Source: Candidatus Bipolaricaulota bacterium
GTDB lineage: Bacteria > Bipolaricaulota > Bipolaricaulia > UBA7950 > UBA9294
Assembly (NCBI GenBank): GCA_030611415.1
Contig: JAUWPW010000004.1
Coordinates: forward strand, 1-48,565
DNA: 48,565 bases
Reading direction: 5' to 3'
Part shown: in pieces, positions 1 to 48,565 of the stretch
Layout of the letters: each line of letters opens with the position of its first letter
Numbering within the stretch: the first letter of the stretch is position 1
Position numbers and translations under genes: made by a program
Notes under the pieces: generated by a model
What the model saw: only the letters and a program-made list of their open reading frames with translations
What the model was told of the DNA's origin: nothing
The model's database searches: none

Positions 1-2
1 TG

Positions 3-653
3 CTTGATCTATGGGTAGAGGCGTGGCGGAAGAGTCACGCCCAAGGCGAGGTATACATCGTGCGATATGCCGATGACTGGGTGATGGGGTTTGAGTACCA
101 CGGTGATGCAGAAGCGTTTCACCATGTATTGGGAAAACAGATGCAGAGCTTTGGACTTAAGCTAAACGCACAGAAGACTCGTTTACTAGAGTTTGGCCGT
201 TTTGCCATGGATAACCGAGCAAAGCGGGGCGAGGGAAAGCCGGAGACCTTTGAGTTTCTTGGGTTTACTCATATCTGTGCGCGCCGTCGCAAAGACAAGG
301 ATTTTATCGTATGGAGGAAGTCAATCGCCAAGCGACTGCGGATGAAGGTTAAACAGGTCAAAGAGGAGCTGGAGCACAGACGGCACGACCCAGTATCCCA
401 ACAGGGTAGATGGGTTTGTAGTGTCGTACGTGGGTACTTTAATTACCATGCAGTGCCGGGCAACATCTATGCCTTAGGACAGTTTCATAAGCAGGTAGGT
501 CGGGCATGGCTGCACGCTCTCCGGCGACGAAGTCAGAAAGGTCGAAGATTGACCTGGGCACGGTTGCAAAAGCTTCTAGACACATGGCTACCGCGGCCGC
601 GGATACTACACCCCTATCCTAATCAACGTCTTCGCGTTACAAACCCGAGGTAG
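3..653 (+). CDS. ltrA: Group II intron reverse transcriptase/maturase, 5'-partial, no endonuclease domain
   Basis: Frame open from position 3: LDLWVEAWRK...IVRYADDWVMGF, FEFLGF, GYFNYHAVPGN, WLPRPRILHPYP. Confidence 0.93.
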   Translation, partial: LDLWVEAWRKSHAQGEVYIVRYADDWVMGFEYHGDAEAFHHVLGKQMQSFGLKLNAQKTRLLEFGRFAMDNRAKRGEGKPETFEFLGFTHICARRRKDKDFIVWRKSIAKRLRMKVKQVKEELEHRRHDPVSQQGRWVCSVVRGYFNYHAVPGNIYALGQFHKQVGRAWLHALRRRSQKGRRLTWARLQKLLDTWLPRPRILHPYPNQRLRVTNPR

Positions 654-727
654 GAGCCGGATGAGCGTAATTCCTCACGTCCGGATCTGTGCGGGGGGCG
701 CCCAGCAATGGGTGTCCCTACCGCGAC
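654..727 (+). ncRNA. Group II intron catalytic domains V and VI
   Basis: GAGCCGGATGAGCGTAATTCCTCACGTCCGGATC (AGC triad), then GGGGGCGCCCAGCAATGGGTGTCCCTACCGCGAC with a bulged-A stem and AC terminus. Confidence 0.88.
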
Positions 728-772
728 GACACAAAGCCAGTCCAAAGTCCAACGTCCAAAGCCTGAAAGCAG

Positions 773-850
773 GTGAACACAGGAGAGGTTACAGCAATTA
801 AGAGGTTTGAAGATATCGAGGCATGGAAAGCCGCTCGAACAATCAATTAA
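773..850 (+). pseudogene. N-terminal stub of a four helix bundle (23S rRNA IVP-like) protein
   Basis: Translates VNTGEVTAIKRFEDIEAWKAARTIN*; FEDIEAW.KAR-type N-terminus, cut off where a TTAACCGCAGAG repeat begins. Confidence 0.6.
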
Positions 851-1069
851 CCGCAGAGAAGAGCAAAATGATGGGTTAGAGGCAAAGACATCTTACTCCA
901 CTACAAACAAAGACATTTAACCGCAGAGGGCGCAGGGGAAACCGGAAAAGAAAGTTATTAGTTTTCAGTTATCAGAAAAAGAAGTTATCAGCTTTCAGTC
1001 CTCAGTAATCAGTTCCTTGTCTTTCATGCATCACGGATCACCCATTACTCATCACTGTTCGTCGACATC

Positions 1070-1156
1070 TGGATGCCGGATCAAGTCCGGCATGACGGTA
1101 TGCGTCGTCATTCCGGCGGATCCCGGATCGGGGTCCAGAGCAGGGCCCGGAATCCA
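1070..1156. repeat. Pair of CGTC-type REP-like palindromes in inverted arrangement
   Basis: TGGATGCCGGATCAAGTCCGGCATGAC (1070-1096) and GTCATTCCGGCGGATCCCGGATCGGGGTCC...CCGGAATCCA (1107-1156). Confidence 0.75.
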
Positions 1157-1582
1157 ATGTGATGGTGCCTCCACGTTACCCACTACACGTCACTCTTCAC
1201 CGTTTTTCGACTCCCGACTGTCTTTTCACCCGTCACCCATTACCGTCTTTCGACGTTGGACATTGGACGTTGGACTTGTTTTCCCCCCATTTAACCAATC
1301 AACTATTTAACTTGCCTTTGCCTTTCCCGTTCTCCCACTTAACTAGTCAACTACTCAACTGGTTTTGGCTGCTGACTGCCGACTCCCGACTGGGTTTTCA
1401 CTCACCACCTACCACCTACCACTTACCACTCACCGTTTTTCGACGTTGGACTCATAGGAACTATACTCACGCATTGAGGGTTAGTAGGACGCTTGCCGTA
1501 GAGGATAGGATGGCTTTGCGGTAGACTTATGACGGATGTGGAATTGGTGAGGAGGGATTGCAGTGAGACTTAAGCTTGCATC

Positions 1583-3142
1583 ATGACAGCTTCACTTAAC
1601 ATCAGTCAGGATTTGACGCTCGGTCTGGAGGATATTATCGGGCAATGTGTTGCCATTCTTGGCATACGCGGTTCGGGAAAATCGAATACCGCGGGCGTTA
1701 TCTTTGAGGAACTCCTGAGGAACAATTATCCGCTCTCCATTATCGACATTGACGGCGAGTACTTCGGTTTGAAGGAGAATTATGAGGTTCTTGTCGTTGG
1801 ACGAGGGGAAGGGGTTGAGATAGAGGTTGATACTGATTGTGCTGAGGAGATAGCGCGGATTAGCCTGGAGAAGAATGTCCCCGTTGTGCTTGACCTAAGT
1901 ACGTTTCTTTCTGAGGAGCGCAGCCTGTTCCTGAAAGAGTATCTATCTTCTCTCTGGACGTTGGCCGGTCGTCTTCGCCGTCCCTACATTATCGGTATTG
2001 AGGAGGCGCATGAGTTTATCCCCCAAGGAGTGAGATCGGAGTTGAAAGAGTTGATCGCTCGAATTGCTCTTCGCGGTCGCAAGCGCGGACTAGGGGCAAT
2101 TATCGTTTCCCAGCGTAGCGCCAAGGTGGATAAGGATGTGCTTAGTCAGGCAGGTATGCTGTTTCTTCATCGGGTTGTACACGAAGCGGACATGCGTGTG
2201 TATGGTGAGCTTCTTCCTTGGCGAAAGAGCGAAGTAAAGGAGGTTGTTTCCGCGCTCAATACAGGCGAGTGTGTATACGTAAATGGGGATAAGGTAGTTC
2301 CTGTATATGTACGAGAAAGAGAAACCTTTCACGCTGGATTTACGCCATCCCTGCAGGTGGTGGTTACACCGGAGTTAAAGCAGGTGAGCCAATCGATTAT
2401 CGAGGCGATTGAACGGGCAAAGGATGGGCAGGGAAAGAAGTCACGGCTTGCTAGACTGCAGGAGCGCGTAGGGCAGTTGGAGGCATTGTTGACAGAGAGA
2501 GACAAGAAGATCGGCGAATTAGAGGACATAGCACGTACCCTTGGCTATATCAAGGTGGAAGCTGTAGCGCCATCTGTACAGAACGTTTCTGAAGCAATCG
2601 TTCACGCCGCAGAGGGGAATATCAAAGATCACGGAGAGGAAAGACTGTCAATCAAACCCATTGATCGCCAAGTATTGAGCGGAGCCCTTGATTCTTGGAG
2701 CGAGAAGGAGTTTGTTCAAGATGGTAGACCGATCATTGATATTGACTCACCGCCTAGTCACGATCAGCTTCCTCGGGCGGTGAGGAGACATATCAGCCGT
2801 ATCGTCTCGCGGTTAGAAAAGCGACCACTTCTCGAGAGGCGTCTTGTCGCGTTTCTTATTGGTCATACGCCTATCTCTTACTCAGTTAAGCAGATCGCTG
2901 CATGGACTGACTGCGCTGAAGCAGTAATTGTTGATAGCCCTCCCCGAGACTTGCTCGATGCAGGAATTGTCGTAACTGAACGACGATCGGATGGAATCTA
3001 CTACCGTGGCAATCTGAAGGCGTTTGTTATGCGGGAATTCGCTGTCTATCGACCGGATATTGGAGAACATGAGCTTCATCTGGTTACGCAAGCGCTTTGT
3101 GATCGTCTAGCTTCCCTGGTGGGTGAAACTGTCCGAACGTAA
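1583..3142 (+). CDS. HerA/FtsK-superfamily ATPase (DUF87-like) with coiled coil and C-terminal extension
   Basis: Walker A GIRGSGKS, IIDIDGEY, Walker B IIGIEEAHEF, RGRKRGLG and SQRS motifs; heptad segment LARLQERVGQLEALLTERDKKIGELE. Confidence 0.82.
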   Translation: MTASLNISQDLTLGLEDIIGQCVAILGIRGSGKSNTAGVIFEELLRNNYPLSIIDIDGEYFGLKENYEVLVVGRGEGVEIEVDTDCAEEIARISLEKNVPVVLDLSTFLSEERSLFLKEYLSSLWTLAGRLRRPYIIGIEEAHEFIPQGVRSELKELIARIALRGRKRGLGAIIVSQRSAKVDKDVLSQAGMLFLHRVVHEADMRVYGELLPWRKSEVKEVVSALNTGECVYVNGDKVVPVYVRERETFHAGFTPSLQVVVTPELKQVSQSIIEAIERAKDGQGKKSRLARLQERVGQLEALLTERDKKIGELEDIARTLGYIKVEAVAPSVQNVSEAIVHAAEGNIKDHGEERLSIKPIDRQVLSGALDSWSEKEFVQDGRPIIDIDSPPSHDQLPRAVRRHISRIVSRLEKRPLLERRLVAFLIGHTPISYSVKQIAAWTDCAEAVIVDSPPRDLLDAGIVVTERRSDGIYYRGNLKAFVMREFAVYRPDIGEHELHLVTQALCDRLASLVGETVRT

Positions 3143-3147
3143 ATAGT

Positions 3148-3204
3148 TTATATGTACATATAATTGCGTTGCCCATTGATCAATGGGCTCTTTTCTGCTA
3201 GAAT
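3148..3204 (+). promoter_or_regulatory. Putative hpf promoter with two perfect palindromes
   Basis: TTGATC(3176)-17bp-TAGAAT(3199) with extended TG; palindromes TTATATGTACATATAA (3148-3163) and GCCCATTGATCAATGGGC (3171-3188). Confidence 0.55.
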
Positions 3205-3228
3205 TCTATTGGTGAAAGGGAGGGGAGA

Positions 3229-3744
3229 TTGAAGATAAAGATTGCGGAGCGGCATGCGGTGCTAAGTGATTCCTTGCGGTCCTATATCCGGCACAAGACA
3301 GAAGGGTTGAGCCGGTTTTACGACCGTATCATAAGTATTGATGTTATCTTATCAGTGGAAAAGGAGCGGCAAATTGCTGATTTTCACGCCCATCTCACCA
3401 ATAAGAAACTCATTAATGCTCACGAGGAAAGCGCTGATATGTATGCCTCGATTGACGCAGCGCTAGATCACTTGAAGCGGCAACTTGTCAAGCGCAAGGA
3501 TCAGCTTAGAGGTAAACCGTTCAGTGAACCTTCTTTGTCCAAGGAGGCGGAAAAGCCTGATCACAAGAAAATACTCCGCACTGATATCTATTTCCACAAA
3601 CCCATGAGCCTTGAAGAAGCCGTTTTGCAGCTGGAGGCGATCGAGAAGAATTTCCTGGTGTTTGTCAATGCTGATGATGATAAGGTGAGCATTCTTTATC
3701 ACAGGCGTGATGGCAACTATGGCCTGATTGAGCCAAAACGATAG
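3229..3744 (+). CDS. hpf: Ribosome hibernation promoting factor, long form (RaiA/HPF)
   Basis: DMYASIDAALDHLKRQLVKRK, C-terminal KPMSLEEAVLQL...FLVF...YHRRDGNYGLIEP. Confidence 0.92.
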   Translation: MKIKIAERHAVLSDSLRSYIRHKTEGLSRFYDRIISIDVILSVEKERQIADFHAHLTNKKLINAHEESADMYASIDAALDHLKRQLVKRKDQLRGKPFSEPSLSKEAEKPDHKKILRTDIYFHKPMSLEEAVLQLEAIEKNFLVFVNADDDKVSILYHRRDGNYGLIEPKR

Positions 3745-3752
3745 GTGAGGAA

Positions 3753-4829
3753 TTGCAGCGCAAAAAAATGAAAGCTTTGTCGTTGTTTTCTGGGAGCCTT
3801 GCCAGCCGTATAGCAGCTAGATTAGTTGAGCATTTCCCAAATGTAGAAGAGATAGCGCTTCTTTATTTTCGGTGTCCATATTTTGGGGGATATGAGAGAA
3901 TTCGTGAGATCGTCAAAGAAGAGTGGCCTGGAGTGTATTTCCGCACGCAATCACTGAAAAAGGAATACCGTCGATTAGCGAATATCGGCCCTGCAGGATG
4001 TTTTTCGCTTAGGAGCGCTTGTCTCAGTTGTCGCACGATTATGCTATCGCATGCCATTCACTACATGGAACGAATAGGGGCGGATTTTGTTGTCACTGGG
4101 GAATTGATGGGTAAGAATGGGCTTTTTGAGAGAGAAATGCTACAAATTGAGCAAGCTTTGGGAATAAGCGGTCTTATCTTGCGCCCACTTTCGGCGCGTC
4201 TCTTGCCCGTAACTAAGGCGGAGCGTGTGGGCAAGATCGATCGAAATGTTCTGGGTAGATTAACCGTGGATGACAGTGCTGAGTTGGCCAACATTGGTGC
4301 TCGCCTTGGCCTTTTGAGCGGTGATGGATTACCAGCTGAAGTACGTTGTAAGCTGACCTCTCGTCAATTTGGTACGCGATTAGAAGATCTATTAGGAGAG
4401 AGAGGGTTCAATATAAGCTCTTTGAAACTGCTAGATTTTGCTCTTTACTACAAGGTTCCTCCGGATGTGAAGATTGTTGTAGCAAAGGATGAGGAAGAGA
4501 AACGAATGCTGCAGAACTTCTTCCTGCCGCATGATTTACGGGTATACCTTCCTATTCATGGCGGTTCGATGACACTTGTGCGTGCTAATTGGGCGACGAA
4601 ATCACAGGCCGAAACAGAAGAAATCATTGAATTTGCGAGCAGAATCACTGTTACTCATAGTGAAACCGTCAGACGGTCTAGTATGCAGGTGAATTACCGC
4701 TTTGAGAATGACGATGAGACGCTACAGTTAAATGTGTTTCCATTTTCATCCGAGAGGGAGATCTGTAATTACTGCTGTGTTCCTGTTGCCCCTTACGCAA
4801 GTTCTAGCGAGAGCTTGGTTCGGTCTTGA
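3753..4829 (+). CDS. ThiI/DUF814-like adenine nucleotide alpha-hydrolase fold protein with degenerate motifs
   Basis: KALSLFSGSLAS (cf. SGGLDS), CLSCR, ADFVVTGE, LILRPLSARLLP.T.AE..G.IDR. Confidence 0.65.
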   Translation: MQRKKMKALSLFSGSLASRIAARLVEHFPNVEEIALLYFRCPYFGGYERIREIVKEEWPGVYFRTQSLKKEYRRLANIGPAGCFSLRSACLSCRTIMLSHAIHYMERIGADFVVTGELMGKNGLFEREMLQIEQALGISGLILRPLSARLLPVTKAERVGKIDRNVLGRLTVDDSAELANIGARLGLLSGDGLPAEVRCKLTSRQFGTRLEDLLGERGFNISSLKLLDFALYYKVPPDVKIVVAKDEEEKRMLQNFFLPHDLRVYLPIHGGSMTLVRANWATKSQAETEEIIEFASRITVTHSETVRRSSMQVNYRFENDDETLQLNVFPFSSEREICNYCCVPVAPYASSSESLVRS

Positions 4830-4853
4830 AAAAATGTCTGTTCGCGCTATACT
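4826..4853 (+). promoter_or_regulatory. Putative sigma-70 promoter upstream of the FmdB gene and rpoC
   Basis: TTGAAA-16bp-TATACT; a second TTGACA at 4875. Confidence 0.45.
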
Positions 4854-4953
4854 CTTTTTGGAAGGTCAAAATAGTTGACAGAGCTACATTTAATGTAAAT
4901 ACATAAGGGTTTGAATAAGGAATGATCCCCAATCAGGTGGAGGTGGGGAAGGT

Positions 4954-5169
4954 ATGCCTATTTATCGTTATGAATGCAAGGACTGTGGGACGGTTTTCAA
5001 GGTCTTTCGTCGAAATGGGAACGGTAGTCTTGTTGAATGTCCTCACTGTAACAGCCGGATAACCAAACAGTTACTACCTCGCATTGGTGTCATTTATAAA
5101 GGGAACGGGTATTATAGGACCGATTATCAGAACAAGAAACAGACATCTTCAGACAAGACCAAAGAGTAG
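4954..5169 (+). CDS. FmdB family zinc ribbon protein
   Basis: MPIYRYECKDCG...CPHC...GVIYKGNGYYRTDY; RBS GGAGGTG. Confidence 0.9.
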   Translation: MPIYRYECKDCGTVFKVFRRNGNGSLVECPHCNSRITKQLLPRIGVIYKGNGYYRTDYQNKKQTSSDKTKE

Positions 5170-5298
5170 GTTATTGATCTCCCTTGATTCTCATGACTTG
5201 TGGACAGTGGATGCAAGGGACTAGCTGTTTGGTCTGCCGGAAAACTATTGATGACAAGTTGGATGATTTGTCCCGTTTTAGAGAGCACACTATGAGAG

Positions 5299-8200
5299 GT
5301 GAATTCATTGATTTCTGGTGATGATATTAAGCGGATAAAGCTCCAGCTTGCACCTGCATCTGTAGTGATTGGTTGGTCGCATGGTGAGATCACCCAGTCG
5401 GAGACGATTAACTACCGTACTCACAAACCTGAACGAGGTGGCTTATACGCAGAGGAGATCTTCGGCCCGGAGAGCGATTATGAATGTGCCTGTGGGAAGT
5501 ATAAGGGCAAGAAGTACGAGGGAATCACCTGCGAGAAGTGCCACGTACTAGTTACCGACTCCTCTGTGCGACGGGTAAATATGGCGCATATCTCGCTCGC
5601 CAGTCCAGTGATTCATTTCTGGTTCTTGAAGGGAGTCTCTAGCCTGCTGAATCGCCTCCTCGGGATGAAGAAGAAGGAACTGCAGCGAATTGCCTACTAC
5701 GAAACCGAGCCATCTGAGCAAATGCTCTATATAGTGACTACTTCGGAGTGTAAAGAGATTCACTGCGGAGAAACGCTTTATGAATCTGAATATGGCATTC
5801 TTGCTAATGCGTTCCCATTTTCAGTTGAGCCGGCTTACTATGTAGAAGAAGCGCCACGAGTTCTGGCTGATGAGGGCGGGAAGGTCATGATAGAGGAGCG
5901 TCATCTTACTAACGGTGAGAAGATAAGCGCGGTAGTTATCGGAAGCCAGGAATATCCAATCATTGGGGATATTGACTTGTTGGTGGAGGAAGGGGATAAG
6001 GCTTCAGCGGAAACTGTGATTGCCGAGAGACCGGTAGATGAGGTATGTTCCGAGACTGGTTTCGAGATGCTTAGCGTTCGCTATGGGGCAGCTATCAAGG
6101 GCGAGAAGATCGTGGAATTTGTTGATAGCTTGACTTTCCTTGTGACGCGAGTGAAGGATCCGGCAGTACCCCTCAAGATCGGTGATCGCTTGACCTACCT
6201 GGAAAAACGTGCCTATGAGAGAGTCTATCCAGATGGATTTGTTGCCATGACAGGAGCTGCTGGGATCAAGGGGTTGCTTAAAAGCCTTGATCTCGATGAG
6301 TTACATCGCTCCTTGAACGATGAGCTGCAAAGTAGTGTTGCTGTCGGTAATCGACGGCGATTGGTGAGGCGGCTGGAAGTAGTTGATCAGCTGCGTGGTT
6401 CAGGCAACAATCCACAGGATATGGTCCTTGACGTGGTTCCAGTGCTTCCTCCGGCATTGAGACCGATGATTCAGCTTGAGGGAGGAAGGTTTGCCACTAC
6501 CGATGTGAATGATCTATACCGTCGGATCATAAATAGAAATAACCGCCTTAAGAAGTTGATTGATATGGGCGCGCCGGAAGTGATCTTGCGCAATGAGCGA
6601 AGAATGCTCCAGGAGGCCGTTGATGCCCTGATCCATAATGAGAAGAAGGAAACTCCAATTCGCGGGCGTGATAACCGGCCGCTGAAGTCGCTTTCGGAAC
6701 GAATTCATGGTAAGCATGGTCGACTGAGGCGCAACCTTCTTGGGCGGCGAGTTGATTATTCGGGACGAGCCGTGATAGTAGTGGATCCTAAACTAAGGCT
6801 CGGACAGTGTGGTCTTCCTAAGAAGATGGCCCTCGAGCTGTTCAAACCCTTCATTCTTCACAATCTGGAATCAACCACCTTCTCTGATTTTGACGAGATT
6901 AAGAACAAGGCGCTTCGTGGTAAGATGCCAGAGGTGTGGGACATCCTTGAGAAGTTGGTGAAAACTCATCCTGTTTTGCTGAATCGTGCGCCGACATTAC
7001 ACCGGCTTTCTATCCAAGCGTTTGAGCCAGTTCTTGTCGATGGACAGGCCATACATATTCACCCCTTGGTTTGCCAACCGTACAATGCTGATTTTGATGG
7101 GGATCAGATGGCGGTTCATCTTCCTCTTTCTCCAGAAGCCATTGCAGAAGCACGAGAACTGATGGCAGCGCCTCGTAACATACTTTCGCCGGCTAACGGT
7201 GAGCCGCTAAGCCTCCCCACTCAAGACCCAGTCTTTGCCTACTATTATTTGACTGTTGTTGACCCGGAGGGTAAGGGTACGGGAAAATCCTTTCGAGATA
7301 TCATAGAAGCCAGGCGAGCGTGCGAGGAAGGAATAGTTGATCTTCATAGCAGGATCAAGATTAGGATGAATGGAAGGATAGTGGACACAACGCTTGGGCG
7401 CGCTGAGATGAATCTTTGCCTTCCGGAGGAAATACGTAACTACGATCGCGTAGTGGATCGGCGTGTAGTTAAGGAGATAGTCAAAGAGTGTTACCATCGT
7501 TTTGGCTGGGAGAGAACGGCCGAGCTTCTTGATCGCCTTAAGGACCTCGGATTCAAGTACGCTACCAAAGCAGGGCTTACGATTTCACTAAAGGATTGTC
7601 TAATTCCTGAAGAAAAGGAAGGAATCATAAAGCGTGCGTATGCGATAATACGACGAATCAACAGGCTTTACGAATTAGGCTTAGCTACCGAGGAAGAGCG
7701 TGCCAGGACTGTTATCCGCATTTGGCGTAGAACGGTTGACGAAGTTGAGGATGCAACAATGGAAAATCTTCGCCGCCATCTGTTCAATCCTCTTTACGGT
7801 ATTGTTATTTCAGGTGCGCGAGGTGGGCCTGATCAGGTGAAACAGCTGTGTGGGATGCGAGGACCTATGGCTGGCCCATCAGGTGAGATCATTGAGATGC
7901 CAGTTATTTCTAACTTCCGTGAGGGGTTGGATATGATGGAGTATTTTATCTCTACGCATGGTGGCCGTAAAGGTGCTGCTGATACTGCATTGAAGACAGC
8001 CAATTCTGGTTATTTGACTCGCCGTCTAGTTGATGCTTCTTCCGATACTGTTGTGGAGGAAATAGATTGTGGAACCGCGCAAGGTATTGAGGTTAACCCG
8101 TTGCGATTTAGTAAGACCGAGATCATGGAGACAATTGAAGAGCGAATATATGGGCGTGTAGCCAGTAGGCCTATTGTTGACCCAGCTACAGGGGAGATAA

Positions 8201-10227
8201 CGGTTGAGGCGAATCAGTGGATTACACGCGAGATGGCTGAACAAATTGGCCGATTAGAAGCTGTGCTGCACCTTGGCAGGGAAGAGGATGAAGCAAGGCT
8301 TATTGGTACCAAGAGTGTCGAGGATGTTTATGATGCTGAGGAGAGACGTGTTTTGCTTCAGGCCGACGAACGCATCACGCCTCGTTTGATCGATGCTTTG
8401 CGGACCGCTAACATCTCGAAAATTAGGGTGAGACCACAAATTGTAATTCGTTCTCCGATGACCTGTGAGACAAGTAAAGGGGTCTGCCAATATTGCTACG
8501 GATACGATATGAGTAACCATCGGCCGGTAGAGCCAGGAACGGCAGTTGGAGTAATAGCTGCGCAGTCAATTGGTGAGCCGGGAACCCAGCTGACAATGCG
8601 TACCTTTCATACTGGTGGGGTTGCTGGCGCGGATATTACTCAGGGCCTCCCTCGCGCTGAAGAGCTGTTTGAGGCACGCAAGGCGTTGAAAAGTGTTCAA
8701 TCTGTGCTTTCTCCTCTTGATGGTTATATCAAATCGATTTCCTCCACCGAGAAGGGAAGCGAATTAGTGGAGATTGAGAGTGCTTGCAGAATGATACAGA
8801 TTCCTACAGTCCTTGCCTGTGCCGAACCAGGCGAGGAAGTGGACGTAAACGGAGTGATCAATGTAAAGAGTCCATGTTCCGGCGAGGTTTACATATTGGA
8901 CAACAGGGAGATGTTGATTATTGACTCTGCTTCAGGCGATCGATCCTATCCTCTTCCTCCAAATGCCCTCCCGCGGGTCAAGAATGGCGAGATCGTATCA
9001 GCTGGAAATGCTCTTACCAAGCGATTCAATATTGAAGGTGTTGTGAGTAACACAATAGGAACAGTCTCGGTTGTCAATGAGGATGAACGCGCTTTTCAAC
9101 TCGTGGCAACAAATGGGGATGTGTACAACTACAGCATTCCATACGGGGCACGCATGATGGTTGAACCGGAAGCCAAAGTAAAGGTTGGAGATCGATTAAC
9201 TTCCCGCTCAAGACCGATCTTTATTGCCGCAGAAGCGGAAGGAACAGTAGTGCTGCTTGCCGATAGAATCATCGTTTACAATCCGGACGGTAACGCAGTA
9301 CGTTTCCCTTTAACGAAGGACATCTCGCCAATAGGGAAGAGAAAGGATGGGGGCCAGGTGAAAGCAGGTTGGCCACTGGTACAACCGGAGATTCTTCATA
9401 AGGGATCTCTATTTGTAGAAAAGGTAGAGGAAAAGGGCGAGATAACCAATATCCATTTGACACCAAGAAGCGTAGTAGAGGTTGATCAATCGCTTGTGGT
9501 TCGGGTTGGTGACAAGGTAGAAGAGGGAGATCTGCTAACCAAGGGAGTTGTAGCTCCTCAAGCTCTTCTGGACACAGCGGGAGTGCAGAAGACACGAGAC
9601 TACTTGTTGACGGAGATTCACAAGGTATACAAGACGCAAGGGGTTGACATCAATGACAAACACCTTGAGATAATCATTCGTCAAACCCTTAATAATGCGC
9701 GCATATTGGATCAAGGCGATTCGCGTTTCTTGGTAAATGACCTTGTGACGCTAGAAGAATTTCAGCACGAAGTACGTAGGCTAAGTGACTTGAATCGTTT
9801 GATGGATCGCACTCGTAAGGGAGTAATTGGAGAAGAAGTAGCGGAGAGTATTATAGCTCATGGTCATTTGATTGCTGCTAAGGGTGAGCCCTTTACTGAA
9901 GAGGTCTTCCAAGCAGCGCAGCGCGCTGGAGTTACTAGGGTCTATATTCAACAAGAGGGTGAATCCATGGAAGTTCCTATTAAGGACAAAGAACTTCCCG
10001 TTGCCGAGCGTGAATTGTTGCGGATTTCTAAGGCTGCCCTACATACAAAGGGATGGCTGTCTGCGGCTTCCTTTCAGCGAACAACTAAGGTCCTTGCCGA
10101 GGCAGCGTTGCGTGGAGAGGTTGATGAGCTTTTGAGTTTGAAGCCAAGTGTTATTGTAGGGAAACGGATACCATGCGGCACTGGGTTTCCCAGGCCGCAT
10201 GAGAAAACAGCTGAATCAGAGCAATAG
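5299..10227 (+). CDS. rpoC: DNA-directed RNA polymerase beta' subunit with several insertions (1642 aa)
   Basis: ETINYRT, zinc finger [59 protein letters not shown]. Confidence 0.98.
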
Positions 10228-10239
10228 GTCTGGACAAAC

Positions 10240-10268
10240 TTGACACAGTTTGTGAGTGTGTCTATAAT
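10240..10268 (+). promoter_or_regulatory. Consensus sigma-70 promoter of the str operon
   Basis: TTGACA-17bp-TATAAT, 27 bp before rpsL. Confidence 0.85.
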
Positions 10269-10295
10269 TTATTAATTGCGATTTGGAGAGTAAAC

Positions 10296-10667
10296 ATGCC
10301 AACAGTAAATCAGTTGATTAGGCTAGGACGTAAGGCGAAAGTGAAGAAGAGCAAAGCACGCGCGCTTGATTGTTGTCCACAACTACGTGGCGTATGTACC
10401 CGAGTCTACACCCGTACGCCTAAGAAGCCAAACTCGGCATTACGCAAGGTTGCACGAGTACGTTTGAGCAACGGAAAAGAAGTTACGGCTTACATTGGTG
10501 GTGAAGGACACAATTTACAGGAGCACTCTATAGTTCTTGTGCGCGGTGGCCGTGTAAAGGATTTGCCAGGGGTGCGTTACCATATCGTTCGAGGAACACT
10601 TGATACAGAGGGAGTGGAAGGGCGGAAGCAAGGACGATCGAAGTATGGGACTAAGAGGCCCAGTTAA
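10296..10667 (+). CDS. rpsL: 30S ribosomal protein S12
   Basis: [30 protein letters not shown]. Confidence 0.99.
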
Positions 10668-10676
10668 GGAGAGAGG

Positions 10677-11135
10677 ATGGAGCTACCAGGGCGTGATGTG
10701 AAACTGGATGTTAAGTACAATAGTAAATTACTTGGAAAGTTAATCAATTATGTTATGCTAGATGGGAAAAAGGCTACTGCTGAACGAATAGTCTATGACG
10801 CTCTGGATCAGATTGAGAAACACAATGAGTCCTCGGCTCTTGACATGTTTAGAGAAGCTGTTGCCAACTGTTCTCCTCGGTTAGAGGTGCGTACTCGTCG
10901 TGTTGGCGGTGCGAATTATCAAATCCCTTATGAGGTTCCTAAGGATCGTCAAATCGCTCTTGCTTTTCGGTGGATTGTTCAGGCAGCACGAGAGCGAGGA
11001 GAGTATGCTATGTCAGCCCGCCTTGCCGCTGAGATTACTGCCGCGACGCGCAAGGAGGGAAAGGCTTACAATAAGCGGCTTGAGTCACATCGCATGGCAG
11101 AGGCCAACAAGGCTTTTGCTCATTACCGCTGGTAA
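10677..11135 (+). CDS. rpsG: 30S ribosomal protein S7
   Basis: RRVGGANYQIP, HRMAEANKAFAHYRW. Confidence 0.98.
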   Translation: MELPGRDVKLDVKYNSKLLGKLINYVMLDGKKATAERIVYDALDQIEKHNESSALDMFREAVANCSPRLEVRTRRVGGANYQIPYEVPKDRQIALAFRWIVQAARERGEYAMSARLAAEITAATRKEGKAYNKRLESHRMAEANKAFAHYRW

Positions 11136-11190
11136 CTAGCTTTCCCGACGAAGATCCCAGATTGAGCGAGAATAATCAAAGGGGAAGTGT

Positions 11191-13266
11191 ATGTTTGCCA
11201 ATGGCTTAGCGGAGATGAAATGGGTCAGGAATATTGGGATCATGGCCCATATCGATGCGGGCAAAACCACAACCACGGAGCGTATCCTTTACTACACCGG
11301 ACGTACCCATAGAATGGGTGAGGTCCATGACGGGGATACTGAGATGGACTGGATGCCCGAGGAACGCCAACGAGGCATCACAATCACTTCTGCGGCCACA
11401 TCCTGCCCTTGGCATGAGTACCAGATCAATGTTATCGATACTCCGGGACACGTAGATTTTACTGCGGAAGTAGAGCGTTCATTACGTATTCTCGATGGAG
11501 GGGTTGTAATCTTTTCTGGAGTGGAGATGGTGGAGTCACAGTCTGAGGCGGTATGGCAGCAGGCTGATCGTTATCACATTCCGCGGATAGCATTCATCAA
11601 CAAACTTGATCGGGTTGAGTCAAACTACATCGGGACACTAGAAATGCTTGAGGAACGCTTAGGGGCAAGAGTGGTCCCGTTGCAGCTTCCCTATTGTGAT
11701 TCTGATCGATGTTTGGTAGGAATGATAGATCTCCTTGAACAGAGACTTATCGTCTGGAATCAGGAAAACAAAGGGGAGACTTGGGAATATCTGGCTGTGC
11801 CACAGAAGCTACGAGGTAGTGTTGAGCACTACCGAGAGGTGGCGATTGAACGAGTGGCGGAGTTTAATGATCGAGTAATGGAATCCTATGTTGAAGGCAA
11901 GAATATTGACCGTGTAGCGTTTCACGGCGGATTACGCCAGGGATGCATACGACAGCTACTGGTACCTGTTCTTGGAGGATCGGCTGTTCAGAATCAGGGA
12001 ATTCAGCCTCTTCTTGATGCGATAACGCGCTATCTTCCTTCTCCGCTTGATGTCCCTCCGGTGCATGGAGTTAAGGGTGGCGAAGTTCGTTCGGCGGATC
12101 CAACGGCACCGTTTGCTGCGCTTGCATTCAAGGTTGTCATGGATCGTTATGTTGGGCGGTTAGTGTTCATACGTGTCTATTCGGGGAAGATAGGAGTTGG
12201 CGAGCAAGTGCTTAATGTTTCGACGGGAAAGAGTCTTCGGCTTAGTCGGATTTTTCGGATGCATGCTAATCAGCGAACACAGCTAGGCGAAGCCATGGCA
12301 GGTGAGATTGTAGCGGTTGTAGGATCAAGGGATATATCAACTGGAGATACATTATCTGACCGAACAGCACCAATCTTGCTGGAGAAGATCAGTTTTCCAG
12401 AACCGGTCGTATCTGTGGCAATTGAGCCACGCAGTGAGAGCGAGCGGGGTGCGCTACATGAAGGATTGGCTAGGTTAGCTCAAGAAGATCCAACCTTTCG
12501 AGTCGACGTGGATGAAACCACAAGTCAGACAGTTATTTCTGGAATGGGTGAACTTCACCTGGAAATCCTGATGGAACGATTGCGTAAGGAAGAAAGGATT
12601 TCTGTGGCGATGGGAAAACCTCAGGTCGCCTATCGTGAGACACTGCGAGAACCAATCAACGTGGACAAGGAGTTTGCAAAGCAGACCGCCGGGCGAGGGC
12701 AATACGGGCACGTTATCGTGTATCTAGAGCCGCTTTCTCGTGGAAGTGGTGTTCAGTTCGTAGATGCGGTGAAGAAGGATGAGATTCCAAAACAGTACCG
12801 GGGCGCCGCTATCAGTGCAATGAGGGAACTATTGACAAATGGCCCACTTGCCGGTTATCCTTTAGTAGATATCAAGATCACCTTAGTAGGTGGTTCATTC
12901 AGCCCAGTGGATTCGTCGGAAGTGGCTTTTCGTGCAGCCGCTGCAGATGCACTTCATGATGTCTTCGAGAGGGGTGCTTTTGACCTTTTGGAGCCAATTA
13001 TGGAGGGAGAAGTGGCTACACCTGGCGAGTACTTGGGAGAGGTAATGGACGACTTGGGACAGAGGCGGGGGGTGATCCAGAGCTGTCAGCCGCGAGGGAC
13101 AGTCCAGGTAATTGTTGTTTGTGTTCCTCTTGCTGAGACATTTGGTTACGCTACACGTCTACGTTCTTTGACTCAGGGACGTGCCGCTTACACATTGAGA
13201 GTAACACGTTATGATGTAGTGCCGGAGGAGTTGAGTCGAATGATCAAGAGAAGCAGAGGTTATTAA
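11191..13266 (+). CDS. fusA: Elongation factor G (divergent)
   Basis: [41 protein letters not shown]; str operon position. Confidence 0.95.
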
Positions 13267-13268
13267 GC

Positions 13269-13577
13269 ATGGCAAGAGAGAAGATTAGAATCAAGTTGCG
13301 GGGTTACGATCATGAACTTGTGGATAGCTCCATTAAGAAGATAGTTGATTCAGCGAAGCAGACAAGGGCTAAGATCGCTGGACCTGTTCCTCTTCCGACA
13401 AGGAGGCGAATTTACACGGTTCTCCGCTCGCCGCATGTGAATAAGAAATCGATGGAGCATTTCGAGCGAAGGATTCATACGCGGCTACTTGATATCAAGG
13501 AACCAACTTCGGAAACGATCAATGCTCTGATGGATATTGAACTTCCAACTGGGATTGATATCGAGATTAAACTGTAA
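13269..13577 (+). CDS. rpsJ: 30S ribosomal protein S10
   Basis: [22 protein letters not shown]. Confidence 0.98.
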
Positions 13578-13601
13578 CGAATAGTCACGGAGGTTGGATC
13601 A

Positions 13602-14231
13602 ATGACGGTTGGGATCTTATCACGTAAAATAGGGATGACGCAGCTGTTCGACGATGGCAACGCAATTGGTGTCACAGTTGTTATGGCAGAACCAAGTACA
13701 GTTGTTCAGATAAGAAGGAAAGAAACTGATGGATATGATGCCCTTCAGCTTGGTTATCAAGAAGTCGTCCAGGAACGTAGGATTACACGTCCCATGTTAG
13801 GGCACTTCAAGAAGGCAGGAGTTGTGCCACACCGACATTTGTTCGAGGTACGGGTGGATGATCCTGCTAGGTACAAAGTGGGAGACAAGATTGGGGTTGA
13901 GGCGTTTACGAAGGGTGACAAAGTGGATGTTATGGGAACATCACGTGGTCTTGGATTTCAGGGTGTTGTAAAGCGTTGGAACTTCGCCGGTGGACCAAAA
14001 TCTCATGGATCGCATTTTCACCGTGGTCCGGGATCGGTGGGAAACTGTGTGAAGCCGGGACGAGTAGTCAAAGGAAAGAAGCTGCCAGGACATATGGGAA
14101 ACCGTCGCCGAACAATGAAGGGTGTTGAGATATTACGGGTTGATGCAGAGAAGAACCTGCTAGTGCTCAAAGGAGCAGTTCCAGGTCCGCGTGGTGGCAT
14201 GTTGAAATTGACAAGGAAGGGTCATGGTTGA
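13602..14231 (+). CDS. rplC: 50S ribosomal protein L3
   Basis: KIGMTQLF, GFQGVVKRW, KKLPGHMG. Confidence 0.98.
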   Translation: MTVGILSRKIGMTQLFDDGNAIGVTVVMAEPSTVVQIRRKETDGYDALQLGYQEVVQERRITRPMLGHFKKAGVVPHRHLFEVRVDDPARYKVGDKIGVEAFTKGDKVDVMGTSRGLGFQGVVKRWNFAGGPKSHGSHFHRGPGSVGNCVKPGRVVKGKKLPGHMGNRRRTMKGVEILRVDAEKNLLVLKGAVPGPRGGMLKLTRKGHG

Positions 14232-14862
14232 AGCGAGATTGTATAGCCTTGATGAAGCGACGGAACCGAAAACGGTGGCACTGGATGCCACAATTTTTGA
14301 TGCGAAGGTTAATCCGGATCTTCTATATCGGGCTGTTCGTACACAGTTGCTAAGTCGGCGTCAGGGGACGAGTTCTACAAAGACGCGTGGGGAAGTTAGG
14401 GGAGGCGGCCGTAAGCCCTGGCGACAGAAAGGGACAGGCCGTGCCCGCGCAGGAAGCCGTCGTTCTCCGTTGTGGGTAGGTGGTGGAATCACTTTTGGTC
14501 CGAAACCGCGTTCCTACAAAGTGAAATTACCCAAGAAAATGCGCCGAGGGGCACTTATCTCTGCACTATCCGATCGCGCTGGTGATGGAAAGGTTACTTT
14601 GCTTGGTGAGATAGCGTTTACCGAGCCCACAACTAAGGGGGCTGTTTCCTTGTTGAATCGGTTAGGAATAAGTTCTACGGCACTGGTGATTGTTAGTGCG
14701 AGTGAGTATAATCGTGCGGTTAGAAAATCCTTTTCTAATCTCGTAGGAATAAAATGTCTGGCAGCGGGGGGATTGAACGTTTACGACGTACTGCGACATG
14801 ATGAGCTTATGCTCACTTTGTCCGGACTTAAGGAAGTGAAGGAGAGGTTTCGAGATGGGTAA
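14224..14862 (+). CDS. rplD: 50S ribosomal protein L4
   Basis: [27 protein letters not shown]. Confidence 0.98.
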
Positions 14863-15151
14863 GTTGCTTCATCCTGAGGATATTCTTCTAGCCCCCCTCT
14901 TAACGGAAGAAACGTGGGGAATGATGGAACAGAACAAGTATACTTTTCGGGTTGCCCTTGGTGTGAACAAAGTGCAGATTCGTAAAGCAGTTGAAGAGAT
15001 ATTCAAAGTGAAAGTTGACAGGGTTTGGACAGCTAATATAAAGGGTAAGCCCCGCCGCGAGCGGCTAAACCAGATGCATGGACATACATCGCGTTGGCAC
15101 AAGGCGATTGTACGATTGGCACCTGGTGACCGGATTGATGTAATGGGGTGA
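14855..15151 (+). CDS. rplW: 50S ribosomal protein L23
   Basis: NKYTFRV..NKVQIRKAVEEIFKVKV, KAIVRL; operon order. Confidence 0.95.
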   Translation: MGKLLHPEDILLAPLLTEETWGMMEQNKYTFRVALGVNKVQIRKAVEEIFKVKVDRVWTANIKGKPRRERLNQMHGHTSRWHKAIVRLAPGDRIDVMG

Positions 15152-15160
15152 TGGTAGGCG

Positions 15161-15997
15161 ATGACACCGAAGAGATTTAGTCCAACATCTCCAGGACGAC
15201 GGCACGCAGATCTGCCTGACTACGGGGAGCTATCGGGAACGGCTCCCGAAAGAAGCCTGTTGTGTCCAATACACAAGAAGGGTGGCAGGAACAACCAAGG
15301 CAAGATTACTGCGCGCTGGCGAGGAGGAGGACACAAGCGTCGTTACCGAGTGATTGACTTTGGGCGTGCTAAGGATGGAGTCCCTGCACAGGTTGTTTCA
15401 CGTGAGTATGATCCGAATCGCTCTAGCTGGATTATGTTGCTTCACTATTCTGATGGTGAGAAACGCTATATTCTTGCCCCTTTCTCGCTTGAGATAGGAG
15501 CCAAAGTAGAAGCGGGGGAGGAAGCGGAAATCCGTGTAGGAAACGCGATGTCGTTAAGACGCATTCCTTTGGGGGCTATCGTTCACAATGTAGAGCTAAC
15601 CCCTAGGAGCCGGGGAAAGGTTGCACGGTCGGCAGGAACTTCTGCTAAGCTGATAGGTAAAGAAGGGAACAGGGTCCATGTCCGTATGCCTTCTGGCGAA
15701 GTAAGGATTTTTGACGCTGAGTGCCGAGCAACAATTGGAGAGGTATCAAATCCCGATCATAAGAATATTAAGCATGGAAAAGCTGGACGCGTGCGCCATT
15801 TAGGACGTAAGCCAGAGGTACGTGGCGTTGCTATGAATCCTGTTGATCATCCTCATGGTGGTGGAGAAGGAAGGGCTCATGTGGGACGGCCACAAGTGTC
15901 GCCAACGGGGAAGCTAGCTAAAGGTGGCCGCACTCGCAAGAAGAATAAGAGAAGCAATGCTTGTATTGTGCGCCGTGCAGGGAAGGGAAGAAGGTAA
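15161..15997 (+). CDS. rplB: 50S ribosomal protein L2
   Basis: [35 protein letters not shown]. Confidence 0.99.
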
Positions 15998-16008
15998 GGA
16001 GAAAGGCT

Positions 16009-16293
16009 ATGCCTAGATCGACAAAGAAAGGTCCGTTTGTGTCTGAAACCCTCCTGAAGAAGGTTCATAAGGTGAAACAAGGAGAACTGAAGGAAATCAA
16101 GACTTGGTCAAGGGGTTCTATGATTACTCCTGAGATGGTAGGCCTGACAATCAAAGTGCATAATGGAAGAATTCACTCTCCTGTCTACATCGTGGAGAAC
16201 ATGGTAGGCCATAAACTGGGAGAATTTGCTCCTACGCGAGTGTTTCGAGCACATGGTGGAATGAAGAAGAAGAGAGCACCAGGCTTAACTTAA
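16009..16293 (+). CDS. rpsS: 30S ribosomal protein S19
   Basis: [24 protein letters not shown]; start moved to ATG 16009. Confidence 0.97.
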
Positions 16294-16302
16294 GAGGTTG
16301 AT

Positions 16303-16644
16303 ATGGAAGCAAGAGCGATAACTGACTCGGTACGAATATCTCCTCGTAAGGTAAGGCTAGTAGTTGATACTATCCGCGGGAAGAATGTCAATGCGGCGTT
16401 ACGTGTTGTGTCACTTTGCAACAAGAAAGCAGCAAGGCCCATTCGCAAGACATTGGAATCAGCAATAGCCAATGCAGAGAACAATTATGATGTTGATGTC
16501 GATCAACTGTGGGTGGTAGGAGTCTATGTAGATATGAGAAGATCATTGCGTCACTTGAAGCCAAGGGCGATGGGCCGAGCAGATATTATCCGCCGACCGA
16601 TGAGTCGTATTACAGTTATTGTAGGCGACGAGAGGAGTGAATAA
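16303..16644 (+). CDS. rplV: 50S ribosomal protein L22
   Basis: RISPRKVRLVVDTIRGK, SAIANAENN, PRAMGRA. Confidence 0.97.
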   Translation: MEARAITDSVRISPRKVRLVVDTIRGKNVNAALRVVSLCNKKAARPIRKTLESAIANAENNYDVDVDQLWVVGVYVDMRRSLRHLKPRAMGRADIIRRPMSRITVIVGDERSE

Positions 16645-17291
16645 TGGGGCAGAAGGTTAATCCGATTGGATTTCGTGTAGGGGTAAATAGAAAATGGGTT
16701 TCCAATTGGTATAACCCTAAGCTTGCCCCGGAATATATCTGTGAAGACAAGCACATCCGTGACCTTATAACAGAACGATATCGCAAAGCGGCGGTTGCTG
16801 AAGTGAATATCGAGCGTTCTAAGGAAGATAGGGTGTCTATCATTGTTCGTTCAGCTCGGCCGGGAATAATCATCGGACGTGGTGGAAGCGAGATTGGAAG
16901 GTTGCAGGCTGATCTAGAGAAGCTTACCAATAGAAAGGTGAAGGTATCGATCAAGGAAGTTACTCATCCTGATTTGGAGGCAAGTTTAGTATCTCAACAA
17001 GTGGCAATGCAGATCGAGACTCGAGTTGCTCCTGCGCGTGCAATGAAAGAGGTGATTCGTCGAGTAATGGGGTCTGGGGCAGCTGGTGTAAAAATAAAGA
17101 CGAGCGGCCGACTTGGTGGAGCGGAGATTGCCCGCTCAATGACGATGATGAGAGGACGAGTTCCTCTGCAGACAATTCGAGCGGACATTGACTATGGTTT
17201 TACTGAAGCACGAACTAAGTATGGACATATAGGGGTTAAAGCCTGGGTATTTCGTGGAGAGCACCCGACCCGCGCGAAGCAAAGAGGATAA
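16644..17291 (+). CDS. rpsC: 30S ribosomal protein S3
   Basis: MGQKVNPIGFR, GRLGGAEIAR, PLQTIRADIDYG. Confidence 0.98.
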   Translation: MGQKVNPIGFRVGVNRKWVSNWYNPKLAPEYICEDKHIRDLITERYRKAAVAEVNIERSKEDRVSIIVRSARPGIIIGRGGSEIGRLQADLEKLTNRKVKVSIKEVTHPDLEASLVSQQVAMQIETRVAPARAMKEVIRRVMGSGAAGVKIKTSGRLGGAEIARSMTMMRGRVPLQTIRADIDYGFTEARTKYGHIGVKAWVFRGEHPTRAKQRG

Positions 17292-17303
17292 GGTGAAATA
17301 GAA

Positions 17304-17735
17304 ATGGCGTTCTTGTTTCCTAAGCGGACTAAACATAGAAAGGTACATCGCGGGCGAACAAAGGGAAAAGCGACAAGGGGACATGAGATTGCATTTGGCG
17401 AGTACGGTATTCAAGCTCTTGCTCCAGCGTGGATTACTGCACGACAGATTGAGGCTTGCCGAACAACGATGAGCCGTCAGACACACCGCGATTCTAAAGT
17501 TTGGATCAGGATTTTTCCGGACAAACCTATAACGAAGCACCCCGCGGAAGCACGCATGGGGAAAGGAAAGGGACCAGTGGATCATTGGGTAGCTGTAGTG
17601 AAACCAGGAAGGATCCTTTTTGAGATTGCAGGAGTGGATGAACTAGCCGCAAAGCGAGTGCATGAACTTGTCAGTCATAAGCTTCCGATTCCTACCCGAC
17701 TGAAGAGAAAGATCGTGCTAGGAGGAGAGATATGA
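17304..17735 (+). CDS. rplP: 50S ribosomal protein L16
   Basis: [18 protein letters not shown]. Confidence 0.98.
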
Positions 17736-17932
17736 AAGCTGTTGAGATACGGGAATTGACAGCGGAGGAATTGAGGCAAAAAGAGTCGGAGCTTAAACGC
17801 AAGCTGTTGAACTTACGCTTTCAGAAGGTAACAGGGGAGCTAGATAACATAGCCGAACTCGCAAAAACCCGCAAGGATATTGCACGAGTACTGACGATTA
17901 AGGGTGAGAAGACGCAGGAGGCAACGAGATGA
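17732..17932 (+). CDS. rpmC: 50S ribosomal protein L29
   Basis: [22 protein letters not shown]. Confidence 0.95.
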
Positions 17933-18174
17933 GGAAGATAAAAGTCGGGCGGGTAGTGAGCGATCGAATGGCAAAAACCATTGTAGTGAAGGTTGAAGAA
18001 CGGCATGTTCATCCACGCTATCATAAATACATTCGTAAGCATGTCAAGTTCTACTCTCATGATGAAGGTGAGCTAGCATCAGTTGGTGATCTAGTGAAAA
18101 TTGAGGAATGCCGTCCCCGTAGTCAGAAAAAACGTTGGCGGCTGCTTGAAGTTATTGAAAAGGTGGAGGCGTAG
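17929..18174 (+). CDS. rpsQ: 30S ribosomal protein S17
   Basis: [17 protein letters not shown]...[11 protein letters not shown]. Confidence 0.96.
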
Positions 18175-18176
18175 CC

Positions 18177-18545
18177 GTGATTCAGATGCAGACGCTATTA
18201 AGGGTCGCTGATAATTCTGGCGCGAAGCAGGTTAGGTGCATATCTGTTTTGGGATCGTCGAACCGGCAAAGGGGCATGATTGGTGATATCATAGTCGGTT
18301 CGGTGCGTAAACGTCTTCCTACAAGTGACATAGAAAAAGGGCAGGTTGTTAGAGGTGTTATCGTTCGCACGCGCAAGGCATATCGGCGAAAGGACGGAAC
18401 TTATATTCGGTTTGATGACAACGCAATCGTGCTTATCAACGACCAGCGAGAACCAGTAGGAACCCGAGTGTTTGGACCAGTTGCACGAGAGCTCAGAGAA
18501 AAGAAAATGATGCGGATTATCTCGCTGGCTCCCGAAGTGCTTTGA
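18177..18545 (+). CDS. rplN: 50S ribosomal protein L14
   Basis: [28 protein letters not shown]. Confidence 0.98.
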
Positions 18546-18553
18546 AGGAGTAA

Positions 18554-18868
18554 GTGATGAGAAAAGTACGTAAAGGGGATCGTGTGAAAGTCCTAAGTGG
18601 GAATGATCGCGGTAGGGTAGGCAAAGTACTAGTGGTGTATCCCGATAAGCAAAGGATTATTGTAGAGAACGTGCACATGATTACCAAACACCAGCGTCCT
18701 ACTCAGACCTTGCGTGAGCCGGGGATTATCAAGAGAGAAGGAACAATTCACATATCCAATGTTCTTCCGATTTGCCCAGAGTGTGGCATTCCAAGCAGGG
18801 TTGGGTTTGTAATAGTGAATGGTGAGAAGATGCGCCGTTGTAAGCAGTGCGGGGAGACGTTTAGATAG
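18554..18868 (+). CDS. rplX: 50S ribosomal protein L24 with C-terminal CxxC/CxxC
   Basis: KGDRVKVLSGNDRG, IHISNV, CPEC...CKQC. Confidence 0.96.
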   Translation: MMRKVRKGDRVKVLSGNDRGRVGKVLVVYPDKQRIIVENVHMITKHQRPTQTLREPGIIKREGTIHISNVLPICPECGIPSRVGFVIVNGEKMRRCKQCGETFR

Positions 18869-18870
18869 AC

Positions 18871-19401
18871 ATGTTACATGAGAGATTTAAGACAGAGATT
18901 GTCCCGCGATTGGTGGAAGGGCTGGGGCTAGCAAATGTTATGCAGGTGCCACGCCTGGAGAAGGTGGTCGTGAATATGGGAATCTTGGCCAAGGACAACC
19001 CCAAGGTGCTTGAGGGAGCGGTGAGTAACCTGACGAAGATCACAGGGCAGAAACCAGTTGTAACCAGGGCTCAGCAGTCAATTGCTGATTTTCATCTCAC
19101 TAAGGGTGAACCGATCGGTAGCAAGGTAACCCTCAGGCGCGAGCGGGCTTATGAGTTCTTGAACAAGCTATTTAACGCGGTCTTGCCAGGGATACGAGAT
19201 TTCCGAGGCCTTTCAGCGTCTTCTTTCGACGGGCGTGGAAACTATAGTCTTGGATTGAGCGAACAGCTAAGCTTTCCAGAGATTTCCTACGGAGAAGTTG
19301 TTTCTATGCAGGGAATGGATGTTACGATAGTTACTAGCGCAAGGAACGATCAAGAAGGCTACGCCTTATTGAAGGGGCTTGGGCTTCCATTCAAAGATTA
19401 G
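18871..19401 (+). CDS. rplE: 50S ribosomal protein L5
   Basis: [31 protein letters not shown]. Confidence 0.98.
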
Positions 19402-19409
19402 GAGGGTTG

Positions 19410-19595
19410 ATGGCAAGAAAGGCGCTGATAATAAAGAGCAAGAGGAAGCCTAAATATAAAGTTAGAGCTTATAGCCGTTGCAGTTTGTGTGGGCGCTCTC
19501 ATGGGTACATCCGCGATTTTGGGATTTGTCGACTCTGCTTTCGGAAGCTTGCTCATAAGGGTGAGATCCCTGGAATAAGAAAGGCAAGCTTGTAG
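19410..19595 (+). CDS. rpsN: 30S ribosomal protein S14, zinc-binding type Z
   Basis: RCSLCGR...[18 protein letters not shown]. Confidence 0.96.
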
Positions 19596-19603
19596 GAGGC
19601 AGG

Positions 19604-20011
19604 ATGACAATAGAGAACCCCATTGCTGATATCTTAACGCGTATTCGAAATGCGAATGCGAAGTTCCATTCTCAGGTCTTGGTACCACACTCGAAAATGA
19701 AGGAAAAGATGGCTGTCATTCTCAAAAAAGAAGGATACATTACGGGCTTTGATGTTTTGGACGGAGCGCACGCGCCAATATTGCGCATAGATCTGAAGTA
19801 CATAGGAGAGAGACGGAAGGCGACAAGGGCAATAACTGCACTCAGGCAGGTTAGTAAGCCAAGCTGCCGTGTTTACGTCAATACGGGTGAAGTACCGCGG
19901 ACGCTTGGGGGATTAGGAATATGCATCCTGTCCACTTCACAAGGTGTTATGTCAGGACATGAGGCGAAAAAACGCGGCATTGGTGGCGAGGTTCTTTGTG
20001 AAATATGGTAG
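19604..20011 (+). CDS. rpsH: 30S ribosomal protein S8
   Basis: IADILTRIRNA, STSQGVM, GGEVLCEIW. Confidence 0.98.
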   Translation: MTIENPIADILTRIRNANAKFHSQVLVPHSKMKEKMAVILKKEGYITGFDVLDGAHAPILRIDLKYIGERRKATRAITALRQVSKPSCRVYVNTGEVPRTLGGLGICILSTSQGVMSGHEAKKRGIGGEVLCEIW

Positions 20012-20022
20012 GGTGATACGAA

Positions 20023-20580
20023 ATGTCTAAGGTGGGTAAGATCCCGGTTCAGATTCCAAAGGGCGTTAAGGTTGGAGTAAAGGGCGCAACCCTGTTGGTG
20101 GAGGGAAAACATGGCCGGCTTACACAAGTGTACAGACCTGACAGGGTAGAGATTGCTGTAACTGATGATCTGGTAACGGTAACAAGGAAGGGCGAGGGAA
20201 AGGAATACCGAGCTTTTCATGGCTTGTATCGGAGTCTTGTTGCCAACATGGTTTACGGGGTATCGCAGCGATGGGAGAAGGAACTGTTGGTGAAGGGCCT
20301 TGGTTATCGGGCTCGGTTACAAGGCAAGAAGCTAATCCTTGATCTTGGGTATTCCCAACCGGTAGAGTACGCTATTCCTGAGGGAGTAGAAATCGAACTT
20401 GCTAGCCCAACCGAGATCAGTATCCGTGGAGCAGACAAACAGGTTGTAGGGCAAGTTGCAGCTAAGATTCGAGCGCTTCGCAAACCGGATCCATATAAAG
20501 GAAAGGGAGTCAGATATAAGAATGAGGAAGTACATCTTAAGGCCGGCAAACTCGGAAGCGTTGCCGGTGGTGTTGGGTAG
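20023..20580 (+). CDS. rplF: 50S ribosomal protein L6
   Basis: MSKVGKIPV, RKPDPYKGKGVRY. Confidence 0.98.
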   Translation: MSKVGKIPVQIPKGVKVGVKGATLLVEGKHGRLTQVYRPDRVEIAVTDDLVTVTRKGEGKEYRAFHGLYRSLVANMVYGVSQRWEKELLVKGLGYRARLQGKKLILDLGYSQPVEYAIPEGVEIELASPTEISIRGADKQVVGQVAAKIRALRKPDPYKGKGVRYKNEEVHLKAGKLGSVAGGVG

Positions 20581-20583
20581 GGA

Positions 20584-20955
20584 GTGACAAAGATGACAGC
20601 AGTCAACCGAAAAGCAGAGCGAGATAAACGGCACAAACGGGTCCGGAGAAAGATTAGTGGAACGGGTGCGTGTCCCCGTCTGTGTGTCAGCAAGAGCCTC
20701 AGACAGATCTATGTCCAGCTGATTGACGATGAAGGTGGAAAGACACTTGTGTCGGCATCAACTAATGGGAAGGAGTTACGAAAAGAAGGAGCAAGGAACA
20801 ACATTCCTGGAGCGGAAAAGGTGGGGTCACTTCTTGCCAGGCGTGCACTGGAGAAGGGAGTCGAGACAGTAGTCTTCGATCGCGGTGGCTACGTATATCA
20901 TGGTGTAGTTGCTGCGGTGGCTGATGGCTGCCGCAAGGGAGGCTTAAGGTTTTGA
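20584..20955 (+). CDS. rplR: 50S ribosomal protein L18
   Basis: RVRRKISGT, VFDRGGYVYHG. Confidence 0.97.
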   Translation: MTKMTAVNRKAERDKRHKRVRRKISGTGACPRLCVSKSLRQIYVQLIDDEGGKTLVSASTNGKELRKEGARNNIPGAEKVGSLLARRALEKGVETVVFDRGGYVYHGVVAAVADGCRKGGLRF

Positions 20956-21455
20956 CCATCACAAAGGAATTCGAGAATGAGATTATTGATATCAGACGCG
21001 TTAGTAAGGTCACTAAAGGTGGGCGGAACCTAAAGTTTAGAGTGACCATTGTTGTAGGTGACCGTGAAGGACGAGTAGGGGTTGGAGTGGGAAGTACCAC
21101 TGAGATCCCTGGCGCTATCCAGCAGGCAATCAGGGATGCTGAGAAGAGCATGATAAAGATTGGTCTGAATGGTGCAACGATTTCCCATGCAGTGATTGGG
21201 AAATTCAAAGCAGGGAGGGTTCTCTTGAAACCTGCTTACCCTGGAACGGGAATAATTGCCGCGGTAACTGTGGGGGCTGTTTGTCGATTGGCGGGAATAC
21301 AGGACCTGTTAACGAAGTGCCTAGGGACAACCAATCCTCTTACCTTAGCGCGTGCAGTGATTGATGGCTTGTTGCAGCTGCGCAGTCGCCGGGAGGTTGA
21401 AGAACTCCGGGGTGTGCCTGCTGTTGCGAGTACGGAGGTTCAAGATGAGAATTGA
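20952..21455 (+). CDS. rpsE: 30S ribosomal protein S5
   Basis: RVSKVTKGGR, VVGDREG, LKPAYPGTGIIA. Confidence 0.97.
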   Translation: MTITKEFENEIIDIRRVSKVTKGGRNLKFRVTIVVGDREGRVGVGVGSTTEIPGAIQQAIRDAEKSMIKIGLNGATISHAVIGKFKAGRVLLKPAYPGTGIIAAVTVGAVCRLAGIQDLLTKCLGTTNPLTLARAVIDGLLQLRSRREVEELRGVPAVASTEVQDEN

Positions 21456-21891
21456 GGACCTGCACCCAAGCAAGGGGAGTGTGCATCGGCGGAAGCGCGT
21501 TGGCCGTGGTTACGGCTCGGGGCGGGGCGGACATGCAAGTGGTCGTGGGACAAAAGGGCAGAACTCACGTAGCGGAGGAGGAACACGCCTTGGTTATGAA
21601 GGAGGCCAGACTCCCGTGTGGATGCGTTTTCCCAAGCGAGGGTTTACTAACTACGTGCGGATTAACTACATGTGTGTCAATGTCGACACCTTAGAAAAGC
21701 GATTCCCGGCAGAGAGTAAGGTGACAATTGAGCGGCTCCAGGAGTTGAGAATTATCAAAGGAAGAACCAGTAAGTTGAAAATCCTTGGCCGGGGGGAACT
21801 CACTAAGCCTCTTACTGTATACGCTCATCGGTTCACCCAGACAGCACAGAAGAAGATTGAGGAAGCTGGGGGAAAGGTTAAGGTGGTATAG
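21445..21891 (+). CDS. rplO: 50S ribosomal protein L15
   Basis: RVGRGYGSG, GRGTKGQNSRSG, EGGQTP; ATG 21445 after GGAGG. Confidence 0.97.
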   Translation: MRIEDLHPSKGSVHRRKRVGRGYGSGRGGHASGRGTKGQNSRSGGGTRLGYEGGQTPVWMRFPKRGFTNYVRINYMCVNVDTLEKRFPAESKVTIERLQELRIIKGRTSKLKILGRGELTKPLTVYAHRFTQTAQKKIEEAGGKVKVV

Positions 21892-21893
21892 CG

Positions 21894-23180
21894 ATGTGGG
21901 AGAAGCTATCTCATCTATTTAAAGTTCCCGAGCTTCGTAAGAGAATTTTGTTTACATTGGGTGCCATAATCATCTTTCGATTGGGAACGCATATTCCTGT
22001 ACCCGGTGTGGATTCGGCATCACTCAAGGATTTCTTCGCTACACAGCGTGGTGGAATATTCGATTTTCTGAATATGTTTACTGGCGGTGCGTTACAGCGG
22101 TTCTCTTTGTTTGCGCTTGGAGTTACCCCCTATATTAACGCATCGATTATTTTCAGCCTTCTTACAGCTGTTATTCCCAAGTTGAAGGAGTTACAGCAGC
22201 AAGGCCGTGAAGGGAGGCGAAAGATTACCACGTATACCCGTTGGGCAACACTTGGTCTTGCCCTTGTCCAGGGCGCAGCAATGAGCATGCTTATTATAAA
22301 TTGGGGACTTGCTAAGCCTGGGCTGTGGTTCTACCTCACTTCTATGGTTTCATTGACCACAGGAACTATCTTCTTGATGTGGCTTGGTGAAAGAATAACT
22401 GAAAACGGAATTGGCAATGGCATTAGCATGATTATCATGCTTGGGATTCTTGCGCGTTTTCCCAGCATGTTCCAGAGTACTTACATTGAGATAAGTGCTG
22501 GAACGGTGAGTCCGTTTTGGGGAGCGGTGTTCGTGCTGCTGTTGGTTGTAGTAATTGCTGGGGTGACTATGATTCAGCAGGGGCAACGAAAGATTAGGAT
22601 CCAGTACTCGAAGCGAACCGTTGGGCGGCGTATTTACGGTGGACATACTTCTCATCTGCCGATTCGTGTGAACCAGGGCGGAGTAATCCCAATTATTTTT
22701 GCATCAGCGCTTCTGACCGTGCCAATGACTATTGCGCAATGGGTACCTCCCCTTGCTTGGTTGGAGCCCTATATTCGTAATGGTAGTCTTACTTACATAA
22801 TTATATATGTTCTCTTGATTTTCTTCTTCACATATTTTTACAGTTCAATCGTCTTCGATCCGAAGGATGTAGCGAAGAATGTGCGTGATTCAGGAGGGTT
22901 TATCCCAGGGGTGCGACCAGGGAAAGCAACGGAGAACTACATATCGGATGTACTAAGCAGGTTGCTGTTGATTGGTGCAGTATTCTTAGCAGGGATTGCT
23001 GTATTGCCGTATATATTCTCATCTGTGAGCGGAATGCAAAGTATCCTGATCGGTGGTACATCGTTATTGATCGTAGTTGGGGTTGGGATAGACACGATTA
23101 TGCAAGTTGAGGCTCACCTTGTGATGCGTCACTATGAGAGTTTGACCAAGGGTAGTGGGCTACTGGGGAGGAGAGGCTAA
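21894..23180 (+). CDS. secY: Preprotein translocase SecY
   Basis: SLFALGVTPYINASII, GIGNGISMII, IPGVRPG, GGTSLLIVVGV. Confidence 0.98.
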   Translation: MWEKLSHLFKVPELRKRILFTLGAIIIFRLGTHIPVPGVDSASLKDFFATQRGGIFDFLNMFTGGALQRFSLFALGVTPYINASIIFSLLTAVIPKLKELQQQGREGRRKITTYTRWATLGLALVQGAAMSMLIINWGLAKPGLWFYLTSMVSLTTGTIFLMWLGERITENGIGNGISMIIMLGILARFPSMFQSTYIEISAGTVSPFWGAVFVLLLVVVIAGVTMIQQGQRKIRIQYSKRTVGRRIYGGHTSHLPIRVNQGGVIPIIFASALLTVPMTIAQWVPPLAWLEPYIRNGSLTYIIIYVLLIFFFTYFYSSIVFDPKDVAKNVRDSGGFIPGVRPGKATENYISDVLSRLLLIGAVFLAGIAVLPYIFSSVSGMQSILIGGTSLLIVVGVGIDTIMQVEAHLVMRHYESLTKGSGLLGRRG

Positions 23181-23830
23181 TGGGTCGTAAGAGACTTGTG
23201 CTTCTCGGTCCTCCTGGAGCAGGAAAAGGGACGCAGGCTAAGATGATTGCTGCTAAAACAGGCCTTGTGCACCTTTCTACTGGTGACATCCTTCGAGATG
23301 AGGTGAGCCGTGGAAGTCAATTAGGACAGGAAGCCAAGCAGTGGATGGATCGCGGGGATCTTGTCCCAGACAAGCTTATCATTGATATGATCGAGGGGAG
23401 AATAGCCAAGGCTGATGGATTCATACTCGATGGTTTCCCGCGTACAATTACTCAGGCTAAGGCTCTTGGAGAAGTTACTCCAATAGATATTGCGATAAAC
23501 ATAGTGTTATCTCAGGACGAGGTAATAAAGCGGCTTTCATCGCGTCGCGTCTGCCGGGATTGTGGAAGAATATGCAATTTGCTATTTAGCCCCCCACGAA
23601 TAGATGGGTGTTGTGATATCTGCGGCGGAGAATTGTTACAGCGTAGTGATGATCATCCTGAGGTAATAAGAAAACGATTTGATGTGTATACTCGACAAAC
23701 TGCTCCTCTGATTGATTTTTATCACAGACAAGGAACACTACAAGGGATTGACGGAAACTTGCCTCCAGAAAAAGTACTTGAGCGGATCATGGCTTTGTTA
23801 GTAAATGATAGTTCTGAAAACAGCTACTGA
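23180..23830 (+). CDS. adk: Adenylate kinase (zinc lid)
   Basis: GPPGAGKGT, LDGFPRT, CRDC...CDIC, QRSDD. Confidence 0.97.
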   Translation: MGRKRLVLLGPPGAGKGTQAKMIAAKTGLVHLSTGDILRDEVSRGSQLGQEAKQWMDRGDLVPDKLIIDMIEGRIAKADGFILDGFPRTITQAKALGEVTPIDIAINIVLSQDEVIKRLSSRRVCRDCGRICNLLFSPPRIDGCCDICGGELLQRSDDHPEVIRKRFDVYTRQTAPLIDFYHRQGTLQGIDGNLPPEKVLERIMALLVNDSSENSY

Positions 23831-24560
23831 GATTGATATACTGCGTGCAAACGGGGCTATCCTGGCTTCAGTGCTCAATAGAGTGTGTCAAGAGGTTTCA
23901 CCAGGGCAGAATACCGGAGAACTGGATAGGCTAGCAGAAAGGCTTGTACGGGAGTCCGGCAGTGAACCCGCATTCAAAGGAATGTATGGATTTCCCGCAA
24001 CAATCTGTACCTCAATTAATGAGGAGATTGTACACGGGATTCCCTCACTGAAGCGACGGTTGAAGAAAGGGGACATATTGTCGATTGATATTGGGCTTTG
24101 TCGCAATGGAATGTATGTAGATATGGCTACTACCGTTCCGGTTGGCGAGGTTGATGAAAAGGCAGCCAAGCTACTGCAGGTGACCGAAGAGGCCTTGTGG
24201 CGAGGGATAGGAATGGTTAACATTGGGAATCGCTTAACTGATGTTTCGCATGCAATCGGATCATATGTAGAAAATGAGGGACTGTATGTGGTTAGGGAAT
24301 ATACTGGCCATGGGATTGGCCGTGATTTGCACGAAGATCCGCAAATCCTGAATTACGGTGACTCTGGACAAGGACCACGGTTGCAGATTGGAATGGTTCT
24401 TGCCCTTGAGCCGATGGTGAAGACCGTTCCCGGCGCGGTTGAAGTGCTTGGCGATGGCTGGACTGTTGTAACGGATCAGGGTGCGCTAGCAGCTCATTTT
24501 GAGCATACTATAACGTTAAGAAACAATGGCGTTGAAGTTCTGACGCGAGGAGGTGTGTAA
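23805..24560 (+). CDS. map: Methionine aminopeptidase type I
   Basis: [29 protein letters not shown]. Confidence 0.97.
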
Positions 24561-24567
24561 AGACCTA

Positions 24568-24810
24568 GTGGCTCGAGCAAACGTACACAATCAAAAAAAG
24601 GCGGATGTGATCCGTCAACGTGGTGAGGTTATTGAAAGTCTACCAAACTCGATGTTTCGGGTAAAGCTGAATAACAATTATGTTGTGTTGTGTCATATTT
24701 CAGGACGGATGCGGAAGCATTATATACGTATCTTGACAGGGGACCACGTGACAGTTGAGTTTTCGCCGTACGACTTGACAAAGGGACGTATTGTGTATCG
24801 AGAGAGCTAG
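24568..24810 (+). CDS. infA: Translation initiation factor IF-1
   Basis: [32 protein letters not shown]; start uncertain (GTG 24568). Confidence 0.95.
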
Positions 24811-24827
24811 CCGCGACGTTTGTCAAT

Positions 24828-24941
24828 ATGAAAGTCAGAAGCTCGGTAAAACCGATTTGTGCTAAGTGTAAGGTGATCCACCGAAAAGGGCGAGTTATGG
24901 TTATATGCCAGAATCCTAAGCATAAGCAGAGACAAGGATAG
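24828..24941 (+). CDS. rpmJ: 50S ribosomal protein L36 (not in ORF track)
   Basis: Hand translation [37 protein letters not shown]. Confidence 0.96.
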
Positions 24942-24949
24942 GGGGATGA

Positions 24950-25315
24950 ATGGCGCGAATAGCAGGGGTTAATCTACCCAATAATAAGCGGATTGAGTTT
25001 GGGCTTACGTATATTTTCGGTGTTGGGCGCTCGCGTGCAGCTGAGATAATTGAGCAAGCAGGTGTTTCACCAGATATACACGTAAAGGATCTAACGGAGA
25101 AAGAGATAGCTAGTTTGCGCCATGAGGTGGAGCAGTACATTGTTGAGGGTGACTTGCGGCGCCGAATCTTTGGGAATATTCAGCGATTAAAGGATATCAA
25201 TTCCTATTGTGGGGTTCGCCATAAGAAACGGCTTCCGGTTCGTGGACAGCAGACCCAGTCCAATGCGCGAACGTGGAAGGGACCTCGGCCAGCGAAAGCG
25301 GGAAAGAAGAGGTAG
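24950..25315 (+). CDS. rpsM: 30S ribosomal protein S13
   Basis: MARIAGV, VEGDLRR, LPVRGQ. Confidence 0.98.
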
Positions 25316-25317
25316 GC

Positions 25318-25674
25318 ATGGCGAAAAACATAAAGCTTGAACGGGCACAGATTCACGTACATACAAGCTATAATAACACAATCATCACGTTGACTGATGT
25401 TGAAGGGCACCCGATTGCCTGGAAGAGTTCAGGAACAGTTGGATATAAGGGATCACGTAAAGGAACTCCATATGCGGCACGAATAGCTGCAGAGGCATTG
25501 GTAAGGGAAATGAAGGAATATGGTGTTCAGTCGGCAGTTCTTATGATGAAGGGAGCGGGGTCAGGTCGCCAAGCTGTTATTCAAACCATAAAGGGCTCAG
25601 GCATACGGATAAGTGAGGTAAGAAACGTAACGCCGGTTTCCCATAGTAAGGGTATCTTAAAGGGGAGAAAATAA
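25318..25674 (+). CDS. rpsK: 30S ribosomal protein S11 with atypical C-terminus
   Basis: SYNNTIITLTD, GYKGSRKGTPYAA; ATG 25318. Confidence 0.95.
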   Translation: MAKNIKLERAQIHVHTSYNNTIITLTDVEGHPIAWKSSGTVGYKGSRKGTPYAARIAAEALVREMKEYGVQSAVLMMKGAGSGRQAVIQTIKGSGIRISEVRNVTPVSHSKGILKGRK

Positions 25675-26297
25675 TGGGTAGATACACAAACCCGAAATGT
25701 AGGCTGTGTAGGAGAGAAGGAGAAAAGCTTTTCTTGAAAGGAGATCGCTGTTATACGCGTAGCTGTCCACTGACTGGGAATGCTTCCTTGCCGGGCGAGC
25801 GAGCAAAAAAACATCGATCGCGCATGAGCCACTACAGACTACAATTGCGGGAAAAGCAAAAGGTTCGACGAATCTATGGGATTGGCGAGCGACAGTTTCG
25901 TAACTATATGGAACAGGCAAAGCGCAAGAAGGGAATAACGGGCGATGTTTTGCTTGGCTTACTTGAGAAGCGTTTGGACAACATTGTTTATCGGTGTGGT
26001 TTCGCTTCGTCTCGTGCACAGGCACGTCAATTGGTCGTACACGGTCACTTCGGACGAAATGGGCGAAGTATAGATATTCCCTCCACATTATTGAATGAGG
26101 GTGATACGATTGCTGTCAAGAAAGGGCGGCGTGATCGAGTAAAAGATATTGTAGAGGCAAACAAGGAACGGCAGATTCCCAGTTGGATGGAGAAGAACCT
26201 AGAGGCAATGGAGTGCCAAGTAATTGCTCCTCCCAATGTGGAGGAAATCGGATACGCTATTGCCACGAACCTGATTATAGAGTTTTATTCTCGCTAG
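25674..26297 (+). CDS. rpsD: 30S ribosomal protein S4
   Basis: CRLCRREGEKLFLKG, LREKQK, RLDNIVYR, IIEFYSR. Confidence 0.98.
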   Translation: MGRYTNPKCRLCRREGEKLFLKGDRCYTRSCPLTGNASLPGERAKKHRSRMSHYRLQLREKQKVRRIYGIGERQFRNYMEQAKRKKGITGDVLLGLLEKRLDNIVYRCGFASSRAQARQLVVHGHFGRNGRSIDIPSTLLNEGDTIAVKKGRRDRVKDIVEANKERQIPSWMEKNLEAMECQVIAPPNVEEIGYAIATNLIIEFYSR

Positions 26298-26308
26298 GAG
26301 GTTGTCGC

Positions 26309-27259
26309 ATGGGTGAATTGGTCTTCCCGCAAGGGATAGATGTCAAAGAACTTGCTGCTACGCAAGGAAGAATTGTTATCCAGCCTCTTGAGCGCGGACA
26401 TGGCACTACTCTAGGGAATGCACTTAGGAGGATTCTCCTGTCTTCTATTCCAGGTGCTGCTGTGGTACGAGTAAATCTTGCGGGTGTGTACCACGAGTAC
26501 GATACGATTGAGGGGATTAAGGAGAGTGTGCTCGAGATTATTCTGAACCTTAAGGGCCTTTCCTTACGTCTGCATGACGATGAATTGAAACGACTCACAA
26601 TTGAAAAACGAGGTCCGTGTGAAGTGAAGGCCTCAGATATTGATTTGCCTCTAGGGGTTGAGATTGCCAACCCCGAGTTACACATCGCTACGTTGAACGA
26701 TCGAGGTAGACTGGAAATGGAGTTAGAAGTTGAATCAGGATTTGGTTACCGCTCGGCGGAAATGAACAGGCTAGAAGAAGCGCCTTTGGCTGTAATTCCC
26801 ATTGATTCAGACTTTTCCCCTGTAAGACAAGTGAACTTTGTCGTTGAAGGGACACGGGTGGGTGGAAGTACGGGATATGAGCAATTGATCCTTGATATGA
26901 CAACAGATGGGGGGATTAGACCGGAGGAAGCACTGTCGGAAGCAGCATCTATCCTGTGTCGGTACTTTGATCTGTTTAGTGGCTTTGCTGAGCATCCGTT
27001 TGGTATTGCTAAGGGAGCGGCAGAAGAGGAAGTTGATGTTCTGAGTGCTTCCCTAGAAGACTTGGAGATGGATCGGCGTGCTTGCAATCTTTTGAAAGAA
27101 GCGGAAATCACTACTCTGGGCAAGCTTATCTCTCGACCACGTGAGGAGTTGCTCGATATTCACGGTTTCGGTACCAAGTCCTTGAGCAAAGTGGAAGATC
27201 GTCTAAGGGAGTTGGGCTACGCGCTGGGAGATGAGGGTAAGGTAAGAGATGAGGCATAA
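26309..27259 (+). CDS. rpoA: RNA polymerase alpha subunit
   Basis: PLERGHGTTLGNALRRILLSSIPG, alpha-CTD GFGTKSL; ATG 26309 after AGGAGG. Confidence 0.97.
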   Translation: MGELVFPQGIDVKELAATQGRIVIQPLERGHGTTLGNALRRILLSSIPGAAVVRVNLAGVYHEYDTIEGIKESVLEIILNLKGLSLRLHDDELKRLTIEKRGPCEVKASDIDLPLGVEIANPELHIATLNDRGRLEMELEVESGFGYRSAEMNRLEEAPLAVIPIDSDFSPVRQVNFVVEGTRVGGSTGYEQLILDMTTDGGIRPEEALSEAASILCRYFDLFSGFAEHPFGIAKGAAEEEVDVLSASLEDLEMDRRACNLLKEAEITTLGKLISRPREELLDIHGFGTKSLSKVEDRLRELGYALGDEGKVRDEA

Positions 27260-27602
27260 GCGAAAGCGTAAGAAACTGGGTATGGCGAGCAGAAGCCAAA
27301 GGCAGAGCGTCTTGGCGAACATAGCTAAGGCACTAGTTTTGTACGACAAAGTGGATACAACACTTGCGCGAGCGAAGGCAGGGCAGCGATACGCAGAGCG
27401 TCTTGTTTCCTTGGGGCGACGAGGAGATCTACATGCGCGGCGAATCGCGTTTTCACGACTGCAGGACAAACCAGTCGTAGATAAGCTGTTCAGTGAGATA
27501 GCTGCGCGCTATGAGGACCGAGCGGGCGGGTACACCCGTGTAGTGAGACTTGGTCCGCGTAAAGGAGACGGTGCTGAACAAGCTCGGTTGATGTTCGTTT
27601 AG
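27249..27602 (+). CDS. rplQ: 50S ribosomal protein L17
   Basis: MRHKR..KKLG, TTLARAK, RAGGYTR, RKGDGA. Confidence 0.97.
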   Translation: MRHKRKRKKLGMASRSQRQSVLANIAKALVLYDKVDTTLARAKAGQRYAERLVSLGRRGDLHARRIAFSRLQDKPVVDKLFSEIAARYEDRAGGYTRVVRLGPRKGDGAEQARLMFV

Positions 27603-27659
27603 TTGTCGATATCAACAGTGCATTCGCATTTCTGCAATGTCTTAATGCAAACCTGCTTC

Positions 27660-28622
27660 TTAATGAGTGGAGCCTAAGTGTTTTAACATATCTATTGTCA
27701 TGGACGGCAAATCAAAGCTGGGTTGCCATCCCCATTCTTTGCGTGCAGCGCTATCATCAATTCTTTTCGGCCATGAATCAGCGATCGCCTGCCTGAAATC
27801 AGGCTCATAATAGCAGGTAAAATCGGGGATCCACTTCTTGATCTCAGACGCCAATTGCTTGGCAGAGAAACTCATTCCCGCCAGGTTATAATCGCAGTGG
27901 TGTTTAAGTGAGGATAGATTTGCTTCCATCAGTTGGATACTTGCCTTGATACAATCTGGCATATACATCATTGGGAGAACGGTGTCTTCACGCACAAAAC
28001 AAGTATACCGTCTGTCTTTAATGGCGGCGTAGAAAACCTGTACCGCGTAATCTGTTGTACCACCTCCTGGGAGGGTCTCACTAGAGATGATCCCTGGGTA
28101 ACGTAATCCGCGTACATCCAAGCCAAACCGCTCGTAGTAGTAATTGCCCAGGAGCTCTCCGGCAACCTTTGTTACTCCATAGATTGTTGTTGGGCGCAGT
28201 ATGGTCTCCTGTGGAGCACTATTTCTGGGTGTCTCTGGGCCGAAAACAGCAATTGAACTGGGGACAAAGACTCTTTTCACATCATATCGTCTTGCAGTTT
28301 CGAGGATGTTGTGCAAGCCGTTGATATTTACATTCCAGGCAAGCTGCGGTTTCTCTTCACCTACCACCGAAAGGATTGCGGCCAGGTGGTAAATCGTGTT
28401 TATCTTATGCCGCTTTATGACTAGTTCGATTTCATCTCGATTGGTAACATCAATGATCTCGAACGGTCCAGTAGTACGTAGGGCGTCATCTGGTTTTGTC
28501 CGGTGTCCAGCAGCGATGATATTGTCATTTCCATATCGTTTGCGTAGTTCCATCGTGAGCTCGGATCCAATTTGGCCGACTGCGCCCGTTACTAAGACCT
28601 TCGGAGTATTCTTCTGTGTCAA
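27660..28622 (-). CDS. tdh: SDR-type L-threonine 3-dehydrogenase
   Basis: TGAVGQIG, HLAAILS, YGVTK, PGGGTTDYAV, LPMMYMPD; divergent from kbl; likely TTG start 28622 with AGGAG. Confidence 0.85.
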   Translation of the reverse strand: MTQKNTPKVLVTGAVGQIGSELTMELRKRYGNDNIIAAGHRTKPDDALRTTGPFEIIDVTNRDEIELVIKRHKINTIYHLAAILSVVGEEKPQLAWNVNINGLHNILETARRYDVKRVFVPSSIAVFGPETPRNSAPQETILRPTTIYGVTKVAGELLGNYYYERFGLDVRGLRYPGIISSETLPGGGTTDYAVQVFYAAIKDRRYTCFVREDTVLPMMYMPDCIKASIQLMEANLSSLKHHCDYNLAGMSFSAKQLASEIKKWIPDFTCYYEPDFRQAIADSWPKRIDDSAARKEWGWQPSFDLPSMTIDMLKHLGSTH

Positions 28623-28798
28623 TTCATCTCTCCTTTTCTTGTTACAGCAAACATGAATTGTACGGAAAGATAGGGAAATGGACAAAGCGTGTGTAGGCAA
28701 CAGTGGTTGGGAATGAGGCTGTTTTTTGAATAGAATAGGGATTGTTCAGACGGTTTAGTCACGCCTAGGATTAGATTCGCAAAGGAGAGGTGATTTAA

Positions 28799-30001
28799 GT
28801 GAGCGTCAATAGAAACCCCACGCAGTACTTGAAGGAAGAGTACGAGCGCTTGTTGAGCGAGAAGTTAACTTGGGAGCCGAGGGAACTTCAGAGCAGCAGT
28901 GGAGCGGATTGTAGGATGGATGGCAAGCAAGTGATAATGCTCGCGGCAAACAACTATCTGGGTCTGTCAACTCACCCCAGGGTTGTTAATGCCATGATAA
29001 AAGCAACTGGGGAATACGGCGCTGGCGCTGGAAGTGATCGCTCAATTGCCGGAGACATGGATGTCCACGAGCAATTGGACAGCCGGCTCGCCAGGTTTAA
29101 AGGAGCACCGGCTTCTTTGACTTACCAGACTGGTTTTATGGCTAATGAGGGACTAATTCCACAATTGGCTACCCGTGGTGATCTATTTGTCTCTGATGAA
29201 TTGAACCATGGATCGATTATAGACGGAATTCGGCTCTCTCACGCGGATAGGGCAGTCTATAGGCATAAGGATGTAGACGATTTGGCAAGGGTGATGAAAG
29301 AGGCAGAAGAACATGATCCTCAATATCGACAGATTTGGATTGTGACCGATGGTGTGTTTTCCATGGATGGAGACCTCGCGCCACTTGCTGACATTGCGAA
29401 GATTGCTCGGGAACATGGGGCCGGTGTATATGTAGATGATGCGCATGGTGAAGGTGTACTTGGAGAAAAGGGGCGCGGGATTGTAAGCCATTTTGGGTTG
29501 AGCCACAAGGAAATACATGCGGAAATGGGAACTTTCTCCAAGGCTTTTGGGGTAGTCGGAGGACATGTCTCCGGTAGTGAGTTTCTGCGGAAGTTTGCGC
29601 TGAACAAGTCTAGGAGCTGGCTGTTAAGCGGGGCAGTGCCGCCGGGAGTGGCCGCTGCGTGCATTGCTGCGATCGATGTACTTGATAGCGAGCCACAATG
29701 GTTGGATAAGTTATGGGAGAATAGGAACTACTTTATCAATGCAGTTCAAGAGCTTGGATTTGATACGGGCAATAGCGAGACACCGATTGTACCGATCATG
29801 TGCGGAGACAGCGGGACGGCAAGAGAGCTAACGGATTTCGTTTGGGAGAAAGGGATCTATGTTCTTCCTATCGTTTTCCCAATGGTGGCAAGAGGTAAGG
29901 CAAGGATTCGAGTGCAGCTTTCAGCAAAGCACACAAAAGATCAGTTAGATCAGGCGATTGCCGCATTTAAGAAAGGTGGAGAAAAACTTCACTTGATTTA
30001 A
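28799..30001 (+). CDS. kbl: Glycine C-acetyltransferase / 8-amino-7-oxononanoate synthase family PLP enzyme
   Basis: ANNYLGL, DELNHGSIIDG, DGVFSMDG, DDAHG, GTFSKAFG, ARIRVQ; paired with tdh. Confidence 0.85.
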   Translation: MSVNRNPTQYLKEEYERLLSEKLTWEPRELQSSSGADCRMDGKQVIMLAANNYLGLSTHPRVVNAMIKATGEYGAGAGSDRSIAGDMDVHEQLDSRLARFKGAPASLTYQTGFMANEGLIPQLATRGDLFVSDELNHGSIIDGIRLSHADRAVYRHKDVDDLARVMKEAEEHDPQYRQIWIVTDGVFSMDGDLAPLADIAKIAREHGAGVYVDDAHGEGVLGEKGRGIVSHFGLSHKEIHAEMGTFSKAFGVVGGHVSGSEFLRKFALNKSRSWLLSGAVPPGVAAACIAAIDVLDSEPQWLDKLWENRNYFINAVQELGFDTGNSETPIVPIMCGDSGTARELTDFVWEKGIYVLPIVFPMVARGKARIRVQLSAKHTKDQLDQAIAAFKKGGEKLHLI

Positions 30002-30014
30002 GAGAGAGGTAGAA

Positions 30015-30140
30015 ATGAAAGAGGTTATTGCAACAAATGATGCCCCGCTGGCGGTCGGTCCGGCTCGCTCATGTATTCAGGTAGCAGCACTTCCTCAAGG
30101 AGCAAGAGTCGAAATAGAGGCAATTGCGTGCCTACAATAG
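30015..30140 (+). pseudogene. ridA: RidA (YjgF/UK114) remnant with in-frame internal deletion, 41 aa
   Basis: MKEVIATNDAPLAVGP joined directly to ARSCIQVAALPQGARVEIEAIACLQ*; RBS GAGGT. Confidence 0.85.
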
Positions 30141-30156
30141 GCGGTACAATCACGTG

Positions 30157-31188
30157 ATGTTCTTTGATGCTCATTGCGACACTGTGTTGAAAGTTATCAG
30201 TGGGAATCTAGACTTTAATACAGGGGAGGGCAAGGCTCATGTTACCCTCCCCGGGATGCTTTCAGCAGGAAGCTGCGCGCAGGTGTTTGCCTGTTTTGTG
30301 TTGAGTGACGAGCACCCAGGCAGAGAGCGGGAAGTGGCCCTGGGTATGATCCAGACGATTGTCCGGATGGCCACAAGAAGTGAGGGTAAGATGAAGATTG
30401 CTCTCAGCGCTTCGGAGCTTCATAGTGCGTGCGATGGCGGTCCGATTGCCGCCCTCATCGGACTAGAGGGCGCAGATCCGCTAGAAGGAAGAGCTGAGAA
30501 CCTGCACTATTTCTACGAGCTTGGCGTGCGTGATCTGATTCTTGCATGGAAGGATAACCCCTTTACAGGAACTACATTCGGTAGGAACACACCACTTACC
30601 GAGGAAGGGAAGAAGCTGGTTGCGATTGCTGAAGAGCTTAAAGTGATGATTGATGTATCCCATCTTTCAGATGTTGCGTTTGATGACATATGCAATACTG
30701 CAAAGCGTCCGTTCATTGCCAGCCACTCCAATTGTCGGGCATTATGTCCAGACAGACGCAACCTGACCGATTTAATGGTCCACAGGCTTGCGGAGCGTGG
30801 CGGAGTGATGGGGATCAACCTTTCTTCCGACTTTCTCGATCCTGTTTTCCGTGAGAAGTTGAAGTCCTACAGGCGTAAGGTTCTAGCGGACAAGAGGACT
30901 CCTGAGGAGCTTGATCGATTTCGCGCAAATGTCGCTACCTGGCCATGCCCATCGATCGAGTGGGTGACAAGACACATTCTCCACGCGATCAATGTTGGCG
31001 GTGAAGATTGCATCGGTCTCGGTGGGGATCTTGATGGGGTTACCAGTATTCCAAAGGGGCTTGAAGGAATTGCTGACTACAGCAAGCTGCCCGATCTTTT
31101 CCTCTCGGCTGGTCTCAGCACCGGGCAGGTGGAGAAGATTTGTTACCAGAACTTCAAGCGTGTGTTTTGTGAGGTGTTACCCAGCTGA
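30157..31188 (+). CDS. Membrane dipeptidase (peptidase M19)
   Basis: FDAHCDT, GLEGA, IDVSHLS, ASHSN, RNLTD, GGDLDG. Confidence 0.9.
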   Translation: MFFDAHCDTVLKVISGNLDFNTGEGKAHVTLPGMLSAGSCAQVFACFVLSDEHPGREREVALGMIQTIVRMATRSEGKMKIALSASELHSACDGGPIAALIGLEGADPLEGRAENLHYFYELGVRDLILAWKDNPFTGTTFGRNTPLTEEGKKLVAIAEELKVMIDVSHLSDVAFDDICNTAKRPFIASHSNCRALCPDRRNLTDLMVHRLAERGGVMGINLSSDFLDPVFREKLKSYRRKVLADKRTPEELDRFRANVATWPCPSIEWVTRHILHAINVGGEDCIGLGGDLDGVTSIPKGLEGIADYSKLPDLFLSAGLSTGQVEKICYQNFKRVFCEVLPS

Positions 31189-31277
31189 ACCGGAGACATT
31201 GCCGCTAGTCTATATTTCATCAATGGCACTGCTGTACTTATTTCCTTAGTTCGACAGGGCTTGTCTGCGACGTTAAG

Positions 31278-33089
31278 CTAATCCACAGTGAGTGTCTTGC
31301 TTAGATTGCGGGGAAAATCAGGGTCGATCCCTCGCGAGGTGCTCATATAGTAGCTTATGAGTTGAAGTGGCAGGACAGCAAGAAGTGGGATCAGTTCTTG
31401 CCTTGTATCGACAAGTAGCAGATATTCGTCTACGTTATCCCGCAGTAGCTTGCTTGGAGCAGCGACTACGATTGAGTGTCCACCACGGCAGGCGACCTCA
31501 TTAACGTGGTTTACCATCATGGCTGTGTCTTGTGGGGCAGTAACAAAGAGGACCGGATAGTTGGCATGTACGGCTGATAGCGAGCCGTGCTTAAACTCAG
31601 AACTGAGCATCCCCTCACAATGCGCGTAGGTTATTTCCTTCAGTTTGAGCGCTCCTTCCATTGCTATGCCAAGTGTCACTCCATAACCCAGGTAGTACAT
31701 TTCATCATGAGGGTTGAGGAGGTCGGCCGTGTGGCGTGCAGCGGAGTCAGTCGCAGTAAGGGTTTCTGCGATAAGATCAGGAACGCAGCCCCAATCAATG
31801 TGCGATCCATGGCGTCGCAGTTTGTCAGCCAAATAGAGGAACAAAATCGCCTCGTTCAGAAAGGTTTTCGTTGCGGGAACGCTAATCTCATAGCCGCAAG
31901 CGAGCGGAAGGTAGTGGTTGGATGCATGCATTAATGTAGAGCCAAGGACATTCAGTATGCCCAAAATCTGTGCCCCTGATAAACGGGCTGCGTTAAGTGC
32001 ATTTAGCACATCTTTTGTCTCTCCGCTCTGGCTCACAAAGACTACCGCGTCAGTTGGTTTGAGGGTGTGCATTAGGGTCTCCGTAAACTGGGGCGCAAGC
32101 ACGGCGATTGCTGGAATGGTGGCTAGCTGGTTGAAATACGCTGCCCCGACTACACATGCATGGTAGCTTGTTCCACAACCAACAAAGTAAAGATGGTGCG
32201 CGTTACTCAGGGCTTTCACGAATGGGGCAACGTGGGGGGATGCCTCGAGCCAGTGGATCAACTCCGCTGCTGTGTACGGCTGTTCGTGAATCTCCTTCTC
32301 CATGAAGTGAACATAACCGCCTTTCTGGGCTACTTCCATCCCTTTTGTGAATCTCTCCGGGATTCGGTGGACCAGTTCTCCGGTGGATACCTGGCGGATC
32401 TCTACTCGGTCAGGCCATAGGGTGACCATCTCTCCATCCTGTAGTCGTAAGATCTTGTCCGTTAGAGGCAGGATAGAAGGAAGATCGGAAGAAACGCAAG
32501 TGGCTTGGTGGGCAATTCCCACAACAAGGCCAGAGCCATTCTTGATTGCGTACAGAGGACGGTGCCCACTCGTATTTTCTTCATTCCTTGAAGCAATTAC
32601 AAATGCATAGTCTCCTTCTAAGTCTTCCGCCGCTTTCCGAATTGCTTCGATCATGTTATAGCCTTGATTGATGTAGCGTTCTACGGCATGCACACAACTT
32701 TCTCCATCATTGGTTCCACGAACCACCATGCCTTCCGCGATGAACTCCTCACGCAAGGAAACGTTATTGACTATGTTTCCGTTGTGAGCGCCAACTAAGT
32801 TGGCTTTCGAGTCAAGGTGAGGTTGGGCGTTTACTTGTGAGGGAGAGCCAAAAGTAGCCCAGCGCAACTGCACGATACCTCGCTGCCCTTTCATTGTGTC
32901 AAATCTCAATCGTTTGTTCACTTCATCAATCTTGCCAGCATCTTTCCTTAGGTCAATTTGGCCTTCTCTATCGATGGTTGCACAGCCGATGGAATCATAG
33001 CCTCGATAGGCAAGCCGCCGACCCGCGTCAAGCAAGATATTCCCCAATGGTTGTTCGTTACTAGTAACAATTCCAAAGATTCCGCACAT
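31278..33089 (-). CDS. glmS: Glutamine--fructose-6-phosphate transaminase, atypical variant
   Basis: MCGIFG, YRGYDS, HNGNI, GCGTS, SQSGET, EGALKLKEI, EFKHG, PRNLSKTLTVD. Confidence 0.85.
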   Translation of the reverse strand: MCGIFGIVTSNEQPLGNILLDAGRRLAYRGYDSIGCATIDREGQIDLRKDAGKIDEVNKRLRFDTMKGQRGIVQLRWATFGSPSQVNAQPHLDSKANLVGAHNGNIVNNVSLREEFIAEGMVVRGTNDGESCVHAVERYINQGYNMIEAIRKAAEDLEGDYAFVIASRNEENTSGHRPLYAIKNGSGLVVGIAHQATCVSSDLPSILPLTDKILRLQDGEMVTLWPDRVEIRQVSTGELVHRIPERFTKGMEVAQKGGYVHFMEKEIHEQPYTAAELIHWLEASPHVAPFVKALSNAHHLYFVGCGTSYHACVVGAAYFNQLATIPAIAVLAPQFTETLMHTLKPTDAVVFVSQSGETKDVLNALNAARLSGAQILGILNVLGSTLMHASNHYLPLACGYEISVPATKTFLNEAILFLYLADKLRRHGSHIDWGCVPDLIAETLTATDSAARHTADLLNPHDEMYYLGYGVTLGIAMEGALKLKEITYAHCEGMLSSEFKHGSLSAVHANYPVLFVTAPQDTAMMVNHVNEVACRGGHSIVVAAPSKLLRDNVDEYLLLVDTRQELIPLLAVLPLQLISYYMSTSRGIDPDFPRNLSKTLTVD

Positions 33090-33137
33090 AGATTGGTCCC
33101 CCTTTTCTTGTGTGAATAGTCCTATTCACACACACAA

Positions 33138-34439
33138 TTATGATCTCCGCGAATACAGGGCATACAATTGGTCCAGTGCTTTGTGGTAACGGGAGTCGAG
33201 CGCATCTACGTCAGTGAGCTCTGGTTCATTGCTCATTGTGACGTAGGGAATTGTTATTCCGTTCACTGTGAGCATTCCGCACGGAGCCTGGGCAATATCA
33301 GGCCAATCATCCTCTCTGTATGTGCGTTTCATTTCTTCGCAGGGGACGGAATGAGTGAGGATTCCGCCGGATTTCTTCTCATTGTAGCGAGCAATGTTTC
33401 TGCGCCAGGATTCATTGAATGATACCTGTACATAAAGGATGGCTGCACGAGAAAGAACTTCTGGCGAAAGGTAACCCAAGGCCTCAGAGTAGCCGTGCGC
33501 TTTGCCACGAGAGAGCTCGATGATAATGGTTTCATTAGATGACGTAGTTCTGCTGAGTAGTGGTCTTGCCTGCTGGTTGATCTTGCCGATCAGAAATGAC
33601 CACAGGCCATCGTCTGTAACATAGTAATTTCCCTTTATTGGCTGAGAGTAAAGTCGCTTTCGTCCGAGGTCTTCCCATAGATTGTCCTCTTCGCACTTTT
33701 CCCACAGAATAGGGAAATCATCGATGACGCGAAATGGAGAGATATGATAGCGTTTAGCTCGGCGTTCAACTGAGCATTTGTTCATAAAGTCGATGAACTC
33801 GCTCTTTCCACTGGCAGGACGACCCAGGAGAAGAAGAGTGCCAAATGTGTTCTTTGTAGTTGGGCCCTTTCTTGTATACCGGAGCGGAAGGATTGCTTCT
33901 ACTTGGGCAAGGAGGGTTGATGGTGAAGAATCCGCATTTACTATGCGTAGATTGCTGCCCTGAGCGATGTGCCATTCTTGCAGGTGTACAAGCATTTGCT
34001 TGAGCGTGGGTCTGTCCACCTCGAATTGCGGTGTTTTGCGTGCTTTCTGCCGCCGTATAGAGACATCTATTGGAATTGCCAACCGTAGGTATAAGTTTGG
34101 TCGGGACAGGGATAGCTCAACTTTACCGTAGGCATTGATGAATGACCTATCGTTAAGCGCCTTTGAATAGGCGAGGTGAACGCCCATATGCGACTCTTCC
34201 AGGCACATTTTGCCTTGTTGCGCGACGCTTTCCAGTTGTGCGCGGCGATAAGGAAGCTCGGCAATGATTGCCTCGGTGAGTCTCTCTCGTTCAGATAAGA
34301 TGTCGATTTTCTCTTTAGCCGCTACCTGTTTGACGAGTTCGGGAAAAACCTCGATTTGTTCCGGGTAGAAACGGGCAAGCATTTGTATTGTCTCGGTTTT
34401 TCCCGCTGTCGGTAGACCTTCTAAAATGATGTGTGGCAT
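33138..34439 (-). CDS. Tandem P-loop NTPase protein: dNMP/deoxynucleoside kinase-like domain fused to a second P-loop domain
   Basis: Two Walker A motifs, ILEGLPTAGKT and LLLGRPASGKS. Confidence 0.7.
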   Translation of the reverse strand: MPHIILEGLPTAGKTETIQMLARFYPEQIEVFPELVKQVAAKEKIDILSERERLTEAIIAELPYRRAQLESVAQQGKMCLEESHMGVHLAYSKALNDRSFINAYGKVELSLSRPNLYLRLAIPIDVSIRRQKARKTPQFEVDRPTLKQMLVHLQEWHIAQGSNLRIVNADSSPSTLLAQVEAILPLRYTRKGPTTKNTFGTLLLLGRPASGKSEFIDFMNKCSVERRAKRYHISPFRVIDDFPILWEKCEEDNLWEDLGRKRLYSQPIKGNYYVTDDGLWSFLIGKINQQARPLLSRTTSSNETIIIELSRGKAHGYSEALGYLSPEVLSRAAILYVQVSFNESWRRNIARYNEKKSGGILTHSVPCEEMKRTYREDDWPDIAQAPCGMLTVNGITIPYVTMSNEPELTDVDALDSRYHKALDQLYALYSRRS

Positions 34440-34627
34440 TCCTTCTCCTTACCGAGTAATTTTAGCTAACTAGGGCAGGAAAAGCACTTCTGATATACCA
34501 GATGCGCGTGACGACGGTTTGCATGAAGTGAATTCTCTGTTACACTAGTGTCTTGGTGTTGCATTCCGTTAAAGGTTCTGTTGCTGTGTGGATTGTGGCT
34601 AAAGATTCAAGAAAGGAGCTCTTAGAA

Positions 34628-36874
34628 TTGACAAGACTTGTGATTGTTGAATCCCCAACCAAGGCACGTACGATAGGTAAGTACCTTGGAAGTCCATATG
34701 TGGTGCTTTCTTCTCAGGGTCATGTGCGTGACTTACCAAAAAAGGAGTTGGGGGTGGATGTAGAAAACGAATTTACTCCCAAATTTGAGACCAAACGTAC
34801 GAAGCAAGTTACAAAGCTGCGACAAGCAGCCAAGAAGGCTAGACAGATCTACCTTGCGACTGATAACGACCGAGAGGGAGAGGCGATTGCCTATGATCTA
34901 TATACTATTCTGAAACGGGTAGTGAAGGACGATGATGCGTTTCTACGACCGGTTTTCAACGAGATTACAAAGCCGGTAATCCTTAAGGCGTTATCTAAGC
35001 CGTCGAGAATCAATGTCAATAAAGTTGAGGCACAGCGGACACGTCGCATCCTCGATCGGTTGGTTGGGTATCAAGTGAGCCCTCTTCTTTCGCGGGCAAT
35101 TGCAGGAAGCCAATTTGGAGGGCTTTCTGCTGGGCGAGTGCAGTCGGTTGCGCTTCGTTTCTTGTGCGACCGGGAAGCAGAGATTGCTTTATTTGTCCGT
35201 GAGGAGTACTGGGAAATCTACGTATGTCTAAGGGGGGAAGAAGCATTTACCGCGTCTCTGACCAAGAAGAACGGTAAGAAATTCGTTGCAAGTAGTGAGA
35301 CAGAGGCAAATAAGACCCTGAAAGAACTACAGGGCGAAGAAGCTGTTGTCAAAAGCATTGTGCAAGACACCCGGCTTCGACAACCTCCTCCTCCGTTTAT
35401 TACTAGCTCCCTGCAGCGAGCCGCTTCGTCATCTCTTGGTTTTGCGCCTAAACGTACAATGAGCATTGCTCAGCAATTGTATGAAGGAGTTAGGCTTCCT
35501 CAGGGAGATGTGGGACTAATCACCTATATGCGCACTGACTCGGTTCGCATGTCGGGCAGCGCGGTGAAGGAAGCGCGCCAGTTGATTGCCGAGCGATACG
35601 GGAAAGACTACTTATCGGCCAAGACTCGTCACTACAGGAACAAGAAACGTTCTCAAGATGCTCACGAGGCAATCCGTCCTACTACGGTGAGCTTAGGGCC
35701 GGAGAAAATTGCTTCCTGGCTTTCACCGGACCAGCGCAAATTATATGCGCTGATCTACAAGCGCTTTCTCTCCACTCAGATGTCAGAAGCCCTTTACAAG
35801 CAAGGCAAGGTTACTATAACGGCTGGTCGCTACACTTTGGAGGCGACCGGCAGCACACTTGTATTTGATGGGTTTCTTACCCTTTATCCGCGAGAGAAAA
35901 ACAGCGATGGCAAGATCCCAAATTGGTTGAGGGAGGGGCAAATCCTTGCGATAGAACGAGTGGATTTACAACAGAAATTCACTGAGCCACCGCGTCGTTA
36001 CAGTGAGGCTGGGCTGATCAGCATATTGGAGAAGAAGGGAATAGGTCGACCAAGCACTTATGCTACAATAGTATCGGTTATTCAGACACGTGACTATGTT
36101 CGCAAGAAGAATGGAAGCCTGTACCCAACCCTTCTTGGAGAGGAAGTCACTGAATTTCTGAAGCAGTACTTTCCCGAAACGGTGGAGGCTCACTTCACTG
36201 CACAGATGGAAAAAGATCTCGATCGTATTGAAGAGGGACAATTCTCACGAGCTGATGCGTTACAGGAATTCTATGATCCTTTCTCAAAGCGGCTGACAAG
36301 ACTTGAATCCCGCATCAAAGAGGGTAAGCCGTTCCGGGTAATGACCGATGTCGTTTGCGACAAGTGCAAGTCACCGATGGAGCTTCGGTATTGGAAGGGT
36401 TCACACTTTGTCGGTTGCTCGAACTACCCCGAGTGCCGAAATACGCGCAGTCTTCCGGCAGAGCTTCCTTATCGCCATAAGGATGGAGTATTGATCATCG
36501 CTGAGTCTCTGGAAAAAGTGGAGAAGGAAATGGAGACTAAAGCGACCTGTCCAGTTTGTGGAGAACCAATGACGACGAAAAGTGGTCGATATGGCCGCTA
36601 CCTAAGGTGTACCAATCCTGAGTGCAATAAAACAACTTCCATTCCTACCGGTGTTTCCTGTCCATCATGTGAGAAAGGGATGCTGGTTGAGCGATACTCG
36701 CAGAAACGCAGACAAACGTTCTATGGCTGCGACAACTATCCTAGCTGTCGGTATGCAATGTCTGAGCGACCGGTGAAGGCGTGCCCCACATGTGGGCATG
36801 GTGTGCTTGTAGAGAAGAAAGGTAAGCTTGTTTGTAATAACAAAAACTGCTCGTACAGCAAAGAGATTAAATAG
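34628..36874 (+). CDS. topA: DNA topoisomerase I with C-terminal zinc ribbons
   Basis: IVESPTKA, ATDNDREGE, SAGRVQS, ITYMRTD, AHEAIRPT, GIGRPSTY; TTG 34628 after AAGGAG. Confidence 0.97.
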   Translation: MTRLVIVESPTKARTIGKYLGSPYVVLSSQGHVRDLPKKELGVDVENEFTPKFETKRTKQVTKLRQAAKKARQIYLATDNDREGEAIAYDLYTILKRVVKDDDAFLRPVFNEITKPVILKALSKPSRINVNKVEAQRTRRILDRLVGYQVSPLLSRAIAGSQFGGLSAGRVQSVALRFLCDREAEIALFVREEYWEIYVCLRGEEAFTASLTKKNGKKFVASSETEANKTLKELQGEEAVVKSIVQDTRLRQPPPPFITSSLQRAASSSLGFAPKRTMSIAQQLYEGVRLPQGDVGLITYMRTDSVRMSGSAVKEARQLIAERYGKDYLSAKTRHYRNKKRSQDAHEAIRPTTVSLGPEKIASWLSPDQRKLYALIYKRFLSTQMSEALYKQGKVTITAGRYTLEATGSTLVFDGFLTLYPREKNSDGKIPNWLREGQILAIERVDLQQKFTEPPRRYSEAGLISILEKKGIGRPSTYATIVSVIQTRDYVRKKNGSLYPTLLGEEVTEFLKQYFPETVEAHFTAQMEKDLDRIEEGQFSRADALQEFYDPFSKRLTRLESRIKEGKPFRVMTDVVCDKCKSPMELRYWKGSHFVGCSNYPECRNTRSLPAELPYRHKDGVLIIAESLEKVEKEMETKATCPVCGEPMTTKSGRYGRYLRCTNPECNKTTSIPTGVSCPSCEKGMLVERYSQKRRQTFYGCDNYPSCRYAMSERPVKACPTCGHGVLVEKKGKLVCNNKNCSYSKEIK

Positions 36875-36937
36875 TGAAAAGGCAAGACAAATCTCGTTTT
36901 GCTGAATACTTAGAGATGGCTGCTCTAAACAACGTGC

Positions 36938-37879
36938 TCAAACGTCTTCAGATAGGAGCTTGAACCATTCGAGTCGTTGTTTAAGGTTGGAATCCTGCAG
37001 TTTGGCCAGAGCCTCTTTTTGTATCTGGCGTACACGCTCTCTGCTAATCGCAAATTCGGCACCTACTTCATCGAGCGTTCGAGGCTGATAATCGTGAAGG
37101 CCGTAGCGTAGCTCGATAATTCTTCTCTCTCGGTTAGTCAGCCGCTCGCCCAGAGCAGATTGCAGTTCCCGCATAAGGAGGTGTTGAAACGTCTCTTTTT
37201 CCGGAGAGGTTGCAGTGTTGTCTTCTATGAAGTCTCCAAGGACCGAGCCATCATCATCGTAACCGATTGGCATATCCAGTGAATTCATGTTTTGCGACGT
37301 TTTCTTTGCTTTTATGACGTTTTCCACGCTAGTGTCCAATTCGTTGGCCAGATCCTCTGGCGTGGGTGGCTCTCCGTGCTTCTTAAGATGATTGCGTTCT
37401 AGTTGGTAGATCTTGCGGATCAGTTCATTGATGTGTGTTGGAACACGGATCATTCGCGATCGGTTCGTGATCGCCCGCAAGATCGCTTGGCGAATCCACC
37501 AAGTGGCGTACGTTGAGAACTTGTAGCCCCTTTTGTAATCAAATTTCTCTATTGCCTTCATCAATCCTAAATTGCCTTCTTGGATTAGGTCGAGAAATGG
37601 CAGGCCACAGCCTCGGTATTTTTTGGCGATGGATACGACCAATCGCAGGTTTGCTTCAGCGAGCTCTTCCTTCGCTTGTCTATTACCCATCTCAATGCGC
37701 TTGGCGATGCGTACCTCGTCTTCGCGGCTAAGGAGTGGCACACGGCTAATCTCGTCAAAATACGTGCGAATGGGGTTGTCTGACCGTTTCCGCGGTTTTT
37801 CTTCCCCGCGTTTGTTCCTGGCAGGTGCAGCACCGCTTACGTTCTTTCTCAGGTTTACGGTCGCACTAGTTGTTTTCAC
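36938..37879 (-). CDS. RpoD/SigA-family sigma-70 factor lacking region 1.1
   Basis: [46 protein letters not shown]; GTG start after AGGAGG. Confidence 0.92.
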
Positions 37880-38017
37880 TCTTCCTCCTGAATACTGTGG
37901 GTAAGAGAGAGATCTCAACAAACAACGAGAATCGGGTGGGTAACACCCCCCCCGATCTGTGACGAATTCCATTCTCTCAGAACACTTCTCACGTAGTATC
38001 CCACAACAAAACACTTT

Positions 38018-38046
38018 ATTATAACACAAATCACCTGGCTTGTGAA
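38018..38046 (-). promoter_or_regulatory. Putative promoter of the sigma factor gene
   Basis: Minus strand TTCACA-17bp-TATAAT with extended TG. Confidence 0.6.
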
Positions 38047-38182
38047 GCCAAGGAAAGGAGCGTTTGGAAGAATTCTCCAGGGACTACATATACTCTAAGA
38101 AGCACAGTGTTTTCCTTTACAACAATAGAGATAGTGCAGTACTATGAACGCATGTATTAGCTTGCCACACAGGGAGGAAAAA

Positions 38183-39505
38183 ATGATAAAGCGGATCGTA
38201 TTGGCCGAAGTAATTCTTCTTCTTGGGTTAGTTCTAGTTTCAACTGCTTTGTTTGCGGGGGAAAGCTTGACTATTTATACCGAAGGAATTGCCTGTGTTG
38301 AAGAGTCTCGCACAGTTCTACTAGTAGGCGGAGATGCTGAAAAGCTGCGACTGGATAACGTGCCAAGTCGGCTTATTCCTTCTTCGCTTCAGGTTGATCT
38401 TGATGGTGAGATCCTGGCTCAGGCCTTTTACTACACGCCACCGGAGCGAATATTGACCGCACAGATTGGTGAGCAGATACAGCTAGAAAGTGAAGGGAAA
38501 CTCTACCATGGCACGCTGCTCGCAGTTGGCGAATGGCTCGCGCTAAGAGATGAAAATGAAAGGATTCATCTAATCAAGAATCCAGAACGAATTGAGATTC
38601 AGAGTGGGAATGAGCTTGCCCTTAGCCCTTATGTCGAGCTGACGCTAAGCTGTCAGCAAGGCGGCGTTAAGTTGATCGAGCTGCTTTACTTGACAGAGGG
38701 AATCAGCTGGAAGGCGAGTTACATCGGAGTTCTTAGCCAAGACGAGACAAGTCTTGCCTTGGATGCGTGGATTTCTGTGAGCAATGGCTGTGGCCGGGAT
38801 TTTACCGATGCGACAGTGAAGCTTGTTGCTGGAGAGGTAAACAGAGAGCCACAGAGTACAGGATACGGACGTAGTGCCATGGCCTTGGAAGCAGTGCAGA
38901 AGACATCGCTCACCGGAGAAACAGCATTTGAGTATCATGTTTATAAGGTTCCTGGTAAGCTTAGCGTTGCCAACGGAAGATCGAAACTCGTTCCGTATAC
39001 AGCTTCGGCATCGGTCGGTGTGAACAAGACGTATACCTATGATGGCGCCTACTACGATGGCGTAAAAGTGGCTTTGGAATTTGTAAACAGTTTGGCAAAC
39101 GGCCTTGGCAACGCTCTTCCTGGAGGTGTGGCTCGTATCTTCCAGCAGCAATCTGATGGCACAACCTTGTTTATCGGCGAAAGCAGGATTATGGATACAC
39201 CGGTAGACGAGCAAATCAGTCTGGAAGTAGGAAGCGCGTTCGATCTTGTAGGTGAAAGGATTCAGGTATCGAGAGAACAGGTTGCTTCGTCCACATACCG
39301 GGGAAGCTATCTGATCACCCTAGCCAATCACAAGGAAGAAGCAGTATTGATCAGCGTCGTTGAGCACCCTGGAGGTTCGTCCTGGGAGATCCTTTCATCA
39401 TCCGAAGGGTATGAGAAGGTGGATTCCGATACAATTTGCTTTTCAATGAATGTCCCTGCCGGAGAGAAGAAGGAGGTTAGCTACACCGTTGAATATCGCT
39501 ACTGA
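38183..39505 (+). CDS. Exported DUF4139/DUF4140-like protein
   Basis: Signal peptide, LTIYTEG.A.VEE.R, YLTEGISWKASY, LVAGEVNR, LPGG..RIF, FIGE; ATG 38183 after GGAGG. Confidence 0.8.
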   Translation: MIKRIVLAEVILLLGLVLVSTALFAGESLTIYTEGIACVEESRTVLLVGGDAEKLRLDNVPSRLIPSSLQVDLDGEILAQAFYYTPPERILTAQIGEQIQLESEGKLYHGTLLAVGEWLALRDENERIHLIKNPERIEIQSGNELALSPYVELTLSCQQGGVKLIELLYLTEGISWKASYIGVLSQDETSLALDAWISVSNGCGRDFTDATVKLVAGEVNREPQSTGYGRSAMALEAVQKTSLTGETAFEYHVYKVPGKLSVANGRSKLVPYTASASVGVNKTYTYDGAYYDGVKVALEFVNSLANGLGNALPGGVARIFQQQSDGTTLFIGESRIMDTPVDEQISLEVGSAFDLVGERIQVSREQVASSTYRGSYLITLANHKEEAVLISVVEHPGGSSWEILSSSEGYEKVDSDTICFSMNVPAGEKKEVSYTVEYRY

Positions 39506-39524
39506 ACAACTCAATGGAGAGGAG

Positions 39525-39752
39525 ATGTTACAACGTTACAAGGAAGCGGTAGAAAAAGCACTTCCTCATTTACCGGTGAAAAACGGTGTGGTTGACATCG
39601 ATTCACTCTGGGTAGAGCTCTCCATTCCATACAGTCTCTTACGGGAGATTATCTCACGGAACGATCTTTCTCTTCCCGATAATGTGAAGAGGATTAGCAT
39701 GAAGTCGCGTTTAGGAGAGGAGAGTGCAAAGACAGCAAGGCAAAAGAGATGA
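39525..39752 (+). CDS. Small hypothetical protein (75 aa)
   Basis: ATG after GGAGAGGAG, fills the gap between co-oriented genes. Confidence 0.65.
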   Translation: MLQRYKEAVEKALPHLPVKNGVVDIDSLWVELSIPYSLLREIISRNDLSLPDNVKRISMKSRLGEESAKTARQKR

Positions 39753-41208
39753 GCCAGTAATAAGATTCGGAACTGATGGTTGGCGTGCCATTATCGCGCA
39801 AGATTTTACATTTGACAATGTTGCGCGCGTTGCTCAAGCGGTAGCGAAATTCCTTGTATCACCAGCCCGTAAGGAACTTGCTATCTATCGCGATTGGGGT
39901 GCGGAATATCGTCCGGCAACAAGTGGCGTAGTTGTTGGTTACGATATGCGATTTCTATCCTATGAATTTGCCCACTACTTCGCCCGGGTTTTGCACAAGA
40001 ATGGAATTCCGGTGGTCGTAAGTGAGTCTCCGGTGCCTACTCCGGCCCTTTCATATGCAGTGGTTGATGGCTCCTATGCGGCAGGGATCATGTTCACCGC
40101 CAGTCACAACCCAGCGATCTATAACGGGATCAAGTATAAGGCAGAATATGGAGGTTCCGCTCCTGATGAGGTTACCTGTGAGGTGGAGAGACTTCTTCCG
40201 ATTAAGGCTCCTCATCTACGCTCATCAGAAGGAGAAATAGAGGAAATAGGGTTGAAACAGCCACTGCTTGCCAAGATTCGTACCCTGATCGACCAAGATC
40301 GGCTTACTGCTCACCCGCTGCGGGTAGTAGTGGATTCTATGTATGGGGCAGGGCAAGGTTATGTGGGACAACTTCTTTCCGAATATGGTGTGCCGTGCAT
40401 AGATATTCGCGCGCGACGGAACGTGCTATTTGCTGGCAAGAAGCCTGAGCCACTTGAGAAGAACCTCATTCCATTGAGAGCGGTGATTGCCTCCATGCGC
40501 AAGCGAGGAATGCCTCTTATCGGGGTAGCTACGGATGGAGATGGTGACCGAATCTCGGCGATGGATGAGAAGGGTGGGTTTATTGATGCTCATCGCACCT
40601 TTGCCCTTATTCTTCGTTATCTGGTGGAAGAACGAGGCTGGCGAGGTGCGGTTGTGAAGTCGTTCGCGCTCACCGACATGACACAGGATATGTGTAGAGA
40701 GTACAATTTGGAACTGATCGAGGTTCCCATCGGATTCAAATATGCCTGTGAACAGATACTGAAGCATAATGTTCTGATCGCTGCTGAGGAGAGTGGCAGC
40801 ATTGCGGTACAAGGGCACATTCCCGAGCGAGACGGCATTTTGTGTTCGATGCTTCTGGCAGAGCTTGCAGCGAGTAGTGGGCGGCCGATAAGCGAGGTTG
40901 TAGAAGACATGTTCACTGTTTTTGGTCCGCACGTTTATCGTCGCTATGATGTTGAGGTTGAAGAGCGAAAGCAAGTAGTGGCCAAATTGCGGGAGAACCC
41001 ACCGGAAAGGTTTGCAGGACGTAGTGTTCGTTCGGTTGACACCCTTGATGGTGTCAAGTTGAGATTCAAGAAAGGTTGGCTCTTGTTTCGGGCGTCAGGA
41101 ACCGAGCCAGTCCTGCGTCTTTACTGCGAAATGCCAACAGAGAGAGACGTGTACGAGCTACTGCAACAAGCAGAGCGATTAGCGCTGGGAGAGTTGACTT
41201 TATGGTGA
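39724..41208 (+). CDS. Phosphoglucomutase/phosphomannomutase family protein
   Basis: FGTDGWR, TASHNP, TDGDGDR, EESG, RASGTEP. Confidence 0.93.
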
Positions 41209-44081
41209 GGCGGTATGATTTCAGGATTATTGAGGAGCGCTGGCGCGATTTCTGGCGTGAGAATGGTTTTTTTCGCGCGCATACCTCTGATACAAAGCCC
41301 AAGTTTTACTACCTGAATATGTTCCCTTATCCATCTGGCTACCTGCACGTAGGTCATGGACGAAACTACATCATTGGCGATGTGATAACCAGGTTCTACA
41401 TGATGCGCGGGTTCAATGTGCTAAATCCAATGGGTTGGGATGCTTTTGGTCTTCCTGCGGAGAACGCGGCTATTGACAGAGGGATTCATCCACGGGAGTG
41501 GACACTGGCCAACATTGTACAAGCCAAGGAACAGTTTCGTGCGTGGGGCATTGAATACGACTGGGATCGTGAGGTTACAACCTGCCTTCCTGAGTATTAT
41601 CGTTTTACTCAGTGGCTGTTCTTAAAGCTATATAAGCACGGCCTTGCCTACAAGAAACGAGCATCAGTCAACTACTGCCCTAGTTGTAGTACTGTTTTGG
41701 CAAACGAACAGGTTGTGGGCGGTCTATGTGAGCGTTGTGGTACTCCTGCGCAAAAGAAGACGCTCGATCAGTGGTTCTTCAAGATTACAGCATATGCCGA
41801 TCGTTTGCTTGAGGACTTGGAGAATCTTCCCGATTGGCCGGAGAACGTCAAGAAAATGCAGGCAAATTGGATCGGCAGAAGCGAGGGGGCAAAGGTTTGT
41901 TTTCATACTGAACAAGGGGATGAAATTCCTGTGTTTACCACACGGCCCGATACGCTGTGGGGGGCAACCTTTATGGTGTTAGCGCCTGAGCATCCCCTTG
42001 TGGATGAGCTGACTGATCCACAACAACGTGAGACGGTGGAAGCCTATCGCAAGGAAGCAGGCACAAAGACAGAGCAGGATCGACAGTCGATCGAACGAGA
42101 AAAGACCGGTGTTTTTACTGGCGGGTATGCAATCAACCCTGTCAACGAAGAGAAGATTCCGGTGTGGATCGCTGATTACGTGATGATGTCTTATGGAACC
42201 GGCGCGATTATGGCTGTGCCTGCTCATGACGAGCGCGATTTTGATTTCGCCATCAAGTTTGGGCTCCCGATAATTCCCGTAATTGATAGGCTGGATGAAC
42301 AAGCCAAGGCGTTTGTCCAACATGGCGCGGTAAGGCAAGCAATGACCGACGCGTTGCACGAAGCTGGGATTTTGTTTGAAGAGAAGAAAGGATCGTTATT
42401 GGTTACCTTGGAGAAGAAGCAGATCGATTCCTATATCAATTTGGTTCGCAGCTATCTGCTACCAGGAAAGTGGGGTGAGATAGTCGGATCACGGTTTGTT
42501 TTTATCTTCGAGGATAAGGCTGTTGCCCTTGATTCCGTGAAATCGGATCTTGAGATTGTTGCCCGTTGTCACAAGCTTGAGCCGGAACTGCGGGGGAGAC
42601 GTACAGCGATGGAGATACTCGTCAGTCGCGAGCTTTACTCTGACTTGCTCTATCACGCTGATTATGGAGAGATGCTTTACTCTGGATCGTTCAGCGGTAG
42701 TTCAGGGAAAGAAGCTACGACGAAGATAATCAATTGGCTAGAGGAAAAGGGCATAGGCAACAGGATGGTGAATTACCGGCTGCATGACTGGTTGATCTCC
42801 CGGCAACGTTACTGGGGAGCGCCAATCCCGATTATCTACTGCGATAAATGTGGTGTTGTCCCTGTCCCTGAAGAAGACTTGCCCGTGTTGCTACCGGAAG
42901 TTGAATTCATCGGAAAAAAGGGGCTTGCTGATGTTCCGGGTTATGCGGAGATAATCTGTCCACGTTGTGGTGGCTCAGCTAAGCGAGATACCGACACAAT
43001 GGATACATTTGTGGATTCTTCTTGGTATTACCTGCGCTACATCTCACCTCACGACCAGAAACAGCCATTTGTCAAAGATGATGTAGACCGCTGGCTTCCA
43101 GTCGATCAATACGTTGGTGGAGTCGAACATGCTATTCTCCACCTTCTTTATTCGCGATTTGTCACCAAAGCGCTTCACGATCTGGGTTACCTTGGTTTTG
43201 ATGAACCGTTCAAGCGACTGTTTACTCAAGGAATGGTCTGTCACAATGCCTACCACTGCCCCAGGCATGGTTGGCTATACCCTCATGAAGTTAAGGATGG
43301 TCGTTGCCCACAATGTGGCGAGCAGGTAGAGATTTCTAACTTCTCCATGTCTAAGTCAAAGAAGAATGTGGTTGCTCCATCAGAGATAATAGAACGCTAT
43401 GGCGCAGATACAGAACGGCTGTATACATTGTTTATGGGTCCGCCTGATCGGGATATCGAGTGGTCCGAAGAAGGAGTGCGGGGCGCGCTGCGTTTCCTTA
43501 ATCGGTTGTGGAATCTTGTAATTTCTCAGGCCGAAAAAGTTGCGCATGTCCGTGAATCTGTTGATGTGGCTGTGCTGGATAAACCTGGTCGGGCTCTGTG
43601 GCGGCGTTATCATTACACGGTCAAAAAGGTAACTGAGGATATCGGCCCTCGGTTCAGTTTCAATACGGCCATTTCCACGATTATGGAGCTTGTAAATGAG
43701 CTTGGTCGATATGTGCAACAAGGGACATGTGATGCCTTGGTGCGAGAAGTAATCGAGGGGTTAGTGCTGATTCTTTCGCCGTTTGTTCCATTTGTCTGTG
43801 AGGAAATGTGGCGACAGATTGGACGTAGTGACGCAGTACTTGAAAACAAATGGCCAAGCTTCTTGCCTGAGGCGCTTGAGGAGGAAACAGTCGAAATCCC
43901 GGTACAGATTAATGGGAAGCTTCGCGCGCGATTGAGGGTTCCTATTGGAATAAGTCGTGATGCCAGCGCGCTTGAGCAGGCCGCCCTAGATGCCTCAGCC
44001 GTTGCCGAGCGGATCAAAGGGAAGGAGCTTGTCAAGGTGATTGCAGTTCCAGGGCGCATGGTAAGCCTTGTAGTTCGCTAG
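41202..44081 (+). CDS. leuS: Leucine--tRNA ligase with large insertion in the CP1 region
   Basis: [62 protein letters not shown]. Confidence 0.96.
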
Positions 44082-44192
44082 CTAGAGAGGATAGATGTGA
44101 ACAGCCTGTCTGTAAGAGGTTTGTGGCGCATCCTGGTTATGTGAAGACTTGAAAAAGATAGAAGAATCTGGTAAGAAGGAAGGTACGATATC

Positions 44193-44265
44193 GGGGCCTT
44201 AGCTCAGTTGGGAGAGCGCTTGCATGGCATGCAAGAGGCCAGGGGTTCGAGTCCCCTAGGCTCCA
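44193..44265 (+). tRNA. tRNA-Ala(GGC), CCA not encoded
   Basis: Acceptor GGGGCCT/AGGCTCC with G3:U70, anticodon arm CTTGC-ATGGCAT-GCAAG, GTTCGA T-loop. Confidence 0.96.
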
Positions 44266-44270
44266 TGAGA

Positions 44271-44570
44271 TAGGGGCGGTTCGCGAACCGCCCATACTTC
44301 ATCTTACCGCAGAGGACGCAGGGAAAGACAGTAATAAGTGATGGGTAATGAGTGATGGGTGAAAAGCAAAGACATCTAAATGCTAAAGACAGATACATTT
44401 AACCGCAGAGGACGCAGAGGGAACCAACAATAGGGTGAAAGACAAGACCATAATACGTAGATCGTTTGTAGCGTCGAGTCTTCGCTTGCCCCGTGCAAGC
44501 CTATTGCACTGGGGCGCCCGACGTTAAAGATGTATCCACCGTCATTCCGGCACACCCCGGTTCGGGGTCT
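44271..44570. repeat. Second repeat/REP mosaic downstream of the tRNA
   Basis: GGGCGGTTCGCGAACCGCCC palindrome (44274-44293), ACCGCAGAGGACGCAG x2, GTGATGG-type heptamers (44331-44362), CGTC-type REP half (44540-44569). Confidence 0.75.
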
Positions 44571-44932
44571 ATTATAAGGTGGACTTCTGGCATGGTGAAT
44601 CCGCTCCTTACCCCTCCTTCTTGACTAACCTCAAGCTTAGTGTTGTAACAACAGGTTTGCAATACCAAGCCAATAGAAGACAAGTTCTCGCTCGCTTTCT
44701 AGATCCATTATGACGGGAGTGGTAGTGTGATATAAGGGAGGAATCTTGAAGGCTACTCATACATCCACTTGTTTGGCACTCCCAAGGTTTGTGAGAATTT
44801 GATCTCCAGGCACGGCTCTTCCTGAGATTTCGTGTTATTCAGTGCTCCGCACACAGGTACTTGTGCCGGTTACTCCTTCGGAGCGGTGGAAAACGGCCTG
44901 AAAACGTCGTAGAAACTCGCGCAGGTAACAAA

Positions 44933-45340
44933 CTAATCAAGTCTCAGGCAGTTATTCAGCGATACAAAGGAACCCTCAACTAGAAAAGGGGCATTTGCGC
45001 CAGAAAACAGAAGTGAAAAGCACTTGAAAAACAAGGTAGGAAACCGGTAAAGGCTGTGAAAGGACAAGTTGTTAGTACGCGGTGTCGGTTTCTTGCTTGT
45101 GTTATGAACCCAATCTTCTCCGTTAGAACCCCAAGTGTACTTGACGTTAGTTGATGAAAGAGCCTGAGAAAAATAATTGATGACTTCATCCTTAACAACT
45201 TCAGGCACGAGCAAGATAAAGTTAACTCTTTCGACCCCCTCAATAAAAGTGGCAGCACTTGTGCCCGTACCGCGCAGGTCTGCACAGTAAACACAACTAT
45301 TAACGAGAACGTAACCTGCGGTTTGTAATGGCTCTGTCAT
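44933..45340 (-). pseudogene. Probable decayed third cassette ORF; N-terminus weakly PIN-like
   Basis: ATG 10 bp after a GTTCGAC core; VLVNSCV...LLVPEVVKDEV; C-terminal third looks non-coding. Confidence 0.3.
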
Positions 45341-45350
45341 TTTCTCTCTT

Positions 45351-45387
45351 GTCGAACGTTGGCTTTGCCTGCAAGCGCTTGTTAGGT
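45351..45387 (-). mobile_element. Truncated attC-like site
   Basis: Minus strand ACCTAAC-AAGCGCTTGCAG...GTTCGAC; ACCTAAC is exactly complementary to the GTTAGGT that opens this cassette; only 37 bp. Confidence 0.6.
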
Positions 45388-45407
45388 ATCATACCAGTAA
45401 ATTGTCG

Positions 45408-46163
45408 TCACACCGACTTCAATAAATCGTCGACTGAGGCCGTCAAGACTTCCCAGCACGTCCTCGACGTGGCTGCATCGAAAGAGGCCTTCTGTGAGAT
45501 ATGTACCCACGGATGCACAACATTGCGTGACTCCCGGAGTGCATGACTAAATTTCCCGCGATCAGACTTTATCCAACCAACATCGACCGCAACGTCAACC
45601 AGAGAATTGAGGTTCCAATCTTGGATTGCACGTACTTTCCCGTTCTTGTCTTTCGGCGCCTTGGACGACCTACATGCCGCAGGCAAATCCATGTTAACAC
45701 GGGAAAGAAGGAGACCTTCAAGAATGCTCCCCATTAGTACAACCGCTGCCAAATTGGCGCCGCTATGTTGGCATTTCTGTGCTTCAAGCCAACGGTCATC
45801 AACCAGTTCTTTGAGGCCTGGCATCGTTGTCGTAATACGTGAAACATCAGGGGCGCGAGTAATGCGCTTTGTCGTTTTGATAGCACCGCTGCCCAACAAC
45901 GTTAGTGCCGAGTTAACATAATTACACAGCGCCTCAAGGCGAACTTGCCGACTGTTGGCTTCGAAATCTTTGTCGCCGTCCATGCTTGAAATCAACACAA
46001 AAAAGCCAGAGGTCGGGACTTCAGCCAGAACCATTTTGACTTCGCGAACTTTGGCATCGACGGCACGTAGCCGTGAGAATTCTTCAGTTCGCGCCACACC
46101 ATTAGCTGTGGCAATTTCGCCCCGAATCTTTGTGAGAAGCCTTCGCGCTGTATCCTGGTCCAT
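45408..46163 (-). CDS. Cassette ORF, C-terminal HEPN-like (DUF4145-like) domain
   Basis: AAVVLMGSILEGLL, WNLNSLVDVA, LRESRNVVHP; RBS GGAGG. Confidence 0.65.
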   Translation of the reverse strand: MDQDTARRLLTKIRGEIATANGVARTEEFSRLRAVDAKVREVKMVLAEVPTSGFFVLISSMDGDKDFEANSRQVRLEALCNYVNSALTLLGSGAIKTTKRITRAPDVSRITTTMPGLKELVDDRWLEAQKCQHSGANLAAVVLMGSILEGLLLSRVNMDLPAACRSSKAPKDKNGKVRAIQDWNLNSLVDVAVDVGWIKSDRGKFSHALRESRNVVHPWVHISQKASFDAATSRTCWEVLTASVDDLLKSV

Positions 46164-46190
46164 TGAGTCCTCCCGATTCCTTTCTTGCGT

Positions 46191-46250
46191 ACCTAACGGA
46201 CGCGCTAAACTGTGCCGTCTTCGGCGTCGTGCTTAAGCGCGTTATTGGGC
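46191..46250 (-). mobile_element. Integron attC site (60 bp)
   Basis: Minus strand GCCCAAT-AACGCGCTTAAGC...GTTTAGCGCGTCC-GTTAGGT: imperfect palindrome with R''/R' cores, overlapping the stop of the upstream ORF. Confidence 0.8.
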
Positions 46251-47326
46251 GTTTCTTTCCTCTGTGACGGTGGTTTGTCAACGCCTCGCTCTTTTGCCCA
46301 CGCTCTCAGCATGGCAACTCTTTCCTTCCAGGCTTCCTTTCTTTCCTTCCAGGCTGCCTTTACCATGGCGTTCTCTATACTCTCTCCCATGGCGTTCTCT
46401 ATACCCTTTCCAAGGTCCTCCAACCACTTGTCCACACCCCACATCTCAATATACTGCTTGTCCATTCCAACACACTGCTGTTCGACTTCCTCCTGGGACA
46501 TGTGGGGAAGGCTCTTGACCCATGCAAGTGTCTCTTGAACCTGTGGATCACTGCACCCGATTTCCGCGATCCTGGAGAAGGTGCGTGAACCCACAAGCTT
46601 CTCCAGCCAGTCCACCTGATGCTCACGAAGCCCGCCGAAAATCGGCGTCTCTATGCCAAATTTCGCGGCATAGTTAAAACGAACCGTTCCGAGAGGATAT
46701 TTCACCAGATGGCATATCGAAAGAACCACGATTACATCTCTGAAACTCCCAAACCATTTCGTGAAGGCGGCCTCTTCGAATGTCTGGAAGTTGCCCTTGA
46801 ACATCCCAAGCTGATTTGAGAACTTGTGCCCTTTCGTGTGAACATAGTTGTGCAGGTAGCCGAACGACAGAAGGCGTGATTGCAGGTCGTAGCTGCGCTG
46901 GAACTCTTGGAAGTTCCGGTGTTTCACGAGCTTCGCCCAAATCTCGCGCAAGCGAGGGGTATCTTTCCTAGACCTTAACCACTCCTTGACAGCCTGATGA
47001 CCGTCGTCATTGAGATTCCAGTAAACTGAAAGCAGGCCAAGCTCGAGCCCACTTCGGAGTGAGACCATGGCCTGCTTGTAGAAGCCGAACAGGGCAAGAT
47101 TGCAGGAGATCTGGATTTCCCGCCAGGATTCCACCCACGGGAAGAAGTGTCCTGACCAGAGGTTCTCCGTTGTGTGCGGAATCAGGTCACCCACAGCGCA
47201 GTAGGTGTGCCCGAGTGTAGTGATTTCTGGCTCCAAGCCTGAGCGATCAAGGAAATCCTTCGATTCCTCGTATACGTCTACGCTCTTGTCCGGGTGCCAA
47301 AAAAACGAAAAGAGTATTGGCTTCAT
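46205..47326 (-). CDS. Cassette ORF, hypothetical, possibly HEPN-like
   Basis: 373 aa; ATG 8 bp after GTTAGGC; YKQAMVSLRSGLE and YLHNYVH; runs into the attC. Confidence 0.7.
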   Translation of the reverse strand: MKPILFSFFWHPDKSVDVYEESKDFLDRSGLEPEITTLGHTYCAVGDLIPHTTENLWSGHFFPWVESWREIQISCNLALFGFYKQAMVSLRSGLELGLLSVYWNLNDDGHQAVKEWLRSRKDTPRLREIWAKLVKHRNFQEFQRSYDLQSRLLSFGYLHNYVHTKGHKFSNQLGMFKGNFQTFEEAAFTKWFGSFRDVIVVLSICHLVKYPLGTVRFNYAAKFGIETPIFGGLREHQVDWLEKLVGSRTFSRIAEIGCSDPQVQETLAWVKSLPHMSQEEVEQQCVGMDKQYIEMWGVDKWLEDLGKGIENAMGESIENAMVKAAWKERKEAWKERVAMLRAWAKERGVDKPPSQRKETPNNALKHDAEDGTV

Positions 47327-47334
47327 TTTAGGTC

Positions 47335-47350
47335 GCCTAACTTGTTATTC
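47335..47350 (-). mobile_element. attI-like core site at the head of the array
   Basis: GAATAACAA-GTTAGGC with no upstream attC palindrome; core matches the GCCCAAT at the cassette end (5/7). Confidence 0.55.
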
Positions 47351-47397
47351 TACCCAAAATCTTCCTCTTACGGGGAATCATTCTCACGACACTACGC

Positions 47398-47426
47398 ATT
47401 CTATGACTCCATTCCTTTACTGTCAA
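47398..47426 (-). promoter_or_regulatory. Pc-like promoter facing the cassette array
   Basis: Minus strand TTGACA-17bp-TAGAAT, ~56 bp upstream of the core site. Confidence 0.75.
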
Positions 47427-47861
47427 GAAGAGAACTGAAGAGACTATTCGATTGAAATCAGCCCGGCGATTAACATAACAACGTAGCTGGCGAGTTATGG
47501 AGATTGTCAATAATCAGGAATCGAAGGCTTGTGCCTGTCTTTCTACTGCTTCTATCCTACGTTCACTGCTCTTCGTTCACTCATCTTCCATTGCCTTCTC
47601 CATCCTCTCTAGCAGATTCCAAAGTCCTTTCCCGCCATTTTCCACCCCAGTGAACGCGCCGAGGCAAGTCTCCAGGAAGTAACGCAGCCGGATAGCTCTA
47701 TCGGACTTATTTAGTTAGGTTGGTTTCCTTCATTTGTGTTTCTCTCTTGGGAATCTAGTTTGTCCATTAATTCCAAATGTTAATCACGTACTTCACCGGC
47801 ACGATGTCGCACAAGGCTGTTCGCGGCAATTTGGATGAATGGATGAAAGCTGCTGCCCCAG

Positions 47862-48203
47862 CTATTGAGCAAGCGAAATCAAACATTCAGCATCAGTCGC
47901 AGCCTTTGTAATTGATACTGGCACTTTGTGCTCTTTTCCTTCATATTGGAACACAATCCAGCAAAGATCGAATGGCTCCTCTAGTGCTTGTGCGATTTTG
48001 GTCGCGTCTCCTTTGAATAGCCCATCCAACTTAGAAAGGGTTTCCGAAACTGGCGCTTTCTTAGTCCCTTCAAATGACGATGTATCCTTCCATCCAATAA
48101 TGCAGTAGCCGGCTGCTGTTAGGGAGCCATCAATCCTAACGTCGCCAACGCTCAGGGTTGCGGCCTCATTCTTGATCTCGAAGGCATAATCTCGCGTCTT
48201 CAT
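47862..48203 (-). CDS. Hypothetical protein (113 aa)
   Basis: ATG 48203 after GGAGGG; no recognised motif. Confidence 0.5.
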   Translation of the reverse strand: MKTRDYAFEIKNEAATLSVGDVRIDGSLTAAGYCIIGWKDTSSFEGTKKAPVSETLSKLDGLFKGDATKIAQALEEPFDLCWIVFQYEGKEHKVPVSITKAATDAECLISLAQ

Positions 48204-48565
48204 ATTCCCTCCATTGCGCGTCACTTCCCCGTACTTGCCATAATAGTGATTCTTGCGCTTCGCACAACTCTTGATTATATAGCACGTTAGTTTTATGACG
48301 TCTCTCGGTGATCAAGATGCCGACCACTCAATCCAAAAGCGAAGAGCCTCACATCCTGTCTGAACTCTTAGCATTCTGCAACCTGATTGTTATTCCATGC
48401 TGTGAGTAAGCTGTTACTGCCTTATCTCAGGAACGCCCTAGTTATTAGAGCAAGGGTCGAAAGTTCTGAGAAATGTCTCGTTTATCAAGGCAAGGGGTTT
48501 TTCCATCTCTTGTTCTTCTTGCTCTAAGCCATGCCCTCAAATTCCTCACCCGTCTTATTGCTCTT

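Follow-up and report, generated by a model that had tools for sequence, protein, structure and literature searches.

The BIMEs of enterobacteria are mosaics of short palindromic units and linkers, and the STRR words of cyanobacteria differ, as does the taxon that carries them, from the words described here. Elhai et al. 2008 (Genome Res 18:1484) reportedly found in Nostoc that small dispersed repeats lie nested inside tandem heptamer repeats, a study not known to draw a link to PF05635. Two old features of bacterial genomes that lack an explanation are heptamer repeats in dispersed form and the family called "23S rRNA intervening-sequence protein". In Coxiella burnetii, an intervening sequence (IVS) in helix 45 of the 23S rRNA carries an S23p ORF, and the article on it, which also cites an IVS of Leptospira (Ralph and McClelland 1993), remarks on heptameric repeats in that one element (PMC4990558). 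Our literature search found no paper linking heptamer arms in general to PF05635 genes.

The locus described here lies near the start of the window, by which we mean the whole stretch analyzed, 48,565 nt of contig JAUWPW010000004.1 from Candidatus Bipolaricaulota bacterium (GCA_030611415.1; G000 below). Positions 731-1452 are probably a repeat mosaic framed by a decayed PF05635 cassette, with no sign of a host function, occupying a genus-specific hot spot upstream of a gene for a HerA-like ATPase. The outer frame of the mosaic would consist of an (AGTCCAA)n left arm, a leader with 14 codons, and (TTGGACG)n right arms. In place of the lost part of the gene, and beyond the first right arm, would lie orphan 7/8-mer arrays (at least six other words, each with a T-rich linker) and a GC-rich multi-hairpin element, and a group II intron appears to have inserted at an A-rich linker at the left edge. 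The features, all on the forward strand, are as follows.

1-727, forward strand: 3' part of a group II intron, with the end of its reverse transcriptase ORF (3-653) and domains V/VI (652-727); the first base of the contig already lies within the intron (Pfam, Rfam).
728-769, forward strand: A-rich linker GACACAAAGCC, then the left arm (AGTCCAA)n (Tandem Repeats Finder, 739-761), complementary to 1263-1277 and 1240-1268.
770-838, forward strand: probable remnant of a gene of the PF05635 family (23S rRNA IVS protein, a four-helix bundle), leader plus 14 codons (DNA identity to an intact gene, alignment of copies).
839-945, forward strand: purine-rich modules, namely two TTAACCGCAGAG motifs (844-858, 914-928), a CGCAGAG-type array, TGATGGGT, and AAAG-led spacers (direct repeats).
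946-1048, forward strand: polarity switch zone, with AGTTATC/CAGTTNT arrays and then the first TCACCCA-type array (Tandem Repeats Finder, 953-975; skew change).
1049-1166, forward strand: GC-rich multi-hairpin dispersed repeat, REP/BIME-like (nhmmer).
1167-1248, forward strand: three pyrimidine-rich modules (a degenerate CACGTCA/TCACC array, CGACTCC, and TCACCCG/TCACCCA), each closed by a T-rich linker (segment listing; junctions at 1199, 1217, and 1242).
1249-1283, forward strand: (TTGGACG)n right arm matching the left arm at 739-769, then TTGTTTT (Tandem Repeats Finder, inverted repeat).
1284-1439, forward strand: pyrimidine-rich modules (two TCAACTA(N) octamer arrays, CTGCCGA/CGACTCC, and ACCACCT), each closed by G..TTTT (Tandem Repeats Finder, junction and segment listing).
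1440-1452, forward strand: last TTGGAC half-module, the border of the mosaic (collinearity with sister species from 1442-1448).
1453-1582, forward strand: single-copy conserved leader of the HerA-like ATPase gene, outside the mosaic (about 90% identity to G001 and G002, equal to that of coding DNA).

About a dozen short 7/8-mer tandem arrays lie in 731-1452, purine rich on the left and pyrimidine rich on the right, much as the original prediction had described them. Those located by Tandem Repeats Finder include AGTCCAA (3.3 copies, 739-761), AGTTATC (3.3 copies, 953-975), GACGTTG (3.4 copies, 1252-1275), ACTCAACT (3.0 copies, 1337-1360), CTGCCGA (3.4 copies, 1369-1392), and CACTTAC/ACCACCT (5.1 copies, 1399-1434). 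The prediction's run of 7/8-mer modules over 1024-1452 holds overall but is interrupted at 1049-1166, where the multi-hairpin repeat stands instead; the sequence it found repeated at 1197 and 1430 is TCACCGTTTTTCGAC. Its reversal of module orientation left of about 1015 is also present as a change of polarity, though spread over a zone at ~945-1015 rather than sharp at 1015, and AT skew runs at +0.26 to +0.29 until ~1050 and at -0.22 to -0.25 thereafter. Array-anchored junction transitions went from A to T three times and from T to A not once, numbers too small to count. By eye, mirroring between the two sides of the mosaic is no more than partial, and a nested order is absent.

The downstream gene (1583-3142) matches Pfam DUF87, and ORFs crossing the repeats (1017-1307, 1159-1521, and 661-798) have no Pfam match at E ≤ 0.1. 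Three public runs from two studies, one of the runs possibly being the source sample, yielded exact unitigs that overlap to tile 698-1069 and 1089-2000; among the unitigs listed, none spans 1070-1088, inside the high-copy hairpin repeat. Metagenome (Logan) contigs also contain joints such as 1444 to 1208 and 1319 to 1379, other combinations of the same modules that are indistinguishable from paralogous loci. The left border of the mosaic is hidden, lost to view behind the intron and the end of the contig.

The evidence for a cassette begins with the arms. Two mutually reverse-complementary arms flank the gene remnant, and the perfect 14-bp inverted repeat predicted at 746-759/1263-1276 is in fact 15 of 15 nt (745-759/1263-1277), extending to 29 nt at 83% (740-768/1240-1268). 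Both arms are tandem arrays with units of about 7 nt (AGTCCAA, 3.3 copies, and GACGTTG, 3.4 copies), and (TTGGACG)n right arms stand 0.5 to 0.7 kb downstream of the left arm and remnant. The remnant itself (797-838) comprises the 14 codons IKRFEDIEAWKAAR, has lost its start codon, and is cut at 838; too short for an HMM match, it is 97.6% identical over 42 nt to C26:107615-107574, the 5' end of an intact PF05635 gene, which the same left arm also precedes. When the remnant was aligned with four other copies, the truncation points proved independent, and three other loci keep this left arm with the gene cut at differing points. Metagenome contigs run past 838 with the next bases of the intact gene. 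In the predicted minimum-free-energy RNA fold of 728-1290, the left and right arms pair (z of -2.4, a value also obtained for an intact cassette).

Across the genome, PF05635 has seven matches, four of them intact genes and three fragments. Inverted arrays flank all four intact genes and one broken gene, three of the intact genes and the broken one having been identified by a search for Tandem Repeats Finder pairs and the fourth intact gene, which has 9-mer arms, read from the sequence. Only two of the roughly eight words in the mosaic have a living cassette in this genome: TTGGACG, and ACCACYT, the right-arm word of the intact cassette at C22:1021-1549. The remaining words were sought as PF05635 arms in relatives, a weak test in which 1 of 8 was found exactly and 7 of 8 with one mismatch, compared with 4.6 for shuffled words (17 of 300 trials were as good). 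A survey across many phyla gave 75 usable PF05635 loci from 80. Tandem arrays lay on both sides of the gene at 55 loci, on one side at 19, and on neither at 1, and arrays were present in 129 of 150 gene-proximal pieces compared with 9 of 134 distal control pieces. Among the 55 two-sided loci, the period was a multiple of 7 on both sides in 40, and the flanking units were reverse complementary in 47.

One alternative is that the arrays are primary, arising and spreading in the manner of STRR through slippage during replication and through recombination, with no mobile element involved, and that PF05635 genes merely settle inside them. The abundance of arrays speaks for this and counts against our framed-cassette reading: 208 of the 228 counted (7-, 8-, and 9-mers, the last possibly including some coding repeats) are separated by over 200 nt from the nearest PF05635 hit or remnant. 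Heptamer arrays without known origin also occur in cyanobacteria, Beggiatoaceae, and Bacteroidetes (PMC4679880). Array copy number also differs between species in steps of 7 or 9 nt, and several loci carry composite blocks in which a number of arrays follow one another in the same order. Slippage alone, however, gives no such pattern as the reverse-complementary flanks of the survey, nor does it sit easily with the truncated gene remnants found behind orphan left arms at four loci, the joint loss of arms and gene at C26:57k (see below), or the hairpin-like order of the mosaics. In that last respect, 29 large clusters comprised 14 of pyrimidine-rich arrays only, 8 of purine-rich arrays only, 7 running from purine to pyrimidine, and none in the reverse order. 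Taken together, we consider purely primary arrays unlikely.

This mosaic counts among about 30 in a 1.33-Mb genome. The commonest tandem-repeat period is 7 (164 of 577 Tandem Repeats Finder rows, to which periods 14 and 21 add 50 and 15), and 126 clusters of 7/8-mers share the same words. Modules recur throughout the genome, as had been predicted, and nearly every stretch of 731-1452 is copied elsewhere (262 blastn rows, including self). Copies of the 839-945 modules were found on C61 and C44, at C26:59k, and at 44353-44423 of the window, and by eye, their composite also lies inside a new G002 insert; the 946-1048 zone has copies on C38, C17, C3, C70, and C58, and the 1167-1248 modules likewise have copies elsewhere. 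The hairpin repeat at 1049-1166 gave 80 nhmmer hits in the genome, 14 of them near full length, with nothing in Rfam at E ≤ 1, and a copy is present in the orthologous G001 mosaic. Arrays or hairpin repeats make up about 1% of the assembly, but 35 of 156 contig ends have one within 300 nt, so that repeats explain part of its contig breaks.

Comparison with two sister species, G001 and G002, which are 95 to 96% identical to each other and each about 90% identical to G000, shows how quickly such loci change. Collinearity of both with the window starts only at 1442-1448; to the left of it, what they have in common is limited to patches whose order differs. As the original prediction had anticipated, the orthologous mosaic differs by whole modules between flanks that are about 90% identical, and these differences are internal replacements, not additions at one end. 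In eight of eight other genera, a short spacer without 7/8-mer arrays lies upstream of HerA. A second mosaic (C26:59167-59748) measures about 580 nt in G000; its G002 counterpart has about 200 nt and is made of other modules.

These comparisons also bear on whether the mosaic is a functional leader of the HerA-like gene, with the heptamer arrays as putative sites for an RNA- or DNA-binding regulator. The arrays do lie upstream of that gene in the same orientation, and for TAACTGA arrays upstream of start codons a role in regulating translation was proposed by MacGregor 2015 (PMC4679880); the complementary word, TCAGTTA, forms arrays in this genome. Yet the mosaic stops 130 nt before the start codon, conservation is confined to the single-copy leader at 1453-1582, module content differs in each of the three sister species, and all eight other genera that retain the gene lack the mosaic. 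Nor is there an excess of local terminator-like hairpins (1 found, 1.1 expected), and a regulatory leader is in our judgment very improbable.

Both loss and gain could be seen among the sisters. G000 and G001 each carry a 505-bp cassette (C26:57187-57691 in G000), with a 45-nt (5 x 9) difference in its left arm, and G002 lacks it but retains one repeat unit; since G001 and G002 are closer to each other than to G000, the absence is most simply a loss. Conversely, four mosaic-filled inserts, each about 0.5 to 1 kb with target duplications of roughly 8 bp, occur only in G002 and are most simply gains. Their targets are A/T rich; one duplication is TTTTTTCT, and the other three are not T-runs. A full-length donor for the 588-nt insert was absent from the three assemblies, where matching pieces reached about 170 nt. 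When the inserts were tested for end-to-end inverted repeats, site B stood out (13 of 300 shuffles as good), and site 1 (118 of 300) and site A (300 of 300) were unremarkable. A 9-nt core of the insert ends is not enriched in G000 (81 matches, 90 in the control), whereas a 16-nt end has 8, 5, and 22 matches in G000, G001, and G002, compared with 1, 0, and 0 in controls. At a separate locus, C76, G000 is 2.3 to 2.9 kb longer than its sisters, in an arrangement too complex to read as a clean insertion.

A further possibility, put forward in the original prediction, is that the motif shared by the module junctions is the recombination site of an undescribed cassette system, in which integron-like serial addition and excision leave a polarized stack of scars. 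All seven junction positions named there were recovered. The motif AC(C/T)G N0-2 TTT occurs six times in 1024-1452 and never on the opposite strand, compared with a mean of 0.46 in dinucleotide shuffles, none of 1,000 of which reach six, and its density is 14 per kb compared with 0.34 per kb per strand genome-wide, figures that overstate significance somewhat because the motif was defined after the sequence had been seen. TTTT alone is not enriched in the same segment (8 versus 5.7; 231 of 1,000 shuffles reach it). Genome-wide, 32 of 158 arrays end in the junction motif on one strand, compared with 1.1% of random positions. By eye, comparison of G000 with G002 gives two clear breakpoints placed exactly behind a linker, after GCCTTTG and CCGT(C/T)TTT. 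The A/T-rich duplicated targets in G002 point the same way, since the TTTTTTCT duplication would create T-runs on both sides, as does the group II intron, which sits at an A-rich linker in all four assembled 3' junctions.

Against this, linkers and arrays are the only sequence that the modules have in common, so homologous recombination predicts the same breakpoints, and exchange between dispersed repeats accounts for the module boundaries just as well as a dedicated site would. Species differ by internal replacements, each G002 insert is a composite of 0.5 to 1 kb rather than a single module of 20 to 40 nt, and three of the four target duplications are not T-runs. Nor is the junction a general cassette feature in other phyla, where TTT follows the right arm at 10 of 49 loci and AAA at 12 of 49. 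The genome has a single tyrosine recombinase (Phage_integrase family), on contig C52 rather than on this contig. Of the small genes that the modules had been expected to bracket, intact PF05635 genes do lie between inverted arrays of the same words, but PF13366 (GxxExxY) was not found, and Y1/RAYT genes are not flanked: near the three Y1_Tnp matches, no GC-hairpin copy lies within 1.5 kb, and only short unrelated arrays are close to two. We consider it unlikely that the junction is a dedicated recombination site. The proposal of cassette scars is thus partly supported, in that some modules are the arms of small cassettes and sister species differ by cassette loss and insert gain, but not in its assignment of AC(C/T)G..TTT as the site of recombination.

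At the left edge, the end of the intron's reverse transcriptase ORF matches Pfam RVT_1 (E of 7e-8), and Rfam Intron_gpII scores 37.8 bits at 652-727, just below the gathering score of 40. The genome has a second copy, 95% identical, at C26:107739-108467, and the homology of five copies stops at ...CCGCGAC, which is position 727 of the window. The reverse transcriptases in the genome are of group II intron types only (two copies and one broken), with none of the DGR type beside four-helix-bundle genes.

We observed in this small group of genomes the anatomy of a mosaic, the recurrence of every piece of it, its purine-to-pyrimidine polarity, reshuffling between sisters, and the loss of a cassette and gain of inserts in G002. 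In the decayed-cassette model that these data support, array copy number would change by slippage, and modules would move from one locus to another through recombination or template switching where arrays and linkers are shared. Many of the orphan arrays may be leftovers of cassettes, or of other hairpin-armed elements, that lost their center. By analogy with ORF-bearing 23S rRNA intervening sequences, the arms may act as an RNA (or single-strand DNA) hairpin.

A broader proposal, which we offer tentatively as possible but doubtful, is that heptamer mosaics are the wreckage and landing pads of undescribed hairpin-armed mobile cassettes, including both PF05635 genes and gene-less shells. Such elements would enter at A/T-rich linkers or hairpin centers, duplicating a few bases, and their centers would later be deleted while arms and T-run scars accumulate in purine-to-pyrimidine order. 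If this is true, the excess of dispersed bacterial heptamer repeats, STRR and the like, would be the fossil record of hairpin-armed cassettes, and the shared junction would be an insertion scar. One small genome and its sisters hold intact cassettes, truncated genes, a precise loss with one unit left, stacked orphan arms, and fresh inserts as stages of turnover, making this lineage a practical place to work out how such elements move and decay.

Several described systems share parts of this architecture. A CRISPR array has been rejected, in agreement with the original prediction: the locus has no constant repeat of 24 to 48 nt but 7/8-mer tandems of different words, its "spacers" recur elsewhere in the genome, and CRISPR-like growth at one end is contradicted because differences between G000 and G002 lie between shared modules. 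An integron cassette array does not fit either, the only Phage_integrase match being on C52 and the ORFs in the modules having no Pfam match. Like MITEs, three of the four new G002 inserts have GGTTCCTCRCRGTYAA-type ends, all four have direct target repeats of about 8 bp, and a bare 197-nt copy of this MITE-like family stands at C5:43771-43968 in G000. Unlike MITEs, the inserts have unique mosaic interiors, the end-to-end inverted-repeat test stood out for one insert only, and the mosaic itself lacks such an end: its 9-nt core is unmatched in 1-3000 and the 16-nt end is unmatched on contig C19, the left border being hidden. BIMEs and the REP/REPIN clusters (PMC3116915) of enterobacteria and pseudomonads are likewise intergenic mosaics with a small vocabulary of short palindromic units and fixed linkers, hypervariable between relatives and targeted by other mobile elements. 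The building blocks of the present mosaic are 7/8-mer tandem arrays and not single palindromes, and a REP/REPIN system with RAYT was rejected, as none of the three Y1_Tnp matches is a repeat-flanked Y1 gene.

Nesting of very small repeated elements within tandem heptamers is a likeness to the small dispersed repeats said to occur in Nostoc. This genome also fits the description of STRR heptamers in heterocystous cyanobacteria, and of TAACTGA arrays (PMC4679880), as tandem heptamers that are dispersed, mostly intergenic, present in many copies per genome, and unexplained in origin and function; the complement of TAACTGA is even one of its words. We regard this as likeness rather than membership. 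The phylum is another one, many words run head to tail through T-rich linkers with a fixed polarity, and some are tied to an armed gene cassette.

That cassette resembles the ORF-bearing 23S rRNA IVS, in which a small PF05635 gene likewise occupies the loop of a long stem built from the element's complementary ends. The locus is not itself a 23S rRNA IVS, an element seated in a 23S rRNA helix and excised by RNase III: it is intergenic, between a group II intron and the HerA-like gene, and 1-3000 has no rRNA match in Rfam. It differs further in that its element lies between protein-coding genes, its arms are whole 7-mer arrays, only 14 codons are left of its gene, and stacks of further orphan arrays and other repeats surround it. 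The design of a gene held in heptamer arms is confirmed on 75 loci from many phyla.

The pattern of modules and junctions at window 731-1452 is real and non-random, and the mosaic that carries it, though instructive, is an ordinary case of a repeat system found throughout the genome. In the assembly (1.33 Mb, 78 contigs, 93% complete) the window is one entire contig, and the mosaic lies within the 855 nt separating a group II intron from a HerA-like gene.

Features around and within the mosaic (window coordinates)
1-727: group II intron, 3' part, with reverse transcriptase (RT) ORF and domains V/VI
653: end of the RT ORF (Pfam RVT_1)
652-727: intron domains V/VI (Rfam Intron_gpII, 37.8 bits, gathering score 40)
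1249-1283 and 1440-1452: TTGGACG arrays matching the left arm of a cassette remnant
1583-3142: HerA-like ATPase gene (DUF87), the next gene after the intron

Tandem Repeats Finder places six distinct 7/8-mer arrays across window 739-1434, and the direct repeats named in the original prediction were recovered. Its heptamer and octamer modules are likewise real, except that 1049-1166 holds no heptamer module but a GC-rich multi-hairpin repeat with 80 nhmmer matches genome-wide, including 14 of nearly full length. The inverted repeat is present, one base longer than first described and with an imperfect extension to 29 nt, and the reported reversal of polarity exists as a zone at about 945-1015 rather than as a single point. 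Overlapping exact unitigs from three public runs in two studies, one of which may be the source sample, cover window 698-1069 and 1089-2000; 1070-1088, a stretch of the high-copy hairpin repeat, is crossed by none of the pieces listed. A sigma-70-like promoter match at window 1440-1467 (TCGACG, 16 nt, TATACT), whose -35 hexamer falls within the final TTGGAC module, has a -10 region that, by eye, is not conserved in either of two sister species, G001 and G002.

Seven is the commonest tandem-repeat period in this genome (164 of 577 rows, with 50 more at period 14 and 15 more at period 21); period 9 accounts for 126 rows, probably including coding repeats. The 7/8-mers form 126 clusters built from a limited vocabulary (AGTCCAA/GTCCAAC, TCACCCA/GTGATGG, CGACTCC/AGTCGGG, CTGATAG/CAGCTAT, CAGTTAT, CCATTCAA, CCTTAAT and others), multi-array blocks are repeated in identical order at several loci, and nearly all pieces of window 731-1452 have copies elsewhere, a recurrence the original prediction had proposed to check. 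With gaps bridged, arrays and hairpin repeats make up 211 regions (33 of at least 200 nt) and 1.5% of the assembly, and 35 of 156 contig ends lie no more than 300 nt from one. A second small patch of the vocabulary on the window's own contig, at 44353-44423 and 44532-44570, has an 81% match to window 869-940 and includes a partial copy of the GC hairpin. TTGGAC pattern matches number 46 in the genome under study, 12 in G001 and 138 in G002, with none in controls; TTGGAC arrays are found mainly in this genus and a few others. Among 29 large clusters, 14 are wholly pyrimidine-rich, 8 wholly purine-rich and 7 switch from purine to pyrimidine, with no reverse switch; the halves of the window mosaic were scored as two clusters and together add one further purine-to-pyrimidine case. 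This order survives reverse complementation and matches that of a hairpin whose 5' side is A-rich and whose 3' side is T-rich. Polarity judged by junction motifs gave 3 to 0, too few to weigh.

Modules were also expected to bracket small genes, and for one family they do. The genome contains four intact genes and three fragments of PF05635 (23S_rRNA_IVP, a four-helix bundle), seven matches in all, and every intact gene lies between two mutually reverse-complementary arrays, with a separate word for each cassette.

Arms of PF05635 cassettes
C26:107k: AGTCCAA / TTGGACG
C22: GGTAAGT / ACCACYT
C74: GTTCTAC / GTAGAAC
C26:57k: 9-mers, GAGTTCATT / ATGAACCCT

Two other families proposed for this role fell away: none of the three Y1_Tnp (RAYT) matches is flanked by mosaic repeats, and PF13366 (GxxExxY) has no match in the genome. 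GIY-YIG is represented by one UvrC-sized protein and one weak fragment. At C17:629-1527, GTTCTAG/AACATAG arms enclose a PF05635 gene broken into 780-914 (N-terminal) and 1286-1465 (C-terminal), with a GIY-YIG-like fragment (1076-1195; 21.9 bits, below cut-off) between the pieces, as if one selfish gene had landed in another.

A PF05635 gene between inverted heptamer arms is a general design. Searching with an alignment of the four proteins from this genome returned 80 loci from many phyla, 75 of them with sufficient flank. Tandem arrays stood on both sides at 55 of the 75 (with a period that is a multiple of 7 on both sides at 40 of these), on one side at 19 and on neither at 1. Units were reverse-complementary at 47 loci, and arrays occurred in 129 of 150 gene-proximal pieces versus 9 of 134 distal pieces from those loci.

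The window mosaic itself is probably a decayed IVS-like cassette of this kind, on top of which lie orphan arms, a hairpin repeat and an intron. Its left arm, an AGTCCAA array at 739-769, is followed by a leader and 14 codons (IKRFEDIEAWKAAR, 797-838) that are 97.6% identical over 42 nt to the gene of C26:107k type; the start codon is gone and the gene ends at 838. Three other loci carry the same arm with the gene cut at different points, so decay occurred repeatedly. When window 728-1290 is folded as RNA, the arms pair (z -2.4), as do those of an intact cassette. The ACCACCT module at 1399-1439 is the right-arm word of the living C22 cassette, and six of the eight window words have no living cassette in this genome. 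Comparing the window words with PF05635 arms at 40 loci in relatives was a weak test; PF05635 genes are present in 27 of 40 related genomes. Throughout the genome, 208 of 228 arrays of 7-, 8- or 9-mers are orphans, with no PF05635 match or remnant within 200 nt; most of them may be what lost cassettes left behind, components of gene-less shells, or simple repeats that propagate themselves.

The modules had been explained as cassette scars left at a common recombination motif, AC(C/T)..TTT. Window 1024-1452 contains six copies of the form AC[CT]G N0-2 TTT on its + strand and none on the other; dinucleotide shuffles predict 0.46 and reached 6 in 0 of 1,000, a generous figure, because the motif was picked after the sequence had been viewed. 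T-runs alone are not enriched in the region (8 versus 5.7 expected). Genome-wide, the junction on one strand terminates 32 of 158 arrays compared with 1.1% of random positions, so the T-rich linker is a trait of the repeat family in this genome and not of the locus. It lies outside the general PF05635 design, in which the right arm is followed by TTT at 10 of 49 loci and by AAA at 12. The idea of cassette scars is partly right; a single shared recombination motif is unproven, and the data can be explained without one.

Relatives place the mosaic in time. The HerA-like gene was found in 35 of 40 related genomes, and in eight further genera of the family a co-directional gene precedes it, separated by a spacer of about 100-200 nt without 7/8-mer arrays, so the mosaic is new in this genus. 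G001 and G002, 95-96% identical to each other and each about 90% identical to the genome under study (two loci), align collinearly with the window, free of large gaps, from 1442-1448 as far as 21,399 at least. Upstream of 1442, all three species carry mosaics of common vocabulary with differing modules and order. The genome under study and G002 have in common a TCACCCA-TTGGACG-TCAACTA block and the final TTGGAC module; the three modules in between differ from one genome to the other, with breakpoints (by eye) directly behind the linkers GCCTTTG and CCGT(C/T)TTT. With G001, the genome under study has in common the GC-rich hairpin plus neighbouring modules. Another mosaic with an orthologue in G002, C26:59167-59748, measures about 580 nt here but about 200 nt there, where its modules are different. 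Variation between species is therefore module-wise, as predicted. The site is a hot spot that turns over from species to species. Recombination between dispersed copies also predicts such variation, since the modules share only arrays and linkers. At C76:7546-10460, a variable, repeat-bordered island, the genome under study has 2.3-2.9 kb with two or three ORFs and a mosaic (9748-10033), compared with 84 nt in G001 and 173 nt in G002. A RidA-like gene at window ~30,015-30,140 has a 249-nt in-frame internal deletion relative to G001:C9 and G002:C105.

Longer pieces are also lost and gained. The cassette at C26:57187-57691 (505 bp, gene plus both 9-mer arms) is present in the genome under study and G001, with a 45-nt (5 x 9) difference in the left arm, and G002 retains one unit (AATGAACTCT); given the distances among the three, loss in G002 is the simplest reading. 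Four inserts occur in G002 only, at sites empty in the other two.

Inserts in G002 (coordinates of the genome under study)
C71:~47,100: complete, 588 nt; target direct repeat TTTTTTCT (10 nt counting CC)
Window ~34,480: 961 nt, joined from two overlapping contig ends; AAAGCACT / AGAGCACT either side
Window ~38,120: 305 + 453 nt, unjoined; ACAATAAT both sides; the insert includes a PF05635 gene's 3' end, on the opposite strand (by eye)
C71:~43,615: ~0.5 kb; GATTGTTA / TGTTGTTA (6 of 8); the weakest case

All four are gene-less mosaics of the shared vocabulary, and part of the first resembles window 844-945. Three have a GGTTCCTCRCRGTYAA-type end at one side and a related GGYYCCTCA end at the other; this 16-nt end motif has 22, 8 and 5 matches in G002, the genome under study and G001, versus 0, 1 and 0 for a reversed control. 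A bare 197-nt element with both ends (C5:43771-43968) is palindromic, with inner arms of CGCAAAG/CTCTGCG type. We read the inserts as a MITE-like shell family, ending in GGTTCCTCRCRGTYAA-type motifs and duplicating about 8 bp of target, whose G002 copies carry, or are filled with, 0.5-1 kb of heptamer mosaic. A search of three assemblies for a full-length donor of the 588-nt insert found none, and in a formal end-to-end test one insert alone stood out. The inserts show that mosaics can reach a new site; they do not show the origin of the window mosaic, from which the GGTTCCTCRCRGTYAA-type end is absent.

The intron beside the mosaic is part of a wider pattern. Its two copies in this genome (window 1-727 and C26:107739-109245) are 95% identical, and both are followed by an A-rich linker and then a purine-type array, the 3' exon reading GACACAAAGCC-AGTCCAA in the window and GAAAAAGC-AGGATTA at C26. 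GTGATGA-type arrays follow the intron in G002 (C15) and in a further related genome (G005:C241), and the 5' exon of the G002 copy likewise has a GTGATGA-type array at its end. All four 3' junctions that are assembled thus place the intron inside a mosaic, in the orientation of the cassette genes, with an A- or purine-rich linker and then a purine-type array opening the 3' exon. This implies at least occasional transcription of mosaic regions, and such linkers may be homing targets of the intron. RTs in this genome are of the group II intron type only. A broken one at C51:1887-3251 lies in three pieces between two copies of an IS-like gene.

No general link between heptamer arms and PF05635 appeared in the literature searched, a scope outside which lie some 1.7 million PubMed Central articles and the subscription journals. 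MacGregor (2015) described TAACTGA arrays in Beggiatoaceae, Cyanobacteria and Bacteroidetes, and a term search of that paper gave no mention of IVS proteins (PMC4679880). Zhang and co-workers noted 23S_rRNA_IVP genes lodged between cas genes (PMC3936711). The intervening element of Coxiella 23S rRNA helix 45 is described as a 428-nt IVS whose 28-bp terminal stem is cleaved by RNase III; it carries a decaying S23p ORF and, upstream of that ORF, tandem heptameric repeats whose number varies among strains (PMC4990558).
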